From the IMG/VR virus record IMGVR_UViG_3300028920_000059, positions 21,789 through 85,788 of that record: 64,000 nt of DNA; one strand, written 5' to 3'. The notes under the pieces are model-generated. The model was not told the DNA's origin. It saw only the letters and a list, made by a program, of their open reading frames with translations, and did no database searches. This document shows positions 1-64,000 of the stretch, piece by piece. Origin of the DNA: a virus. The first letter of the stretch is position 1. Every line of letters begins with the position of its first letter. A program made the translations under genes and the position numbers.

Positions 1-392
1 TTGAGGATCAAGCACGAAAGCCGAAGCGCAAAGCTGGCTACGTCTACGACGCCACCTCCGCTTGCGGTCATGGGATCGACTTCGGTACCATCGCGCTCAA
101 ATGTTAGCCGAGCCTCCGTACGGTTGCGCTTGCGCTCAAAGTGGATATTGAAAGTGTACGGCTCGTCAAAGACGGCGCTTAGGCATCGACTCACGACGCC
201 GGCGATTTGATCGTGCGCCTGCTGCTGAACTGCTTGAGCAACATGCTGAGCCAAGTCCTGCGCGGCTTTCGCATCCTCAATACGTTGTTCGTTGGCGGCT
301 ATATCAGACGCGATGGATTTACAACGGGAGCGGGCGGCGTTGAATTCACCCAGCTTCCGATTTATCTTTATGCGTGCGTTAGCAAGATCCAT
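1..392 (-). CDS. C-terminal half of split SbcC/Rad50-like recombination ATPase (partial, runs off window)
   Basis: Not in ORF track; translated by hand from ATG 392: [17 protein letters not shown]...AQAVQQQAHDQIAGVVSRCLSAVFDEPYTF...DPMTASGGGVVDVASFALRLSCLIL. Coiled coil followed by ABC signature-like SGGG; TAATG overlap with the upstream gene. Confidence 0.8.
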   Translation of the reverse strand, partial: MDLANARIKINRKLGEFNAARSRCKSIASDIAANEQRIEDAKAAQDLAQHVAQAVQQQAHDQIAGVVSRCLSAVFDEPYTFNIHFERKRNRTEARLTFERDGTEVDPMTASGGGVVDVASFALRLSCLIL

Positions 393-1381
393 TAGTCATC
401 CAATCCGGGAAGCTGTCCAAGCCGACCGTTGAGGAGTTGGCGGAAATAGTGGATTGTATAGTATAGACCCATATCCAAGTCGATCTCTGGCTTCCAGCCA
501 ATCTCCTCTCTAGCGCGGTCGATTACCGGCTTGCGCTTAGTAGGATCATCCTGGGGAAGCGGACAGTAGGTCACTTCAGACTTAGTTTTGGATATATGTT
601 TTTTGACAGCCACTACCAGTCCTTTCATCGTTGTCTCGACTGGGTTACCGAGATTGATTGGTCTATGGCAGTTTTCGGTATTCATCAACGCTTGGAGTCC
701 GTAGATCAAGTCATCGACATACATAAAGCAGCGAGTCTGTAGTCCGTTCCCGTAAATTGTAATATCCTCATTGCGGAGAATCTGGCAAATAAAATTGCTA
801 ACCACGCGTCCGTCATTCGGGTGCATGTATGGGCCGTAGGTATTGAAGATGCGTGCGATACGAATATCAACACCATACTCGCGGCTGTAGTCCATGAAGA
901 GAGCCTCAGCGCAGCGCTTCCCCTCATCGTAGCAGGCACGAATCCCGTTCGGGTTAACTCGACCCCAATATGATTCGTGTTGCGGATGCACTTCGGGGTC
1001 GCCATAGACCTCTGAGGTACTGGCTTGGAGGATCCGCGCGCCTGTGCGTCGGGCAAGATCCAGAACGTTGATTGCTCCGTGAACGCACGTCTTGATCGTC
1101 TCGACCGGGTGGCGCTGGTAGTGGATCGGTGAAGCGGGACAGGCGAGATTATAGATTTGGTCAACCTCGATATGGATAGGCTGGGTAATGTCGTGTCGGA
1201 TCACTTCCAGACGTTCACGCCTCTTAGGTGTAACACCGTGCAGCGCATGACGCAGGTTGAACTTGGATCCCGTATAGAAGTTATCCAGGCAGATTACTTC
1301 GTGGTCGCAGAGAAGCAAGAAGCGACAGAGATGGGAGCCGATAAAGCCGGCGCCGCCGGTAACGAGAATGCGCTTGGTCAT
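392..1381 (-). CDS. UDP-glucuronate decarboxylase (UDP-xylose synthase, extended SDR)
   Basis: [67 protein letters not shown] are UXS-family hallmarks. Confidence 0.9.
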
Positions 1382-1620
1382 AACAGGTCCTTATATTCTT
1401 CGGTGAACTTAGACATAGCCTTATCGAATTTTTCCTTGGCCTTCGCTTCCTTTTTCTTCAGGTCCTCCAGGAGTTCCTCGGCGGAAGGAAGATTATCGAC
1501 ATCATACTCATCCTTGAGTCGTGCCAGCGCCTCCTCTAATCGACCCTGAGCGCGGTCGGCCTCTTGTTGTAGCTTGGCAGCTTTATTCTTGAGCTTGACC
1601 AGCTCGTTAGCACGACTCAT
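1378..1620 (-). CDS. small coiled-coil protein (possible SbcC coiled-coil fragment)
   Basis: 80 aa, all-helical heptad pattern; coupled to SbcD by an overlapping stop/start. Confidence 0.6.
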
Positions 1621-2528
1621 GACATGGCCTCCAAAATCATCTGCCGCACTGCGGCGTTTGGTTTCTTCTCCTCCAGCGCCCGCTCTATAGCGGACTCAAA
1701 GTCAAGTCCGGTATCCTGGAGCTTGACCAACTCCTCAAGGAAGTCTTTCAGCTCCATATCCTCATTGGCTTTCGGAGTAGAAGTCTCTTGAATAATATCG
1801 TCGGAGCAATCCAGATAGTGGACTTCAATAGTCCCGTCGCTCATGATGACCCCGACCTGCGGTTTGTAGTCGATCTCATCTGACTTGCGGCGCATAAGCG
1901 TTCCGCAGTTGAAGATTGTTTGCTCCGCGTTATATACGTGGAAGCCTTTGTGGTTATCCCCGATAATGATAACATCCCAGCCTTCCAAGCCCTTCATGTT
2001 GGTTAGCTTCGCTTCCTTCGGAGCGCCAGGATACTCGCACCCTTTGATCCAAGTATAGGCGTGAACGAGGGCGACATACGTTGTGGCAATGTGATGACGG
2101 GTGGGGGATACTAACGGGACTCCCCACGGGTAGCCAGATAGAAGGATGCCTCCCTTGGAGTTGACAACGTGAGCGTCCTTATCCCCGCTCAAATCACTAA
2201 TAACTCCAGCTTCTACTAACGTCCAATACGCTGAGTCGGATATTAGATCAAGTCGATGGTTAGGAAGATCGTGTTGTCCAGGGATAGCAAAGACCTTTTT
2301 TGGAAAATGGGAAATAGCCCAGTTGATCAGACGCGGCGAAGAGAACCACCGGTCGAAGATGTCGCCAGCTATCAATACCGGCACGTCCAGCGTCTCTTGC
2401 AGCTCTCGGATATAGCCTAGCGGTATATCCATTGCTTCAAGCCAATCCTCCTCACCAGCGCGGGCCAGTGGAGGTCGCAGCGAAAGGTGAAGGTCTGAGC
2501 AAGCGATAGCTATAGGCTTTGGCCGCAT
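1617..2528 (-). CDS. SbcD/Mre11-like metallophosphoesterase nuclease
   Basis: SDLH, AGDIFD, PGQHD, GDNH motifs; start trimmed to MRPKPIA at 2528. Confidence 0.9.
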   Translation of the reverse strand: MRPKPIAIACSDLHLSLRPPLARAGEEDWLEAMDIPLGYIRELQETLDVPVLIAGDIFDRWFSSPRLINWAISHFPKKVFAIPGQHDLPNHRLDLISDSAYWTLVEAGVISDLSGDKDAHVVNSKGGILLSGYPWGVPLVSPTRHHIATTYVALVHAYTWIKGCEYPGAPKEAKLTNMKGLEGWDVIIIGDNHKGFHVYNAEQTIFNCGTLMRRKSDEIDYKPQVGVIMSDGTIEVHYLDCSDDIIQETSTPKANEDMELKDFLEELVKLQDTGLDFESAIERALEEKKPNAAVRQMILEAMS

Positions 2529-3529
2529 AGCGGGCACTCCTCTCCCATCTCGTCGTGGAATTTTTGATCGGCAGCTTTGGCTGCCTTTTTGAGATCCAGC
2601 CACTCAGTCGTTGCCGCTTTGACAGTCCCGATCAACTCTGCCAGCTCAACGCGATCTGCGTCAACCGCATGAATATTGAGTTGCAGGTCAACTAGCTTCT
2701 GGACATCATCCTCCGGGATCCACCGATTGGATGCAATCTCGTCCTGGCGCATTTGGTTGATTATTTTCTCCAACGCCTCCACCTGCTCGTGGATCCTCTC
2801 CCACTGGTCGCCCAGAGAGATAACCTTATGGGCCGCCTCCAGCGTCTCTCGCTGGTGCTCTTGTTGGTGGGTATGCTCGCCTAGGGTCTGGATCAGATCA
2901 GCGAGCACACGCGATTCCTCGGCGTGCTGGAGCCATTCGCCGTTGTAGACCTGGGCTAGGGACAGCTCCCCGTCGGCTTTGCGCGTCCACTTGAGCTTGG
3001 CTCGTTCCTCCTTCGCCTCCTCCAGCTGGCCGGAGAGGACCCGAGCCTCCGCCAGAGCATCACGATTGGTCTTGTCCAGCTTGGCTAGTGTTGAATCTAT
3101 AATCTCAAGATCAACGATGCGGTTCAGCTGCCGACTGACTTCGCCTGCCGTTTCGGTAAACCAGAAGGGACTATCGTGCTGGCCTTGGAAGTTGATTTCA
3201 TCCAGGTTGAGGAGCGTGGTGATATCCTCCGGTGGCTCGTTCCCGAAGGCTTTGTAAACCTCGTCGTCCAGGAAATAGTCATTTTTGGATTTGGAGCGCT
3301 GCCGAGTAATGCACCGGCCATCGACCGATAGATTGACTTCGGCTTGCTTCCCGCCGTCGCGGATGAATTCTTGGCCAGCCGGACGGTTGGTTGCAAGCCA
3401 GCGAAGCGCACGAATGACTGCGGACTTTCCTCGGTCGGAGGCACCGACGATTGACGTCACGCCTGGGTCGAGATCCAGCGCCAGCTTCTGGTGGGCTTGG
3501 AAGTTCTTGATGGTTAGCTTAGTGAACAC
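2510..3529 (-). CDS. N-terminal half of split SbcC/Rad50-like ATPase
   Basis: IKNFQAH, Walker A GASDRGKS, Q-loop NFQGQHD, coiled coil ending in the zinc-hook CPLCG; GTG start at 3529 after GGAGG. Confidence 0.88.
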   Translation of the reverse strand: MFTKLTIKNFQAHQKLALDLDPGVTSIVGASDRGKSAVIRALRWLATNRPAGQEFIRDGGKQAEVNLSVDGRCITRQRSKSKNDYFLDDEVYKAFGNEPPEDITTLLNLDEINFQGQHDSPFWFTETAGEVSRQLNRIVDLEIIDSTLAKLDKTNRDALAEARVLSGQLEEAKEERAKLKWTRKADGELSLAQVYNGEWLQHAEESRVLADLIQTLGEHTHQQEHQRETLEAAHKVISLGDQWERIHEQVEALEKIINQMRQDEIASNRWIPEDDVQKLVDLQLNIHAVDADRVELAELIGTVKAATTEWLDLKKAAKAADQKFHDEMGEECPLCGQSL

Positions 3530-4007
3530 CGAGTTGCCTCCTACCGTATTCGGCGATACAGAGAGCATCGGCCAGACCGTCGTCATCCTTGGTGGAGCGG
3601 GCCGTGCGTTTGAGGCTGACATCGGGAAACAATCGTTTGGCCACCAGAATGGCTACATCCTTGGTCCCCTTGGGCATGTCCTTGCACATGACCCGCTTCC
3701 AAGTGGTGGGGTGAACGAGGGTGTAGGGCAGGTGGAGACCTACGCATATCCCTCGAAGCAGTCCCCAGCCGGCCCCAAAGTTGAAGGCCGAGGCAATTCC
3801 TTGGCCGGGCATGGACTGGACTTTCTCGATATAGACATGTTGGATGGCGCTCCGCCGGTGCTCTAGGATTTGCCGCACGGTCACCTCGTCCACCGCTCGC
3901 TTGTTTTTGGTAACACGGAGGACCGGAAGGGGACGAACGGTTACGCCCCGTCCCCGCCGGAAGGCGATGGCTCCCTTCATGCCAGGGTCAATTCCGATGA
4001 TCATCAT
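3519..4007 (-). CDS. RuvC-like Holliday junction resolvase
   Basis: IIGIDPG, VYIEKV, SAFNFG, DGLADALCIA; ATG 4007 follows AAGGAGG. The ORF-track extension to 4115 is the repeat array. Confidence 0.9.
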   Translation of the reverse strand: MMIIGIDPGMKGAIAFRRGRGVTVRPLPVLRVTKNKRAVDEVTVRQILEHRRSAIQHVYIEKVQSMPGQGIASAFNFGAGWGLLRGICVGLHLPYTLVHPTTWKRVMCKDMPKGTKDVAILVAKRLFPDVSLKRTARSTKDDDGLADALCIAEYGRRQLGVH

Positions 4008-4026
4008 AAAGCCTCCTTGTGAAAAA

Positions 4027-4400
4027 ACCGTACCAAACCACACCTGACCGAACCCTACCTTACCCAACCGTACCGAACCTGCCAAACCAAACCTAACCCT
4101 ATCCAAGCCAACCATACCGCACCTTACCTAACCCGACCTGCCAAACCAAACCGTACCTCACCACACCGTACCCGACCGTACCTAACCAAAGCTCACCATA
4201 CCTGCCATACCTTACCAAACCTCACCCTACCCCACCATACCGGACCCAACTTCACCCCACCATACCTGCCATACCTTACCAAACCGAACCGCACCTTACC
4301 CTACCCTACCACACCGAACCTGCCAAACCCAACCGTACCTTACCGGACCCCACCGAACCGAACCGTACCTGCCAAACCCAACCAAACCACACCGCAGCCA
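4027..4400 (-). repeat. GGT-NN pentamer array segmented by GGCAGGT; putative guide-RNA array
   Basis: About 70 consecutive GGT+NN pentamers with only a few GCT/GAT/AGT variants. Plus-strand ACCTGCC delimiters start at 4077, 4136, 4200, 4264, 4318 and 4367 (spacings 59, 64, 64, 54, 49, all 5n+4). The array begins directly after the stop of 4404..4889. Confidence 0.92.
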
Positions 4401-4403
4401 AGT

Positions 4404-4889
4404 CTACAGTTGATCGATGACGTGCCAGACGGCGGCTAATTCTCTGAGGGCTGCGTATTTTGTACGACAGACTTTTAGTTCTGCTCGTGCCCGTTGGAGT
4501 ACCTGCTTTCTCCGTTTCGGATCAGCTAGGGCTTCCTCCAGGCTTACCCATTCGTTTCGCGGAGCATCTTCGTCCTCCGTCTCTGTTTCCCGCACGACGG
4601 GGGTGTATACACGAACAGGTGTATCCACCCCTTCAACTCGTACAACGATGGACCGAAGCATTTGGGCCGCTCGGATACGATAGTATTCCGTTGCCGCCTG
4701 CTCCTTATCCTTGATGTATATTTCGGGGTGGAGAGGACTGTTCTTTTTCTTGGCCTCCTGGACCAAGATGGCGGGCGTGACCCCTCCGCCGTTGGCTTTC
4801 CGTAGACGTTGGATTTCTTTGTGGGCTACCTTGGCATCAATCCTGGATTGATAACCGGCCTTCCATTCTACCTTGATGGTTTTTGCCAT
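4404..4889 (-). CDS. conserved phage protein, partner of the RAMP-like gene
   Basis: VTPAILVQEAKKKNSPLHP...AATEYYRIRAAQMLRSI; ATG 4889 with AAGGAG; lies between the RAMP-like gene and the array. Confidence 0.7.
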   Translation of the reverse strand: MAKTIKVEWKAGYQSRIDAKVAHKEIQRLRKANGGGVTPAILVQEAKKKNSPLHPEIYIKDKEQAATEYYRIRAAQMLRSIVVRVEGVDTPVRVYTPVVRETETEDEDAPRNEWVSLEEALADPKRRKQVLQRARAELKVCRTKYAALRELAAVWHVIDQL

Positions 4890-4912
4890 GGTTTTTCTCC
4901 TTGGGAAAGACG

Positions 4913-5494
4913 TCAATTGGTTTTGACCTGGAACCTTCCGTAGTCGCCTCCCTTTTGAGGACGCATCTCCAGTAAGCCCACGCCGAAACCGGCTCGGTCC
5001 AACAGGTTCACGATGTCGTCCGGGCGAAGATTTTCTGCATCGAACTCGATGCTAATGTCGCTCTCCCACCCGCTTGGAAATTCGGGACGGTATCGGAGAT
5101 CCGTTCCTCCTTGGCCAACTCGGACGCAGTCCTCCCTCATCACCGGTTCACCACATCGCATGGGGATTGTGTTGTTCGCGTCGGAGCATAGGACGAAAAG
5201 GGATTTGCGAACCAGTGTCTTTTCGATTCCGATATCCTTGTGGGCTGCGTTGATGAGGCTCTGTTTGATTGCTCCAGCGGGGATTCCGTATTGCCCGTCC
5301 TCTGTTCTATGAGTGGCCGCCTCGCACTCTTCTTCTGGGATACACACTTCACGAGTTTTGGTTTTCCTGCCCTCCTTTTTGTCTCGCATCTGCTTGCGAG
5401 CTTTCTCGGCCCAACTATGTTGGATCAAGGGAGAGGTCCCTTGGATTGTGACGCTGAGAACTTTGCGTTGGATTGGCTTTAGCTTGATGGCCAT
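4913..5494 (-). CDS. solo RAMP/Cas7-like RNA-binding protein
   Basis: N-terminal strand VTIQGTSPLI, IPAGAIKQSL (cf. IPGSSLKG of Cas7-group RAMPs), and C-terminal Gly-rich loop GFGVGLLEMRPQKGGDYGRFQV; AAAGGAG RBS. Confidence 0.72.
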   Translation of the reverse strand: MAIKLKPIQRKVLSVTIQGTSPLIQHSWAEKARKQMRDKKEGRKTKTREVCIPEEECEAATHRTEDGQYGIPAGAIKQSLINAAHKDIGIEKTLVRKSLFVLCSDANNTIPMRCGEPVMREDCVRVGQGGTDLRYRPEFPSGWESDISIEFDAENLRPDDIVNLLDRAGFGVGLLEMRPQKGGDYGRFQVKTN

Positions 5495-5558
5495 GATTGG
5501 CTCCTTTCTTGTGTCTAGGACACGCTCTTTTTATGATTACAATAACACCGACGAGATG

Positions 5559-5855
5559 TCATTGTGGTGATTGTTGTTCACGGGAACGCCTTTCCTCCAG
5601 CGCATTCAGGACGGTGGATTTGTAGTGGTCCCATCCTTCCCAATACCCAGCGTTATAGGCGTCCATGAGAGCCTTTTCCAATCGACTGGGGCGGTATAAT
5701 ATGGACCACTCCCATAGACGGTGCGGCCAGCGAAACAGGAGGTGGAGTCCTAGGTAGGTACACACCGCTTCATCCCGGACTACGTTGAACCAGCATACAC
5801 GCATGCCGGTAGGATATTTTTCGAGCGGCTTGACTGTGCGGAGTGGCCAGATCAT
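5559..5855 (-). CDS. hypothetical protein
   Basis: ORF coupled by ATGA overlap; start trimmed to MIWPLR. Confidence 0.55.
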   Translation of the reverse strand: MIWPLRTVKPLEKYPTGMRVCWFNVVRDEAVCTYLGLHLLFRWPHRLWEWSILYRPSRLEKALMDAYNAGYWEGWDHYKSTVLNALEERRSREQQSPQ

Positions 5856-6151
5856 TCCTTCAGCCCCCAGTTGTGGTGGTAACAATTCATAATTTCCAGA
5901 TCGTCTGGTCCAGCGGGTAGGCCGGCAGGTAGCTTCCCGGGTTGGCCAATTGACTTCTTGGCTTTGATATACTCAAGAGGATGAACCTTCCCTTTGGCAA
6001 TACCGGCCTCTATTATATCGCGGATCGGACCGCTAAGTTGGTCAACAAGGGAAGTCGAGTATTCAGCCAGCTTCTCATGGATGAACTGATGGTAGTTCTT
6101 CCAGCGCTTGATTTCAGTAATACTTGGATTGCGACTAATACGGTTACTCAT
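5852..6151 (-). CDS. hypothetical protein
   Basis: ORF overlapping both neighbours in the operon. Confidence 0.55.
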   Translation of the reverse strand: MSNRISRNPSITEIKRWKNYHQFIHEKLAEYSTSLVDQLSGPIRDIIEAGIAKGKVHPLEYIKAKKSIGQPGKLPAGLPAGPDDLEIMNCYHHNWGLKE

Positions 6152-7044
6152 TCTCCTCTCCTTCTCAGCTTCGGTCGCATTGTATTAAAGAAGGAGATCC
6201 ACTCCCCACGGCGCGGTTTGCGTAAGTAACTTAGGAAGCCATAACGCTCACACATGGAGAAGAAGGCATCTGGGTTGTACTCGGGTTCCCTCAGTTCAAA
6301 GGTTTTGGTCTTGAGATGGGGAAGCGCCACCAGCTTTTCGTTGCGGCTGATAATCGTCTCACCGTCGTAGCTGGTAATGGCTTTGTAGGTTTTGTAGTGA
6401 GGAGGGAGCTGGCGAGTCAGGAACTTGATTGCTGTTTTTACTCCGACTCCGGGAACGCCCGGCACGTTATCGCCCGAGCATCCTGCAATGCATTTGACGT
6501 CACGCCAGAGAGCAGGTTCAATTCCCTTCGCTTCGATAAAGCTGTCGGAATCATAGCCCTTTCTTCTTGCGGGATCGTACCAGCGAACGTAGTCGCTGAT
6601 GCACTGCCAGAGATCGCCGTCGGCAGATACGATGATTCCTTTTTCCTTATTACTAGTCAGGATGTTGGCTGCCTCTGCGATCAGGTCGTCGGATTCCAAT
6701 CCGGTTTGGCGAATGACTTGAAAGCCGATAGCTGGGAGGATCGTTCGACGTAGCAGCTTGATTTGGTCGTACATTATGCCCAGCTGCTCTTTCTCCTCGT
6801 CGGTCATATCCTTCTTACGATCTCCCTTGTAGGACGGGAGGATCCGCTTACGATAGGACTGGCGCGAGTCGAAGAACAGTACGACCTTATTGGAGTTGAT
6901 GTTGGGATCGGAGCAGATCGTACGAAGCTGTTCCCAGAATCCAAACAGGATGCCGGTATTGAAGTCATCGTAAGCCAGGTCCGCCGTAGCGTAGCGGGCG
7001 CGATGCGCGAGAAATGAAATGTCAATGAGGACCCAGGGCTTCAT
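6148..7044 (-). CDS. 5'-3' exonuclease / flap endonuclease (PolA N-terminal / T4 RNase H-like)
   Basis: LIDIS, FFDSRQSYRK..LPSYKGDR, LESDDLI, SADGDL, H3TH GCSGDNVPGVPGVGVKTA. Confidence 0.92.
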   Translation of the reverse strand: MKPWVLIDISFLAHRARYATADLAYDDFNTGILFGFWEQLRTICSDPNINSNKVVLFFDSRQSYRKRILPSYKGDRKKDMTDEEKEQLGIMYDQIKLLRRTILPAIGFQVIRQTGLESDDLIAEAANILTSNKEKGIIVSADGDLWQCISDYVRWYDPARRKGYDSDSFIEAKGIEPALWRDVKCIAGCSGDNVPGVPGVGVKTAIKFLTRQLPPHYKTYKAITSYDGETIISRNEKLVALPHLKTKTFELREPEYNPDAFFSMCERYGFLSYLRKPRRGEWISFFNTMRPKLRRRGE

Positions 7045-7049
7045 ATCTA

Positions 7050-7310
7050 TTATCGCTTGTCAGTCGATAATCCACGTTGGCAACGTGGACACTTGCAGGG
7101 AGCACACCAGCGCAGCTTGTCCACGGCCTCGTTGATAAGACAGGCACTAAAGACATGACGTGCGGTATCCTCACGCTCGTGAGGCTCATATGCCCAACCG
7201 TATGCCGTCGTGACAATAATGTAGCCATTCTCGTCGCCGGTGTAGTCATCGTCGCACCAGTTCTCAATTCTTTTCTTGAGATACTTGGGCATGTAACGGG
7301 GTATCGGCAT
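7050..7310 (-). CDS. hypothetical protein with C-terminal CxCxxC
   Basis: MPIPRYMPK start, TAATG-coupled to the upstream gene. Confidence 0.55.
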   Translation of the reverse strand: MPIPRYMPKYLKKRIENWCDDDYTGDENGYIIVTTAYGWAYEPHEREDTARHVFSACLINEAVDKLRWCAPCKCPRCQRGLSTDKR

Positions 7311-7582
7311 TACGCATCTCCTTGTAGCTTGGCCAAGGCTGCACGGGCGAATCGTTCGCATTTAGCATAGCCAGGGCCGTCGGGGTCGGTGATCATTTCC
7401 AGCGCATGGACAACGTCCGCGATGGCCTCGGGATTAAGACCGGCAAGAGCGTTGACGCAGGCGACGATGCGCGCAGAGTCCTTCGTTGACGTTGTCTGAG
7501 CTAGTGGCGACCCGCCTACGGTACTCCATATAGCGTGGCGGTTATCGTACCACGGCTCCGGTGTGTGCTGTGTCTCTGTCAT
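7310..7582 (-). CDS. hypothetical phage protein (cassette-like)
   Basis: MTETQHTPEPW...ARIVACVNA; preceded by a hairpin and an ACCACCACACAAGGAG leader. Confidence 0.7.
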   Translation of the reverse strand: MTETQHTPEPWYDNRHAIWSTVGGSPLAQTTSTKDSARIVACVNALAGLNPEAIADVVHALEMITDPDGPGYAKCERFARAALAKLQGDA

Positions 7583-7655
7583 GGTCTGTTCTCCTTGTGT
7601 GGTGGTGGTTCTAAGCCCAGCCCCGGGTTCGCACCGGGGCACCCGCTTTGACGGA

Positions 7656-8390
7656 TTAGGCAGCCGCCAGCAGGTGGCGGAAGTCGTCCATTGCGCGGAT
7701 CTGTTCGTGCGCGGGGGACTTCTGGAGTACGTGAGTGAAGGCATTGTACATGCCCCATCCGTTGCCGTGGTGCTCCCTGAACTCCGGGAAGGGTGACTCC
7801 CGGTACTCCTTGTCAACCTTGCCGACGCGGCTCCAGGGGAGCAGCCCCTTCCGGCCCGTCTCCATCAGGATGTGCTCGGCGGCCAGGTCTGACAGCGGCA
7901 GCTCCTTCATGGAGTTGATGATGCTCGTCACGCTGTCGGTTTTCTCCAGGTACGCTTCGATTCCTTCGCTGATGCTTTCGCGAAGATTGAAGTTGCACGT
8001 GTGGAGATGGCGCAGGGTCACGTCGCCACTCACCATGCCGTTGGAGCAGATAAATATCTTGGCCCCGACGGCGATCTTGAGCGCGAAGTTGCGCATGTTG
8101 CCGTGGTGGACGCCCAGGCTGAAGGTCGTGCCTTCGGGTGCCTCGCGGTTCGGAATCCTCAAGCTGAGGGATCCGGACAACACGTCCTGGGTCTTGCCGG
8201 CGACGTGCCACGTCTCGTCGGTGATCGTGACGTCACGTGTTTCCAGCTCGTTGACGATGGCCTCGGCCAGGTCGCTGTGCGGGATGCCCCGCCAGACGCG
8301 ACCGGCGTTGGGCGGCCGGATCAGAGGGATGCTCCGTAGGGCTTCCCTTTCAATCTGGCCGGTGTTCTTCTGTTCTCTGAGGGTGATCAT
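7656..8390 (-). CDS. DUF932-like protein
   Basis: IPHSDLA, FICSNGMV, W..YNAFT motifs; strong CCTACCACCAAGGAG leader. Confidence 0.65.
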   Translation of the reverse strand: MITLREQKNTGQIEREALRSIPLIRPPNAGRVWRGIPHSDLAEAIVNELETRDVTITDETWHVAGKTQDVLSGSLSLRIPNREAPEGTTFSLGVHHGNMRNFALKIAVGAKIFICSNGMVSGDVTLRHLHTCNFNLRESISEGIEAYLEKTDSVTSIINSMKELPLSDLAAEHILMETGRKGLLPWSRVGKVDKEYRESPFPEFREHHGNGWGMYNAFTHVLQKSPAHEQIRAMDDFRHLLAAA

Positions 8391-8451
8391 GATAGTCTCT
8401 CCTTGGTGGTAGGTGGTGGGCCGAGCCTGTGACCCTGGCTCGGCAGAAGGG

Positions 8452-8637
8452 TCAGGCGGTTCCGGGATCGACCTCCCGGCCCAGGAGTTTGGCCAGCGCG
8501 GGGGCCATTTCCTCGCGGTCTGCCTGCGAGAGTTCTTTCACCTCCTCGCTGAATTCCTTGAGGCCCTGGCCGGGCTTATTCCCGAAGTATTTCTTGCAGG
8601 CCAGCGCAAAGGGCAGGGGTTTCTCGATCTGTGACAT
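8452..8637 (-). CDS. small hypothetical protein (cassette)
   Basis: MSQIEKPLPF..., AAAGGAG RBS after a hairpin repeat. Confidence 0.7.
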   Translation of the reverse strand: MSQIEKPLPFALACKKYFGNKPGQGLKEFSEEVKELSQADREEMAPALAKLLGREVDPGTA

Positions 8638-8667
8638 TGGTTGCTCCTTTCTGAGCGGGTGGTAGGT

Positions 8668-8725
8668 GTCTCTCACTGCCTCAGCCCGGTCATCCCATGA
8701 CGGGAAGCCGGGCTGTGAGGCTATG
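8668..8725 (-). repeat. bulged-hairpin intergenic repeat, copy A
   Basis: CATAGCCTCACAGCCCGG-loop-CCGGGCTGAGGCAGTGAGAGAC, then CTACCAC and RBS. Confidence 0.9.
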
Positions 8726-8734
8726 TGGAAGGGG

Positions 8735-8920
8735 TCAACAATCGGCCTGCCGGGCTTCCTTGCAGGCCACATTCTTGCAGGCGACGACGACCCGGCCCGG
8801 AAGGGCGCGGACGATGTCGCGCACCTCAGCCTGCTCGTCGGGGGTCAGGGTGTCGCCCAACTTCTCGCAGACCAGCAAAGTTATCAGGCGGTCGGCCTTG
8901 GCGTTGTCGTATCGGATCAT
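8735..8920 (-). CDS. small hypothetical protein (cassette)
   Basis: 61 aa ORF exactly filling the space between repeat copies B and A. Confidence 0.7.
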   Translation of the reverse strand: MIRYDNAKADRLITLLVCEKLGDTLTPDEQAEVRDIVRALPGRVVVACKNVACKEARQADC

Positions 8921-8954
8921 GGGATGTCCTTTCTCCTGGTGGTAGGTGGTAGGC

Positions 8955-9009
8955 GTCTCTCACTGCCTCAGCCCCGCAGCCTGTCAAGGCCCGGGGCTGT
9001 GAGGCTATG
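8955..9009 (-). repeat. bulged-hairpin intergenic repeat, copy B
   Basis: CATAGCCTCACAGCCCCG-loop-CGGGGCTGAGGCAGTGAGAGAC, then (CTACCAC)2 CAGGAG. Confidence 0.9.
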
Positions 9010-9017
9010 GGGCTGGG

Positions 9018-9263
9018 TTAGCGAGCAGGCCTAGCATCCGACAAGCGTAGTTCACGGTTGCAAATGTCGCAGGTGTACGGGTTGCCCTCGTCTATCACTA
9101 TCTGGTAGACCTCCTCTGCCTCGCGTACTTCGCCCTCCTCGGTCCACGCGAACACGTCCTGACCCAATAAGCCTAATTCCTTGTGAACCTCCTCGTCGCT
9201 CATGCCTTGATGGCACGACCGGCAGATATCGTAGTAGGTCCCATCTTCGTCCTGGTAGCGCAT
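9018..9263 (-). CDS. small Cys-pair (CxxC...CxxC) hypothetical protein (cassette)
   Basis: MRYQDEDGTYYDICRSC...CDIC; lies between repeats C and B; second copy starts at 63830. Confidence 0.75.
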   Translation of the reverse strand: MRYQDEDGTYYDICRSCHQGMSDEEVHKELGLLGQDVFAWTEEGEVREAEEVYQIVIDEGNPYTCDICNRELRLSDARPAR

Positions 9264-9293
9264 GGTAGTCTCTCCTGGTGGTAGGTGGTAGGC

Positions 9294-9349
9294 GTCTCTC
9301 ACTGCCTCAGCCCCGCACCGCTGGGAGCGGCCGGGGCTGTGAGGCTATG
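9294..9349 (-). repeat. bulged-hairpin intergenic repeat, copy C
   Basis: Same stem as copy B with a different loop; followed by (CTACCAC)2 CAGGAGAG. Confidence 0.9.
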
Positions 9350-9357
9350 TGGGGGGG

Positions 9358-9567
9358 TCAGGCGATGATGGACGCGACCGTCTCTCCGTCGATGGTCCCG
9401 GCAAGGATTCCAGCGCGGTGCTCCTCCTCGCTGCAGCACTGCCGGAGCAGCTCGTAAGCGGCATCGCGGATGGCGCCCTCGCGGTCAGCGGTCTCATACT
9501 CGCCGCTCTCGTCGATCGTGGACTGGCCGTCGGCGCTAATCCACTGGATGATATGGGTGTAGCTCAT
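9358..9567 (-). CDS. small acidic hypothetical protein (cassette)
   Basis: MSYTHIIQW..., CACCTACCACAAGGAG leader. Confidence 0.7.
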   Translation of the reverse strand: MSYTHIIQWISADGQSTIDESGEYETADREGAIRDAAYELLRQCCSEEEHRAGILAGTIDGETVASIIA

Positions 9568-9589
9568 GGTATTCTCCTTGTGGTAGGTG

Positions 9590-10486
9590 TTAGATGAGGG
9601 TGGCGTTGGTGGGGCGGGAACCAATGGCGAAGCCCCGCTCCTTGGGCTTGAGGGTGACGCGGGCCTTGAGGGTACGTCCCTTGATGGTGTCAAGAGTCTC
9701 ATGGTCGCACAGGGAGTCGGGTAGGGTCATCCAGACCTTGTACCCGTCGCACTTGATCAAGGTCTTGTAAACGTCGCCGTAGAAGCTCTCCTTGAGCTTC
9801 ACGGACAGGACCTCACCCTCAAGGTCCACGCGCCCGGCCGGGGCGTCAACGGCGGCGGCCTGTTCGGCCTCCCGCTTGGCGGCCCACTCGGCCCGGAGGG
9901 CGTCGGCGTTCTGGACCGTGTCCCACAGGCGCTGGGCGAAGGTGACCTGCTTCTCGGACAGGCTGCCGTACTTGACCAACTTCCAGTAGATGTCTATGAG
10001 GGTGACGGCCTTGTCCCACAGGCGGTCCTGCGGCTGGTCACCCCACCCGTTCGCCTTGATGTCCTGCGCCCACTCGGCAACGCCGGCTAGGCCGTAGTCC
10101 TCGTCCAACAGGACCTTGGCTTTGGCGAGGCCCCGCATGCGCTCCCGGGCCTTCCCCGCCCGCTTCTGGAACCGGCGGAAGGAGGCGTCGTCCCAGCACT
10201 CAATTCTGCAGGCGCAGGTGGCGCCGAATTGGACCAGCTCGTTGGTGGGGAGGTGGATGAAGGTGGCGCCTTCGTTGTGGTGGGCACCACAGGCGTAGCA
10301 CCGGCCCTTGGTGGCCTTTTTGGCGAACCCCCGGCCGGTGGCGTTGATGTGTTGGTTGACTAACTCACGGTGCTCTCGGTTGATCTCCATGGCACCCATA
10401 TCAAATCCCCTGGGGGCAGTGTAGTACGCCAGGCAGCGGTAGTCGCTGGGGACGAGGTGAGTCTTGAGGTGGATGTTGATGGGCAT
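9590..10486 (-). CDS. early hypothetical protein with Cys/His cluster and C-terminal OB-fold-like region
   Basis: CYACG..H, C.C; C-terminal GRVDLEGEVLSVK...GYKVW; AAGGAGTCCTACG ATG leader. Confidence 0.65.
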   Translation of the reverse strand: MPINIHLKTHLVPSDYRCLAYYTAPRGFDMGAMEINREHRELVNQHINATGRGFAKKATKGRCYACGAHHNEGATFIHLPTNELVQFGATCACRIECWDDASFRRFQKRAGKARERMRGLAKAKVLLDEDYGLAGVAEWAQDIKANGWGDQPQDRLWDKAVTLIDIYWKLVKYGSLSEKQVTFAQRLWDTVQNADALRAEWAAKREAEQAAAVDAPAGRVDLEGEVLSVKLKESFYGDVYKTLIKCDGYKVWMTLPDSLCDHETLDTIKGRTLKARVTLKPKERGFAIGSRPTNATLI

Positions 10487-10512
10487 CGTAGGACTCCTTT
10501 TGGGTGTGGGGT

Positions 10513-10734
10513 TCAGAAGTTCGTGTAGGCTTCGAGGAAGGCGTTGATCGTCTGCCGACGCTTCGCCAACTTGCGACGGGCGTTGATGAATTCGCACTCA
10601 TCGATTTCTTCGTCCAGCTCTACAACGATATCGCAGAGAGCATCAACGAAGATATTGGCGATGCGGGGATCCAGCTGGTCGTCATTGACTAGCAGCTTGA
10701 TGAAGCGTCCGAAAGAGGCGGGAGGGTTGGTCAT
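10513..10734 (-). CDS. early hypothetical protein
   Basis: First ORF after the promoter; GGAGTCCTACC ATG leader. Confidence 0.65.
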   Translation of the reverse strand: MTNPPASFGRFIKLLVNDDQLDPRIANIFVDALCDIVVELDEEIDECEFINARRKLAKRRQTINAFLEAYTNF

Positions 10735-10760
10735 GGTAGGACTCCTGTTGTGTTGGCTCC

Positions 10761-10788
10761 ACTATAACGACTTATAGTTTCGTGTAAA
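10761..10788 (-). promoter_or_regulatory. sigma70-like early promoter with overlapping palindrome
   Basis: TTTACA-16-TATAGT on the minus strand; ACTATAA-CGAC-TTATAGT inverted repeat at 10761-10778. Confidence 0.6.
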
Positions 10789-10895
10789 GAATATAATTCT
10801 CTTACGTTGTAAGTGCTTTTGCCACAATTATATAAAAGAGGGCGAGAATTTCCCGACCTCTAAATCCTGAGTACTAAGTTACTTATGCGCAGCAG

Positions 10896-12005
10896 CTAGT
10901 AGCGGCTCTTGCGCTCGGGCTGAGAGGCCTCCTCGATCTCTCGCCAGCACTTCCCGACGATGGATCGTAGCTCCTTCTCCCAGCTCTTGGCCTCGATGGC
11001 CTTGATCAACTTTTCGCGGGTCGCCTTGAAGTCAAACTCTCCGGCTTCAATCGTCTGCTTCTTTTTCTCCCACCAGCCCTCTTCCACCAGATAGTCAACG
11101 CAGGTACCGATGTCATCGATTCCGAACGCTGGATAAATGTCGATCTCCACCTCACGGAGCTTACCGGTGATGCGATTCTTCTTGATTTTGGCACCGACGT
11201 GAACGCCAACCTCACGCGTGCGGTTCTTCACCGTCTTGGTAATGTGGCCAGTGATTTTAGTCCATATCTCGGCGGTTGCATAGAAGCGAAGCGCATGGCC
11301 ACCGGCGCGAGTCTTGCGCTCTCGTCCCATTCCCAAGTTGTCGCGGGTCTGCGACAGTACAATCAAGATGCTTCCAGTATCTCTGATCCCGTTGAGGACT
11401 CGGCGCATGCCTTCGCTATTGCGTTTGGCCTTGCCGTCGCCGTAGCTTCCGGCGTCATCGCCTTTCTTCCCTTCGCCACGACTGACCCGCTTGTGTGCGT
11501 CAAACTTATCTCCCTCATAATCGCTGGAGAGTCCGTCCATCGAGTCGAGGACGTAAATAAATGGCCGACCTTCTTTGATCGCGTCGTCCAGGTGGAAGTA
11601 GAACTCCTCAACGGTAAAGCTGAAGGCGGGGTTGCCATCGTCGTCCTGCCCGGGGAATTCAAGGCGCTTGGCTACGGCTTTCCCGAACAGACGCTCAACG
11701 TCCATCAGGCAGCCGTCCTCAACATTATCGTAGATGAGCCGATAGTCCTTGAAGCGTCGGGAGATCATCGCCTCCGCGAAGCAGGTCATGCTGAGGAATG
11801 TTTTACCGGCCGCAGAGTCACCCACGAGAAAATAGTATTTGCCTTTGAGCAGACCACCGTGCGGATTATCGCTCAACGCAAGATTGAGCAGCGTGGATCC
11901 AGACGATAGAAGGTCCTTACGTGAGATCTTCTCTGGCTTGGCTGGCTTTTCTTCGGCCGCTTCGATGACTTCTTCGGCAGCCTTTTTGGTTTTCTTACCA
12001 GCCAT
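10896..12005 (-). CDS. RecA/UvsX-like recombinase
   Basis: LSSGSTLLNLALS, Walker A GDSAAGKT, YVLDSMD, SQTRD, GGHALRFYA, KNR. Confidence 0.92.
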   Translation of the reverse strand: MAGKKTKKAAEEVIEAAEEKPAKPEKISRKDLLSSGSTLLNLALSDNPHGGLLKGKYYFLVGDSAAGKTFLSMTCFAEAMISRRFKDYRLIYDNVEDGCLMDVERLFGKAVAKRLEFPGQDDDGNPAFSFTVEEFYFHLDDAIKEGRPFIYVLDSMDGLSSDYEGDKFDAHKRVSRGEGKKGDDAGSYGDGKAKRNSEGMRRVLNGIRDTGSILIVLSQTRDNLGMGRERKTRAGGHALRFYATAEIWTKITGHITKTVKNRTREVGVHVGAKIKKNRITGKLREVEIDIYPAFGIDDIGTCVDYLVEEGWWEKKKQTIEAGEFDFKATREKLIKAIEAKSWEKELRSIVGKCWREIEEASQPERKSRY

Positions 12006-12252
12006 TATTCGGTTCCTGTTTGTTGAGATCCAGCGTTGGAGCGAGGATTTGGTCAACAGCCGCTAGTAGGTGCATCACCGCTCCGCGGCAGAACAGCGGA
12101 TGCCCTCGCAGTCCATATTCAATTCGGGCTTGCTGTTGGGGATTATTAGCCCGGAAGGCAGCGCACCAAACCAAGGCCATATCAGCTCGGGCCCCTGCTC
12201 GGCGCTCCAACTCCTGTAGCAGCTCTTTGCTTGGGATCGTAGTGAGGTCCAT
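11995..12252 (-). CDS. hypothetical protein
   Basis: CAGGAG RBS; overlaps the recA start. Confidence 0.6.
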   Translation of the reverse strand: MDLTTIPSKELLQELERRAGARADMALVWCAAFRANNPQQQARIEYGLRGHPLFCRGAVMHLLAAVDQILAPTLDLNKQEPNNGW

Positions 12253-12442
12253 CGTTAGCTCCTGAAATAGTGCTGGATTCTGGCTTATTTCTGTTGCCGG
12301 TGGCCGACGCTCCGACGGGCGATTTACCGGTGCAGCCGTCGCTGCTGGGGATGCTATCTGTCCGCTTCTCCGATCACCGGGCGCCGGTTCCTTGCTATCC
12401 CGGGTCTTTCAGTGCGTTTCTGTTCCCTATCCCCTGAGGTTC

Positions 12443-13771
12443 TTATCCAGACGCCTCCTCGCACTCATCCCAGTACGGGCAGTCGTCGCACTCGTCGTGC
12501 TCGTCGAGGTCCTTTCCGAACGTACCGTTGGCAGGGCACTTGGGCGTCTTGGGCTTGCTACCCTTCTTGGTGCTGCCCTTCTTGGTGCTACCCTTCTTGG
12601 TGCTACCCTTCTTGGTGCTGCCCTTCTTGGTGCTGCCCTTCTTGGTGCTGCCCTTTTTCTTCTTGGGCGGCTCGGGCTCCTGTTCATCGTCATCTTCGTC
12701 ATCAGGGTCGGGGATTTGCTTTTTGCCCGTGCCGTTGCAGGGCTTGCACTTCTTGCCCTTGCTGCTTTTGCCCGTTCCCCCGCAGGCGATGCAGACGTTA
12801 GGATCGGGCTTCTCGTCGTCCTCGTCATCATCGTCATCATCGTCGTCCTCGTCATCATCGTCATCATCGTCGTCCTCGTCATCATCGTCGTCCTCGTCGT
12901 CCTCGTCGTCCTCGTCATCATCGTCGTCCTCGTCGTCCTCGTCATCATCGTCATCATCGTCGTTGTCGTCGTTGTCGTCGTTGTCGTCGTCCTCCGGCTC
13001 GGGATCCTTCTTCTCCTCTTCCTCTTCCTCGTCGTCGTCCTCGGGATCCTTCTCGTCCTCTTGCAGGAACATGACGTTGAGCTTGTTGTAGTCCATAACC
13101 TGCAGCGACTCCTCCAAGCAGACAACCTTTTCCAAGATATCGTCCTCGTCCAGCTCGTCACGCTTCTTGAAGTCGATCTTGGTGGCCTTGAGGAACTTTC
13201 TACCGTTGAAGGATTCCTCGCTGAAGCGCACGCGAAGGGTTCGGCCCTCCTTATTGACATCGAAGAAGGCCAGGTGCTCCTCGTTATCGGGATCCTTCAG
13301 CTCATCCTCCAGAGTCGCAGCGAACTTACCGCGGCTCATCACGAAGAGACAGATGCGCTCATCGTTCTCGGGATCCAGTACGTTATAGGCAACGTACCGC
13401 TGGGCGCGTAGCTCTCGGGTAAGCTCCTCATTCTTGTCCGCATCTTCCTTGAAGAGGCGATTGCGCTCCTCGCAGATCGGGCACTTCTTGCCGATGCTCT
13501 GCGGACAGACGACGCTATCGGAGTTGGCACCGATACCGTGGTGGACGGCGAACGGGAACTTGTACCAGAGGACTCCCTTCTCGATGTCGTCGGGGTGCGT
13601 CTTGGACTTCACCTCATACGGCACGATATTGATAGAGAATCGACCGGCCTTTTCCGGTACCCACTGGCCAACCTCCTCGGGGAGATCAAACCAGCTACTA
13701 CCTCCTCCCGATCCTCGGGCGGCGTTATCCCGGACTTTTTCCCGGGAGGCTCGTTTACGCTTGCGACTCAT
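12443..13771 (-). CDS. gp32-like single-stranded DNA-binding protein with acidic tract, Zn finger and KKGST repeats
   Basis: N-terminal domain HHGIG...CP..IGKKCPICE; long D/E tract; CxxCxGxG twice; (KKGST)6; sits between recA and a UvsY-like gene. Confidence 0.75.
   Translation of the reverse strand: MSRKRKRASREKVRDNAARGSGGGSSWFDLPEEVGQWVPEKAGRFSINIVPYEVKSKTHPDDIEKGVLWYKFPFAVHHGIGANSDSVVCPQSIGKKCPICEERNRLFKEDADKNEELTRELRAQRYVAYNVLDPENDERICLFVMSRGKFAATLEDELKDPDNEEHLAFFDVNKEGRTLRVRFSEESFNGRKFLKATKIDFKKRDELDEDDILEKVVCLEESLQVMDYNKLNVMFLQEDEKDPEDDDEEEEEEKKDPEPEDDDNDDNDDNDDDDDDDEDDEDDDDDEDDEDDEDDDDDEDDDDDDDDEDDDDDDDDEDDEKPDPNVCIACGGTGKSSKGKKCKPCNGTGKKQIPDPDDEDDDEQEPEPPKKKKGSTKKGSTKKGSTKKGSTKKGSTKKGSTKKGSKPKTPKCPANGTFGKDLDEHDECDDCPYWDECEEASG
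12556..12660. repeat. 15-bp tandem repeat encoding KKGST
   Basis: About 7 copies of CCCTTCTTGGTGCT(G/A). Confidence 0.9.
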
Positions 13772-13904
13772 CGTTGTCGCTCCTTTTCATGTTTTTGAGG
13801 GTTCGCATAATCCCGCGGGTGACAAACCTTGCTGTCACATAAAGCCACAGGGTTCCAACGATCCCCCCGGTGATGATTAGAATAACCAGGACGATAGGAT
13901 TCAC
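13755..13904 (-). CDS. small membrane protein (49 aa)
   Basis: Hand-translated from GTG 13904: MNPIVLVILIITGGIVGTLWLYV...; GTGA overlap with the upstream gene. Confidence 0.55.
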   Translation of the reverse strand: MNPIVLVILIITGGIVGTLWLYVTARFVTRGIMRTLKNMKRSDNDESQA

Positions 13905-14413
13905 TTCCGTTCTCCTCGGCGTCTGGTTCGTTTTCTCTGAGATTGGTTGACGGACTTCTCAACGGCCTGCTGGTGTTTCTTCCACTCTCCTACCAGATCG
14001 CGTGGAACGGACGGGCCTGCAAAGTACTGCTGGCCATGAAGCGTGATCAGCATTTCGATCATGCGCTTACGCTGTTCCATTGCGTTAACCGCGGCGTCTA
14101 GTAGCTTGGCGTTGGATCGGGCGTTGTAAAAATTGTCAAACGCCTCCTGGTACTTTTCGGTATCTTTGATTGCCGCCGTTACGGATCCTTCGGTTACTTT
14201 GGTGACTCCGAAGTCCGCTGGGCTACGTCGGCATTCATTCTCCAACTTGGCAACAGTGATGTCAAGCTTTAGCTTGGCTCTATCAACCTCGGCGTGTGCT
14301 TCAATCGCCCGCTCGGACCATTTGAAGTATAGCTCGGCCTGACGGACGCATTCAACATCCAGTTGACCGGGGTCAATAGTCTTGTCTTGCTGAAATTCGT
14401 TTTTGTCCATCAC
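13901..14413 (-). CDS. UvsY-like recombination mediator
   Basis: Helical protein, IDPGQLDVECVRQAELYFKW...KVTE..V; adjacent to SSB and recA. Confidence 0.6.
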   Translation of the reverse strand: MMDKNEFQQDKTIDPGQLDVECVRQAELYFKWSERAIEAHAEVDRAKLKLDITVAKLENECRRSPADFGVTKVTEGSVTAAIKDTEKYQEAFDNFYNARSNAKLLDAAVNAMEQRKRMIEMLITLHGQQYFAGPSVPRDLVGEWKKHQQAVEKSVNQSQRKRTRRRGERK

Positions 14414-14427
14414 TATATTATCGCAGT

Positions 14428-15342
14428 TCAGTTAGTATAGATGGCTTCAAAGCACGCACGAATGAGACCGGCGGCTTTGCTATCGTAGAAGTTGTCCTCA
14501 AAGGCGCGAATGATATTATACGCCTTTACGCTTTTCTTGTTGAGTAGTACCTGGCGTGCATAGCCAAGAACCGAATAGCGAATTTTCTCAGGATCACCCT
14601 TGAGGTTTTTCAAGATGCCTTGAATCTTGCGCCAGTCAGAGTTGTTGATGAGCGCCCGACACAATTCAATCGCCTCCTTCTCGTCGGCTGCCTTTTGTTG
14701 AATTGCGGCGACCCGCTCCTCTGGCTTGAGATTGAGGGCTTTATCCAGCAAGACCATTGCGGTACGGGCAGACCCTTGAGCGTTTTCTACGATCTCGTCG
14801 CGGACTTCGCTGGTGATCTTCGCCTTCTCGCGTTTACACGTCTTATCTACTAACTTCTCCAGCTCCTCGTAGGTGAGTAGCCTGACGGGCATCTCGCAGC
14901 ACCGCGTCAGTATAGTCTTCAGTAGTTTCTGCGGATCCGTCGTGCAGAGTAAGAAGTAAACGTGAGGCGGAGTATCTTCCAGAATCTTGAGAGCTGCGTT
15001 CTGGCCATCGCGACTGAGCTGATGAACCTCATCCAGTAGCCAGATACGAACCTTACCGCCGGTCGGTGCCAGGTGCATTAGTCGGCTGATCTCACGGATA
15101 GTGTCGATACCACGGAAGTCGGAGCAGTTCAGCTCCTTGTAGTCCATGTCGTGGCAGTTGAGTTTGGTCCGAACGATACGTGCGAGTGTTGTCTTTCCAC
15201 AACCAGAGGGGCCGTGGAAGAGGAGAGTATGCGGAAGCGTTTCCTTCTCCAGCATATTGGTCAGAGCCGCAACTGTCTGCTCTGCACCTAAGACGGCGCG
15301 AAGCGTGCGCGGGCGATGCTTCTTGTAAAGTTCATCCGGCAT
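14428..15342 (-). CDS. clamp loader AAA+ (DnaX gamma/tau-like)
   Basis: LYKKHRP, GPSGCGKTT, LDEVHQLS, NAALKILE, TILTRC. Confidence 0.92.
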   Translation of the reverse strand: MPDELYKKHRPRTLRAVLGAEQTVAALTNMLEKETLPHTLLFHGPSGCGKTTLARIVRTKLNCHDMDYKELNCSDFRGIDTIREISRLMHLAPTGGKVRIWLLDEVHQLSRDGQNAALKILEDTPPHVYFLLCTTDPQKLLKTILTRCCEMPVRLLTYEELEKLVDKTCKREKAKITSEVRDEIVENAQGSARTAMVLLDKALNLKPEERVAAIQQKAADEKEAIELCRALINNSDWRKIQGILKNLKGDPEKIRYSVLGYARQVLLNKKSVKAYNIIRAFEDNFYDSKAAGLIRACFEAIYTN

Positions 15343-16486
15343 CGGACTCTCCCTTTTCCTTCTTGCTAAGGAACATCTCATACTCATTCGACTCAGCGAT
15401 AGGAACTACGCCGTCCCGAAGGATCGGCTTGTTCTTGAATTTATCGTAGTTGACTGAGTGGTGCCAACGACCGAAGCGCCAAGCAATCTTGACTACGTCC
15501 GGGTGTTGCTTCTGGAGGCTCTTGGCGAATTTCAACCGATAGTCTCCTTCCTCATAGACATTGTCGGTATTACCGCCCTTGATCCCACTCTTGCCGTCGC
15601 CCTTATGGGTCTGCGCTTTACTCATAAAGAGAGCGCGGAAGAGCAACGTGCAGTATCCCTTCTTGAGAAGCCGCAGGGAGAGATCGGTATCCTCATTGTA
15701 CTTGCCACGCCACTTGGTGTTGAGCGAGTTGTCCAAGAGGATGCATGAGTAGACTCGGTGGTTGAAGATGTAAGGAGCAACGGGCAGACGGTCGGTAATG
15801 AACGCACGATTATGTGGACCGGCCATCACCACATTTTCGTAGCGGTCAACAAAATTCTCCATCGCTTGGAAGAAACCACCGCCGCGCACGATCAGCCGTC
15901 GATTGAAATTCGTGCGCCCGAAGTCCACGATGTTATCATCCATAATCCAGTGGCGCTTGAACTCTCGCTCACGCGACCAGTTCCAGATGAAGTTACGGGC
16001 TGGGATGGATCCCTTCCCGAGATCGTGGAAAGGCATTGCTACGACGCGATCCTCGCCGAGCTGTTCGATGTACTCGTCAGCTTCGGTCTCCTCAACGAAG
16101 AACTTGTGACTGACACCCATGCCTGCCAGAACACGACCGGTGCTCTGATTCTTAGCTCGGCCCTTCGATGGGATGCAGACGGGATACTTGCTGTCCGTCG
16201 GTGGACCATCGTAGCAGTATACGCCCTGTTCGATGGCGGGCTGGTTCGGAAACCATGCGCTATTCTGCCGAAGAATCTTGCAGCCGGTCAACTCCTCAAA
16301 CTTTCGCATGTCCTCACGAGTCACGAAGTTGAGCGTTACCTGGAACTGCGGCGAGACATCGCGCTGAATATATTCAGGCATGCCCCACCAGACCTTGCGC
16401 CATGATTCGGTAGACTTGATCAACGGAGCCGCTCGGCTCTCCCGAGCTGGACGGGTGATCTCCTTGAGGATTCGTTTCTTGCGCAT
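15332..16486 (-). CDS. GREB1-like / TET-associated type GT-A glycosyltransferase (putative DNA-modifying)
   Basis: PVCIPSKGRA, ARNFIW, WIMDDNI, YSCILL, YNEDTDLSLR, GGNT; N-terminal W.GMPEY.Q domain fused; embedded among replisome genes. Confidence 0.72.
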   Translation of the reverse strand: MRKKRILKEITRPARESRAAPLIKSTESWRKVWWGMPEYIQRDVSPQFQVTLNFVTREDMRKFEELTGCKILRQNSAWFPNQPAIEQGVYCYDGPPTDSKYPVCIPSKGRAKNQSTGRVLAGMGVSHKFFVEETEADEYIEQLGEDRVVAMPFHDLGKGSIPARNFIWNWSREREFKRHWIMDDNIVDFGRTNFNRRLIVRGGGFFQAMENFVDRYENVVMAGPHNRAFITDRLPVAPYIFNHRVYSCILLDNSLNTKWRGKYNEDTDLSLRLLKKGYCTLLFRALFMSKAQTHKGDGKSGIKGGNTDNVYEEGDYRLKFAKSLQKQHPDVVKIAWRFGRWHHSVNYDKFKNKPILRDGVVPIAESNEYEMFLSKKEKGESDAG

Positions 16487-16487
16487 G

Positions 16488-16805
16488 TCAACTCTCCGTC
16501 TCTTTTATATCGCTGGCTGGCTTCTCTTTCGCCCAGAGGAAGTTTGCTATTTCAACCAGCACTTCATTCTCCAGCAATCGTAGGTGGATACAGTTGCGTT
16601 GCTGCTTATTCGGGAAAGCATCTCCATAGATGATGTCGCCCAGAAGTCCAGGGTTGATTCTTGCACGACGCCCGAGCTTGACCATTCCGGAGCGCAGCAG
16701 TCTCTCTTGAAGCAGGTATTCTAGGAACTTGCCATAGATAGTTCGCTGAACGGGCTTCCCGCCAAAGCGTTTTCTGGATTTCTGGAAGTGGAAGTCAGCC
16801 GGCAA
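16488..16805 (-). CDS. hypothetical protein (possible HTH)
   Basis: In-operon ORF. Confidence 0.5.
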   Translation of the reverse strand: MPADFHFQKSRKRFGGKPVQRTIYGKFLEYLLQERLLRSGMVKLGRRARINPGLLGDIIYGDAFPNKQQRNCIHLRLLENEVLVEIANFLWAKEKPASDIKETES

Positions 16806-18198
16806 TGGATTGTTCTTTCTTCTGATACCAGTTGCCGTCTACCGGAGTGACCTCCGCTTCGACCTCAAGTGGGACGTTGATCCACGACCATGCTTCCTTC
16901 AAGCGCCGGACCATTACATCCTGGGCCATTCCTAAGAAGTCGTCCAGCTCCTCCATTGGGATGTCTCCGATTACGCTATCGTGAATCTGACCGACCAGTA
17001 GCGATTCCATCTTCTGCTTTTCGATCTCGTCTTGGATCCCGATCAGCGACTTGAGCAGACAGTGAAAGGCAGATCCCTGGACGGGATAGTTGATGATTTC
17101 GTTGCGCTTCATCCACCCTTGGCAGATAAAGCCGGTAAGCGTTTTCATCCAACCGCGATCGTTGTACTCCCGGACCCACTTTTTCTTCCAACGGTCATAG
17201 ATCGGGAAGCGTTTGGTCCAGAACTCCTTTTCAACCTGCTGGATGTGTCGCTCCATGGTTCCTTTACGTGGCTTCTCTCTCGGGTCGCAGTCGCCTCGCT
17301 CCCTGATTCCCTTAGAGCGCAGGTGCTCTTTGAGACTCGTCCCGTCTCTTAGCTGTAAGTCCAGCTGGTCGATAGCATCCCAGAGGCTCTTAGCGCAGTC
17401 GATATACCAGTCACCGTAGAACTGGGGGAACACAAACATATTCTTACCGCAGTAGCGAATCTGCTTAGCTCGTTTATCGGACGGGACCATTTCATCTAGT
17501 GGTAGACGGAAGCACTCCATCGCCATATCGCGGTGCATGTCCTTAGTTTTATCTTCAAGATACTCTAGCATCGTTGGATCTTGGTGGTAGCAGGCGGCGA
17601 TACAGACTTCAATGCCACTATAGTCAAGCTCAACGAGACAACGACCTGGTCGTGCAATGAAGGCCTGACGAATTAGCTTGGCAATCTTAGGATCACGAAT
17701 CGGGATGTTTTGGAAGTTCGGACTGTCCGAGCTAGAGCGATAGGTGCGCGCCATATTGAGATTGAAGCCTGGGTGAAGATACCCGTTGACAACCTCCCGC
17801 TCGATACCCTGCAGGTAGGTCGTGAGACTTTTCTTCATTTTCTTGAGCTGAAGATAGTCCTTCACGAACGGGTTGTCAATCTTGGCTAATGCTGTCTCGT
17901 CTGTCTTATATATCTCGTGCTTAGTTTTCTCTCCGGTGTAGCCCATAACTTCAAATAATATGTGACCAAGCTGCTGGCCACTATCCACATTGGTCGCGCC
18001 TTTGTATTCCCGCTTCCATATCTTCAGTATCTCGGACGTTTCAAGCTTCTCGGTAGTTCGATTGATTCGCCGTCGAAGTCGTCGCTGCGCTTTGGCCAGA
18101 TAGCTCGTGTCGATCCGGATACCATTCGCTTCGATCTTGGCTAACGTGATCGACCCGTCGTGGAGTAGCTGGTAGGCTTCCTTAGAGTAGGGAATCAT
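16795..18198 (-). CDS. family A DNA polymerase, polymerase domain (split)
   Basis: TYRSSSDSPNFQNIP, motif A DYSGIE, motif B K..FVFPQFYG, NYPVQG, motif C QIHDS. Confidence 0.93.
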   Translation of the reverse strand: MIPYSKEAYQLLHDGSITLAKIEANGIRIDTSYLAKAQRRLRRRINRTTEKLETSEILKIWKREYKGATNVDSGQQLGHILFEVMGYTGEKTKHEIYKTDETALAKIDNPFVKDYLQLKKMKKSLTTYLQGIEREVVNGYLHPGFNLNMARTYRSSSDSPNFQNIPIRDPKIAKLIRQAFIARPGRCLVELDYSGIEVCIAACYHQDPTMLEYLEDKTKDMHRDMAMECFRLPLDEMVPSDKRAKQIRYCGKNMFVFPQFYGDWYIDCAKSLWDAIDQLDLQLRDGTSLKEHLRSKGIRERGDCDPREKPRKGTMERHIQQVEKEFWTKRFPIYDRWKKKWVREYNDRGWMKTLTGFICQGWMKRNEIINYPVQGSAFHCLLKSLIGIQDEIEKQKMESLLVGQIHDSVIGDIPMEELDDFLGMAQDVMVRRLKEAWSWINVPLEVEAEVTPVDGNWYQKKEQSIAG

Positions 18199-19403
18199 CG
18201 GAGTGCTTCCATCTGGCGCTGGGCTACGTGATACTCCAAGAGAGAATCAAGCCCGTTGTAAAGTAAGAGGTCCTCTTGGTTGATGTCGTTGATTCGATTG
18301 AGATTGTTCGCGCCTCTTTCACCTTCGCCTTTTAGGTATGATAATACGTGCGATGAATAGTCACTGATTCCAAGATATACGAACGCTTGGAACTTGATCG
18401 ACGTGATACCGGAGCGATTATCAATGCAGTGTGCTGCCAGCATCGTATCCCAATGCCAGCCTACGACTCCGTGGCCAAGCTTAGCTCTCGTCCAGCGTTC
18501 CTCAAACTTGAGATTGGATGCGATCTTGAGTAGCTTGGGCTTGCGAAGTATTTTGCTAACGAGACGCCGCACGCCCTTGGTAAATGGGATGGCGAAAGTG
18601 TCCTCCCCATCGAGGCAGAAACTGACCGATACGATCCGCTGTTCGACTCTCTCTGGTTTCAGGCCCGTCGTTTCGTAGTCCCAAGCCAATTGGCCTTCAC
18701 ACTTGAGGAGCTCCCGGAGACGCTTCTTGGCCTGCCCTTCTTGGGTGATAATCTCAACTTCTGATTGAAGATCAGCAAGCGTCGGCGCTGTTCGCGGGAT
18801 CCCTTCCATGTGGAGACTGACGGCGCGGAGTAGCTGCTCCTTGAAGATCAACTCAAGCAGCTGATCGCCATCGGATCGAAGCACGTAGCTCGGGTGGAAT
18901 ACCGGGCAGACCCATGCGTTGTATTCATGACATGGGATCGTCCAGCCTACCCATTTGGAGATGGAGTCAACTCCCTTTTTCCAGAGCGGGGTGATGAGCG
19001 ATTCCACAGCGGACTTCCCGAGCGGAATGATCACTTCTGGTTGCAGTTCTTGGATAGCCTGGAGGAGAGCCGGTCGGCATGCCTTGATATACTTCGGGTC
19101 GATCTTGTTTTCGGGTGGTCGACAGGTAACGGCGTTGGTTATCCAGCAGTCATCTAAATCAACCCCGATGTCCTCCAAGAAGCCCCGAAGCAGCTGACCG
19201 GCCTTCCCGACAAATTGGGTGCCCTGTCGATCCTCCTGCTCACCTGGCGCTTCGCCAACGAAGAGGATCTTGCGCTTCCCTTTTCCGGATGGCTTCATCT
19301 TCGGACTGAAGCAGCCTTTCGATAGACCACACAGCCCACACTGGGATGACTTTGGCTCTGCTACGACTTTTCGATTCCAGGAGGAGGCGGGGAGGAGGCT
19401 CAT
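18195..19403 (-). CDS. family-4 uracil-DNA glycosylase fused to 3'-5' exonuclease (N-terminal part of split PolA)
   Basis: Fe-S cysteines, VGEAPG.QED..G..FVGKAG, HPSY; ExoI DYETTG, ExoII NLKFE, ExoIII YNGLD. Confidence 0.9.
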   Translation of the reverse strand: MSLLPASSWNRKVVAEPKSSQCGLCGLSKGCFSPKMKPSGKGKRKILFVGEAPGEQEDRQGTQFVGKAGQLLRGFLEDIGVDLDDCWITNAVTCRPPENKIDPKYIKACRPALLQAIQELQPEVIIPLGKSAVESLITPLWKKGVDSISKWVGWTIPCHEYNAWVCPVFHPSYVLRSDGDQLLELIFKEQLLRAVSLHMEGIPRTAPTLADLQSEVEIITQEGQAKKRLRELLKCEGQLAWDYETTGLKPERVEQRIVSVSFCLDGEDTFAIPFTKGVRRLVSKILRKPKLLKIASNLKFEERWTRAKLGHGVVGWHWDTMLAAHCIDNRSGITSIKFQAFVYLGISDYSSHVLSYLKGEGERGANNLNRINDINQEDLLLYNGLDSLLEYHVAQRQMEALR

Positions 19404-19407
19404 TGAA

Positions 19408-20424
19408 TCAGGAACCCTTGTTCAGCGCGACTACGAACTGAATACCCTCCGCTTCCATCTTCATCTTTACCTCGGGAATAATGAGTACCGTCCTCGCACG
19501 CTGGAGTATCTCCGTCAGGAATACTGGCTGAACGTCGAAAATCATATCAGGCCCGTCGTATTTGATCTTGCGCGTCTCGCGGTACCAACCAACATCCTTG
19601 CGTGCCTCCATCACGAACTGCCGATCTTCCAGCTGGACGCGGACATAGGGATCGTCCTGTGCGTCAATCATGATGGCAGTACGCGTGATGGTCTCATTGA
19701 GATTCGGCGGGAATTTGACTTCCGTCGCGCCGTCCATCTCCAGCAGCTGATCCAGCTCGGTGTGGTATGGTTCGTAGGAGCAACGAACCGAGACGATCTG
19801 CTTGGCTCCGGTACGGAAGTGGATCCACCCGTCCGAGATGGAGACACGCTTCATCTTGAGCTTACCAAGACGTAGCAGCGAGGCGCCGGGTACCAGAATC
19901 TCATCCTGGAAGCCCGTAGAGATTGAAGCGCGATAGAAGCGCCAGTTATCGCAGGCTTCCACGAGATCCGGAGAGACGTGGACCATTGTTGACAACTCCT
20001 CGTTGGCGTTCCGGCCGCAGGTTCTGGCCGCCTGCTGAAGATGACCAGAGACCTCCTCGGCCAGCTTGGACCACTTACCGGGCGCTGGAACTGCGTCGTA
20101 GGGCAGGTTGATCTCTGCCTGTGCGGTAATACCGGCGCTCCGTCGCTTACCCTTGATTACCATCTCGGTATCGGTCGAGTTGACTTCCAGCTCATCGTCT
20201 GGCATACCCTCAACTACTTTGATCAGCTCGTTAGCCAAGACGGCAAGAGTGATCGCTTCTGGTAGCGGCGATGGGGACCTGGTCATAATCTCATCGTTGA
20301 ATGTGATGAGATCGCTGCCGGCGAATATGATGCAGTTACTCTGCTCTAGTGTTTCGTAGCGGCTAGCGACTCCCAGGGACGCGAAGTAAAGGGCCTCAAT
20401 GAACTTCTTACGGTTGACTTTCAT
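19408..20424 (-). CDS. DNA sliding clamp (beta-like)
   Basis: 338 aa with alternating beta/alpha pattern; VEACDNWR (cf. VATDGHR); clamp-loader context. Confidence 0.65.
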   Translation of the reverse strand: MKVNRKKFIEALYFASLGVASRYETLEQSNCIIFAGSDLITFNDEIMTRSPSPLPEAITLAVLANELIKVVEGMPDDELEVNSTDTEMVIKGKRRSAGITAQAEINLPYDAVPAPGKWSKLAEEVSGHLQQAARTCGRNANEELSTMVHVSPDLVEACDNWRFYRASISTGFQDEILVPGASLLRLGKLKMKRVSISDGWIHFRTGAKQIVSVRCSYEPYHTELDQLLEMDGATEVKFPPNLNETITRTAIMIDAQDDPYVRVQLEDRQFVMEARKDVGWYRETRKIKYDGPDMIFDVQPVFLTEILQRARTVLIIPEVKMKMEAEGIQFVVALNKGS

Positions 20425-20470
20425 CTGATCTATCTCCTATCTATATTTCTCACTCGGCTCGGTATTGAAT

Positions 20471-20503
20471 AAAAATGGGAGACACTTACGTGCCTCCCAT
20501 TTT
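20471..20503. terminator. intrinsic terminator-like hairpin
   Basis: AAAATGGGAG-loop-CTCCCATTTT, T-tail on the minus strand. Confidence 0.65.
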
Positions 20504-20524
20504 CGACTCGTGGGGGCTATACGG

Positions 20525-21055
20525 TCACTTTTCCAGGATGGTGATGGTCCCGTCTGAGTCAAGGCTCAGGACGTTGGCAGCCTGCAGGGCCTTCGCCGCG
20601 CGAGTAGCGTAGCGATAGCCGTTCTGTTTGCTGAACGGGCTTTCCCGTCCGCCGGCGGCGAGGTAGTTCTTGATAGCCAGCTTGCCGGCCTCCTTCAGAT
20701 TCCTGGAGTGGAGGACGGCCTTGGCCCCAATCTCCATCCAGTTGGGTCGCTTGCCCTTCTCCTTGTCGCTGGTGGAGCCGCTGGATGGCTTGTCGTCGCT
20801 GCTCTTGGGCTTGGCCTTCTTGCCCTTCGGGGTCTCCTTGACAGCGCTTGTCGGCGATTCCTCGGCGTCCTGGGTGTCGAGCAGCTCCAGGTCTACCAGC
20901 AGCTGGGTCTCATCAGAGTTGAGGGTGTCGGGGATACCGGTTTTGGGCAGGAAGCGCTGTAGCTTCTTGACGGCCCTCTCGGCGCTGATCTTGGTCGTAT
21001 GGGGCGCGCCGATCTTATCGAGGATCCCCAAGACGACTGAACGCTTGATGCTCAT
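20525..21055 (-). CDS. basic hypothetical protein
   Basis: AAGGAG RBS, own upstream motif and downstream terminator. Confidence 0.65.
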   Translation of the reverse strand: MSIKRSVVLGILDKIGAPHTTKISAERAVKKLQRFLPKTGIPDTLNSDETQLLVDLELLDTQDAEESPTSAVKETPKGKKAKPKSSDDKPSSGSTSDKEKGKRPNWMEIGAKAVLHSRNLKEAGKLAIKNYLAAGGRESPFSKQNGYRYATRAAKALQAANVLSLDSDGTITILEK

Positions 21056-21117
21056 GGTTGACTCTCCTTGGTGAGTGGGTTTGTATTCTATTATCGCAAG
21101 TCAAACATTATTATGAC

Positions 21118-22527
21118 CTAGAGGGTCCCACAGTAGAAAGCGTGCCCGATAGCGAGGCATTGACCAACCCAGAGACACTGAAAGGTATTGAAAGGATTTT
21201 CTCGCAATACGATCCAGTTCAATCGCATGACGTTATGAGTCTTTTCCTGAGGCGTTTGATTCAACCCAAGCATCCCAGTTACGTGGGCCAGCTTGCGTTT
21301 ATCCTCGCTGAAGTTCTTGGCCGATTGCGTACGGAGATCATAACTAGCGGCATCAGCTTGGGTCGGTGCGATTACGAGACAGTGGCGCTCTTGGCTCAAA
21401 CGCCGAAGCGCCTTCCACGTCTCGTTGACTTGGTCGCGGGTGGTATGCGACGGGTCTTCTGGGGCAAGGATATCTGCATAATCAATGATAATCACATCGG
21501 GGATAAATCCCTCCGACATCTCCCAACGATCCAGCACGCTCATGACTCCGCGCACGTTGATGGAACTATTTGCGTGGACGCTTACCTTTAGATATGACTT
21601 ATCGGGATTGAGACCGTAGCTGCGCTTCATCCTCTTGACTGCTCTGAGACATGCCTGCTCGGTAAGGTGATGTTTGAATAAGCGGGTACTATTCTCAACG
21701 CCGACTTCATCCTCATCCGTCGCTGGCTTGATGATTTTGATCGGTGCTCGTATCTCTCCGCACAGCTCCTTCTTGAATGGGCGTGATGCGAAGTACATTC
21801 CAAGACGCTGCATGACTTGTAATTCGCTCAGGTCACCGACTTGGAAGAAAGCAACGCGGCGCCGATTTCGTAGTGCGCGGGCCACGAATTCAATGCACCA
21901 GAAGGTCTTGCCACGCTTCTCTGGTCCTTGGATCCCGATCAGCGCATCGCGAACCAGCGCGTGGTTCAAGAAGCGCCCGGCGTCACCTGGGAATTCAATT
22001 AGTGGATCCGCCGCCTCGCTGAAGCATCGCTCCCACGCGCCTTCATCTCGGAGCGGGTCAATCCCTAGTGATGTCAACATCTCTACTGGACGATAGTTGA
22101 GGACGGCTTGTCGCGCTTCTTCAGCGCGGCCGACTTGGAGGGCTTGGTCTACCGTATCCTGTAGATGCTGAAGGCTCCGGCGCTCCAGGAAGCCGCGCAG
22201 TTGGTCCAAGAGATATGGGATGTTGACTGGATCTTCATCTTCAAAGTCCTCCGAGAGGTCCTCTAAGAGGTCTTCAATCGCTTGAGCGTCTGGCGAGTCC
22301 TCGTGATCTTCCGCCCATGCGTAGAAGATGGATTCAATGTTTTGCTTCGGCGCCTTCTGGTATGTATTGAAGTATTCTAAGCACCAGGTAGCGATGAATC
22401 GGAAGTGGGAGGCTTGGATGAGGGAAATATCTAATACGGGAACGGCTTGACTCAAGAAGTCAGTCGATGATATAAGCGCCGCGAGTAGACGGCGCTCAAC
22501 TTGGCTGTCTATTCGCTGGCGTTTCAT
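21118..22527 (-). CDS. DnaB-like replicative helicase
   Basis: Walker A GPEKRGKT, IIIDYADIL, PTQA. Confidence 0.85.
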   Translation of the reverse strand: MKRQRIDSQVERRLLAALISSTDFLSQAVPVLDISLIQASHFRFIATWCLEYFNTYQKAPKQNIESIFYAWAEDHEDSPDAQAIEDLLEDLSEDFEDEDPVNIPYLLDQLRGFLERRSLQHLQDTVDQALQVGRAEEARQAVLNYRPVEMLTSLGIDPLRDEGAWERCFSEAADPLIEFPGDAGRFLNHALVRDALIGIQGPEKRGKTFWCIEFVARALRNRRRVAFFQVGDLSELQVMQRLGMYFASRPFKKELCGEIRAPIKIIKPATDEDEVGVENSTRLFKHHLTEQACLRAVKRMKRSYGLNPDKSYLKVSVHANSSINVRGVMSVLDRWEMSEGFIPDVIIIDYADILAPEDPSHTTRDQVNETWKALRRLSQERHCLVIAPTQADAASYDLRTQSAKNFSEDKRKLAHVTGMLGLNQTPQEKTHNVMRLNWIVLRENPFNTFQCLWVGQCLAIGHAFYCGTL

Positions 22528-23336
22528 TCTTCAACAACTTCCTCGCTAATCAGTTTGCCGTCCTTATCAAAGTTCTTGACTCGGAAGCGGGTTCCATTCT
22601 GTTTATCGCCGTTCTTCGGCTTTGAGAGACGGAGCATCGCATCCTCAATGCGGATGAACTTCTGCCGAAAGGCGTTCCCGCTATATGCGACTGGTACGAA
22701 GTCATCATTAGACCGAATGACGTCCCCCTTTCGGATATGGGCGCAGTACCATTTGAGAACTTTGCGGATCCGCGGAATTTCAACTCCGTCCCGAGTATGT
22801 AGTTTATGGAATGATAAAGCCCACTGGCCTAGAGATGAACTATGGGAGACTTTTCGAACCTCGCTAATGGCCTCGTTGAGATGGGTTGCAAACTTTTTCC
22901 ATCTCGGATGACTTTTAGGATTCTTTCTACCCGGAGCCTCTGGCTCCGGGTTATTATTAATATCTTTATTAATATTAATAGGCACGTCATGGGTGACGTG
23001 TCTGCATAGACATCCATGACGTGTCTGAATTCGGGACCATGTCGTTGCAAGAAGGCGCCGACGGCCTGTAAAGCCCGTTTGTTGAACTAGCTCCAGCTCC
23101 TTCAATTTGGCGATCATTCGCTGGACCTGTCGATCTTCTACCCCAATGTATTTTCCAAGATAGCCGTTTGAAGCATAGCAGTCTTTTCCGCTAATATTGA
23201 CCAGCGAGTCAATCACCATCAATAGGATGGCTTCCTTGCAGGTGATCGTTTGCGCTTCGATCAATTCAAATATTTCCGGACGCATCCAACAGCCGCGGAA
23301 GTACGGATGCTGCTTTCCCATCTTAGGACTCCTCAA
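22524..23336 (-). CDS. phage replication initiator (N-terminal HTH)
   Basis: CYASNGYLG...RQVQRMIAKL HTH motif; lies between primase and helicase. Confidence 0.7.
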   Translation of the reverse strand: MRSPKMGKQHPYFRGCWMRPEIFELIEAQTITCKEAILLMVIDSLVNISGKDCYASNGYLGKYIGVEDRQVQRMIAKLKELELVQQTGFTGRRRLLATTWSRIQTRHGCLCRHVTHDVPININKDINNNPEPEAPGRKNPKSHPRWKKFATHLNEAISEVRKVSHSSSLGQWALSFHKLHTRDGVEIPRIRKVLKWYCAHIRKGDVIRSNDDFVPVAYSGNAFRQKFIRIEDAMLRLSKPKNGDKQNGTRFRVKNFDKDGKLISEEVVEE

Positions 23337-24222
23337 GAAGTTGTTTCATTATCGCGTCGGCCTCACGCTGGGGAAGGTCGCCGGGATCGGAGCCTAGTTC
23401 CGTGACCAGCTCTACGTTACCGTCATACATACTCAACCAGAAGGCGAGGCGCACGGCGCGCTTCTGCGCTTCTGGCTCGGGATCAAAGATGATGAAGCGG
23501 CGCCGATAGTCTTTCAAGATGACTGCTTGCTCACGCGTCCAGTCAATCCCGAGAGTAGCGACGGCGCCTGGGCCAAACTTCCAGACATCGGCTGGACCCT
23601 CTACTATAACGACCGTATCAGTACAGTACTGGAGGCCATAGATGACTTCTCGTGGATCCGCACGGAGCTGGTCATTCGCAGGCATGCGATACTTCGGTTC
23701 AATATCTCGGATCGTTCGGCCGCAGTAGGCCATTGTTTCACCATCAGCATTATTGATCGGGAAAACAATGCGCCAACTCCATGCGCGTCCGGAGAGATGA
23801 GCCGTTCCCTGAAGGTCCCACAGCTCCTCCAACTTCTCGGGATTGAATCCTCGACGCTGGAGATACCTCCGGTGGGCATTTTTCATTGGCCCAATGCCTG
23901 GTGGCGTCCAGAGCTTGCGCTTTCTTGGATTGATTTTAGGTTTAGGCGCTTCGATTGGGATGAAGTCCGTTTGGTACTTGCGGAACATCGCTTTGGCTAT
24001 CTTCTCCGAATGAAGAAGCGCACGGAGTACTGAAAGAATCTTTATCGAACCACAACGCCAGCAGTTGAAGTAGCCCTTGCCGATATTGTAGCCGAGGTGC
24101 CAGCCACGGGTTCCATCCGTACAGAAGGGGCAGTGCGTCTGGATGTATCTACGCCCCTCGTACTGCCCCTCCTCTTTATGGGGGATCCCGTTATCCCGAA
24201 CGAATGAGAGAAAGTCAAACAA
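23323..24222 (-). CDS. DnaG-like primase
   Basis: CPFC...CWRC zinc finger, RIVFPI, TOPRIM IVEGPAD, FDPE. Confidence 0.85.
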   Translation of the reverse strand: MFDFLSFVRDNGIPHKEEGQYEGRRYIQTHCPFCTDGTRGWHLGYNIGKGYFNCWRCGSIKILSVLRALLHSEKIAKAMFRKYQTDFIPIEAPKPKINPRKRKLWTPPGIGPMKNAHRRYLQRRGFNPEKLEELWDLQGTAHLSGRAWSWRIVFPINNADGETMAYCGRTIRDIEPKYRMPANDQLRADPREVIYGLQYCTDTVVIVEGPADVWKFGPGAVATLGIDWTREQAVILKDYRRRFIIFDPEPEAQKRAVRLAFWLSMYDGNVELVTELGSDPGDLPQREADAIMKQLLEES

Positions 24223-24394
24223 GGGTGGCTTCTACAAATTTTTCCATACTTTCCATGATGACATCTCGCATCGTGCGTTCGGACACGAAGCAAGCAAGCC
24301 TAAAATTATCTTTCAGCTCGGTTGGGATGTTCCAGATCAGGATGGACTTCACGTCCTTCTTGCTCTTTTGCTTATGCTGTTTCTTTGAAGCCAT
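24215..24394 (-). CDS. small ribbon-helix-helix-like protein
   Basis: ILIWNIPTELKDNFR.AC...TMRDVI. Confidence 0.55.
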   Translation of the reverse strand: MASKKQHKQKSKKDVKSILIWNIPTELKDNFRLACFVSERTMRDVIMESMEKFVEATLV

Positions 24395-25805
24395 TTTGTT
24401 TCCCCCTGTGTTTGAATAATTCAACGGGACAGAAGTCCCCATCCAGAACCTTCTGTCTTATATCGTAGTTGCTCTGAAGAAGGTCCAGAGTGCCTTCTTC
24501 AATCGTATCTTTGGCGATCATGTAGAACACGTTGACGATAGATGCATCTTGTCCGATTCTGAGCGCACGGTCCTCAGCTTGTTCGTGCTTGCTCCAGCGA
24601 TACCATAGCTCAAGAAAGACGACAGTTGACGCCGCATCTTGAAGCCCATCAAGCCCTTCGCCCGATGCTTTGATCTGTCCAGCGAATACTCGACAGCTGG
24701 GATCATTCTGGAATCGCTCGACCTCGGCTTGGCGATTGCGCGTTCCGCCGGCGATTGAGGCGCAGGTTGGGAATAGCTTTTTGATCTCGGCAAGAATCCG
24801 ACGATGGATACAGAACACGATCAGCTTCTCACCGGTTGCAAGAAAGTCCTCGGCCCAGTTCTTGAATGACTTCAACTTCCCTTCGGCTGCGACTCGTTTG
24901 AGTGCACCCATCTTGGTGAGACCGATAGCTGCCGACGCACGTTTCGCTGCGTCTTGGCCTTGATTTTCTTCGACCCAGTCCAAGTAGTTGTTCTCTGCTC
25001 TACGATACTCTCGTTGGTTGGAGAGTCGGATGGGGAGGATCGTGCGAATCTTTGGCGGTAATTCCTTGGCTACTTCGGACTTCATTCTACGAATCATAAA
25101 GGGCTGGATGCGCTCGTGAAGTTCCTCAAGATTGTCGTGGCCAGAAAAGTCCCAGCCTCGGCCTCGAAATGCTTTCTTGGGATTGCAGTATTGTTGGACG
25201 TAGCGCCAGAAGGAGCTGAACTCCCGTGGCGCAACGATGTTGAGCGTCGTGAAGAACTCAACCGGAGCGGCATCGATAGGTGTTCCACTCGCCGCGATGA
25301 CGTAGGGAATGCCTCGACAGAGTTGTTGGACAGCCATCGTCCTGAGCGCCGACCGTTCTTTGATACAATGGCACTCATCGATGATGACTAGCTGCGGCTG
25401 CCCGAGACGGAGATGATCAACCCAAGGAAAGGCCTTTGGCTTGGCCCGTTTGGTCCGCTTGCCATTTGGCCAGAGCGCATGGGCGAGGATCGTGTAGTTG
25501 ATAACGACGATATGGCAGCCGACTTTATAGGGCTTCTGTCCCTCCGCGACACCGGCTTGTAGACCTGCGTGCGTCGACATCTGATTCTGCCAATGGTATT
25601 TCACCTGGGCAGGACAAACGACGACTACACGCTTTATCTCGGGGTGGATAGCCAGCCAGCCAATTGCCTCTAGGGTCTTACCCAGCCCCATATCGTCACC
25701 AAGCACGAACCGCCCGCCAGCCGCCTCAATAGCTCTCACGCCCTGAACCTGATAGCGTTTGGGCGTGGTATGAAGGACGGTTCGGAGTTGCGTTCCTACA
25801 GACAA
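24372..25805 (-). CDS. SNF2/HARP-like helicase
   Basis: DDMGLGKT, DECH, SGTP, QAEDRALRIGQ. Confidence 0.92.
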   Translation of the reverse strand: MSVGTQLRTVLHTTPKRYQVQGVRAIEAAGGRFVLGDDMGLGKTLEAIGWLAIHPEIKRVVVVCPAQVKYHWQNQMSTHAGLQAGVAEGQKPYKVGCHIVVINYTILAHALWPNGKRTKRAKPKAFPWVDHLRLGQPQLVIIDECHCIKERSALRTMAVQQLCRGIPYVIAASGTPIDAAPVEFFTTLNIVAPREFSSFWRYVQQYCNPKKAFRGRGWDFSGHDNLEELHERIQPFMIRRMKSEVAKELPPKIRTILPIRLSNQREYRRAENNYLDWVEENQGQDAAKRASAAIGLTKMGALKRVAAEGKLKSFKNWAEDFLATGEKLIVFCIHRRILAEIKKLFPTCASIAGGTRNRQAEVERFQNDPSCRVFAGQIKASGEGLDGLQDAASTVVFLELWYRWSKHEQAEDRALRIGQDASIVNVFYMIAKDTIEEGTLDLLQSNYDIRQKVLDGDFCPVELFKHRGKQNGFKETA

Positions 25806-26353
25806 GCTTGGATCTCACTGAATGCTGTATCTATCTTTTCAGGATGCCAGTCGGCTACATCGATGAGCCACTGGCGAAGGTTCTGTTGCTTGGTTTCGGC
25901 TGAGCGGCCTTGGCACGGGCAAATTTCAAGCCAGAGATCATCCGGCGCTTCCCGAATAATCTGCAGAAGCGCCGCGCACTCCTCGCTGACTTCTAAGAGG
26001 ATTCGTTTGAACCAGTTCTCTTTGACTTCGGCCTCCGGCGCGCAGTTATCGTCCGGACATTGTGATAGAACCTTCTCACGGGTTGACGAGATAGGAAGGG
26101 AGAGATCACGATGGAACGGAATCTTGCCGCGCAGGTAGAGGGTCTTGAGACGCCAGATGATCTTGCACTTGATCCATGCTTCAAAGGACCCGCGCTCGGC
26201 GTTATAGCCGCTCCCCTCTTTGAGTAGAAGGAAAAGAGTTACCTGCGCATCTTCAAGAACATCTCGGAACGGTTGGCCAAGACGGATTGAGACGTAGCGT
26301 GACGCATCTGCGATCACGGGTTGGAGGTCTTGGAATTGCTGGTCGATGGTCAT
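25796..26353 (-). CDS. sigma70/ECF-like phage sigma factor
   Basis: Region-2-like D..EDAQV...YNAERGSFEAWI. Confidence 0.6.
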   Translation of the reverse strand: MTIDQQFQDLQPVIADASRYVSIRLGQPFRDVLEDAQVTLFLLLKEGSGYNAERGSFEAWIKCKIIWRLKTLYLRGKIPFHRDLSLPISSTREKVLSQCPDDNCAPEAEVKENWFKRILLEVSEECAALLQIIREAPDDLWLEICPCQGRSAETKQQNLRQWLIDVADWHPEKIDTAFSEIQACL

Positions 26354-26374
26354 GGTTGATCCTGGGGGAGGGGG

Positions 26375-27199
26375 TTATGGCTGCTTCTGCCAGATGGATG
26401 GTCTATCGTTCCAGATTTTGGTCTTGAGCTTGGCGTATCCTGCGTTGCGCATAACACGCCCGAAGGTACGGCCAGCTGCCTTATTAGGGATTGTGTCGGT
26501 AAGACCAAGGCCTCTGGTGAATAGATAGATGGGGAAGTGACCGATAGCGATACCGGTGAAGCTATTGATTGTGATGATGTACTCCGGCCTATTCTGTTCT
26601 ATAATTTCAAGAACGTGCCGGAACGGGTGCTGGAAGTGCTCAAAGTATTCGCTAGCGAAAACTACGTCAACCGGACCGAGGTTCTCCAATCCAGTAGCCA
26701 TCTCAAATCCTGCCTCGTCTGCAATCTCATTAGCGATTCTATACTGCAGAGTGCCAGGCAGGTTGGTTCCGATAACGTGAGAATCTGGCAACAGCTCCTT
26801 CAGGAAAGCGGTGCTGTATCCAATTCCACAGCCAGCATCGACAACAATTTTGGCTTTATGGATAAGATCGATGACGCTTCGATTTATGAGGGCATTATCT
26901 TTATTCAATGCCTTGATGCTTTTGTTGCTGTAGAGTGCCCAGCAAGCCCACGCTTCGCAGACGTAGTACGGATCCGCATAGACAGAATAGTTTGGCTCCT
27001 CTCCAAGAAGTGAGTCATACCATTTACGCTCCAGCTTCTTGATTGGATGATAAGACGGTAACACCTCAGACGTTCGGATCGACCGGACGTATGAAGCGAT
27101 TACTTCTTCAGCTTCGTTGAGGCTGATCGGGATGTCTGCTTGGAATTTTTCAATCAATTCCAACAGATTGTTGATTTTGGTTTTGTCCCGATAGCTCAC
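26375..27199 (-). CDS. class I SAM-dependent methyltransferase
   Basis: VVDAGCGIG, DVVFASEYFEH. Confidence 0.8.
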   Translation of the reverse strand: MSYRDKTKINNLLELIEKFQADIPISLNEAEEVIASYVRSIRTSEVLPSYHPIKKLERKWYDSLLGEEPNYSVYADPYYVCEAWACWALYSNKSIKALNKDNALINRSVIDLIHKAKIVVDAGCGIGYSTAFLKELLPDSHVIGTNLPGTLQYRIANEIADEAGFEMATGLENLGPVDVVFASEYFEHFQHPFRHVLEIIEQNRPEYIITINSFTGIAIGHFPIYLFTRGLGLTDTIPNKAAGRTFGRVMRNAGYAKLKTKIWNDRPSIWQKQP

Positions 27200-27372
27200 A
27201 CTGCGTACTTTTGATTGAAGGTATGGATCCTATTCTTGAGCCGGTCGCGGATCTTGCGCTCGGTTTTAGAGCACTTCTTGGGAATAGCCTCAAAGCGTTC
27301 CAGTAGGCGCAGAATCTTACGACGGGCCTTACAGGGAAGGGACTGGTAGCGTTTCGGGAGGGTCGTCTCCAT
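27196..27372 (-). CDS. small basic hypothetical protein
   Basis: Hand-translated METTLPKRYQ... (58 aa); GGAGTCCTACC ATG leader. Confidence 0.55.
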   Translation of the reverse strand: METTLPKRYQSLPCKARRKILRLLERFEAIPKKCSKTERKIRDRLKNRIHTFNQKYAV

Positions 27373-27429
27373 GGTAGGACTCCTAAATCGAAGGAGGGGT
27401 AAAAGGTTATAGTCAGAGAAGTCTGTTGT

Positions 27430-27843
27430 CTAGAATTTTCCTAGCGCCTCCTTTAGCGCAGTATCAATCGCTTCGTGTCTCTCGGCGGGCGATTTCATTA
27501 CCAAGATATTTCCGATCGACGCCTTGCGCTTTTCGGTATTGGCATAGATTCGGGCGCTAATTAGATGAGTCTGACTCTCGATCTGATCATCGAGTGTTTC
27601 CAGTGCAGCCACCAGCGCGCCCACGTATGGATCTAGCGCGTTGGGTTTGCTCTTTTTATTATTGACTAAGAACCTACCGGCGAGAGACAGGTGACTGTAG
27701 AGCTGGTTGGCCTCGCCGGCGGCTGCGATGAGGTGCGACTTGAAGCGACCGCCTGGGGCGATGTCGATCAAACGACGTATCTCATCCTGGATCGACTCGC
27801 AGTCCTTCATCGCTTTGCCTAGTATATTAGGATTGAGAGTCAT
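27430..27843 (-). CDS. hypothetical protein
   Basis: In-operon ORF with AAAGGA RBS. Confidence 0.6.
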   Translation of the reverse strand: MTLNPNILGKAMKDCESIQDEIRRLIDIAPGGRFKSHLIAAAGEANQLYSHLSLAGRFLVNNKKSKPNALDPYVGALVAALETLDDQIESQTHLISARIYANTEKRKASIGNILVMKSPAERHEAIDTALKEALGKF

Positions 27844-28064
27844 GGTGCTTTTCCTTTCTTGTTGGCTTTTGCCTTGTCGTAGTCCTGGGTGTGCTCGACG
27901 TAGCGGCCGTCCGACGTGAAGTGGGCGGTTTCCATGGCCACGCGGTCGTTGCGCATGCGCTTCATCCGGCGCTTCCAGCCACGATGACGTGCGCTTTTGA
28001 CTTTGTGGCGACCTCGGACGGTGGACTGGCCGCGGCCGTTGGCGGACTGGTTCTTGGAGGGCAT
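27840..28064 (-). CDS. small basic hypothetical protein
   Basis: AAGGAG RBS. Confidence 0.55.
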   Translation of the reverse strand: MPSKNQSANGRGQSTVRGRHKVKSARHRGWKRRMKRMRNDRVAMETAHFTSDGRYVEHTQDYDKAKANKKGKAP

Positions 28065-28077
28065 GTGAGCTCCTTCT

Positions 28078-28398
28078 TCAGGGATCGATGAGAGTCTTGA
28101 GCGTGGCGGGCACCGGCTCCTTGAGCTTGGTATACAAGGCTTCGACGGCCTTGGCTACGACCAGAATCTGGTCCGTCGGCTTGCTCTTGTTGACCGGCAC
28201 GAGGCCGACCATCTTGCAGCACTCCCGGATGGAGAGTGTGGCGATGTCGCGTCCGAAGTGCTTCGAGGCTCTCACGCCGATGTCGACGTAGGTCAAGCCC
28301 GTCAGGTCCTTGCGGTTATCCTCGAGGAAGTGCGCGAGGTGATAGAAGTCCTCGTGGCTGAGTCGCCGGCGAGAGGGTTTGGTTTTCTTAGGGACCAT
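28078..28398 (-). CDS. hypothetical protein
   Basis: AAGGAG RBS. Confidence 0.6.
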   Translation of the reverse strand: MVPKKTKPSRRRLSHEDFYHLAHFLEDNRKDLTGLTYVDIGVRASKHFGRDIATLSIRECCKMVGLVPVNKSKPTDQILVVAKAVEALYTKLKEPVPATLKTLIDP

Positions 28399-28420
28399 AT
28401 TTACTCCTTGAGCCTGATGG

Positions 28421-28870
28421 TTATGCGGATTCTTTACTCATCTCGATGAGGTGAGCCATGTAGAGGGGGTGGACGGGGACTTCGTTCTGCTCGGCGCCGA
28501 CCGCGCAGCCCAGAGCGTACTCGGGGTCATAGCGATAGATGCCGCGGTGCTTCTTGCTCCGGGCGCTCATCACGTAGACGATGGCCGGGATCGGCGCGTG
28601 CCACATGTCTGAGATGACGTCCACCCACTGCTTGATGTAGTAGGTCGGCACGCCTTCGTAGAGATCCAGCGCGGCCAGGCACTCGGGGGTGATCTCCCAT
28701 AGCACGCCGTGGACGGCGTCTTCGGGATCCTCATCGATATCGGCATGGAGCCGTTCGCAGAGGGTCCAGCCAGGGAGACAGGCCGGTCCCAGATTCGTGG
28801 CCTTCGGGCAGCGCCAGCGCATCTGGTTGTTATTCATGTTGGAGCCGTAGGCGAAGTAAAGGGGGTTCAT
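28421..28870 (-). CDS. gamma-glutamylcyclotransferase (AIG2-like)
   Basis: YFAYGSNM, VHGVLWEI...LDLYEG; start trimmed to MNPLYF. Confidence 0.88.
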   Translation of the reverse strand: MNPLYFAYGSNMNNNQMRWRCPKATNLGPACLPGWTLCERLHADIDEDPEDAVHGVLWEITPECLAALDLYEGVPTYYIKQWVDVISDMWHAPIPAIVYVMSARSKKHRGIYRYDPEYALGCAVGAEQNEVPVHPLYMAHLIEMSKESA

Positions 28871-29136
28871 CAGAACTCCTCGGGCAGGTTGATTTCGATG
28901 TTGTCGGTCAGGCGATCCACGACAGCCATGAATCGCATCTCCTCCAGGTCGGGCCGGAGGATCGGGGACTTGAGGTAGGGCTTGGCCTTGGCGTCCAGCT
29001 CGGACGGGATCCAGACCTGGCCTTCTAGCTCGGTTTGGAAGGCCTCGGCGAGGGTCTCCAGGCGCTTCAGGCGCTGCTCTTGCAGCTCCTTCCACGCTTG
29101 GACGACCTCGGCGCCGGTGATGGGCTTGTTGCTCAT
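28870..29136 (-). CDS. hypothetical protein
   Basis: TGATG-coupled ORF. Confidence 0.6.
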   Translation of the reverse strand: MSNKPITGAEVVQAWKELQEQRLKRLETLAEAFQTELEGQVWIPSELDAKAKPYLKSPILRPDLEEMRFMAVVDRLTDNIEINLPEEF

Positions 29137-29158
29137 GGGGTGGGTTTCCTTTCTGCTC

Positions 29159-30010
29159 TCAGGCCGCCAGCTGCTTCTTGCGCTGCTTGACCCACTTGCG
29201 GATGTCCTTATAGATGGCCTTCATCTCGACCTGCTTCGCGGGGCTGCAGGCCATGATGGTCTGGTTGCCACCGAGGAGGTGGAAGGCCCAGAAGATGTTA
29301 TGCCGGGCGTTGGTCGGCTTCCGGATGCTCTTCTTGCTGGAGGCCGCCCGCTCGACCAGCGCCTGAGTTAGACAGACCCAGCCGCAAATCTTATCGGCGT
29401 CGGTGGTCCCCCCGAAGTGCCGGATCTCGACTGTGCTGTGGCGCTGGAAGGCCGCCATGTTGACTTTGTAGTAGCGGCTGTTCAGGCCGAGCTGCGGGGT
29501 ACGATGGTGGCGGCTGGTACGAAAGAGTTGGCCGGCGTCGATATGCTGCAGGGTGTTACAGTAATAGGCGTTGCTACGGCGCCGCGAGGGCGGTACCATC
29601 TCGTCCATCTCGGCTTCGTGGTTCTTGTAGAGGTTGACCACGTTACGCAGCTGCTTCACGCCGAAGTCGCTGGCGCCGTGGTGGACGTGGAGGCCGCAGC
29701 TCTTGTTTATCGTCGCCTGTACGATGGGGCCGTTGAGGATCGCGCAGACCTGGCGGATCTGCAGCAGGCCCTCTTCGCCGCTCAGGACGGGGCTAACCAG
29801 CTCAAAGCTGTGCCACCCGCGCCGGTAGTCGATGGAGCCATCGCTTACGATCTTCCAGTGGGGCCTGGTGGAGTGATTGTACCCTTCGACCTGGCAGGCG
29901 ATGCCGGCTTCGTTGAGCAAACGAGAGACGTGCTCCTCGCTAACCTTGGAGTACATTTCGATTTCGATTCCGAAGGAGCGGGAGGTCAGAGGCTTGGTGA
30001 GGCTGATCAT
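29159..30010 (-). CDS. amidoligase (COOH-NH2 ligase) family protein
   Basis: FGIEIE, WKIVSDGS, ELVSPVL, SCGLHVH, RYYKVN, TVEIR. Confidence 0.88.
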   Translation of the reverse strand: MISLTKPLTSRSFGIEIEMYSKVSEEHVSRLLNEAGIACQVEGYNHSTRPHWKIVSDGSIDYRRGWHSFELVSPVLSGEEGLLQIRQVCAILNGPIVQATINKSCGLHVHHGASDFGVKQLRNVVNLYKNHEAEMDEMVPPSRRRSNAYYCNTLQHIDAGQLFRTSRHHRTPQLGLNSRYYKVNMAAFQRHSTVEIRHFGGTTDADKICGWVCLTQALVERAASSKKSIRKPTNARHNIFWAFHLLGGNQTIMACSPAKQVEMKAIYKDIRKWVKQRKKQLAA

Positions 30011-30043
30011 CGGTAGGACTCCGTTTGTTGTTTCGATGGCTCA

Positions 30044-30102
30044 ATAGTAGCACTTATATGCGTGATGTAAATACTTTTTTCGACGACTATAAGTGCTTAT
30101 AG
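30044..30102 (-). promoter_or_regulatory. sigma70-like early promoter plus operator-like palindrome in the divergent control region
   Basis: TTTACA-16-TACTAT on the minus strand; perfect CTATAAG-TG-CTTATAG at 30087-30102. Confidence 0.6.
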
Positions 30103-30158
30103 CAATACGGCTTATGAGACCCCCTCTTTTCAATCTCGCCGGAGGCACGATATAGAGT

Positions 30159-31181
30159 ATGCTTGACGTACCTACCATCGGGATCATCGGTTACGGCTTT
30201 GTCGGCAAGGCCACCGCCCTTCTCTGGCAGCTCCCTTCTATATCTATCAACGATCCCAAGCTGCCCGGATCGTTCCCGCTACCCGAGATCGCGGAGTGCG
30301 ATCTCATCTTTATCTGCGTTCCGACGCCGATGAAGTTTGACGGCGGCCCACAGGATACTTCTATCATCCGGTCGACACTGCGCGATCTGGCCGAGGAGTT
30401 AGACAAGCAGCACCACGAGGAGGCCATCGTCATAGTAAAGTCGACCGTACTGCCAGACGTTCTGCTAAATATCAAGCAAGACTTCCCGTGGCTTCGCCTA
30501 GTGATGTCGCCTGAGTTTCTTCGGGAGAAAACATGGCGCCACGATGCGATGGCGCCTCGTTTCCATATCTTTGGTGGCGAGTATCGGGACACGAAGCAGG
30601 TGGCGGACTGGTGTAATGACTTTAGTATCGCTCCTGGGATCCCGATATACCAGGTGAGCCTTACTGCCGCACCATTGGTCAAATATATGATCAACACGTT
30701 CTTGGCGATGAAAGTCATCTTCATGAACCAGTGGCGCTTGGTCTTTGATCGGTCGGGCGCTCCGGATTCGTGGGCGGATGTCGTGAAAGCATTTCATGCA
30801 GATGTCCGCGTCGGTAATTCGCACGGCGCCGTTCCTGGTCCTGATGGAATGATGGGCTACGGAGGCAAATGCTTCCCGAAGGATGTCGCTGCGATTATCC
30901 ACTTCGCTGATCGGGTCCGCCGCCCATTCTCACTACTGGCTGAGATCCAGAGGATCAATCATGAGATCAGGCCCAAGCGTGACTGGCTCAAGATTGATGG
31001 CGCTACGAGCAAAGGTAAGATAGAGGACCTGGAGGATCCGCAGGAAAAGTGGGACTGCCTGGGCTGGTATATGGAGATAGGTAAGCCTTGGGCTATTTCG
31101 GGCGTCTGCTCTGCCAGGTGCCCAGCGCGATTTAAGTGCTGGAAGTTGAAGAAGGAACGGCTTGCGCAGGAGGAGGATTGA
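30159..31181 (+). CDS. UDP-glucose/GDP-mannose dehydrogenase family protein
   Basis: GYGFVG, FICVPTP, KSTV, PEFLRE, KY..N.FLA.K, GYGGKCFPKD. Confidence 0.9.
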   Translation: MLDVPTIGIIGYGFVGKATALLWQLPSISINDPKLPGSFPLPEIAECDLIFICVPTPMKFDGGPQDTSIIRSTLRDLAEELDKQHHEEAIVIVKSTVLPDVLLNIKQDFPWLRLVMSPEFLREKTWRHDAMAPRFHIFGGEYRDTKQVADWCNDFSIAPGIPIYQVSLTAAPLVKYMINTFLAMKVIFMNQWRLVFDRSGAPDSWADVVKAFHADVRVGNSHGAVPGPDGMMGYGGKCFPKDVAAIIHFADRVRRPFSLLAEIQRINHEIRPKRDWLKIDGATSKGKIEDLEDPQEKWDCLGWYMEIGKPWAISGVCSARCPARFKCWKLKKERLAQEED

Positions 31182-31276
31182 TGGATCATCTGCTGTGGCC
31201 GTTGCCCCTTCTGTTCGCTTTGATCTTGATGGCTATTGTATTCAACCGGCGCGACGACGATAAGGAGGATGAATGA
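31181..31276 (+). CDS. small membrane peptide (31 aa)
   Basis: MDHLLWPLPLLFALILMAIVFNRR...; coupled on both sides. Confidence 0.5.
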   Translation: MDHLLWPLPLLFALILMAIVFNRRDDDKEDE

Positions 31277-31716
31277 AAATCCTTGCCCTTCTCCTTCTAC
31301 TTCTCCCTCTCGCAGCAGAAACTGAAGTGGTATGGGCGTATGTCACAGCTTACTGCCCGTGTCGAAAATGTTGTGGGAGGCACGCTAACGGTAAGACTGC
31401 CACAGGTAAGCGGATTATCCGTCCAAGGCGTATGGAGGATCATTGGGGAATTGCCGCTGACTTTCGTGCGCTGCCGGAAGGTACTCGCATTATCGTCCCG
31501 GGCTACAAGCCCTCACGCTACTTCCCAGCCGACCACGCTTGGCTGGTTGATGATACTGGTGGTGACATGAAAACAGCATGGCGTTGGCCGTGGACACATC
31601 CAACTCAACCTCGTCGGGAGCGGTTTATTCATATTGACGTCCGCTTCATCCACCACCGCAATGCAGTGAAGTGGGGTGAGAAGTGGTTGCGAGTGACGAT
31701 AATACGCAGGGAATGA
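31273..31716 (+). CDS. secreted 3D-domain peptidoglycan hydrolase (lytic transglycosylase-like)
   Basis: Signal peptide; TAYC..CCG, TATG, IAAD, DDTGG, HIDV. Confidence 0.8.
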   Translation: MKILALLLLLLPLAAETEVVWAYVTAYCPCRKCCGRHANGKTATGKRIIRPRRMEDHWGIAADFRALPEGTRIIVPGYKPSRYFPADHAWLVDDTGGDMKTAWRWPWTHPTQPRRERFIHIDVRFIHHRNAVKWGEKWLRVTIIRRE

Positions 31717-31731
31717 AAGGATTGAATTGAC

Positions 31732-32094
31732 ATGAAAACCAAAACCATCCTATGCTGCTTGTTGCTTTTGTTCTCCGTTTCAATTCTGGCGGAGGAGAAA
31801 GCCCCCACCATCAAGGACAGGGAGGCTCTAGCTTTTGCCGCTCTCTTCCAAGTGCTGTGGGAACAGGGGACTGAGGAATGGCGCAGTAAGTATTTCCACC
31901 TGAAAAGATTTGTCGCTTTGAAGGAGCGGTATGATTTGGTCATCCGAAAAAAGGAGGGGGGTGGTGGGTTTCGGGATCTGGGTCCCACCGATCCTGAGAC
32001 GATAATCAACAGCATCCGGGAAAAAATGAAAACTCATCAATCCGAAGTGTTGGAGATTCTGAATGCTGTTGCCCCGTCCGCTTCGGCGGAATAG
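31732..32094 (+). CDS. secreted hypothetical protein
   Basis: N-terminal signal-like hydrophobic stretch. Confidence 0.55.
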   Translation: MKTKTILCCLLLLFSVSILAEEKAPTIKDREALAFAALFQVLWEQGTEEWRSKYFHLKRFVALKERYDLVIRKKEGGGGFRDLGPTDPETIINSIREKMKTHQSEVLEILNAVAPSASAE

Positions 32095-32124
32095 TTGGGC
32101 GCGGACGCCCGAAAGGAACTAAAC

Positions 32125-32445
32125 GTGCAACTGAAAATAAGAATATCAAAAACGCGCTACATCGCACTAAACATTACAAAGACAATCCGCGTCACCATGG
32201 ATGATGGAGAAGGCGGAGCCTGGGACAACATCGTGCATGTAGGCCGGTGTTTGGAAAAGAGCAAACCAAATATACGGGCATATCAAATGCATGTCCTGTG
32301 GTTTTGGCTTTCCTATTGGCGGACTGACTGCAAACCACTTGCGCACGGCTTGCATGAAATAGAGCCCAACCCCGAGCCAAGCGGCCCGTCCGCTTCGGCG
32401 GAATCGTTGGGTGAGGACGATCAAACACGGGGGGACGAGGCATGA
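32125..32445 (+). CDS. hypothetical protein in an attC-like cassette
   Basis: AAAGGA RBS then GTG 32125; reads through the attC-like site. Confidence 0.55.
   Translation: MQLKIRISKTRYIALNITKTIRVTMDDGEGGAWDNIVHVGRCLEKSKPNIRAYQMHVLWFWLSYWRTDCKPLAHGLHEIEPNPEPSGPSASAESLGEDDQTRGDEA
32364..32412 (+). other. attC-like site; its right half is duplicated at 32073-32100
   Basis: GCCCAAC (RYYYAAC)...GCCAAGCGG/CCGCTTCGGC...GTTGGGT (GTTRRRY). Confidence 0.5.
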
Positions 32446-32852
32446 GCGGCCACCTCACTTCATTAGTCGATATGCGCCTCCCTTCCGAAAAGGAGCAGAC
32501 CATGAACCGTCCTAAAGTCGTTTGCCTGTGTGGGTCAACCCGTTTCATTGACACCTTTCGGGAAGCCAACTGGACGGAAACCCTCAAGGGCAACATCGTG
32601 CTCTCCATCGGCTGTGATACCAAATCCAACGATGGGTTGAAGCTGACGATTGTGGATAAGACAGCTTTGGACATCCTCCACCTACGGAAGATTGACCTGG
32701 CTGATGAAATCCTGGTCATCAACGTAAACAATTACATCGGGGAGTCCACCTCCCGGGAAATTGAATATGCTCGCTCCCACGGAAAGCCGGTGCGGTATTG
32801 GTACCAGGGGAGGGAAGTAAGCGTGGAAGAGTTTTTTGGGGAGGAATCATGA
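32442..32852 (+). CDS. nucleoside 2-deoxyribosyltransferase-like fold protein
   Basis: VCLCGSTRF, LHLRKIDLADEILV...YIGESTSREIEYA. Confidence 0.65.
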   Translation: MSGHLTSLVDMRLPSEKEQTMNRPKVVCLCGSTRFIDTFREANWTETLKGNIVLSIGCDTKSNDGLKLTIVDKTALDILHLRKIDLADEILVINVNNYIGESTSREIEYARSHGKPVRYWYQGREVSVEEFFGEES

Positions 32853-33151
32853 GCTTACTCAATCGGGTATTTACCGACGCCGGCCGTGCTATGTGCAAGC
32901 AGGCGAACGATTCCCTGCAGGATCTCATCAACCAAGCAAAGAAGGTCAAGGCCTTCGGGCCGGAACCAAAGATCACCTGCGAGGAGATTGCCGGTCGCCC
33001 TGACCTGGGCGAAACCTATTTTATCAATGGACATCCCATACTTTGGTTCGGTCCTATCGAGATCGAACAAGTGCCCGGCCCCCACTATCAGATTCGCTAT
33101 CGGGTATCACGCGAGGTGAAGCAGTTGGGGCTGGAGGAGGAGGGCCAGTAA
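32849..33151 (+). CDS. hypothetical protein
   Basis: ATGA-coupled; GGAGG RBS. Confidence 0.55.
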   Translation: MSLLNRVFTDAGRAMCKQANDSLQDLINQAKKVKAFGPEPKITCEEIAGRPDLGETYFINGHPILWFGPIEIEQVPGPHYQIRYRVSREVKQLGLEEEGQ

Positions 33152-33759
33152 TGTTTTTTTGTGACGAGTGCGCTGAGAAAAACGGCTGGTCTAAGGGATT
33201 TGCCAAGTCCCACGGGGCTTGTGAGGTTTGTGGCGCTATTGGTACGTGCAGCGACGTTCCTGCAAGTCATCTACCATCAGGAGAAAACCATGAACCTACT
33301 CCACCCCCTCCAGGAGTCCCCGACATGAAGCAGCCCGAAGACACCAGAGACCTGCTGAGGATGCTGTGGGACGACAACGCCCCGGCTTCGCTTTGCCACT
33401 TGGCCGCCTATTGCTATACTCATGGGCACGGCGTTGAATACGCGCTGTCCCGGTGTGGAGATGATGAGGCAGACTGGCTCCGCTCCCACGGCTACCTCCC
33501 CACCGAGGAGCCTGCCCGAGAGCCGAGGCCGGGGGATGTGTGGCTTGGTATCGACGGAATAGTGCGGTTCCTGATTTCCAAAATGGACGAGACTTGGTTT
33601 TATCTTTACGTGAAAACACCGTCGGAGATTCATCCCCAGCAGCTTTATGGAATTGGCGAATTAGATAGTGAACATCTTTGCACCTACTTCCTCCATACCT
33701 ACGTCGGCCACATAAACGACTTCCGCGCCGTGCTCCTGGCCGCAGCCCGAGGAGAATGA
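33151..33759 (+). CDS. hypothetical protein with N-terminal CxxC...CxxC
   Basis: TAATG-coupled start MFFCDEC. Confidence 0.55.
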   Translation: MFFCDECAEKNGWSKGFAKSHGACEVCGAIGTCSDVPASHLPSGENHEPTPPPPGVPDMKQPEDTRDLLRMLWDDNAPASLCHLAAYCYTHGHGVEYALSRCGDDEADWLRSHGYLPTEEPAREPRPGDVWLGIDGIVRFLISKMDETWFYLYVKTPSEIHPQQLYGIGELDSEHLCTYFLHTYVGHINDFRAVLLAAARGE

Positions 33760-34106
33760 CTATGCCATTTTTTCGCAAGAAGCCTGTTACCGTTGAGGCC
33801 CATCAGTGGTACACGAACGGGGATCACCCAGAAGATAATAGCCGCCCAATCTCACCGGAGAACCCGTCGCTAAGCGAGGGTGAAGTGGTCCGGTACTTCC
33901 GTGACCCTAACGTGCCCCATATTAGGCCGTGCGAACATTGCGGGTATGTCATGGGCCACCACGGATGGATAGACACCCTGGAGGGTGGTCATATCGTCTG
34001 CCCTGGTGATATAATTATTACTGGTGTGCGCGGAGAGCGGTACCCGTGCAAGCCTGACATCTTCGCGGAGACTTATGAGCCGATCGAGAAGGAGGGGGGT
34101 GAGTGA
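33756..34106 (+). CDS. conserved phage protein (PGDYG-like)
   Basis: FRKKPVTVEA.QW, IDTLEG, PGDIIITG..GE.YPCKPDIF..TYE. Confidence 0.75.
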   Translation: MTMPFFRKKPVTVEAHQWYTNGDHPEDNSRPISPENPSLSEGEVVRYFRDPNVPHIRPCEHCGYVMGHHGWIDTLEGGHIVCPGDIIITGVRGERYPCKPDIFAETYEPIEKEGGE

Positions 34107-34351
34107 TGGTACTGCAACGGTACACCCCATACACCCGTGGCACCCAGATAGACTACGGATGCGGGGAATCGCCGGATGGCGCCTATGTCCGCTACTCAGA
34201 CGTAGAGCCATTGATAGCGACATTGCGCGAGATAGCGACTGATAGGCAGTGCGATGAGGTTGACTTGCGCACTCACGCACGCACTGCTCTCGACGCTGCC
34301 GGAATCCCCCTGGAGGATAGTGGGATGGGAATTGAGGATAATAGCACATGA
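34103..34351 (+). CDS. hypothetical protein
   Basis: Coupled ORF with a PDGAYVRYSD motif. Confidence 0.55.
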   Translation: MMVLQRYTPYTRGTQIDYGCGESPDGAYVRYSDVEPLIATLREIATDRQCDEVDLRTHARTALDAAGIPLEDSGMGIEDNST

Positions 34352-34417
34352 ACGGCTAGAGTGTCTCGCCTGTAATGATGGAAACCTTACATTTACTTAC
34401 CATGGAGAAAGAATACG

Positions 34418-34642
34418 ATGTCCCAGGTAGAAGTAGGCAAGACATATCGGGAAGTGTGGCCGTTGGTCAACGGTAAACCTAATGTCCACAACAAACTCAT
34501 CCACGTGCGAGGAAAGGTGGACGACCAGTACATCATACGTTGGTGGAGGCCATCCAAACAACGCTGGGAATATATTTGTGAACCCGATTGGCACGTGGAA
34601 TCCCTTATCAAAAAAGGGACATGGATTCCCAAGTCCCCATAA
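34418..34642 (+). CDS. hypothetical protein
   Basis: GGAG RBS. Confidence 0.5.
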   Translation: MSQVEVGKTYREVWPLVNGKPNVHNKLIHVRGKVDDQYIIRWWRPSKQRWEYICEPDWHVESLIKKGTWIPKSP

Positions 34643-34762
34643 TTGGGGCCTTTCTTAGCTCTCCCCCTAAATAGGAAGTAAAACCAACAATCTCTCGACA
34701 GCTTCAACCGCCCCACTATACTTAGCGAACATATAGTTCGCTAAATCAACAGAGGCGGTTTT

Positions 34763-35317
34763 ATGACACGCAACTTAGAAGTCAGAAACAAGACTCAAGT
34801 AGCACGATACCATCGCAAGGCCAAACTAGCGACAAGGCCACCAAGACCACGCCTCCGCAAGCGCCTCAGGCCTGTACGGCGCAAAACCACAGTCATCAAT
34901 GCAATACCAGGAACATACGGCAGTATAACAAAGCTGGCGCAGATACTGCATTGCACTACCGGAACGCTTGTTCATCAACTCAATCAACCAGGCTGGGAAT
35001 TAGTCAAAGAAGCGATCCAAGAAGAGGCGCTGAGGGCCAAAGAACAATCCCTGGTCAACATCTACGACATCGCCTCCAACGCGGCCAACCCAGTCGTGCG
35101 CCTCAAAGCGAATTGTTGGATCGTGGAAAAGACGATCCCAGGCTATGCGCCTACGACCAAGATGAAGGTTGAAGGAGATCCAGATTATCCGATTCGCCAT
35201 GAGCATCTTCATGTGGTGGCTCATCGTGATGTTTTGGATTGCCCTATCGAGGAGCGCAAGCGGGTACTGGCCGAGATGGAAGCTAGAGAGGTAGAGGAGG
35301 CGGTTGATGAGAGTTGA
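34763..35317 (+). CDS. probable terminase small subunit
   Basis: HTH-like middle; immediately upstream of terL. Confidence 0.6.
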   Translation: MTRNLEVRNKTQVARYHRKAKLATRPPRPRLRKRLRPVRRKTTVINAIPGTYGSITKLAQILHCTTGTLVHQLNQPGWELVKEAIQEEALRAKEQSLVNIYDIASNAANPVVRLKANCWIVEKTIPGYAPTTKMKVEGDPDYPIRHEHLHVVAHRDVLDCPIEERKRVLAEMEAREVEEAVDES

Positions 35318-35394
35318 GGCATATTGAGGCATAAAAATGCGATTTGATCGAGGATGTCAGGGGTTGATGGGGGATGGTCGGGGGGTGAGCGATA

Positions 35395-36891
35395 ATGCCT
35401 AATGTTGACGCAACTGCCGAGGACCTGAAGTACGTGACTAAGGATGAGCTAGAGGCGTCTATCTGCCAGGACAGCTTCTATGAATTCGTCCAGCGCTTCT
35501 GGGATGTTGTCATTCCCGAGAAGCCAATCTGGAATTGGCATATCGAAGTCATCTGCGATGAGATGCAAAAGGTTGCCGAGCGGGTGTTTGCAGGATTGCC
35601 TAAAGAGAATGACCTGCTGATCAACGTCCCGCCTGGTAGTTCAAAGTCAACTGTGTGCTCTATCATGTTCCCGGCGTGGGTCTGGACGCGAGAACCATCC
35701 TTCAGCACGATCTGCGGTTCATACTCCTACACCCTCGCGGTTGAATTGAGTATGAAGTCACGCGATATTATCCAATCCGATAAATACCAGCGCCTCTGGC
35801 CAGACGTTCAATTGCGCTTTGACGCCAATCGACTCGACCGGTTCCGCAATATTGACAAGGGGATGCGCTTCACTACTTCAACCGGTGGCACGGTGACGGG
35901 ATTCCACGGACACTTTCTCATCGTAGACGATCCGCTCAACCCGCAAGAGGCTGTGAGCGATGCCGAGTTGAAGAAGGCGAATGATTGGATCGGGCGCACG
36001 TTGTCAACTCGCAAAGTCGAGAAGTCAATCACGCCAACCATCCTCATCATGCAGCGCCTCCACGAGGATGACCCTTCCCAGAATATGCTGGATAAGGCCG
36101 AAGAAGGCAAGACGACAGTTCGGCATATCAACCTTCCTGCTGAGTATAGCGAAGTCAACAAGAATGAAGTCAGGCCGCGCAGCTTACGCCGTCGCTATAC
36201 CCCAGACCCCGACAAAGAGGGATGGTTCTTGCTGGATCTACAACGGATGGATCGCAAGGTGCTTGAAGAGGCTGAGGCGCAGTTGCTTGAATATGGTTAT
36301 GCGGGCCAATTCTTACAACGCCCCGTGCCTCTCGGCGGTGGTGATTTCGATGTTGACAAGATGTTGATTGGTGAACCGCCGGCATCCGATAATGACTGGG
36401 TTCGTAAAGTGCGCTATTGGGATAAAGCGGGTACCCATGCTGGTGGTTGCTTTACGGTTGGCGTGCTGATGGGACTTGATGTCAATAACTTCACGTGGGT
36501 GCTTGACGTTATTCGCGTCCAGTTGAATAGCTGGGAGCGAGAGCAGTTGATGAAGCAGACGGCGCGCCTCGATGGGGTTGACGTGCGCATCGGTATTGAG
36601 CAAGAAGGCGGATCCGGTGGCAAGGAGTCCGCAGAGAGCACGGTTCGCAATATGGTTGGGTTCAATGTTGAACCAGATCGCGTAACCGGATCCAAAGAGG
36701 AGCGCGCCCGTCCCTTCCATACCCAAGTCAACGGTGGGGGTGTTCGGTTAGCTCGGGCTGATTGGAACAAAAAGTACAAGGATGAATTACGGATGTTCCC
36801 TAATTCAAAATATAAGGATCAAGTTGATGCTTCTTCTGGGGCGTTTTCTATGCTATCTTTGACTAACACGAAAAGAGTAGGAGTCTGGTAA
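35395..36891 (+). CDS. terL: terminase large subunit
   Basis: INVPPGSSKS, IVDDP, MQRLHEDD, YWDKA, IEQE, DQVDA. Confidence 0.93.
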   Translation: MPNVDATAEDLKYVTKDELEASICQDSFYEFVQRFWDVVIPEKPIWNWHIEVICDEMQKVAERVFAGLPKENDLLINVPPGSSKSTVCSIMFPAWVWTREPSFSTICGSYSYTLAVELSMKSRDIIQSDKYQRLWPDVQLRFDANRLDRFRNIDKGMRFTTSTGGTVTGFHGHFLIVDDPLNPQEAVSDAELKKANDWIGRTLSTRKVEKSITPTILIMQRLHEDDPSQNMLDKAEEGKTTVRHINLPAEYSEVNKNEVRPRSLRRRYTPDPDKEGWFLLDLQRMDRKVLEEAEAQLLEYGYAGQFLQRPVPLGGGDFDVDKMLIGEPPASDNDWVRKVRYWDKAGTHAGGCFTVGVLMGLDVNNFTWVLDVIRVQLNSWEREQLMKQTARLDGVDVRIGIEQEGGSGGKESAESTVRNMVGFNVEPDRVTGSKEERARPFHTQVNGGGVRLARADWNKKYKDELRMFPNSKYKDQVDASSGAFSMLSLTNTKRVGVW

Positions 36892-38444
36892 TGGCTAAGC
36901 GAGTAACCAAGGGTCAGGTTTTCCGCAATGCGTTGGAAAACACAAGCACTCTTACCCCTCTACAACGAGGGTACGTACGGGAAATGATGGCGTTGAACGC
37001 CTCCCTGATGCGTTCCACCCTCCTCAACAAGCTCATTGATGATCGCCGGGACATCGATCTGGAGTGCGGCTATCCTAAGGAGCTCACCACCTCGCAGTAC
37101 AAACTGCTTTACGATCGGGAGGGTATTGCCACTCGCGTCGTGTCCCTGTTCCCTGAGGAGTCGTGGGTAGTGGACCCAAAGGTGGTAGAGAACGAGGATA
37201 CCGAGGAAAGCGCATTCGAAAAGGCGTTCAACGAGCTAGAGGAAAAGAAGCAGCTCTGGGCCTACTTGGCTAAGGCAGATGAAATTAGTGGCATCGGTTG
37301 CTACGGCATCCTCCTGCTGGGCCTTGATGATGGTAAGGACCTCAAGGAACCGGTGGATGGTGTACCCGAGAATGGTGAGCTTCCCACCGAGGGGAAGGCC
37401 ACCGAGCATAAGCTCCTCTACCTACGGGCCTTCGATGAGTCCTTGGTCAATATCAAGGCCACCGAGAAAGACCCCACCAACCCCCGCTTCGGCTTCCCTA
37501 CCATGTACAGCGTGAAATTTGAGTCAGTCACCAAGACGCGCACCGATACCGGAGAGATCACGCCAGCAAGCGGCCGGGAGCAACTGGTCCACTGGACGCG
37601 GATTATCCACCTCGCCGATAATCGCAAGGCAAGCGAGGTGTATGGCGTTCCTCGCATGCAGACCCTCTTCAACCGCCTCTACGATATTCGCAAGATCGCC
37701 GGTGGTTCTGGTGAGATGTTCTGGAAGGGCGGCTTCCCTGGCTATTCGTTTGAGATGGATCCCAACGCCAGGGCGCTCACTACTACCGAGAAGGAAACGC
37801 TGCAGGATGAAACCGCTGCCTACGCCAACGGGCTGCAGCGGTACATCCGCCTCCAAGGCATCACCGTCAATACCTTGGAGCCACAGGTTGCGGATCCTAC
37901 TGCGCACATTGACGTCAACCTGAACCTTATCGCTATCGCCCTAGGCGTACCCAAGCGGGTGTTCATGGGATCGGAGCAAGCGAAGCTGGCCTCCAGCCAG
38001 GACTCCAAGAACTGGAACAAGCGTGTTGCTCGGCGCCAAAACAAGTACCTCACCCCCTACGTTATCAAGCCCCTTATCGATAGGCTCATGGCTGCGGGTG
38101 TGCTTCCGTTGGTGGTGGAGTATGAAATCCAGTGGCCGGATCTGGACGCCCCGTCCGAGAAGGATAAGGCCGACGTGCTGGATGTGATGACTCAGGCGCT
38201 GGCCAAGTACGTGGGCGGCAACGTAGATATGCTGATCCCGCCCGAGCAGTACCTGGAGATGTTCGCCGGTCTCACCAAGGACCAGATCGAAACTATCATG
38301 GACGCCGCAGCAGAACGGGAGAAAGATCTGGAAGTTGATGAAGAGAAGCGCCGGGTGGAAGAGGCCGCACGCATCGAAGAGGAGAAGCGCCCAGCCAAGC
38401 AGCGGCGCCTTGAAGATCAACTCAAAGAGGATGAGAAAGAATGA
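36891..38444 (+). CDS. portal protein (DUF1073-like)
   Basis: Position after terL; YDREGIA.RVV, VHWTRIIH, VPKRVFMG. Confidence 0.85.
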   Translation: MAKRVTKGQVFRNALENTSTLTPLQRGYVREMMALNASLMRSTLLNKLIDDRRDIDLECGYPKELTTSQYKLLYDREGIATRVVSLFPEESWVVDPKVVENEDTEESAFEKAFNELEEKKQLWAYLAKADEISGIGCYGILLLGLDDGKDLKEPVDGVPENGELPTEGKATEHKLLYLRAFDESLVNIKATEKDPTNPRFGFPTMYSVKFESVTKTRTDTGEITPASGREQLVHWTRIIHLADNRKASEVYGVPRMQTLFNRLYDIRKIAGGSGEMFWKGGFPGYSFEMDPNARALTTTEKETLQDETAAYANGLQRYIRLQGITVNTLEPQVADPTAHIDVNLNLIAIALGVPKRVFMGSEQAKLASSQDSKNWNKRVARRQNKYLTPYVIKPLIDRLMAAGVLPLVVEYEIQWPDLDAPSEKDKADVLDVMTQALAKYVGGNVDMLIPPEQYLEMFAGLTKDQIETIMDAAAEREKDLEVDEEKRRVEEAARIEEEKRPAKQRRLEDQLKEDEKE

Positions 38445-38710
38445 CCAGAATCAAGCACCTGGTCGTCGGTAAACGAGCCTACCCAACCAACGGTAGCTTC
38501 CCTGTTCGTGCGGGTGAATATGGGATCCACCCATTGAACGATCAGTGGTATGCGCGCACCCCGAACGGCTACTTAGGCTGTCTCTCCGAGCACGAAGTCA
38601 TCGAGCACGAGGATGGGACGATCACCGTCAACCCATCAATCTTGGTAGCTGACGAGAAGCGAACGCTCTGGCATGGGTATCTTGAAAAAGGCATCTGGAG
38701 GGAGTGTTGA
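38441..38710 (+). CDS. hypothetical protein (DUF6527-like)
   Basis: ITVNPSI...WHGYL..G.W. Confidence 0.55.
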   Translation: MTRIKHLVVGKRAYPTNGSFPVRAGEYGIHPLNDQWYARTPNGYLGCLSEHEVIEHEDGTITVNPSILVADEKRTLWHGYLEKGIWREC

Positions 38711-39774
38711 TGCTCGACCCCACGCGTACGACGACATTGCGCAAGCAGTATTCAGCAGATATGAAGCGCCGATTTGAAACCGTGCGTAGGGCAACGGTGC
38801 GGACAATATATGATCTCGATGCTTTGGGCCTCGATGAATCCAAACCACCCGTATTCAATAACCTGATCACCAACGTCAACTTGCCAGAGAGACAAGCCTG
38901 GCGCTTTCAAACGAATGCGCAAAAGCTGGATTCATTCAATAAGTGGTTCAGCTCCCAAGTTGATCAGGAAATCCTCACGACTAACGTCAAAGGTGATCCA
39001 TGGACGGCCAAGTGGGTTGAATCCGCATACAAGAAGGGATCCATACGGGCATATACAGACGCTCACCCCGAGACACTAGCGCCTACGGGTGAATTCTATC
39101 TCGGATCGCGTGCCCAGTTCCTTGAGTCGGCGTTTGCCCGCCCAGAGCGAGTCAGCAAGCTCAAGTTCCTCTATACCCGCAGCTACGAGGACCTGAAAGG
39201 CATCACGAGCGCAATGGGCCAGCAGGTGAGCAGGGTGATGGCCAACGGTATAGCCCAAGGCCAAGGACCCGCCACCATTGCGCGAGAACTTAGCCAAACC
39301 ATCGATGGAATTACTCGGCAGCGCGCATTGGTCATGGCTCGGACGGAAATAATCGCAGCACACGCCGAGGGCCAACTCGACTCGTTCAAGGAGATGAACA
39401 TCGAGAAGGTGGGCGTGATGGCCGAGTGGAGCACGGCTGCAGACGAGCGTGTATGCCCACTTTGCGATGAGCTAGATGGTACAGTCATGACGGTAGAAGA
39501 AGCGAGAGGGCTAATCCCTCGGCATCCTAACTGCCGTTGCGCGTGGATCCCCGCCAACGTTGGCGAGAAGCGAGAGCGGGAGCGCCGATTCTGGTCAAAG
39601 CGAGAGAAGCAGCAGCGTATCGACCGGTCGTTGAAGAAGGAGCTACCCAAGCGTACCCGTGCGGGTGACCGCGTGCCTCAGACTGTCAAAGAAGCCAAGA
39701 GCCGGTCCACTTGGGCTGGCAAGAATGTAGAACCCAAGCCACCCCCACTACCCAGTGAAAGGCATCTGTCATGA
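38704..39774 (+). CDS. minor head morphogenesis protein (SPP1 gp7 / Mu gpF-like)
   Basis: ARTE, D.RVC..C, IPRHPNCRC. Confidence 0.88.
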   Translation: MLMLDPTRTTTLRKQYSADMKRRFETVRRATVRTIYDLDALGLDESKPPVFNNLITNVNLPERQAWRFQTNAQKLDSFNKWFSSQVDQEILTTNVKGDPWTAKWVESAYKKGSIRAYTDAHPETLAPTGEFYLGSRAQFLESAFARPERVSKLKFLYTRSYEDLKGITSAMGQQVSRVMANGIAQGQGPATIARELSQTIDGITRQRALVMARTEIIAAHAEGQLDSFKEMNIEKVGVMAEWSTAADERVCPLCDELDGTVMTVEEARGLIPRHPNCRCAWIPANVGEKRERERRFWSKREKQQRIDRSLKKELPKRTRAGDRVPQTVKEAKSRSTWAGKNVEPKPPPLPSERHLS

Positions 39775-40163
39775 CCAAGAAGAAAGAGTCCCTATCCAGT
39801 ACCCAGCGGCTTTCCCTGGAATCCACCAAGCGCAATTGGCTACTCCTGTGTCAGCAGTATGCGGCCATGGGACAACTCCTGGCTCTCATGGGCAAGGCTC
39901 TGTCGCATCCGTTGTTCAACAAATCGATGTGCCCCGAGGTGTTCAATCGCATCTTGGACCAGTACCAGGAAATCGGGGAGCAGATGAAGGTGACCGGCAC
40001 CGACCTGGACAGCATTGGTGGCGAACCGGTGCACAACGACCTATCCCTCCCCAAGCCCAAGATCGCCCAACGCCCGACGGTGACGAAGGAAAAGGTTGAC
40101 AAACCTAGCGAGGCCGATACACGCCCTCATTCCAAGCCCAAGGTGAAGAACACGGATGACTAA
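39771..40163 (+). CDS. hypothetical protein
   Basis: ATGA-coupled ORF. Confidence 0.5.
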   Translation: MTKKKESLSSTQRLSLESTKRNWLLLCQQYAAMGQLLALMGKALSHPLFNKSMCPEVFNRILDQYQEIGEQMKVTGTDLDSIGGEPVHNDLSLPKPKIAQRPTVTKEKVDKPSEADTRPHSKPKVKNTDD

Positions 40164-40356
40164 CCCAGAGCAACAGCAGCTGGAACACCGCAGGTGGGTT
40201 GATGCCCTCCTGGTGAGCGCACAGAATCGCGGTTGGTTCGGAACAATATCTATTGAGATCAAACGCGGTAAGATTGACCTAGTACGCCAGGAGCAAACGT
40301 TGAAGCCACCAGGTCATCCGGGGCACGCTACCGGGGCAGACAAACCTATTTCTTGA
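40156..40356 (+). CDS. small hypothetical protein
   Basis: WFGTISIEIKRGKI..VRQEQTLK motif. Confidence 0.55.
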   Translation: MTNPEQQQLEHRRWVDALLVSAQNRGWFGTISIEIKRGKIDLVRQEQTLKPPGHPGHATGADKPIS

Positions 40357-40433
40357 ATTTCTATCTTTACAGAAATCACTTCACTAGTATAAATACGGTT
40401 GTCAAAGAGGATGTAGGACTCCACCGAGACAGG

Positions 40434-40475
40434 AAAAGGGGCCACTCCAACAAGGAGTGGTCCCTTTCTTTTTTT
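40434..40475 (+). terminator. intrinsic terminator downstream of a promoter-like element, upstream of head genes
   Basis: GGGGCCACTCC-AACAA-GGAGTGGTCCC followed by TTTCTTTTTTT; TTTACA-16-TATAAA at 40366-40393. Confidence 0.7.
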
Positions 40476-40488
40476 GTAGGAGCAACGC

Positions 40489-41994
40489 TTGAACACTCGC
40501 CCATCCCCCAAGTTGGTGACCAACGAGACAGCAACCCTGGAATCGACCTTCCAGCGTCTGACGTTCAACCTCAAGGCCGAAAAAGCTTCCGTCCGCCACG
40601 ACAACATGCAGGGGCGGGATTTTCTCGTGGTGCCGGCGGTCATGATGACCGAGGGTGTGCACCGCGGCAGCGCCGGCCCCCTCTACTACCCTGCCGAAGA
40701 GCTTGCCCGCTCCGCCGAGGTGTGGAACAGCAAGCCGGTCGTTGTGTACCACCCCGAGCGCAACGGCGCCCCCATCTCCGCCAACGACCCCGACATCCTC
40801 ACCAAGTACAAGGTCGGTGAGCTGCTCAAGACCCGGTGGGAAGACAACAAACTGAAAACCGAGTGCTGGCTGGAGGAAAGCCGGATCCGGGACGTGGATG
40901 ATCGGGTTCTCAACGCCCTGGATGAAGGCACGATCATGGAAGTGTCCACCGGGCTTCTTGTCGATCAGGACACTACCAGCGGCGAGTGGAACGGTGAGGC
41001 CTACGACGGCATCGCCCGCAACCACCGCCCCGACCACTTCGCCCTGCTCCCCGACAAGGAAGGCGCCTGCAGCGTCGCCGACGGAGCGGGCCTGCTGCGC
41101 AACGCCCTATCTACCCTCAACGAGAACGGGCCTGAAGCCCGCTGGGCCGCCCATGCTGCTGTCCTGCTCAACGAACTCAGCCATAGTGAAATTTGGCAAA
41201 AGCTCAACGCCAAGATTTCTGACGAGGCTTGGGTGGAGCAGGTGTACGACGAGTTTTTCGTGTACCACCAGAATGACAAGCTTTGGTATCAGATGTACAC
41301 CATCAAAGACGACGACGAAATCACCCTCGATGGCGTCCGCCAGGAGGCTACTGAAGTCCGGTACTGGAAACTGCCGGACGGAACCATGGTGGGGAATACG
41401 GCCCCCGCCAACCTCACCAACAATTCCGTGAAGGAGAATACCATGGACCGAGACGAAGTCATCGCCGGCATCATCGGCAACGACAAGCTCCCGTGGAGCG
41501 AGGAACAACGCGAGGTGCTCAACGGCATGACCGACGATCAGCTCAAGTTCCTGGCGGCCAACGGCGAGGAGCCCGAGACCCCGGAGCCCGAGACCCCGGA
41601 GCCGGAGCCGGAGCCCGAGACCCCGGCCGAGGAGAAGCCCACCGACAACCAGTCGGTCGAAGAGTTCATCGCCAACGCCCCCGAGGGCATCCGCGATATG
41701 CTCACCGCTGGCCTGACCGCGCACAATGCGGAGAAGAACGGGCTGGTGGGGAAGGTGCTGGCCAACAAGCGCAACACCTTCACCAAGGAGCAGCTCAACG
41801 AGAAGGGCCTGGACGAGCTGAAGGCCCTCGCGGTCCTCGCTACCGACCCGGAGCCGGAGACCCCGGTCGGATCGCCGCGCAAGATCCTCAACTTCGCCGG
41901 GCAGGCTGAGCCGGCCAAGCCGGTGGTCAACGCCGGCGAGGAAGAGCCGCTGTCGACGCCCTGCGTCGTGAACCAGGAGACCGAAGACAAGTAA
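40489..41994 (+). CDS. prohead protease (DUF2213-like) with C-terminal scaffold
   Basis: PVVVYHP, EVSTG, PDHFALLP..GACS..DG.G; internal in-frame AAGGAG-ATG at 41443. Confidence 0.8.
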   Translation: MNTRPSPKLVTNETATLESTFQRLTFNLKAEKASVRHDNMQGRDFLVVPAVMMTEGVHRGSAGPLYYPAEELARSAEVWNSKPVVVYHPERNGAPISANDPDILTKYKVGELLKTRWEDNKLKTECWLEESRIRDVDDRVLNALDEGTIMEVSTGLLVDQDTTSGEWNGEAYDGIARNHRPDHFALLPDKEGACSVADGAGLLRNALSTLNENGPEARWAAHAAVLLNELSHSEIWQKLNAKISDEAWVEQVYDEFFVYHQNDKLWYQMYTIKDDDEITLDGVRQEATEVRYWKLPDGTMVGNTAPANLTNNSVKENTMDRDEVIAGIIGNDKLPWSEEQREVLNGMTDDQLKFLAANGEEPETPEPETPEPEPEPETPAEEKPTDNQSVEEFIANAPEGIRDMLTAGLTAHNAEKNGLVGKVLANKRNTFTKEQLNEKGLDELKALAVLATDPEPETPVGSPRKILNFAGQAEPAKPVVNAGEEEPLSTPCVVNQETEDK

Positions 41995-42106
41995 GCCCCA
42001 CCCGTCCATACCGGACCATCAAGGGAGACCGTCGTCGTGGCGGCTCCCTTGAGGGGGCGAACAGACATACCAGGGGGCCGGTCCCCCGCAGTCAAGGAGT
42101 ACAACC

Positions 42107-42553
42107 ATGAGCGACGAAAACCAAGTCCACCTTGTTGGTGACTTTCGGCGCGAGGAGGCGAGGGCCGCGAGCACCATCACCCCCGGCATGTTGATCGAAA
42201 AGACCAGTGCTGGCACCGTCCAGGCACATAGCACCGAGGGCGGCTACGCCCAGCGGATGTTCGCGGAGGTGGACGCCCTGCAGGGCAACACCCTCACGGA
42301 CGACTACTCCGCTGCCGACCTCGTGGCCATGAACGTGGAGAACCCCGGCAACTACATCCAGGCCTTCCTCAAGGCCGGTGAAAACGTCGCCATCGGTGAC
42401 GAACTGATCTCCGCCGGCGACGGCACCCTCATCGCCAATGGCAGCGAGACCTCGGGAACGACCATCGATCAGGTCGTGGCACACGCCGAGGAAGCGAAGG
42501 ACCTGAGCGGGTCCGGCGCCGTTGCCACTCTCATGAAGGTGCAGGTCCTCTAG
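42107..42553 (+). CDS. head decoration/cement protein
   Basis: Between protease and capsid; ITPGML...GD.LISAGDG.L. Confidence 0.7.
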   Translation: MSDENQVHLVGDFRREEARAASTITPGMLIEKTSAGTVQAHSTEGGYAQRMFAEVDALQGNTLTDDYSAADLVAMNVENPGNYIQAFLKAGENVAIGDELISAGDGTLIANGSETSGTTIDQVVAHAEEAKDLSGSGAVATLMKVQVL

Positions 42554-42614
42554 GGCCTCGGCGCTTCATTCACCTGCCATGGCCTGAACCATGGAATCAA
42601 GCAAGGAGTAACAC

Positions 42615-43682
42615 ATGGACTTCATCATGAACGGGCAGGCCCAGGGCAGCGTTGCTGCCACACTGCTGGATTACGGCATGGATGCCGGCATCCTGCGGCC
42701 ATGGGTCGGCAACGATGGACGGCACTACATCACCGTCCATGAGGGTGGCCAACCCAAGGCGGTCCCCCTCACGAACGCGACCGCCCTTCTTCGGAAGGAC
42801 GACTGGAAGCTGCTCGACTCGGCCGTCGTCAAGGCTGCCAAGCCGCGGCTGAAGGCCGTTGCGGACCTGCGGGGTGCTGGACTGACCTTCAACATCCCGA
42901 ACGGCATGGGCAAGACGGTACTCGAAACGGAGGCCCAGAGCGACATCAACGAAGCGGACGTCAGCATGGACGGCCTTCGTGAAGGTGACGCGGACCGGCC
43001 GAAGTTCGAGCTCACCAACCTGCCGCTGCCGATCATCCACAAGGACTTCCAATACTCTGCACGCCAGGTCATGGTGTCGCGGAACGGTGGGTCCCCGCTG
43101 GATACCACGACCGCGGAGCTGGCATCTCGACGGGTCGCCGAGACGGCTGAAAAGCTGCTCCTGGGCACTTATGGTTCCTACGCCTTCGGCGGAGGTACCA
43201 TCTACGGCTACACCAACTTCCCGAATCGTCTCACCAAGACCATGACCGCGCCGACCGCGGGTGGTTGGACCGGTGCGACGACCGTGGGCGAGGTGCTGGC
43301 CATGGTGCATCAGGCCAAGCAGGCCTTCCACTACGGTCCCTTCATGCTGTACGTGAGTACCGCCTGGGATCAGTACCTGGACGACGACTACTCCACCGCG
43401 AAGGGTGACAACACTCTGCGGGAGCGCCTCGCTGCCATCAGCGACATCACCGGTGTCCGGACCCTGGATTACCTGGACACCGCCGGCACGTCGTTCGTGA
43501 TGCTGCTCGTGCAGATGACCTCGGACGTTGTCCGGGAAGTCGTCGGCATGGACATCACCACCGTCCAGTGGGAAACCAAGGGTGGTATGCAGCTGAACTT
43601 CAAGGTCATGGCCATCCTGGTCCCGCAGATCCGGGCGGACATCAACGACCGCACCGGCATCGTGCACGGAACCACGGCCTAG
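42615..43682 (+). CDS. major capsid protein 1 (HK97 fold, encapsulin/Linocin-like)
   Basis: 355 aa; LPLPIIHKDF...RRVAETAEKLLLG, IYGYTNFPNR, GIVHG; strong RBS. Confidence 0.85.
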   Translation: MDFIMNGQAQGSVAATLLDYGMDAGILRPWVGNDGRHYITVHEGGQPKAVPLTNATALLRKDDWKLLDSAVVKAAKPRLKAVADLRGAGLTFNIPNGMGKTVLETEAQSDINEADVSMDGLREGDADRPKFELTNLPLPIIHKDFQYSARQVMVSRNGGSPLDTTTAELASRRVAETAEKLLLGTYGSYAFGGGTIYGYTNFPNRLTKTMTAPTAGGWTGATTVGEVLAMVHQAKQAFHYGPFMLYVSTAWDQYLDDDYSTAKGDNTLRERLAAISDITGVRTLDYLDTAGTSFVMLLVQMTSDVVREVVGMDITTVQWETKGGMQLNFKVMAILVPQIRADINDRTGIVHGTTA

Positions 43683-43782
43683 CCTGGGGTGAGAAGGGGG
43701 AAGCCGGGGGAGGAGGTGTTGTGGCCCTCCTCCCCCTGGCTCTGTGGCTGAACACCAACCAACCAAAGGGAAGGAGAAACCC

Positions 43783-44241
43783 GTGAAGTACAAGCTGAAA
43801 GACAAAGTTGGATCGCACGTCCACCATGAAGATGGTGGAAAGCCGTTCGACATCAACCCCGGCGATATCGTGGAGACCGATGCGCCGCTGAAGGAAATGT
43901 TTCCCGACAAGTTCGAACTTGTCGAAGGGCTCCCGGACACCCCGCCGGTACCTGATCCGGACGATGAGGACACCCCTCTCGTTCCGCCGAAGGACCAGCC
44001 CCCTGTCAAGGAGCGGGCCAAGAAGAAGCCGGCCGAGAAGAAGCCCACGAAGAAATCCACGAGCAAGCCCAAGGACGTTACCGACAAGTTCTCTCACGCG
44101 AAGGAGGAGGACTTTGTGGTATTCGCCCACAAACGGGGCTACTGGGTAGCCGAGGCTGACGACCTCGATACCATTCTCAACGACAAGAAGCTCAAGAAGG
44201 GCGAAGTGGACGCCTTCATTGATACCTATTTGAAGGGCTGA
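43783..44241 (+). CDS. hypothetical virion-associated protein
   Basis: AAGGAG-GTG start; Pro/Lys-rich linker. Confidence 0.6.
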   Translation: MKYKLKDKVGSHVHHEDGGKPFDINPGDIVETDAPLKEMFPDKFELVEGLPDTPPVPDPDDEDTPLVPPKDQPPVKERAKKKPAEKKPTKKSTSKPKDVTDKFSHAKEEDFVVFAHKRGYWVAEADDLDTILNDKKLKKGEVDAFIDTYLKG

Positions 44242-44243
44242 CC

Positions 44244-44888
44244 ATGCCGGCCCACGGCCGGTGGTTTCCTGAGCAGGTTTGGCATGGCCACTCCTGCTAC
44301 GTTGTCGGCGGTGGTTACTCCCTGCACGACTTCGACTGGGACCTGTTGGCCGACCGCAATGTAGTGGGGACCAATGTCATGTTCTACTACGGACATGACT
44401 TGGTCCCCATTTGTGTTGCGGGGGACGCTCGGTTCATCAATAACGCCACGCACCAGAAGGCCATCAAGCGGTACGTCGCTGCAGGTGGCATCATGGTGAC
44501 CAACTCGAATCGCTACAAGAAACCACCACCCTGGCTGAAGGTGATGAAGCGGAAGCTGCGCGGCTTGGGGACCGACGCCTTGGGTTGGAATGCCAACACT
44601 GGCGCTTCGGCTATCAACTTGGCTCTCCTGCTGGGAGCCAACCCGGTGTACCTGTTGGGATACGACATGCAGCCGGCGCGCAACGGACGGTGCAACTTCC
44701 ATACGTCCTACGCGAAGTCGCGTTCCAATCCCAAGGTCTACAAGCGATTCATCAAGGGAATGGAATATGTGGCGGCCGATCTGAAGAAAGTGTTTCCGGA
44801 TCGGCAGGTCATCAACCTAGAGGACGATACTAGCGCCCTGGACGTGTTCCCCAAGCAAAGCCTCAAGGCTCACTTCAAGGAGAACTGA
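44244..44888 (+). CDS. DUF115/MptE-like (sialyltransferase-like Rossmann fold) protein
   Basis: VVGGGYSL, VGTN, NTGASAINLA..LGA..VYLLGYDM. Confidence 0.65.
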   Translation: MPAHGRWFPEQVWHGHSCYVVGGGYSLHDFDWDLLADRNVVGTNVMFYYGHDLVPICVAGDARFINNATHQKAIKRYVAAGGIMVTNSNRYKKPPPWLKVMKRKLRGLGTDALGWNANTGASAINLALLLGANPVYLLGYDMQPARNGRCNFHTSYAKSRSNPKVYKRFIKGMEYVAADLKKVFPDRQVINLEDDTSALDVFPKQSLKAHFKEN

Positions 44889-44889
44889 T

Positions 44890-45330
44890 ATGGGGTTGCC
44901 TGCACAACTGCTTTCCATCCCGCGGCCCCGCAACAAGACGCTCGTGGCCATCCAGGGGGACACGTTCTACCGCAAGTGGCGTGTCGAGTACAAGGACGCC
45001 AATGGCGTCTGGCAGGCCGTCGACATCTCCGGTTGTGAAATTGAGTTCATCGTCACCACCGACCTGAACCCTGAAAACGAAGGCTCCACCCTGTTCACCG
45101 GTACCGCAGACTTCATTACCGATGGCGAGGATGGGTGGTTCTACACTGAAGGCGATGCCGAAGACATCAACGATATCGAAGTTTCCACCGACGAGGATTA
45201 TCGCACTGTGTACTATCGCGTTCGGTTTAGTGCTCCGTCCGATGAGGATTCTGCGGTGGATGAAATTCGGACTCCCTTCTACGGGGAGTTCCACGTCCTG
45301 CCCACCCTTGACACGGGAGCCAGTTCCTAG
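44890..45330 (+). CDS. BppU-like beta-sandwich virion protein
   Basis: IQGDTF...VDISGC.I.F pattern. Confidence 0.45.
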   Translation: MGLPAQLLSIPRPRNKTLVAIQGDTFYRKWRVEYKDANGVWQAVDISGCEIEFIVTTDLNPENEGSTLFTGTADFITDGEDGWFYTEGDAEDINDIEVSTDEDYRTVYYRVRFSAPSDEDSAVDEIRTPFYGEFHVLPTLDTGASS

Positions 45331-45332
45331 CC

Positions 45333-47879
45333 ATGCGCATTCGTGAGGACACTACTGTTGTACGGTTCGCTGACAGCGAGGAAGCTGTTATCCGCGAAAC
45401 CGTGGAACGGATGTCCTTCACCGACGACGACCAGATGCGGTTGGTGGAGGATACCAGCCTGATTCAAATGTCCTCGGGTGATGCATTCCAAATGGTGGAG
45501 GAGCCTAGCCTCATCAAATTCAACGACGGTGAGGCTGGCCCCCAGGGAGAAACTGGTGAGGGTGTTCCCGCTGGTGGATCCACTGGTGAGGTCCTGAAGA
45601 AAAAGTCCAATACGGATTACGATACCGAATGGGGAGAGGGTGGCGGTAGTGGGAACGTCGTAAGTGTGTTTGGTCGTGACGGGGCGGTGGTTGCGGAGGA
45701 AGAAGATTATTCGGCCTTTTACGATGAGCTTGGTGCCGCTGAGGATGAGGTCGAGGCCCACGAGTACGAGTACGACCACGACGACATCGCCCTCAATACC
45801 GACAAGCGCCACGATGCTGCTACGGTATCCGGTGATGGTATCGATATCAGCGGTCAGGATATCTCTCTAGATATTGGTACCGACGCCGATGAGGTTGCTC
45901 GGGGCAATCATCTCCACACCGGGGTCTATGACCCAGCTGGTTCTGCTGCGGCAGTAGCATCGGACCTCGCCGACCACGAAGCCGACGAAGCCAACCCGCA
46001 CTCGGTTACTGCCGCTCAAGCTGGAGCGGACCCTACGGGTACTGCCGCCGCTGAGGTAGCGGCGCATGAGTACGAGTACGACCACGATGCTTATGAAGCT
46101 CATCTGATAGATGAAACCAATCCTCACTCTGTCACCGCATCACAAGCCGGCGCCGACCCTTCGGGCACGGCCTCAGCAGCAGTGGCCTCACATGAATCTA
46201 CTTACGACCACGACGACATCGCCCTCAACACAGCCGATCGCCATAAGGCCGCATCCGTTTCTGGTAATGGTATCAGCATCGCCGGACAGCAAATCAGCCT
46301 GGACATCGGAACCGGCGCCTCGCAGGTGGCCGCCGGCGATCACCTGCATACCGGGGTCTATGATCCGATCGGCTCTGCGGATGCCGCTGTGGATGCTCAC
46401 GAGTACGAGTACGATCACGGTGCATACGATTCCCACCTGGAGGATGAGGCCAACCCTCACTCTGTGACTTTGGCCCAGGTGGGGGCCGATGGAATTTCAA
46501 ATACTCGTTTTCCCATATCTAATGGCAGCGCATTGGTTGAAAGCCTGTTGGGCATGACCCTCACCGGGGCGGCTCTCGCCTTGGCCGGAACGCTCACCGC
46601 CCCGCGATCCCTCACCATGCCCGACCGGGACGTGGATATGGGATCGCTGGTGACGGGTTACTCCAATCTGGATGACGCCAACCGCATCGTAGTGAGCGAC
46701 GGTGCCGGTGGCCTAACGGAATCCAACCTGTCAATTTCGGCGACGACGCTCAGCGGCGCGACGGTTATCGACACGGCGGCGGCCGAAGACCTGGAGCTGA
46801 AATATAACGGATCGACCCAACTACAAATTAGCTCGACGTTTTCATATCTCAACAATACGCTGCTATTCCCGTCCTCGGCTGATTATATCGCCGTCCGCAA
46901 CTTCGGAGACACCAGCTATATACAGGTGTTTGACGTATTCGCCTCTAATGAGCTGGCCGTTGGCTACAGCTCTGCCCACGACGGACTCGTTCTGGGCATC
47001 TCCTCCAAGCCGATCTATCCATACAATGGCCTGACGTTCTGGGGCGGGTATTTTATCGACTCCGGTAGCGCGAACGACTTGGCCTTCAAGCGCGACGGCT
47101 CGACCATCCTGACGCTTGAGTCGGACGGGTTCACCAGCCTTGCCGATACCGACGCGATCTACAATGCCGGCCGGTGCAAATTCGGGTACGTCGGGGGCGG
47201 CTACACGGACACCGCGGGGTTTGGGCATCTAGACCATTTCGGCCCGGCGACGGTGGCGCTGCGCGCTGATTCAACCGGCGCGGTGCGTCTCCAGTCGGAT
47301 GGGCAAACTCTTTGGCTGGTGGCCGGCACGACGATGGAAGCCTCCGCCGGCGGGACGGACGTGTTTGCCTTCAGTTCGTCGCTCTGCCAGTTCAAGGTCA
47401 ACGTCATTCACGGCAGCGGTCTTTATTTCCGCCCGGCCGATGTCACTGGCCAGGCCCTTGGCACGACGACCTATAAGTGGCAGGTTTACACCGACTATCT
47501 CTACCTTGCAGGCAATGCGCGCATCCTCAACAACAACCCTCTGACCTGGCGAAACGCGGCGAACAGCGCATGGCTGACCGGCATTGTCATCAATGGCAGT
47601 GACGAATTGTCCGTTGGGTATTGTACGTCGGTAGACTCTAGCGCCGCCAAGGATTTGGCCCTCAAGCGCAACGGCTCGACCATTGCCAGCGTCGTCTCGG
47701 CCGGCGTCAACCTTGCGTCCGGCAAGGTGTTGCAAGTCAACGGAACCCAGGTGGTCGGCGCCCGCGTCGTGGACGGAGACCTTGGCAACACACCTAACAC
47801 CGGCGACACAGACACCGACGACATGATCCAAGCCCTCGCCGACCTCGTCATTTCGCACGGCCTTGGGGCCACTTCTTAG
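45333..47879 (+). CDS. fibre-like virion protein with internal repeats
   Basis: GVPAGG.TG.VL.KKS.TDYD..W, VVSVFGR.G.V, repeated HEYEYDH, NPHSVT and HLHTGVYDP; beta-rich C-terminal half. Confidence 0.7.
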   Translation: MRIREDTTVVRFADSEEAVIRETVERMSFTDDDQMRLVEDTSLIQMSSGDAFQMVEEPSLIKFNDGEAGPQGETGEGVPAGGSTGEVLKKKSNTDYDTEWGEGGGSGNVVSVFGRDGAVVAEEEDYSAFYDELGAAEDEVEAHEYEYDHDDIALNTDKRHDAATVSGDGIDISGQDISLDIGTDADEVARGNHLHTGVYDPAGSAAAVASDLADHEADEANPHSVTAAQAGADPTGTAAAEVAAHEYEYDHDAYEAHLIDETNPHSVTASQAGADPSGTASAAVASHESTYDHDDIALNTADRHKAASVSGNGISIAGQQISLDIGTGASQVAAGDHLHTGVYDPIGSADAAVDAHEYEYDHGAYDSHLEDEANPHSVTLAQVGADGISNTRFPISNGSALVESLLGMTLTGAALALAGTLTAPRSLTMPDRDVDMGSLVTGYSNLDDANRIVVSDGAGGLTESNLSISATTLSGATVIDTAAAEDLELKYNGSTQLQISSTFSYLNNTLLFPSSADYIAVRNFGDTSYIQVFDVFASNELAVGYSSAHDGLVLGISSKPIYPYNGLTFWGGYFIDSGSANDLAFKRDGSTILTLESDGFTSLADTDAIYNAGRCKFGYVGGGYTDTAGFGHLDHFGPATVALRADSTGAVRLQSDGQTLWLVAGTTMEASAGGTDVFAFSSSLCQFKVNVIHGSGLYFRPADVTGQALGTTTYKWQVYTDYLYLAGNARILNNNPLTWRNAANSAWLTGIVINGSDELSVGYCTSVDSSAAKDLALKRNGSTIASVVSAGVNLASGKVLQVNGTQVVGARVVDGDLGNTPNTGDTDTDDMIQALADLVISHGLGATS

Positions 47880-47887
47880 GAGCACAC

Positions 47888-48256
47888 ATGGCACTGCCCA
47901 AATTCACCGCGACCAAGGGCGCCAAGAGCGCGACCTTCCGCATTTTCGACCTAGTTCGAGATCTGCAACCCGAGGACGACGAGGGCAACCCCGCGCCGCT
48001 GTTGCTCTTGGATGTTGACCTATTGGCTAATGACCCGTGGGGCGACGACACGTATTGGAGTCGGGACAGGTCTCATTGGCCGGATCAGATTGTGCTTGCC
48101 GATTTTTCCTTCGGGCTTGCCCAGGAGGCCGCAGCGGTTTCCGCCCTGGGGTCGGAGCTTGACGGCAAGCCGGAGGCCAAGCGTCAGGTCATGATCGCAG
48201 TGAAGGCATTCGATCAGGCCAACGGCTGCACCAGCGTCATAGATTGGGGCACCTGA
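47888..48256 (+). CDS. hypothetical protein
   Basis: AGGAG RBS. Confidence 0.6.
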   Translation: MALPKFTATKGAKSATFRIFDLVRDLQPEDDEGNPAPLLLLDVDLLANDPWGDDTYWSRDRSHWPDQIVLADFSFGLAQEAAAVSALGSELDGKPEAKRQVMIAVKAFDQANGCTSVIDWGT

Positions 48257-48321
48257 CCACGGGCCGATGACTATTGACCAAACCGACCACGCCGGTAGGA
48301 TATGCTGCGGGAGGTACAACA

Positions 48322-48771
48322 ATGACGACCGAGAAGGCCAAGAAGCCAGAAAAATACCGGTTTAGCGTGAGTCTAGACGCCCACCGGTACCTTTTGCAGA
48401 TACTCCGGCAACCCCCCGGGAAAAAGGCAACCGGATCGCAGATTGTCCGGGGCGCCGAGGTTGAGGAAATGCTGGACGACCTCGACCATGCAAACCCCCG
48501 GCCGACTCCGCCGGATGGCGGGACCGAGGTTCAGTGCGTCAAGTGCGGTACGCTGATGAATAATCTGCCGCAGGCCGAGGCCGACGAGCATCGTCAAAAC
48601 CTGCGCGACTGGCTGCGAAAAAAGCATACGATCACGATGACCGAATTTCAGCGGCAGGCTTGCCAATTCGTCGTCCGCGAGTGGCGCAAGGCTGGCAATA
48701 TGTCAATGGCCCGCGCCTCCGGAGAGCTGTTGGTTGCGCTCGGGCTGGACGCTGAGGACGAGAAGGAATAA
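48322..48771 (+). CDS. hypothetical protein
   Basis: GGAGG RBS; TTGACC-16-TAGGAT upstream at 48274-48301. Confidence 0.6.
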   Translation: MTTEKAKKPEKYRFSVSLDAHRYLLQILRQPPGKKATGSQIVRGAEVEEMLDDLDHANPRPTPPDGGTEVQCVKCGTLMNNLPQAEADEHRQNLRDWLRKKHTITMTEFQRQACQFVVREWRKAGNMSMARASGELLVALGLDAEDEKE

Positions 48772-48774
48772 ATC

Positions 48775-49017
48775 GTGCCAGAGACATCGGCTGTTGCCCG
48801 TAACGGGAGTTTCCGGATCACCGCATCGTGGCTGGTCGGGATTATTATGGGCATTTTGTCCCTGTTGTCTGTCTGGACGCTGATAAACACCCACACGACA
48901 TGCGTAAAGGTTGCCCGGCTGGAAGTCGAGGTGGCCAATCTCAAGCGCATGCTCAAACCGGTAACCGCTGTCCCCGGCGGCTCCGTTTGCATTATCGAGG
49001 AGGCAAACCATGAGTGA
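48775..49017 (+). CDS. single-TM membrane protein
   Basis: WLVGIIMGILSLLSVW followed by a short coiled coil. Confidence 0.55.
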   Translation: MPETSAVARNGSFRITASWLVGIIMGILSLLSVWTLINTHTTCVKVARLEVEVANLKRMLKPVTAVPGGSVCIIEEANHE

Positions 49018-49219
49018 AGATTCCGAGAAAAAGCCGGCCCGCGGCATCAAAACGACCGAGTTTTGGTTGTCGCTGGTGGCCGTTGTCGGCGGTTTCATCT
49101 TGTCGAGCGGACTGCTGACCGAGGGTGGCACCGCGGCGACAATCACCGGCGCCATTGTCGCCGGCCTGGCCGCCCTGGGCTACACCGCCAGCCGCGGCAA
49201 GATCAAGTCGGGCAAGTGA
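49010..49219 (+). CDS. holin-like two-TM protein
   Basis: GIKTTEFWLS, two hydrophobic helices, GYTASRG..K basic tail. Confidence 0.65.
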   Translation: MSEDSEKKPARGIKTTEFWLSLVAVVGGFILSSGLLTEGGTAATITGAIVAGLAALGYTASRGKIKSGK

Positions 49220-49402
49220 CGTGGAGGGCCTAGCCGCCGCCGTGATGGCGTGGCTGGGGCCGATTCTTGAGGCCCTAGCGCCGTTGGCCCGTGCCATACT
49301 GGCCGAGATATGGGACCGTGTCGAGCGACCACAGCCGGGAGCGTATGTGGAGGACGGCGACGGCCCCGGCTCCGATGTGCGCGACCGCCCGGAGGCGTGA
49401 TA

Positions 49403-49627
49403 ATGCTACGTTTGGCCTGTACTTGTTTACTTCTGCTGACCATTTGCGCGGCCGGGTGCCGGCGCAAGGTATATGTATTGGACCCCGCGCCGAAGTATCG
49501 GATTGCCTACGCCACCGAAATACCGGTCATATTCACTGATCCTGACACCGGTAGGCGGGTCATTTACTACGCGACTTTCCCGGCCAACTCGTTTGTCGTG
49601 TTTCCCGACGAGTACCTTCCGGAGTAA
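49403..49627 (+). CDS. small lipoprotein (spanin-like)
   Basis: Signal peptide ending in lipobox-like AAGC; follows the holin-like gene. Confidence 0.55.
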   Translation: MLRLACTCLLLLTICAAGCRRKVYVLDPAPKYRIAYATEIPVIFTDPDTGRRVIYYATFPANSFVVFPDEYLPE

Positions 49628-49643
49628 ATTCTGCCGGTTGACG

Positions 49644-49671
49644 TTGACGCCACGGCATGCGGCCGTAAAAT
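49644..49671 (+). promoter_or_regulatory. sigma70-like promoter of head module 2
   Basis: TTGACG-16-TAAAAT, 10 nt before ATG 49682, no SD. Confidence 0.55.
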
Positions 49672-49681
49672 TGCCTCGCAC

Positions 49682-51739
49682 ATGGCAAATGGTTTCCCCG
49701 GCACCCTCCGTGCCGCTAAGACTCCCGATCAGGACAAGGTGACTTTTACCGCCGCGGTGGATTTACAGGCCGCGGCGTCCGATGGTAGCGCGGGAAGCCT
49801 GCGCCGGTTCAAGCTGGACGCCTATAACGGCGGCCCGATGAATTTCCTTTGGTCCGAGGCTCCCGTCGTGGTGGACTTGGCCGGACTCAAGGCCGACAAG
49901 CAGCAGAGGCCAATCCTGCGCGACCATGATATGTCCGCGATTGTCGGCCATTCCGAGAAAATCACGAATACCGGCACGTCCCTTGTGATCGAGGGTGTCG
50001 TTTCCGGTGGTGGAGATGCCGCCGCCGCCGTGGTTGCCTCTGCCGACAATGGTTTCCCGTGGGAGGCCAGCATCGGGACCACGATCGAGGGCATCACCGA
50101 GATCAGGGCCGGCGAGACCGCCGAGGTGAATGGCCGCACGATGCCAGGCCCCCTCACCATTGTATCCAAATCCTCACTTCGTGAGACTTCTTTCGTACCC
50201 TTGGGCGCCGACGACACAACCGCCGCGCGTCTGGTGGCTAATCGTCAGCACAAGCAGAAGGAACCCAAAATGAACCCCGAGTTTATCAAGTGGCTCAAGG
50301 AAAACGACTTCGATCCCAAGGCGGTCGAGGCGAACGACAGGCAGAAGGCCAAGCTGGAGGCCCAGTGGAAGTCCGAGACCGAGGAGCCGGCCCAGCCGGA
50401 CCCCGATGTGCCGGACCCCGATGTGCCGGACCCCGTGGCCGACCTGACCGCTCGCGCCGCCCTGGAGGCTGAGCGTATCGCCATGGTTCAGCGGGAGACC
50501 AAGGACCACCCGGAGCTGACCGCCAAGGCCATCTCCGAAAAGTGGGACGAAAACCGGGTGAAGCTCGAGGCCCTGCGCGCCGACCGCAACGTGAACATCA
50601 ACACGGGCGCCGGCACCGACCCGAGCATCACCAACCAGGTGCTCGAAGCGGCGCTTTGCACCGCCATCAAGATGCCCGAGCCGGAAAAGCACTTCGATGA
50701 GCGCACCCTGGACGCCGTCCACAAGCGGTACCGCCAGCCGATCAGCCTGCAAGAGCTGATTATGGAGGCGGCGCTTGCGAATGGCTACGTGGGCGCTCGC
50801 AGCTTCCGCCAGGACCCCCGCGGCATCATGCGGGCGGCCTTTGGCCTGGAGGCCGGGTTCAGCACCATCGACATCTCCGGAATCCTCGGCAACACCGCCA
50901 ACAAGTCGCTCCTCGAGGGCTTCAACGGTGTCGAGAGTGGGTGGCGCACCATCACGGCCATCAAGCCGGTAAACAACTTCCACACGCACACCCGGTACCG
51001 CCTGACCGGCGACCTCAAGTACGAGAAGGTCGCGGCTGGCGGCGAAATCCCGCACGGCGACGTCGCCGAGCTGAGCTATACCAACAAGGCGGACACCTAC
51101 GCCCGAATGATGGCTATTAGCCGGCACGACATTATCAACGACGACCTCGGCGCGCTGGACGAAATCCCGCGCAAGCTGGGCCGCGGTGCCGCCTTGCAGC
51201 TCAATACCGTGTTTTGGACGGAGTTCCTTGCCGACGCTGGCACGTTCTACACGTCCGGCCGTGGCAACTACAACACCGGCGCCGGTTCTGCCCTCGGTAG
51301 TGCTGGCCTCGGCGCTGCGATCACCGACTTCCGTGACCAGACCGACGCGGATAGCAACCCCCTGGGCGTCGAGCCGCGTATCATCGTGGTCCCGCCGGCC
51401 CTGGAGGCTACCCTGCTCGAGCTGATCCGGTCCGTGACCGTCAACACCGGCGGCAGCGCGACGACTACGCAGGTCCCGAACGCCAACATCTATGCCGGAC
51501 GGTTCGTGCCCGTCGTCTCGTCCTACCTGACGAGCGACAGCGCGACCGCCTGGTACCTGCTGGCCGACCCGCGCGACCTGGCGATGATCGAGACCGTATT
51601 CCTCAACGGCCAGGAGACCCCGGTGGTGGAGACGGCCGATGCCGACTTCAACGTCCTCGGCATCCAGTTCCGCGGCTATCACGACTTCGGCGTGAACAAG
51701 CAGGAATACCGGGCCGCCGTCAAGAACGCTGGCGCCTAA
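49682..51739 (+). CDS. prohead protease - major capsid protein 2 fusion (Mu gpT-like capsid domain)
   Basis: N-terminal AYNGG, ILRDHD...VGH, FPWEASIG, ETSFV.LGAD; C-terminal ISRHDIINDDLGA, AWYLLADP, FLNGQETP, DFGV. Confidence 0.88.
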   Translation: MANGFPGTLRAAKTPDQDKVTFTAAVDLQAAASDGSAGSLRRFKLDAYNGGPMNFLWSEAPVVVDLAGLKADKQQRPILRDHDMSAIVGHSEKITNTGTSLVIEGVVSGGGDAAAAVVASADNGFPWEASIGTTIEGITEIRAGETAEVNGRTMPGPLTIVSKSSLRETSFVPLGADDTTAARLVANRQHKQKEPKMNPEFIKWLKENDFDPKAVEANDRQKAKLEAQWKSETEEPAQPDPDVPDPDVPDPVADLTARAALEAERIAMVQRETKDHPELTAKAISEKWDENRVKLEALRADRNVNINTGAGTDPSITNQVLEAALCTAIKMPEPEKHFDERTLDAVHKRYRQPISLQELIMEAALANGYVGARSFRQDPRGIMRAAFGLEAGFSTIDISGILGNTANKSLLEGFNGVESGWRTITAIKPVNNFHTHTRYRLTGDLKYEKVAAGGEIPHGDVAELSYTNKADTYARMMAISRHDIINDDLGALDEIPRKLGRGAALQLNTVFWTEFLADAGTFYTSGRGNYNTGAGSALGSAGLGAAITDFRDQTDADSNPLGVEPRIIVVPPALEATLLELIRSVTVNTGGSATTTQVPNANIYAGRFVPVVSSYLTSDSATAWYLLADPRDLAMIETVFLNGQETPVVETADADFNVLGIQFRGYHDFGVNKQEYRAAVKNAGA

Positions 51740-51772
51740 CCAGCCCGCACCTAGAGAGCAAAGGATAACATC

Positions 51773-52123
51773 ATGGCAGCTACGACTACCTTCATCGGCG
51801 CGGGCGGATATTGGCCCCATACCCCGGATTCCGAGGTCTCCGCTGGCGACATGGTCGTCATGGGCGAGGTTGTGGGTCACGCCCCGCGTGACATCGCGGC
51901 CGACGAGGAAGGCACCATCCAGACCGAGGGTATCGTCGAGGTACCCAAGGCCAGCACTTCCGGCTCAGCGATCACCCAGGGCCAGCGTCTTTATTGGGAT
52001 GCGTCGAACCTCATTGCCGTGACGACCAAGAGTACGCACAAGTGCCTTGGCTTCGCGCAGGAGGCCGCGGCGTCGGGCGACTCGACCGTCCGGGTTGCTT
52101 TGGCCCGCTGGTACGATAGCTAA
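51773..52123 (+). CDS. capsid cement protein (DUF2190)
   Basis: V.AGD.VV.G, DIAA...G, LYWD, TVRV.L. Confidence 0.8.
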   Translation: MAATTTFIGAGGYWPHTPDSEVSAGDMVVMGEVVGHAPRDIAADEEGTIQTEGIVEVPKASTSGSAITQGQRLYWDASNLIAVTTKSTHKCLGFAQEAAASGDSTVRVALARWYDS

Positions 52124-52143
52124 TCCGATCTAGCCCGACAACG

Positions 52144-52177
52144 CACCGTCCCTGCATCCCGCGGGGACGGTGTTTTT
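52144..52177 (+). terminator. intrinsic terminator
   Basis: CACCGTCCC-loop-GGGACGGTG followed by TTTTT. Confidence 0.7.
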
Positions 52178-52783
52178 ATGGGGGTCCCCATGCCCAAGCC
52201 GTACCGCGAGATTTTGGTAATGGCTTGCAGCAGGTCGGGGACCTACTATACGGCTGAATATCTCACCGGCATGGGGCTGGACGTCGGTCACGAGCGCATC
52301 AATGCCGACGGCGCCTGCGGGTGGCCATATGCGGTTTCCGAACCGTATATCAGGGCGAATGGACGGCGAGACGAGTACGAGTGGGGCGTAATCGTCCATC
52401 AGGTCCGGCATCCGTTGTCGACAATATCCAGCATGCTGACGCATGAGCCGCCGATGATTGGATTCGTGTCGCGGCATCTCGGCGGACTTCCCGATGACAT
52501 GCTTCATGCGGCAATGCTTTATTGGATCGGCTGGAATGAGCTAATCGAGCACCAGACGGACATACGATACCGCGTCGAGGACCTATGGCCGCACGGTCCG
52601 GCCGATCGGCTACTTCGCGGATCGCTGCCAACCAAAGAGGTCGGGCAAGTTGTCCGGCCGCCATCAGCAAGGACCAATGCTCGAGCGCATCCGGACAAGG
52701 GGTGGGCCGACCTTGAGCGCAAGGATTTGAGGGCATCGCGGTACATTTACCGCATGGCCCACAAATACGGGTATACGGAATGA
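52178..52783 (+). CDS. sulfotransferase-like P-loop protein
   Basis: 5'-PSB-like SRSGT, GHE, 3'-PB-like VRHPLSTISS, RVEDL. Confidence 0.65.
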   Translation: MGVPMPKPYREILVMACSRSGTYYTAEYLTGMGLDVGHERINADGACGWPYAVSEPYIRANGRRDEYEWGVIVHQVRHPLSTISSMLTHEPPMIGFVSRHLGGLPDDMLHAAMLYWIGWNELIEHQTDIRYRVEDLWPHGPADRLLRGSLPTKEVGQVVRPPSARTNARAHPDKGWADLERKDLRASRYIYRMAHKYGYTE

Positions 52784-53310
52784 TAGACGCGGAAGTGCTC
52801 AAATACTCGGCCTGGGCATCGCATATGCCCGTATTCTTCGCCTGTGCGGCGCTCCAGGGCGGCGATGTGCTGGAACTTGGCGCCGGACTTTATTCGACGC
52901 CACCGCTTCATTATATGTGCCGCGTTCAGGGCCGTCGTCTGATTACGATTGAAACGGCAGCGTCATGGCTCAATGAGTTGATCGACTACCGTAATGGATG
53001 GCATCAGATGATGGCCTCCAAGACCCCGTCGCAAGAGGACGCACTGGGCTGGGAGTACGGGATTGCGCTGGTCGACTGTGCGGCCCAGCATCGCCGGCCG
53101 TGCATCAAACGGCTGCATCATGTCCCGATGGTGGTCATACATGACACCGAGGAAATGCACGCGCGCACCTATAAGTGGGAGGGGGTATTGGATGAGTACG
53201 AATACCGGGCCGACTTCATCGTGTCCCCGTGGTCATGGGTGCGGACAACAGTTCTAAGCGATACAATCGACGTTGACGCGGAGCTGAGGCGGGATAGGCT
53301 GCCGACATGA
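52780..53310 (+). CDS. SAM-dependent methyltransferase-like protein
   Basis: VLELGAGLYST, ALVD, VVIHDTE. Confidence 0.7.
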   Translation: MIDAEVLKYSAWASHMPVFFACAALQGGDVLELGAGLYSTPPLHYMCRVQGRRLITIETAASWLNELIDYRNGWHQMMASKTPSQEDALGWEYGIALVDCAAQHRRPCIKRLHHVPMVVIHDTEEMHARTYKWEGVLDEYEYRADFIVSPWSWVRTTVLSDTIDVDAELRRDRLPT

Positions 53311-54944
53311 TTCCCCGAATAATCCATTTTGTTTGGATTGGCGGCCCAATGCCGGCATGGGCGGCGCGGAATATGGACGAGTTTCGCCGCCTGAACCCGG
53401 GATACGAGATAAAAATTCATGGCGAGGAGTCATTGGATAGTGACTGGCGTCGGCGGTATTCCCGATGCCAGAAGTTCAGCAGCAAGTCGGACATAATCAG
53501 ATATTGCGTATTGGCCCGCGAGGGCGGGTGGTATTTCGATTCTGACTTCTGGCCGCTGCGCCCGCTGGACGATGCCGTTCGGGCTTGGCAACTTGACGGC
53601 ACGACGCTGTTTATCAGCAAGATACGCGGTCACCTGTCCGGCGACAAGCTGCCGTATGCAAATGGCATACTTGGTTGCGCCCCCGGACACCCGGCGATAC
53701 GATACCTCCGCGACCGAGTGCTTGACACCCCGTTTATGGGCACTGTCACCTATGGCCCGGCCCTGGTGAATGACCTAGTTCGGGAAATGCCGGCCAAACT
53801 CACGGTTGCCGAACCCGGCTGGTTTTTCCCGGTCACTATTGACCAGACCATGTCGGCCGCGCCGTACATCATACAGGGCAGGAGCGCAGAGCTTCGCGGC
53901 CTGCGGGAGCATACGGCGGGCCAGTTACCATTCGGGGCGCACTTTTGGAACGGCTCCCCGGCCGTTGACCTAGATCGGGCGTATAGCTTTGATATCGACA
54001 ATACGCCGGTCGCGCTCATACAAGCATACGACTACCGTAACAAGTTACACCCCCTGGCCAGGATAAGCGATGGCCTTGCCGAGCTTGGGTTCTACATCGA
54101 AAAGCGACTCCCGGGCATCAGGGACCCCGACCTCGTCGTATGCTGGAATGGCAAGCGCCCCAACAATTTTTATGCCGAGATGTCGCGGGAGCACAACATA
54201 CCATGTATTTACATGGAACACGGGTTTTACCAGCGGCGCGAATTCAGCCAGGCCGACCCGCGCGGGATATTACACTGGTCCACCTGGGCCGATCACGTGG
54301 CAGAGGAACCGCCGCCGGCCGCATATGACCGGCTCGCCTTCCATCATCCATCATGGGACGAGATCGAGTTCGCGCCCCGCTCCGGCTACGTGCTGATACT
54401 CGGCCAGGTTCCCGGTGATGCGCAAATGATAGAGTCGGAATATGATGCCCCTCCGGCGATGCTGCAACAGATCAGCCGCGGTCTTCCGCATGGTGTCGAG
54501 GCGGTCTTTCGCCAGCATCCGGTGGCACCACCGCTCGAGCGTTCTGTCCGCCGGCTGTGCCCGGGAATAGACTTGCGTCAGGGCACCGATAGGGACTTGT
54601 ACTCACGCGACTTGCAGGCCCCGAAAAGCCTGCGCGATGATATGGCCGGGGCCAAATTCTGCATTGCGATCAATTCTAACGCGCTGGTCGAGGCAACAGC
54701 CATGGGGATTCCATGCCTGGCATTTGGTCCGGCCCTTGGCATCAATGCCGGCGTATACCATCCGACAAGTGCCCGGACGCTCCGGCAGGACATGGCGGAA
54801 ATGCTCGGCGGGTGGCATCCGGACGCCGGGAGGGCCAAGGCCTTCCTTGCGTGGCTCGCATGGATACAATATAGCGGCGCGGAGCTGTCGGAGCCGGAGG
54901 TTGTGCGCTGCCTTTGCCAGCGGGCAGGAGTTAGGGGGTTTTGA
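53307..54944 (+). CDS. GT32 (DxD) glycosyltransferase fused to a KpsS/KpsC-like capsule synthesis domain
   Basis: IPRIIHFVWIG, SDIIRY...GGWYFDSD; C-terminal EHGF, GQVPGDA, FRQHP, INSNALVEA...GIP. Confidence 0.8.
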   Translation: MIPRIIHFVWIGGPMPAWAARNMDEFRRLNPGYEIKIHGEESLDSDWRRRYSRCQKFSSKSDIIRYCVLAREGGWYFDSDFWPLRPLDDAVRAWQLDGTTLFISKIRGHLSGDKLPYANGILGCAPGHPAIRYLRDRVLDTPFMGTVTYGPALVNDLVREMPAKLTVAEPGWFFPVTIDQTMSAAPYIIQGRSAELRGLREHTAGQLPFGAHFWNGSPAVDLDRAYSFDIDNTPVALIQAYDYRNKLHPLARISDGLAELGFYIEKRLPGIRDPDLVVCWNGKRPNNFYAEMSREHNIPCIYMEHGFYQRREFSQADPRGILHWSTWADHVAEEPPPAAYDRLAFHHPSWDEIEFAPRSGYVLILGQVPGDAQMIESEYDAPPAMLQQISRGLPHGVEAVFRQHPVAPPLERSVRRLCPGIDLRQGTDRDLYSRDLQAPKSLRDDMAGAKFCIAINSNALVEATAMGIPCLAFGPALGINAGVYHPTSARTLRQDMAEMLGGWHPDAGRAKAFLAWLAWIQYSGAELSEPEVVRCLCQRAGVRGF

Positions 54945-55318
54945 TGGTAAACCGGTTAGAGCGTGGAGCGGATCGCCTGGCGGACCGGTTTCGTTCGGTA
55001 GCAGTCGAGTCCATAACCTATATTCGCGGGGTGACGACCCTTTCGGCCGTCCCGGCCGTTATCGGCCGCACGATATTCCGCACCGATCAGGGTGGCGGGG
55101 CGATGTTGCGCGAGGAAAGCCGGGACTTTATTGTCAAGCCGTCGGACCTCGGCGCCCTGGGCGAACCCCAGGAGCGGGACGAAATCCGGGAGGTTGGCGG
55201 CGACGGCACTACCCGGATGTATCGCGTGACGACCTTTGATGGTACGAATCCGTGGAAGTGGACCGACGGTTATCACAACAAGTACCGCATCCACACGAAA
55301 TATATAAAGGACTTGTGA
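54941..55318 (+). CDS. head-tail joining protein
   Basis: Position; RDFIV, EP...D.I.E, RIHTK. Confidence 0.65.
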   Translation: MMVNRLERGADRLADRFRSVAVESITYIRGVTTLSAVPAVIGRTIFRTDQGGGAMLREESRDFIVKPSDLGALGEPQERDEIREVGGDGTTRMYRVTTFDGTNPWKWTDGYHNKYRIHTKYIKDL

Positions 55319-55319
55319 C

Positions 55320-55781
55320 GTGACCACATCAAGCGCCCTGGCCGACGCCGTCGTTACGGCCCTCAACACCGAAAACGCCAAGCCGAGCAACGGCGTATTT
55401 TCGCAGGACTTTACGGCCGTCCGCCGATGGGTTCCGCGGCTGGAACCTGACGAGATCGAGGACGCCTATAACGTGACCGTCGCACCGGCGGCCTGGACTC
55501 CGGACCGGAAAAGCCGCGCCAAATACCGGGTCGAGCACCGAGTACAGATAGGGATACAGAAGGGCGTGGACCCCAACGTCAACGCCGCCGCCGACCTTGT
55601 GCATGCGCTGGCCCTCGAAATATGGGGGTTTTGCAATGAGATTGCCCTTACGGGAGTGTCTGGTATAGTGTGGCTCAGGACGGAGCTACCGATTGTCTGC
55701 CTCGATGACCACCTAAGGGGCGGCAGTCAGTGCTTCACGTCCGTTGTCGAGGTGCATTTCGTGGAGCATGTGACTGTTTGA
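55320..55781 (+). CDS. tail terminator-like protein
   Basis: Position; VQIGIQK. Confidence 0.6.
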   Translation: MTTSSALADAVVTALNTENAKPSNGVFSQDFTAVRRWVPRLEPDEIEDAYNVTVAPAAWTPDRKSRAKYRVEHRVQIGIQKGVDPNVNAAADLVHALALEIWGFCNEIALTGVSGIVWLRTELPIVCLDDHLRGGSQCFTSVVEVHFVEHVTV

Positions 55782-56314
55782 TAAATTTTCAGTTGCTACC
55801 GGGCGCGACCCCGGGACAAATGAAAAGGCATTTTCTGTTCGACCAGGCCGGTCGCCCGAATATGGCCATTCAGATAGACCCTGCCAAGCGCCGATTCCTG
55901 GCGAAGTGGGGCGGGTATGTCATGACGACAGCCCGCAACCTGATTGGCTCCAGCGCGCCGGCTTACCAGCGTCCCCGGGCCGCCCCCGGCGCCCCGCGCT
56001 CCCGCACCGGCCTGCTGAAAAACCTGATTTTCTTCGGCACCGATGCCCCTGGCGTATTCATGGACGTCGGCCCGGCATTTACCAGGACCCGCCATGGCCG
56101 CGCCGACAAGCCCATTCCGGCCCTGCTGGAGTATGGCGGGACGCAGCGGGTGCCCGAGGCGGTCCCGAACCCGGACGATGCCCGCAAAAAGTGGATTCGC
56201 ACCGGCGGCACTGTCACCGCGCGCTACGCCGCGCGGCCATATATGCAGCGAGCCGTAGATATCTCAATAGCTCAAAACATGCCCGCGACACTGTGGGCAC
56301 AGTCGATCACCTGA
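55778..56314 (+). CDS. tail completion/neck protein (HK97 gp10-like)
   Basis: RTGLLK, LEYGG, ARPYM. Confidence 0.65.
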   Translation: MINFQLLPGATPGQMKRHFLFDQAGRPNMAIQIDPAKRRFLAKWGGYVMTTARNLIGSSAPAYQRPRAAPGAPRSRTGLLKNLIFFGTDAPGVFMDVGPAFTRTRHGRADKPIPALLEYGGTQRVPEAVPNPDDARKKWIRTGGTVTARYAARPYMQRAVDISIAQNMPATLWAQSIT

Positions 56315-56327
56315 AAGGATAACCAAA

Positions 56328-56777
56328 ATGTCCGACCCGTTCGTCCTTGGTATGGATGGCTACCTCTATTACAACACGACCGGCGTTGACGGTTCGGGTT
56401 CGTGGGTAGAGCTTGACAACGTCAAGAACCTGACCAGCAATCTCGAGTCCGCCGAAGCTGACGTTACAACCAGAAATAACAACGGCTGGCGCGCCACGAC
56501 CCCGACGCTCAAGGACGCATCCATTGAGTTCGAGATGGTGTGGGACCCGACCGACGCTGGTTTCACGGCGATCAAGAACGCGTACCTCAACAATACGACC
56601 CTGGGAATCATGGCCCTGGACGGTTCCAGCGCCACATCCGGCAGCCAGGGTCCGAAGTTCGATGGCCGCGTGATGTCGTTCAGCCGCGCCGAGGATCTCG
56701 AGGAGGCTATGATGGTCAGCGTAACCATCAAGCCGACGTATAGCGCCACCGCGCCGACCTGGTATACGGTTCCGTAA
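56328..56777 (+). CDS. major tail tube protein
   Basis: ADVTTR...W....TLKDASIEFEM; strong RBS. Confidence 0.8.
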   Translation: MSDPFVLGMDGYLYYNTTGVDGSGSWVELDNVKNLTSNLESAEADVTTRNNNGWRATTPTLKDASIEFEMVWDPTDAGFTAIKNAYLNNTTLGIMALDGSSATSGSQGPKFDGRVMSFSRAEDLEEAMMVSVTIKPTYSATAPTWYTVP

Positions 56778-57220
56778 TGGCCGCCTTTACTGACGTTCAG
56801 GGCCGCGCCTGGGAAGTCGCGGTCAATTACGGCGCAATGCGTCGTGTCCGCGAGTCCCTGTCAGTGAATCTGATGGAGGTTGTCGGCGGGGAGCTATTGC
56901 AGCGCATCACGTCAGACCCGGTTTTACTGATAGACATATTATATTGGGTGCTCAAGCCCCAGGCAGATGAGCGAAACATATCGATAAACGACTTCGCCGA
57001 GATATTCGACGGGGACACCGTTTATAATGCCAGCATGGCGCTACGGGACTCCATCATAAATTTTTTCCCGAAGGACAAAAGGGCGGCGGCGAAAAGGATG
57101 GTCGAGCGGGTCGATCGGATCGCCGACGAGATGTGGCAAAAAATGGAACGGGAACTGGACGATCAATTCCCGACCGATGCTGGGATGCCGTCTATCACGC
57201 CGCCGGAATCCTCGGAATAG
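56777..57220 (+). CDS. tail assembly chaperone (G-like)
   Basis: Between tail tube and tape measure; FTD..GR.W, NFFP. Confidence 0.75.
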   Translation: MAAFTDVQGRAWEVAVNYGAMRRVRESLSVNLMEVVGGELLQRITSDPVLLIDILYWVLKPQADERNISINDFAEIFDGDTVYNASMALRDSIINFFPKDKRAAAKRMVERVDRIADEMWQKMERELDDQFPTDAGMPSITPPESSE

Positions 57221-57477
57221 ACCCCTCCCCGCTCACGCTGCGGGAGTTATGCAAGATGGTAGACGCCAAGGTCCGCAACGAATGGGGGCATACGGCGTCA
57301 ATGATGGCGCTCATTGCTAATTGCAACCGCGACCCCAAGAAGCGCCGCGCCTTTGAGGCCCGGGATTTCATGCCGGCGCCATTGCGCCCGAAGAAGCTCG
57401 GCGGGCTACCGTGGTCGCCGGATGACCGGAAAAAGCTGGCAAGGCGTGCCGGCATAAAGGTGCCTGACGATGCCTAA
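57133..57477 (+). CDS. tail assembly chaperone extension (T-like, -1 frame)
   Basis: -1 frame open from 57028; slippery T TTT TTC at 57061-57067. Confidence 0.65.
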   Translation: MAKNGTGTGRSIPDRCWDAVYHAAGILGIDPSPLTLRELCKMVDAKVRNEWGHTASMMALIANCNRDPKKRRAFEARDFMPAPLRPKKLGGLPWSPDDRKKLARRAGIKVPDDA

Positions 57478-59683
57478 TCCAAGAGCGATCAACGCCGGCG
57501 GCGCGCGCGTCCGCCTGACACTTTACGATGATTTGCAAAAGGGCCTGCGCCGGGCTGAATACAAGCTCCGGGCTTTCGGCAAGAGAATTGGGAGCATGGG
57601 CCAGAGCCTTGGCCGAATATCGGCCCTTATCCTGGCCCCGCTGGCGATTGGGGGCAAGGTATTCGCCGACTTTGAGACGCAGATGGCCAAGGTCGCCACC
57701 ATGCTGGACGAACCCCAAAAGCACATGGCAAAGTTCCGCACCGGGCTACAGCAAATGGCGGTTGAGTTCGGGCAGAGCACCGCGGCGCTTGCCGATGGCC
57801 TTTATGACATTTTGTCCGCCACCATCCCCCCCGAGCGCGCCCTTGAGCTGCTGCGCGCCGGAACCAAGGCGGCGGTTGGCGGGTTCACCGATGCCAAGAC
57901 GAGCATATCGGCCCTCATTACCATCATGCAGGCATACGATAGTGAGCTGAAAAACGCGTCTGATGCCTCCGACTTCCTCTTTTCCGTCGTCAAGCGCGGC
58001 CGTCTTGATTATGCCGCACTGGCCGCGAATCTCGGCAAGGTGGCCCCGGTTGCCGCTGCCACCGGCGTCAAGCTTGAGGAATTCGGCGCCGCGCTAGCCC
58101 TCGTTACTCGTGGCATGCCCGATACCGAGCGGGCCACGACATCGCTGGCAAACATTATCGAAACATTCCTCAAAAACACCGACGACGCCGTGGCGATAGC
58201 CGACAAGCTGGGAATTGAGATGTCTTCGGCCGGCATCAAGGCTAAGGGCCTATTATACGTCATCCAAAAACTGTCACAGGTCGAACCTGATCTTGTTGCC
58301 AAGATATTCCCCCGGCGCCGCGCGCTCCGTGGCCTGATTATTGCTGTCCGCAAGGCAAAAGAGCTGGGGGTTGATATTGACGTGATCGCCGACCGGGCCG
58401 GCCGGGCCGACGAGGCATACCAGAAGGTAGCCCAAACTCTGACGCAGCGATTCAAGCAGGCATGGCAGGCCATCCTTGCATTTTTTGAGGAGATCGGCGC
58501 CGCCGTGGCCGGCCCGCTCAAAAACTTTTTTGTATGGCTTACGGAAACCCTCGGCATGCTCAAGCAATGGGCATCGGAAAATCACGGGCTAATCCAATCG
58601 GTCGGGAAGCTCGGGCTTGTGCTCGGCGGTATCGCTATCGGGCTAATGACCCTGGGCGCGGCGATACAGGGTGTCGCGTTTGTTTTGGGCGGACTGACGA
58701 TGGCCCTTACCGTGGCCAAGGTGTCGGCGATTGCCTTTGCCGGGGTCATTACCGCCCTGGCGTCTCCGATTGGAGTTCTGGCCCTGGGGTTCGCCGGGCT
58801 TGGCGTTGCCGTGCTGGCGTCGTCCGAGGAGGGGCGCCAGGCGTTCGGGAATTTCGGATCGACGGTCAAGCAGACCATTCGCGGCATATCCGACGCACTC
58901 CATGCGGGCGACATCTCAGCCGCAATGACCGTGCTGTGGGAGGGCATCAAGGCCATCTGGGCTGACGGCGTGTATGCGCTAAAAAACCTGTGGATCAACA
59001 TGAAAGAGAATTTCCAGACCAATATCTTCTCGATGCTGGAAATCATCCAAGACTTTTTCCTCGGCCCGAACAGCCTTGTCGGATGGGCCGAAAAGGCCAT
59101 CAACTACGTACTGGACAAGCTGACGCAGCTCGGCGACAAGTTCCAGGAGTTGCGGGAATTCTACGACGAATCGGTGGGGCCGTCCAAGATCATTGCCCGT
59201 GACGCCGAGGGCAACTTGGTACTCAACGAGCAGGAGGGGCCAGCCAAGCCCCGGGCGCCGGCAAATGCCCCGTCATACCTGGACATCGTCAAGGCCGATG
59301 CCGAGCGGGCGCGCAAGGACGCGGCCAAGGCCAGGGAGGAGGCGCGGACGGGGTTTGTCGCGGCGACAACCAAGGCCATGGCCCAACGGATGGCGTCACA
59401 GGCCGACACTGAATGGGACAAGGGCATTTCGGACTTCCTGGGGTCGTTCAGCAAGCGGCCGATAGGTGCTGGCGCAACGCCCGATACCGATATTGACCTG
59501 GACGGACTGAATCAGGCGATCAGCGGCATAGAGACCGCCGGTTTCTTCCGGCTGGCCGAACCTGGTGGCATCGGTGCCGGAACGTCGGTTGCGCGCGAAC
59601 AATTAGACGTGTTGAAAAACATTAGCAAGTCCAGTAAGGACATCGAAGAAAACACCAGGGACAGCACCCTTACATGGGGATAA
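57470..59683 (+). CDS. tape measure protein (TP901 family)
   Basis: FADFE..MAKV, LYDILSA, LGKVAPVAAA.GV.LEE; Ala/Gly-rich with a hydrophobic segment. Confidence 0.88.
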   Translation: MPNPRAINAGGARVRLTLYDDLQKGLRRAEYKLRAFGKRIGSMGQSLGRISALILAPLAIGGKVFADFETQMAKVATMLDEPQKHMAKFRTGLQQMAVEFGQSTAALADGLYDILSATIPPERALELLRAGTKAAVGGFTDAKTSISALITIMQAYDSELKNASDASDFLFSVVKRGRLDYAALAANLGKVAPVAAATGVKLEEFGAALALVTRGMPDTERATTSLANIIETFLKNTDDAVAIADKLGIEMSSAGIKAKGLLYVIQKLSQVEPDLVAKIFPRRRALRGLIIAVRKAKELGVDIDVIADRAGRADEAYQKVAQTLTQRFKQAWQAILAFFEEIGAAVAGPLKNFFVWLTETLGMLKQWASENHGLIQSVGKLGLVLGGIAIGLMTLGAAIQGVAFVLGGLTMALTVAKVSAIAFAGVITALASPIGVLALGFAGLGVAVLASSEEGRQAFGNFGSTVKQTIRGISDALHAGDISAAMTVLWEGIKAIWADGVYALKNLWINMKENFQTNIFSMLEIIQDFFLGPNSLVGWAEKAINYVLDKLTQLGDKFQELREFYDESVGPSKIIARDAEGNLVLNEQEGPAKPRAPANAPSYLDIVKADAERARKDAAKAREEARTGFVAATTKAMAQRMASQADTEWDKGISDFLGSFSKRPIGAGATPDTDIDLDGLNQAISGIETAGFFRLAEPGGIGAGTSVAREQLDVLKNISKSSKDIEENTRDSTLTWG

Positions 59684-59686
59684 GAC

Positions 59687-60520
59687 ATGGCCGACGGCAC
59701 GCGCATATTTGGGTCTGACGATTTCGAGTTCGGCGATTCGCCACGGGTGCGCCTTACATACCTGGTGACCGAGGCAGCCGACCAGGACGCGGTCTATACA
59801 TGGATCAACGCGAACGTCAATGCTTACGACGACTTCGGCCCCGTCAGACTCAAGAGAACCGCGGAGCGCATAGTCGATGAGGTGGAGGAGGGCGCGAAGT
59901 GGCGGGTTGAAGTGACCTATACCCTCCCGACTATCAATGACACCGACGACCCTACCCCCGGCAAGTCATTCACCACGGCCGGAGGGACCCAGCACATCAC
60001 GACCAGCAAGGAAACGATTGCCAATTATCCGGACGGGACATCTCCGGTCCACAAGCAGGTTATCGGCTTCGACGGAGAAAACGTCAACGGCTGCGACATC
60101 GTTGTTCCGATATTCGATTTCCAACAGACGATGTTCAAGACGGCCGCGCAGGTCGATAGTACGTATATTGCCACCATCATGGCGGCCACCGGCAAGGTCA
60201 ATAGTGACGCGGTTACGACCTGTCCGTTCAAGAGCAACATTGCCGCTGGCGAGCTGCTATTCCTTGGCGCTGACGGTGTTCAGCCCGAACCCGGTGGCGA
60301 CTGGGAGATTACCTACCGGTTCAGCTACAGCCCGAACCTCACGAATCAGACAATCGGCGACATCACCGGCATTGCAAAAAGGGGCTGGGAATATCTCTGG
60401 GTCCGCTTCCAGGACGACGAGAGCAACAGCACTCCGATCAAGGAACCGGCGTCCGCGCACGTCGAGCGGGTATACGATACCACGACCGTATTGAGCCTAG
60501 ACCTGGACGGGTGGTCGTAA
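59687..60520 (+). CDS. distal tail/baseplate protein
   Basis: Follows tape measure; GELLFLGA, W.ITYRF, KRGWEYLWV. Confidence 0.6.
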   Translation: MADGTRIFGSDDFEFGDSPRVRLTYLVTEAADQDAVYTWINANVNAYDDFGPVRLKRTAERIVDEVEEGAKWRVEVTYTLPTINDTDDPTPGKSFTTAGGTQHITTSKETIANYPDGTSPVHKQVIGFDGENVNGCDIVVPIFDFQQTMFKTAAQVDSTYIATIMAATGKVNSDAVTTCPFKSNIAAGELLFLGADGVQPEPGGDWEITYRFSYSPNLTNQTIGDITGIAKRGWEYLWVRFQDDESNSTPIKEPASAHVERVYDTTTVLSLDLDGWS

Positions 60521-62343
60521 TGACATCGGCCAATGGCGGTAAGTTTCGTCATGTCGCCGCGGGGGAAGCGTTCCGCCCGCGGGCCGCCGATTGGAATGGG
60601 GCCATGGACGCCGCCCGGGTTGTGTCCGGCGGCGGATTTGCCCAGGCCGAGGCGACCAAGAATCGCAACCGGAATGTCATCGTCACGGTCTACAATGACA
60701 GCGCCGAGGATGTGCCCCGCAACGGCATCATGGCAATTACTGGGGTCAAGATTACCCCGGGCGACAAGGCGTCGATACTCCGCGACGGGCCGATTCTCAC
60801 CGGCGACATCCCCAGTGCGGCAGATGATCGCTTTTGCGTCACCCTCCAGGCGATAGATGCCGGGGCATACGGCAAGGCCGTGCTCTCCGGCATGATGCCA
60901 TGCACGGTCAACGTCATCGACGCAACGCATACGCTGGCCCAGTGCGACCTCACGAGCGATGCCAACGGCGTGGCCAGGCTGGAGTCCTCCAACGTCGGGG
61001 ACGCCTCGATATTGTGGAAGGACACCGGCACCGGGGAAAAAGATGCCCTAGTTATCTTTCCGTGGGGTGTCAGCCGAGGCGATATTATCAACGTCAACAA
61101 GACAAGTCATGGGTGGTCGGCATGGACGGCGGTTGCCGCCGACGGCGTGGCGGACTCTGACTGGGAAACCGCCGATACCGACAATAATGGGGGCTATATC
61201 CGCAAGGGGGTTGTGGTCGCCTCCGTGGACTCCGATAATGCGCTGGTCCTGGTCGGGCGCGGTCACCTCCCGTACAATGCGAGTTATACCGCCGGCGAGC
61301 GTCTGTGGCTTGACGCAGACAATAACGGTGTACTCGTGGACACCGAGGCCACCGGCGATATCCTGTGGATGGATTTGGACGGGGACGACGCGCAGCTCGG
61401 GACGATCCTTTGGCCGGCCTACGAGACCGAAACCGGGACAGAGATCACCGTTACCCAGGCATCCCACGGCTGGTCGGTCGGAGACCTGGTTATCGCCCCC
61501 GACGTGCACACCGACATATGGGCGGAGACCCCGGTATGGTACGAGCTGACCAATGGCAGCGTACCCGATTTAGGGTATGCGATGCTTCGCGGTGTGGTGC
61601 TCGAGGTTCCGGACGGAAATACCGCGGTTATACTGATCGAGGGGCGAGGGACCGTCACTGGCTCGCCAGGATATACCGCCGGCAAAATATACGGGGCCAT
61701 TGAGGGTAGCGATCAGCCCGGCTTGCAATCGGCCAACGAACAGTTTGAGGGTTGGTTTTACGCCATTGATTCGTCAGAGATATGGCTATTGCCGCGCGCT
61801 CCCGAGCCGATGCGTGCCATCGCAGAGGAGCAGGTCGGGCTATTTTGGTCGGGGGCGAGCAGTGATAGCGACGAGTCAGACCCGATTTATTTCCGCCTCA
61901 AGGGCAATTCGCTGCTGATTTGCTCGGCCAACATCAGCGGCAGCCTCGACGGAGAGGTGTACGACGCTGCCATATTTTTGGTCGTTCGGCTGGAGGAGTG
62001 GCACGAGACCAACCAATATGTTCGCGTGAACCTCAACGGCATATCGGTGAGCATCAGCGTGGAGGACAAGACGACCAGTGTGGCCGATGGCCACTCTCAC
62101 ACCTACAGTCAGTCCCGGGCAAGGGTCATCGGGCAGACTACGCTAGATACGCAGATAGCCAACGGGAGCTGGACACAGATTGCCAGTGCCAGCATATCGG
62201 AGTCCGGGGGTGACAGCTATACCATCACCATCAAGATGCAGGCTTATATTGATGGTTCCGGCGTTCCATACGTCAAGGTGCAGTTCAACGGCGCCGGCGA
62301 CGACACGGCAGGCCCGACGCTAAATCTCAACATGCTGCCGTGA
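60520..62343 (+). CDS. tail tip / receptor-binding protein
   Basis: Last tail gene; beta-rich; repeated SHGWS and YTAG modules. Confidence 0.6.
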   Translation: MTSANGGKFRHVAAGEAFRPRAADWNGAMDAARVVSGGGFAQAEATKNRNRNVIVTVYNDSAEDVPRNGIMAITGVKITPGDKASILRDGPILTGDIPSAADDRFCVTLQAIDAGAYGKAVLSGMMPCTVNVIDATHTLAQCDLTSDANGVARLESSNVGDASILWKDTGTGEKDALVIFPWGVSRGDIINVNKTSHGWSAWTAVAADGVADSDWETADTDNNGGYIRKGVVVASVDSDNALVLVGRGHLPYNASYTAGERLWLDADNNGVLVDTEATGDILWMDLDGDDAQLGTILWPAYETETGTEITVTQASHGWSVGDLVIAPDVHTDIWAETPVWYELTNGSVPDLGYAMLRGVVLEVPDGNTAVILIEGRGTVTGSPGYTAGKIYGAIEGSDQPGLQSANEQFEGWFYAIDSSEIWLLPRAPEPMRAIAEEQVGLFWSGASSDSDESDPIYFRLKGNSLLICSANISGSLDGEVYDAAIFLVVRLEEWHETNQYVRVNLNGISVSISVEDKTTSVADGHSHTYSQSRARVIGQTTLDTQIANGSWTQIASASISESGGDSYTITIKMQAYIDGSGVPYVKVQFNGAGDDTAGPTLNLNMLP

Positions 62344-62422
62344 CCGCAGCCTGAATCACTCACTACAACCCGCTGCCGCCGATTTGCCCTTGTCCGGTGG
62401 ATAGATCCCGGATGATGCGCGC

Positions 62423-62629
62423 ATGTTCGATCCACAAGACCCCCGATCAGACCCGTACCGCCGCCTGACCCGCCAGCAGGCTATACGGGCGTATTGTCTG
62501 TGGTGCTGCGGCGAGATGGGATGGTCCGAAGTCAAGCGGTGTCCATCCGGCCCCGATAGCCCATCCCCGTGCCCCCTGTGGCGATATCGGACGGGTCACG
62601 AAACCCCGGTGGCGGCCGCCCCGAATTAG
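62423..62629 (+). CDS. small Cys-rich protein
   Basis: AIRAYCLWCCG...EV.RC...CPLW.YR.G. Confidence 0.6.
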   Translation: MFDPQDPRSDPYRRLTRQQAIRAYCLWCCGEMGWSEVKRCPSGPDSPSPCPLWRYRTGHETPVAAAPN

Positions 62630-62806
62630 GGCGACTTTGCCCTAGTTTTGGGGGGCGTACTACCCAAAAGTCAGAGGAAGTCGGTTCCGTGGTGGTCCGG
62701 TAGGGGTCGAAATCGGCCGGACATGGCGTAAGCCACGGCGGCCCCAGGGGTTATGGCCGGAATCGGACTTGTTTGACACACTGTACCCTGCGAGCCTAGT
62801 CCATTG

Positions 62807-62835
62807 TTGCGGTCTTTGCCGCCCGGGTGTATATT
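62807..62835 (+). promoter_or_regulatory. sigma70-like promoter of the right cassette array
   Basis: TTGCGG-17-TATATT followed by (CTACCAC)3 CAGGAG. Confidence 0.55.
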
Positions 62836-62886
62836 GCACCCGTCAAGCAAGACCTACCACCTACCACCTACCACCAGGAGAGAATC

Positions 62887-63435
62887 ATGCAGACCTACTA
62901 CGTTACCGAGCACACCTACACGCTGGCCAGCGACACGATCCCGCTGGAGTGGCAGCACTACTACCTGATCCAGACCGCGCCCGCCTGCGGCAATTTGAGC
63001 GGCGATCCCATCACCGACGGCTGGTGCGGCACCACCGACGACTGGGCCGAGTGCGCCCACGGCGAGTACTGCACGCTTGAGGAGGCTCAGGAGGCCGTGC
63101 GGCGTCTGATCGGCTGCGACCGGCTCCACCACCACGCTTGCGATAGCGAGACCGGATTCCCCGGCGGCTGGGATGAGCACGACGAAACCCTGGTGGAGTG
63201 CTACAGCCGCCAAGACCTCACCTGGACCACCTGGGATACCGGCGAGTGGCTCTACGGCCAGGACGCCCACCCGGACGGCGTGACCGCCGAGACTACCGAC
63301 GAGGAGCTGGCCGGGCTGGCGGATGAGGCCGAGGCCATCGCCGAGATGGACCGTGTGCGGCTGGACGGTGAGGGCGTGCTTGATGTGCTGACCCGCGACC
63401 GCGACGAGCAGCGCGAGGATGCCATTGCCGACTGA
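62887..63435 (+). CDS. acidic hypothetical protein (first cassette of right array)
   Basis: MQTYYVTEH start after the CTACCAC leader and RBS. Confidence 0.7.
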   Translation: MQTYYVTEHTYTLASDTIPLEWQHYYLIQTAPACGNLSGDPITDGWCGTTDDWAECAHGEYCTLEEAQEAVRRLIGCDRLHHHACDSETGFPGGWDEHDETLVECYSRQDLTWTTWDTGEWLYGQDAHPDGVTAETTDEELAGLADEAEAIAEMDRVRLDGEGVLDVLTRDRDEQREDAIAD

Positions 63436-63443
63436 CCTTCCCC

Positions 63444-63498
63444 CATAGCCTCACAGCCCCGGCCGTCTCAGCGGTGCGGGGCTGAGGCAGTGAGAGAC
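63444..63498 (+). repeat. bulged-hairpin intergenic repeat, copy D
   Basis: Same stem as copies B and C; followed by (CTACCAC)4 ACAAGGAG. Confidence 0.9.
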
Positions 63499-63544
63499 GC
63501 CACCTACCACCTACCACCTACCACCTACCACACAAGGAGAGACC

Positions 63545-63736
63545 ATGCAAACCGCCATCATCAACGAGTCCGATTGCTGTAATTACAAAATCGAGCGCAT
63601 TGTTCTGGACGACTCAACCACACATTATTACGTGTGGGTAAGATGCGCCGAAAAGCGCTCCTGGTCCTGCGTCAAGTGCCGGAATAGCGATGCCGCCGAT
63701 GCGCTCTTCGAAGCTATTCTAGCTGCGGTGGAGTGA
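63545..63736 (+). CDS. small hypothetical protein (cassette)
   Basis: 63 aa ORF filling the space between repeats D and E. Confidence 0.7.
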   Translation: MQTAIINESDCCNYKIERIVLDDSTTHYYVWVRCAEKRSWSCVKCRNSDAADALFEAILAAVE

Positions 63737-63744
63737 CCTTCCCC

Positions 63745-63799
63745 CATAGCCTCACAGCCCCGGCCGTCCCAGCGGTGCGGGGCTGAGGCAGTGAGAGAC
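63745..63799 (+). repeat. bulged-hairpin intergenic repeat, copy E
   Basis: One base different from copy D; followed by (CTACCAC)2 AAGGAG. Confidence 0.9.
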
Positions 63800-63829
63800 G
63801 CCTACCACCTACCACAAGGAGAGACTACC

Positions 63830-64000
63830 ATGCGCTACCAGGACGAAGATGGGACCTACTACGATATCTGCCGATCGTGCCATCAAGGCATGAGCGACGA
63901 GGAGGTTCACAAGGAATTAGGCTTATTGGGTCAGGACGTGTTCGCGTGGACCGAGGAGGGCGAAGTACGCGAGGCAGAGGAGGTCTACCAGATAGTGATA
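63830..64000 (+). CDS. second copy of the 9018..9263 cassette gene (partial)
   Basis: 170/171 nt identical to the reverse complement of 9093..9263. Confidence 0.85.
   Translation, partial: MRYQDEDGTYYDICRSCHQGMSDEEVHKELGLLGQDVFAWTEEGEVREAEEVYQIVI

Follow-up and report, generated by a model that had tools for sequence, protein, structure and literature searches.

We identified, in an uncultured phage from marine sediment, a compact locus that is very probably a VIPR (Viral Interference Programmable Repeat) system in its staggered-array form. Systems of this kind were first described in 2026 preprints (bioRxiv 10.64898/2026.04.26.720920 and 10.64898/2026.04.26.720927), so the locus is a clear new example and not a new class. 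VIPR itself was discovered only months ago. It silences DNA under RNA guidance, uses a gapped code and has been proposed to be older than CRISPR; the present locus adds little to the concept. What it contributes is a compact array of the staggered form that can be read cleanly (369 nt, seven blocks), a candidate distinct end signal in GGCAG, which carries the sole GGC of an otherwise all-GGT array, a putative three-unit non-pairing handle, and a guide that may spell a conserved catalytic motif of a nuclease of rival phages. The initial annotation of this DNA, made from the sequence alone, had noted a match to VIPR, with its GGY/NN RNAs and RAMP protein, and had proposed a new member rather than a wholly new class. 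Both suggestions hold, since the protein is a homologue of the SUSP1 Vipr, the array agrees with the vrRNA definition, and VIPR was already in the 2026 preprints.

Layout and genomic context of the locus

The window, by which we mean the whole 64,000-nt stretch that was analysed, is part of an 85.8-kb genome whose IMG/VR virus record is rated 100% complete, and the viral context is given by genes for terminase, portal and Mu-F proteins. The phage is lytic-looking, and no tRNA genes were found in it. The three components of the locus, vipr (5494..4913), a partner gene (4889..4404) and the array (4393..4025), all lie on the minus strand, with a 5'-3' exonuclease gene in one flank (7044..6148; Pfam 5_3_exonuc_N, E 3e-23) and a RuvC-like resolvase gene in the other (4010..3519; phrog_1770, E 2e-35), confirming the same-strand unit of a 193-aa gene, a 161-aa gene and a periodic array that had been noticed between the exonuclease region and ruvC. 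Both ORFs start with ATG behind a ribosome binding site, AAAGGAG for vipr (193 aa) and AAGGAG for the partner (161 aa). The array, which had been described as starting right at the last stop codon and running for roughly 375 nt to position 4027, was placed correctly to within a few bases: it starts 10 nt past the partner stop codon, ends at 4025 and is 369 nt long.

The 64-nt gap upstream of vipr contains a promoter-like site on the minus strand (ATGACA, 18 nt, TG-AATCAT; 5533..5562). It is weak evidence for a promoter, and it is the position of the site that argues for it, because the single such site in 3400..7400 is not above the count in shuffled sequences (mean 3.1). Between this site and the vipr ribosome binding site, a perfect palindrome read directly from the sequence, GTGTC-CTA-GACAC (5511..5523), is a possible operator.

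The absence of cas1, cas2 and a conventional CRISPR array, claimed earlier, was also found here: Cas1 and Cas2 gave zero Pfam matches in the whole 85.8-kb genome, and no CRISPR-like direct repeats were found in the window. A search of Rfam at E up to 1 returned nothing in 3400..6200, indicating that no hammerhead or other known RNA lies between the blocks of the array.

Homology of the 193-aa protein to the SUSP1 Vipr

Sequence comparison identifies the 193-aa protein (4913..5494, minus strand) as a homologue of the structurally solved Vipr of SUSP1 in which the GGY-binding residues are kept. This Vipr (PDB 36pp) was the sole PDB match in both single-sequence and profile searches. With the single sequence, phmmer aligned query residues 11-190 with residues 2-187 of 36pp (E 0.0042), and the 30-sequence family profile A1 matched the same structure at E 5.6e-11. 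A comparison of A1 with SUSP1 agp039 (from NC_028808) by hhalign gave a probability of 97.8% and E 9.2e-13 over 167 columns. The protein also matched phrog_4652, a family of unknown function (E 2e-29); the Pfam search returned no family, and none of the solved Cas7, Csm3 and Cmr4 chains was matched by sequence or profile, even at E up to 10.

According to the cryo-EM paper, the residues of the SUSP1 Vipr that hold GGY include H17, R138, D177, W178 and R179. Three of these residues, H17, R138 and R179, correspond to H26, R136 and R178 of the present protein, all invariant in A1, and D177 corresponds to E176, which is nearly invariant in A1. The G2-stacking W178 is M177 here and W in most relatives, so that four of these five residues are retained, including the D, which is present as E. 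The RAMP landmarks that the initial annotation had pointed out, GTSPL, IPAGAIK and a C-terminal Gly-rich loop (GFGVG...RPQKGGDYGRF), are all present in the sequence. From the full-length homology to the solved Vipr, we infer a RAMP fold with an RRM core, a glycine-rich loop and a thumb. The label "Cas7-group" that had been attached to these landmarks needs correction, because bioRxiv 10.64898/2026.04.26.720920 sets Vipr apart from Cas5, Cas6 and Cas7 as a RAMP clade of its own, related to Cas7.

The 161-aa partner (4404..4889, minus strand) is vap-like by position and is a clade-conserved companion of vipr: homologues detected by tblastn adjoin vipr in 54 of 80 IMG/VR loci, and a homologue does so in 12 of 21 GTDB loci. 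It matched phrog_15946, again of unknown function (E 7e-16), and exclusively viral hypothetical clusters in the ESM Atlas. No match was obtained in Pfam or PDB-profile searches, and hhalign detected no similarity to SUSP1 vap1.

A staggered array of GGY-NN units

The array consists of 75 five-base units, 65 of them GGT-NN, 6 GGC-AG and 4 degenerate (GCT twice, AGT and GAT), so that GGY is present in 71 of the 75, and the NN positions use 15 of the 16 possible dinucleotides. A GGY followed by another GGY at +5 occurred 61 times, whereas 2000 shuffled versions of this stretch averaged 3.0 such pairs and never had more than 11. Elsewhere in the 85.8-kb genome, on either strand, the only run of at least five units was a coding 15-nt tandem repeat (50432..50388).

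The array is split into seven blocks on the minus strand by six GGCA|G junctions, at which the phase shifts by -1: in all six, the final G of GGCAG doubles as the opening G of the GGT unit that follows, a one-base overlap. B1 (4369..4393) has 5 units with a GGCAG end and may be a short first vrRNA or a leader. The internal blocks, each likewise ending in GGCAG, comprise 10, 11, 13, 13 and 12 units: B2 (4320..4369), which has one G in common with each neighbour; B3 (4266..4320); B4 (4202..4266), with one degenerate unit, AGTTG; B5 (4138..4202), with one degenerate unit, GCTTT; and B6 (4079..4138), with two degenerate units, whose units 1-9 correspond to YLHQMAFYR codons. The last block, B7 (4025..4079), has 11 GGT-NN units without a GGCAG end and continues into GGTTTTTTC, 15 nt ahead of the RuvC start codon. 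GGC is confined to the terminal GGCAG units, and every guide unit is otherwise of the GGT type.

As defined in bioRxiv 10.64898/2026.04.26.720920, vrRNAs have at least four YNNGG/GGYNN tandem units, and those reported there have 9-16. The array agrees with this definition, its internal blocks of 10-13 units falling inside the published range, and it is a "staggered vrRNA array" of that preprint, the form in which successive vrRNAs overlap by 1 nt. According to the main text of the preprint, the architectures that small-RNA sequencing confirmed did not include staggered arrays.

The array accompanies vipr homologues on the same strand

The initial annotation had proposed to look for pentamer arrays linked to homologues of the protein, and such linkage was found in each collection. 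Same-strand GGY-NN runs were present in 72 of the 80 IMG/VR loci with a homologue (opposite strand, 1 of 80), in all 21 GTDB loci (opposite strand, 0 of 21) and in all five phage records inspected among the 34 that carry a homologue. Six of the remaining eight IMG/VR loci have same-strand GNY-NN runs, and two end just past the partner gene. The staggering is also shared, with 218 one-base-overlap junctions in 56 of the 80 loci, a terminal unit of GGCAG (C 100%, A 98%, G 100%) and a modal internal block of 11 units. None of the present guides recurs among 568 blocks of 106 related loci.

On the published mechanism, the vipr-partner-array operon would be transcribed from upstream of vipr, and the array RNA would give rise to about six vrRNAs of 10-13 units. 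Each unit would be bound by one Vipr protomer, with GGU flipped out and NN displayed, and the NN dinucleotides of the filament would pair with double-stranded DNA, every third target base being skipped; the filament would then block transcription of rival phage or prophage genes. The proposal made at first sight, of one subunit per 5-nt unit that holds GGU and shows NN, is supported by the homology, the array and the linkage, and is amended as to the target, which for published VIPR is double-stranded DNA with one base skipped per NN (bioRxiv 10.64898/2026.04.26.720920).

Three further proposals are our own, and we are less sure of them than of the VIPR identity. One is that a separate filament would nucleate on each block, the 5-nt register being interrupted by a step of 4 nt at every GGCA|G. 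Another is that a block's last three units could serve as a non-pairing 3' handle. B6, in turn, may be aimed at the catalytic YLHQMAFYR motif of the ExoVIII-like (DUF3799) recombination nucleases of temperate phages, chiefly those of Planctomycetota. The joint reading, in which the guide in a staggered VIPR array is only the first n-3 units, the last three (with the invariant GGCAG end) are a handle that replaces the SUSP1 pseudoknot tail, B6 is directed against YLHQMAFYR and the partner is an accessory class unrelated to vap1, is tentative, and we would put it somewhat below an even chance.

Candidate targets of the guides

Targets were searched for with exact patterns. Of the six guides, B6 was the one with a candidate target, and the other five stayed at chance level. 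The 9-unit pattern of B6 (18 bases) had 15 matches in IMG/VR versus 1 for a backwards control, in which the order of this pattern was reversed, and 20 in GTDB versus 4. Genes for DUF3799/exonuclease VIII, with a wobble-aligned 18/18 match, accounted for 8 of the 15 IMG/VR matches and 7 of the 20 GTDB matches, and the matched nuclease genes are mutually only 46-52% identical. Six of the seven GTDB genomes with the match in the nuclease gene belong to Planctomycetota, and across 301 Planctomycetota genomes B6 matched 8 places with at most one mismatch, as against 1 place for the control. The background of B6 is uneven, with 13 of its 20 GTDB matches outside the nuclease family versus 4 control matches. 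Because 16-base patterns gave 3-10 unrelated chance families, the 18-base in-frame family is suggestive, not decisive. As judged from these sequence matches, the YLHQMAFYR motif of ExoVIII-like nucleases, in proviruses mostly of Planctomycetota, is the probable target of B6.

If this is true, a single guide could silence an entire, diverged family of Planctomycetota temperate phages, and B6 with its target would be the first pair of VIPR guide and target predicted for the phylum. Planctomycetota may also be the hosts of this phage. The host inference comes from MAG bins, the two closest GTDB Vipr homologues being in MAGs of Phycisphaerae (62%) and Pirellulaceae (56%). The portal protein of the phage was not found in five candidate genomes, and the relatives of the phage terminase are distant (39% identity, Croceibacter phage).

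In the cases published in the VIPR preprints, the guides of one system converge on one element; no convergence of the other guides on the B6 target elements was seen in five provirus/virus records (169 kb in total) or in ten further loci. Nor did any self-target in the phage's own genome score above shuffles, and no guide target was found in 615 kb of related loci. The 10-unit patterns of B4 and B5 gave no target in IMG/VR, and that of B5 had no exact match there or in the metagenome collection. B4 matched 2 places at two mismatches in 201 Planctomycetota genomes, approximately the chance expectation, and had one exact, in-frame 20/20 match in the metagenome collection, where about one is expected by chance; this match is on an unannotated 2.9-kb contig whose ORFs gave no match in a PHROG search. 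The 8-unit seeds of B7 (11 matches in 10 unrelated families) and B2 (18 matches in 9 unrelated families) were read as chance and used as a yardstick.

Units 1-8 of B3 matched NEAFLLTE codons of T4-like DNA polymerase genes, in frame, in 16 of 18 matches (36-38% G+C). We did not accept this match as evidence of a target: several families arise by chance with seeds of 16 bases, and the 151-kb phage concerned is matched by none of the other guides.

Alternative explanations

The alternative that survives best accepts a genuine VIPR locus and holds that in this phage it is inactive or in decay, every target match then being due to chance. The four degenerate units, the 5-unit B1, the missing GGCAG of B7 and the M in place of the stacking W would all agree with decay, as would the five of six guides without a significant match. 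However, both ORFs are intact and each has a ribosome binding site, degenerate internal units are frequent in published vrRNAs (bioRxiv 10.64898/2026.04.26.720920), and about half of the vrRNAs in the VIPR preprints also have no identifiable target. All 32 positions that are invariant in A1 are kept, though by construction, the protein itself being a member of A1, and B6 exceeds its backwards control by 15 to 1 and 20 to 4. We therefore regard decay as unlikely.

It is much less probable still that the tract acts as DNA, whether as an origin or a set of iterons, as a structural or recombination signal rich in G, or as a coding repeat hidden in the sequence. One of its strands is rich in G, and a longer minus-strand ORF (4115..3519) runs through part of it, but this read-through ORF is spurious, as the match to the resolvase profile begins with residue 2 of the 163-aa short form, behind a good ribosome binding site. 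A DNA site would need no fixed orientation, so the fixed orientation of the runs relative to the gene (1 of 80 and 0 of 21 loci with opposite-strand runs) counts against this explanation. In addition, hypervariable NN positions alternate with a fixed GGY, and the same kind of tract in SUSP1 was shown to be RNA in the VIPR preprint.

Even less credible is a remnant of class 1 CRISPR-Cas, with an orphan Cas7/Csm3-type subunit, left after the loss of its CRISPR array and of the other cas genes, next to a pentamer tract of unrelated simple sequence: the RAMP-like landmarks of the protein and the relatedness of Vipr and Cas7 stated in the VIPR preprint would allow it, but the only solved relative found by sequence or profile is a Vipr, Cas1 and Cas2 (genome) and CRISPR-like repeats (window) were not found, and it is contradicted by the linkage counts, the tract accompanying the gene on the same strand in 72 of 80 IMG/VR loci and all 21 from GTDB.

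Comparison with known systems

As a VIPR system, the locus most resembles the staggered form in the legend to fig. S18 of bioRxiv 10.64898/2026.04.26.720920. In both, a Vipr gene stands alone with a small companion gene and GGY-NN units, and successive vrRNAs (here the blocks, at GGCA|G) overlap by 1 nt. Both are phage-borne and have neither cas genes (here cas1 and cas2) nor a CRISPR array.

With the type II VIPR of SUSP1 (NC_028808; PDB 36pp), the locus shares a homologous Vipr, in which the pocket for GGY retains H, R, D/E and R, and the order vipr, companion gene and downstream vrRNAs on one strand. The SUSP1 Vipr is, however, only about 24% identical to the 193-aa protein, its W178 is M here, and the partner is unrelated to vap1 by hhalign. 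Furthermore, each vrRNA of SUSP1 is a separate unit that has an upstream sequence of its own and a conserved pseudoknot as its tail, whereas the blocks here abut and are tailless.

The class 1 Cas7/Csm3 backbone is, according to the VIPR preprints, also a RAMP polymer, whose subunits follow the guide RNA in steps of constant length, with bases flipped. Its step is 6 nt, in contrast to the 5 nt of VIPR, where three guide bases are flipped and one target base is skipped. CRISPR repeats, Cas1, Cas2 and a match to a solved Cas7 are all missing at the present locus.

Closer relatives of the protein occur in actinophages, namely Mycobacterium phages Quico, Florinda, Saal and others and Gordonia phages ODay and Pipp (Vipr 36-42% identical), and in Cyanophage Cy-LDV1 (33%). 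These phages likewise have staggered same-strand arrays ending in GGCAG, and a homologue of the partner is present in ODay and Pipp. Their arrays differ in being GGC-rich and are often upstream of vipr, near the temperate-phage immunity region. The Vipr homologues of the actinophages and of Cy-LDV1 are all annotated as "hypothetical protein".

Organization of the locus and its array

VIPR systems have been described mostly from phages; each combines a solo RAMP protein (Vipr) with an accessory gene (vap) and with vrRNAs built of 9-16 YNNGG units (bioRxiv 10.64898/2026.04.26.720920; 10.64898/2026.04.26.720927; 10.64898/2026.10.15.759431; 10.64898/2026.10.21.760802). Each protomer binds one unit with GGY flipped out, double-stranded DNA is read by pairing with the NN dinucleotides while each third target base is skipped, and rival mobile elements are transcriptionally silenced (bioRxiv 10.64898/2026.04.26.720920; 10.64898/2026.04.26.720927). 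Seven types have been named (bioRxiv 10.64898/2026.04.26.720920).

In the locus studied here, vipr (5494..4913, 193 aa) and the partner gene (4889..4404, 161 aa), which starts 23 nt past vipr, each have a good ribosome-binding site ahead. The five-base array (4393..4025) begins 10 bases past the partner stop codon, and stops 15 nt short of the initiation codon of a gene for a RuvC-like resolvase (4010..3519; phrog_1770, E 2e-35); all four are on the minus strand of the window. A 5'-3' exonuclease gene on the same strand (7044..6148) is located upstream of vipr, along with two small ORFs. The virus record (85,788 bp, of which the window covers bases 21789-85788) is rated 100% complete by CheckV in IMG/VR and encodes a terminase, a portal, Mu-F, a family A polymerase, helicases and a RecA-like protein. 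The phage may come from a marine-sediment metagenome, the sole run containing the whole locus. Within long ORFs, coding sequence is tandemly repeated in units of 15, 9 and 27 nt (12541-13059 and 41566-41634), unrelated to the array.

Parsed in register, the array consists of 75 units: 65 GGT-NN, 6 GGC-AG and 4 degenerate. GGY was followed by GGY at five bases 61 times, against a mean of 3.0 and a maximum of 11 in 2000 shuffles. These parsed units and shuffles support the array, and the same-strand unit of 193-aa gene, 161-aa gene and pentamer array proposed in the initial annotation is confirmed. A pentamer scan of the whole phage genome found no second array; a 15-nt perfect tandem repeat of 2.7 copies (50388-50432) was an accidental match. 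Six times, GGCAG is followed by GT-NN, with the final G of GGCAG also opening the GGT unit that follows, so that the phase moves by one and the tract is split into seven blocks (B1-B7) of 5, 10, 11, 13, 13, 12 and 11 units. GGC is confined to these six terminal GGCAG units, all remaining intact units being GGT. Neighbouring blocks have their last three units in common, pairwise. An array form with a 1-nt vrRNA overlap is termed "staggered arrays" in a published legend (fig. S18); according to the main text of that study, small-RNA sequencing confirmed the ribozyme-interspersed form and the single-vrRNA form, and the text makes no such statement for staggered arrays (bioRxiv 10.64898/2026.04.26.720920).

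Homology of the 193-aa protein to Vipr

The 193-aa protein has no Pfam family. Searched as a single sequence against all PDB sequences, it matched the "SUSP1 Vipr protein" (36pp) at E 0.0042 (residues 11-190 against 2-187), and no other PDB match fell below E 0.01. Profile A1, built from the protein together with 29 homologues, matched 36pp at E 5.6e-11 and no other chain. The match to VIPR proposed in the initial annotation is supported by this sole PDB match and by the staggered GGY-NN array. The locus of SUSP1, an Escherichia phage (NC_028808), consists of agp039 (195 aa) and agp038 (146 aa), flanked by two long gaps with GGY-NN tracts; hhalign aligned A1 with agp039 over 167 columns (probability 97.8%, E 9.2e-13). 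In this alignment, the landmark IPAGAIK falls on the part of SUSP1 helix 1 that makes up the pyrimidine pocket. The GGY-binding residues named by the cryo-EM paper have counterparts in H26, R136 and R178, each invariant in A1. D177 of SUSP1 Vipr is replaced by E176, and the stacking W178 by M177, whereas most relatives have W. Judged by sequence, the 193-aa protein is a Vipr. It belongs to a large family: relatives at E <= 1e-3 numbered 576 among 672 candidates scored (90% clusters), none of the 576 with a functional name; the 50% representatives included 3261 relatives at this threshold, of which 1725 reached E <= 1e-10.

Linkage of the gene, the partner and the array in relatives

A run was scored in a locus when 5 or more GG[CT]NN units followed one another, with one bad unit in a row tolerated. 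In the best 80 of 169 confirmed IMG/VR relatives, runs lay on the gene strand in 72/80 loci and on the other strand in 1/80. Among the eight loci lacking strict runs, six have same-strand G-N-Y runs and two end <80 nt past the partner gene. The use of G-N-Y in place of G-G-Y units in some relatives (L013:4648-5061, L053:5224-5666, L055:2877-3304 and L076:5203-5340) fits the non-canonical repeats that publications on VIPR mention (bioRxiv 10.64898/2026.04.26.720920; 10.64898/2026.10.21.760802). GTDB species genomes gave same-strand runs in 21/21 loci and opposite-strand runs in 0/21. Phage records with a homologue numbered 34 (27 Mycobacterium, 5 Gordonia, one cyanophage and one Pseudomonas); in the five inspected, same-strand runs adjoin the gene (5/5), most ending in GGCAG with a 1-nt overlap. 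Arrays near homologues, which the initial annotation proposed to look for, are present in all three collections. The homologues in the Mycobacterium and Gordonia records are annotated "hypothetical protein". In the three actinophage loci inspected (L001, L002, L005), staggered GGC-NN arrays adjoin the homologue gene, and that of Mycobacterium phage Quico (NC_028751; L002:2108-2324) also adjoins the cro/antirepressor region.

In the 80 IMG/VR loci, a spacing of -1 between runs was by far the commonest (218 junctions, spread over 56 loci, against 11 for the runner-up). The terminal unit in relatives is GGCAG (C 100%, A 98%, G 100%), with C in only 65-72% of non-terminal units, and internal block size peaks at 11 units. 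These junctions, ends and block sizes make the window's array a typical member and suggest that GGCAG is a distinct signal. One related locus (L016:4610-7268, IMGVR_UViG_3300037606_000121) has a staggered array that spans 2.6 kb, with 322 GGY-NN units in 33 blocks and the partner gene embedded.

A tblastn homologue of the partner adjoins vipr in 54/80 IMG/VR loci and is present in 12/21 GTDB loci; the commonest order, vipr-partner-array (35/80 IMG/VR loci), is that of the window. The partner had no Pfam match, as a single sequence or as 16 aligned members, no PDB-profile match below E 0.4, no similarity to vap1, the SUSP1 accessory gene (hhalign probability 0.1%), and only viral hypothetical proteins as ESM Atlas look-alikes. 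Its position and conservation mark it as a vap-like accessory gene.

Taken together, Vipr homology, array structure and gene-array linkage support the earlier interpretation as an RNA-guided VIPR member at the sequence level: the window carries a VIPR system whose vrRNA array is of the staggered form, and hence a further member of an already described kind.

Probable expression and processing of the array

A promoter-like site just upstream of vipr (5562..5533) is the sole one in 3400..7400, a count (1) not above shuffles, and no terminator-like site was found on the minus strand from vipr to the resolvase gene. We infer from this single site and the terminator-free stretch that the array is probably made within a longer transcript and then cut out. 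A search of 3400..6200 against Rfam (E up to 1) returned neither a ribozyme nor any other RNA family. The 4-nt step at GGCA|G would disrupt the 5-nt register of a Vipr filament; blocks might then assemble one by one, leaving the junction exposed. A perfect palindrome, GTGTC-CTA-GACAC (5511-5523), lies between the promoter-like site and the vipr ribosome-binding site and is a possible operator.

Candidate targets of the guides

Target patterns carried one wildcard in place of each GGY, after the published method (bioRxiv 10.64898/2026.04.26.720920), and the big collections were scanned with exact patterns only. The first 9 units of block B6 (4079..4138, minus strand; 18 bases) gave 15 IMG/VR matches against 1 for the backwards control, and 20 GTDB matches against 4; the match background differs from pattern to pattern. 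Wobble-aligned matches on YLHQMAFYR codons (once YLHQIAFYR) accounted for 8/15 IMG/VR and 7/20 GTDB matches. The matched genes encode 270-330-aa nucleases (DUF3799 / PD-(D/E)XK, Pfam E 8e-32; phrog_412 exonuclease VIII) that are mutually only 46-52% identical, on contigs of 42-69% G+C. The nuclease gene has a gene for a sigma factor on one side and one for a Sak4-like annealing protein on the other, a provirus early module. The seven GTDB genomes comprise 6 Planctomycetota and 1 Lentisphaeria, and in 301 Planctomycetota genomes the pattern occurred at 8 places with <=1 mismatch, compared with 1 place for the control. A DUF3799-type nuclease is absent from the phage. The other guides did not converge on the B6 target elements, which counts against a firm claim; on balance, we consider it fairly likely that B6 targets ExoVIII-like DUF3799 nuclease genes.

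The last three units of B6 (TT TT AG) match 0-2/6 bases of the nuclease targets. Since neighbouring blocks have their own last three units in common, pairwise, we suggest a three-unit, non-pairing handle at the block end. Independently of the B6 matches, the two closest GTDB Vipr homologues come from MAGs of Phycisphaerae (62%) and Pirellulaceae (56%). The hint of a Planctomycetota host rests on MAG bins, and a search of five of these genomes did not find the portal protein of the phage. Two Planctomycetota MAG contigs (L182, L186) and an IMG/VR provirus (L164) share a conserved module of sigma factor, ExoVIII-like DUF3799 nuclease, Sak4-like annealing protein and helicase.

The guides had no match above shuffled guides in the phage's own genome or in 615 kb of related loci. 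The 8-unit seeds (16 bases) of B7 and B2 gave 11 matches in 10 families and 18 matches in 9 families, respectively; these are unrelated sequences, indicating that 16-base seeds match several times by chance. The 10-unit exact patterns of B4 and B5 had no match in IMG/VR, and B5 none in the metagenome collection. Units 1-10 of B4 had one metagenome match (20/20 bases, in frame, L221:766-794, OGWN01001042.1), with about one expected by chance; the 166-aa unannotated ORF holding it has no PHROG family. On 16 contigs, the seed of B3 (units 1-8; 4266-4320, minus strand) matched, in frame, the codons for NEAFLLTE in the family B DNA polymerase gene of T4-like phages. This is at chance level, as one family of three, in phages of 36-38% G+C, and no other guide matched a 151-kb genome carrying the B3 match. 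The contigs with the polymerase match are among loci L087-L104.
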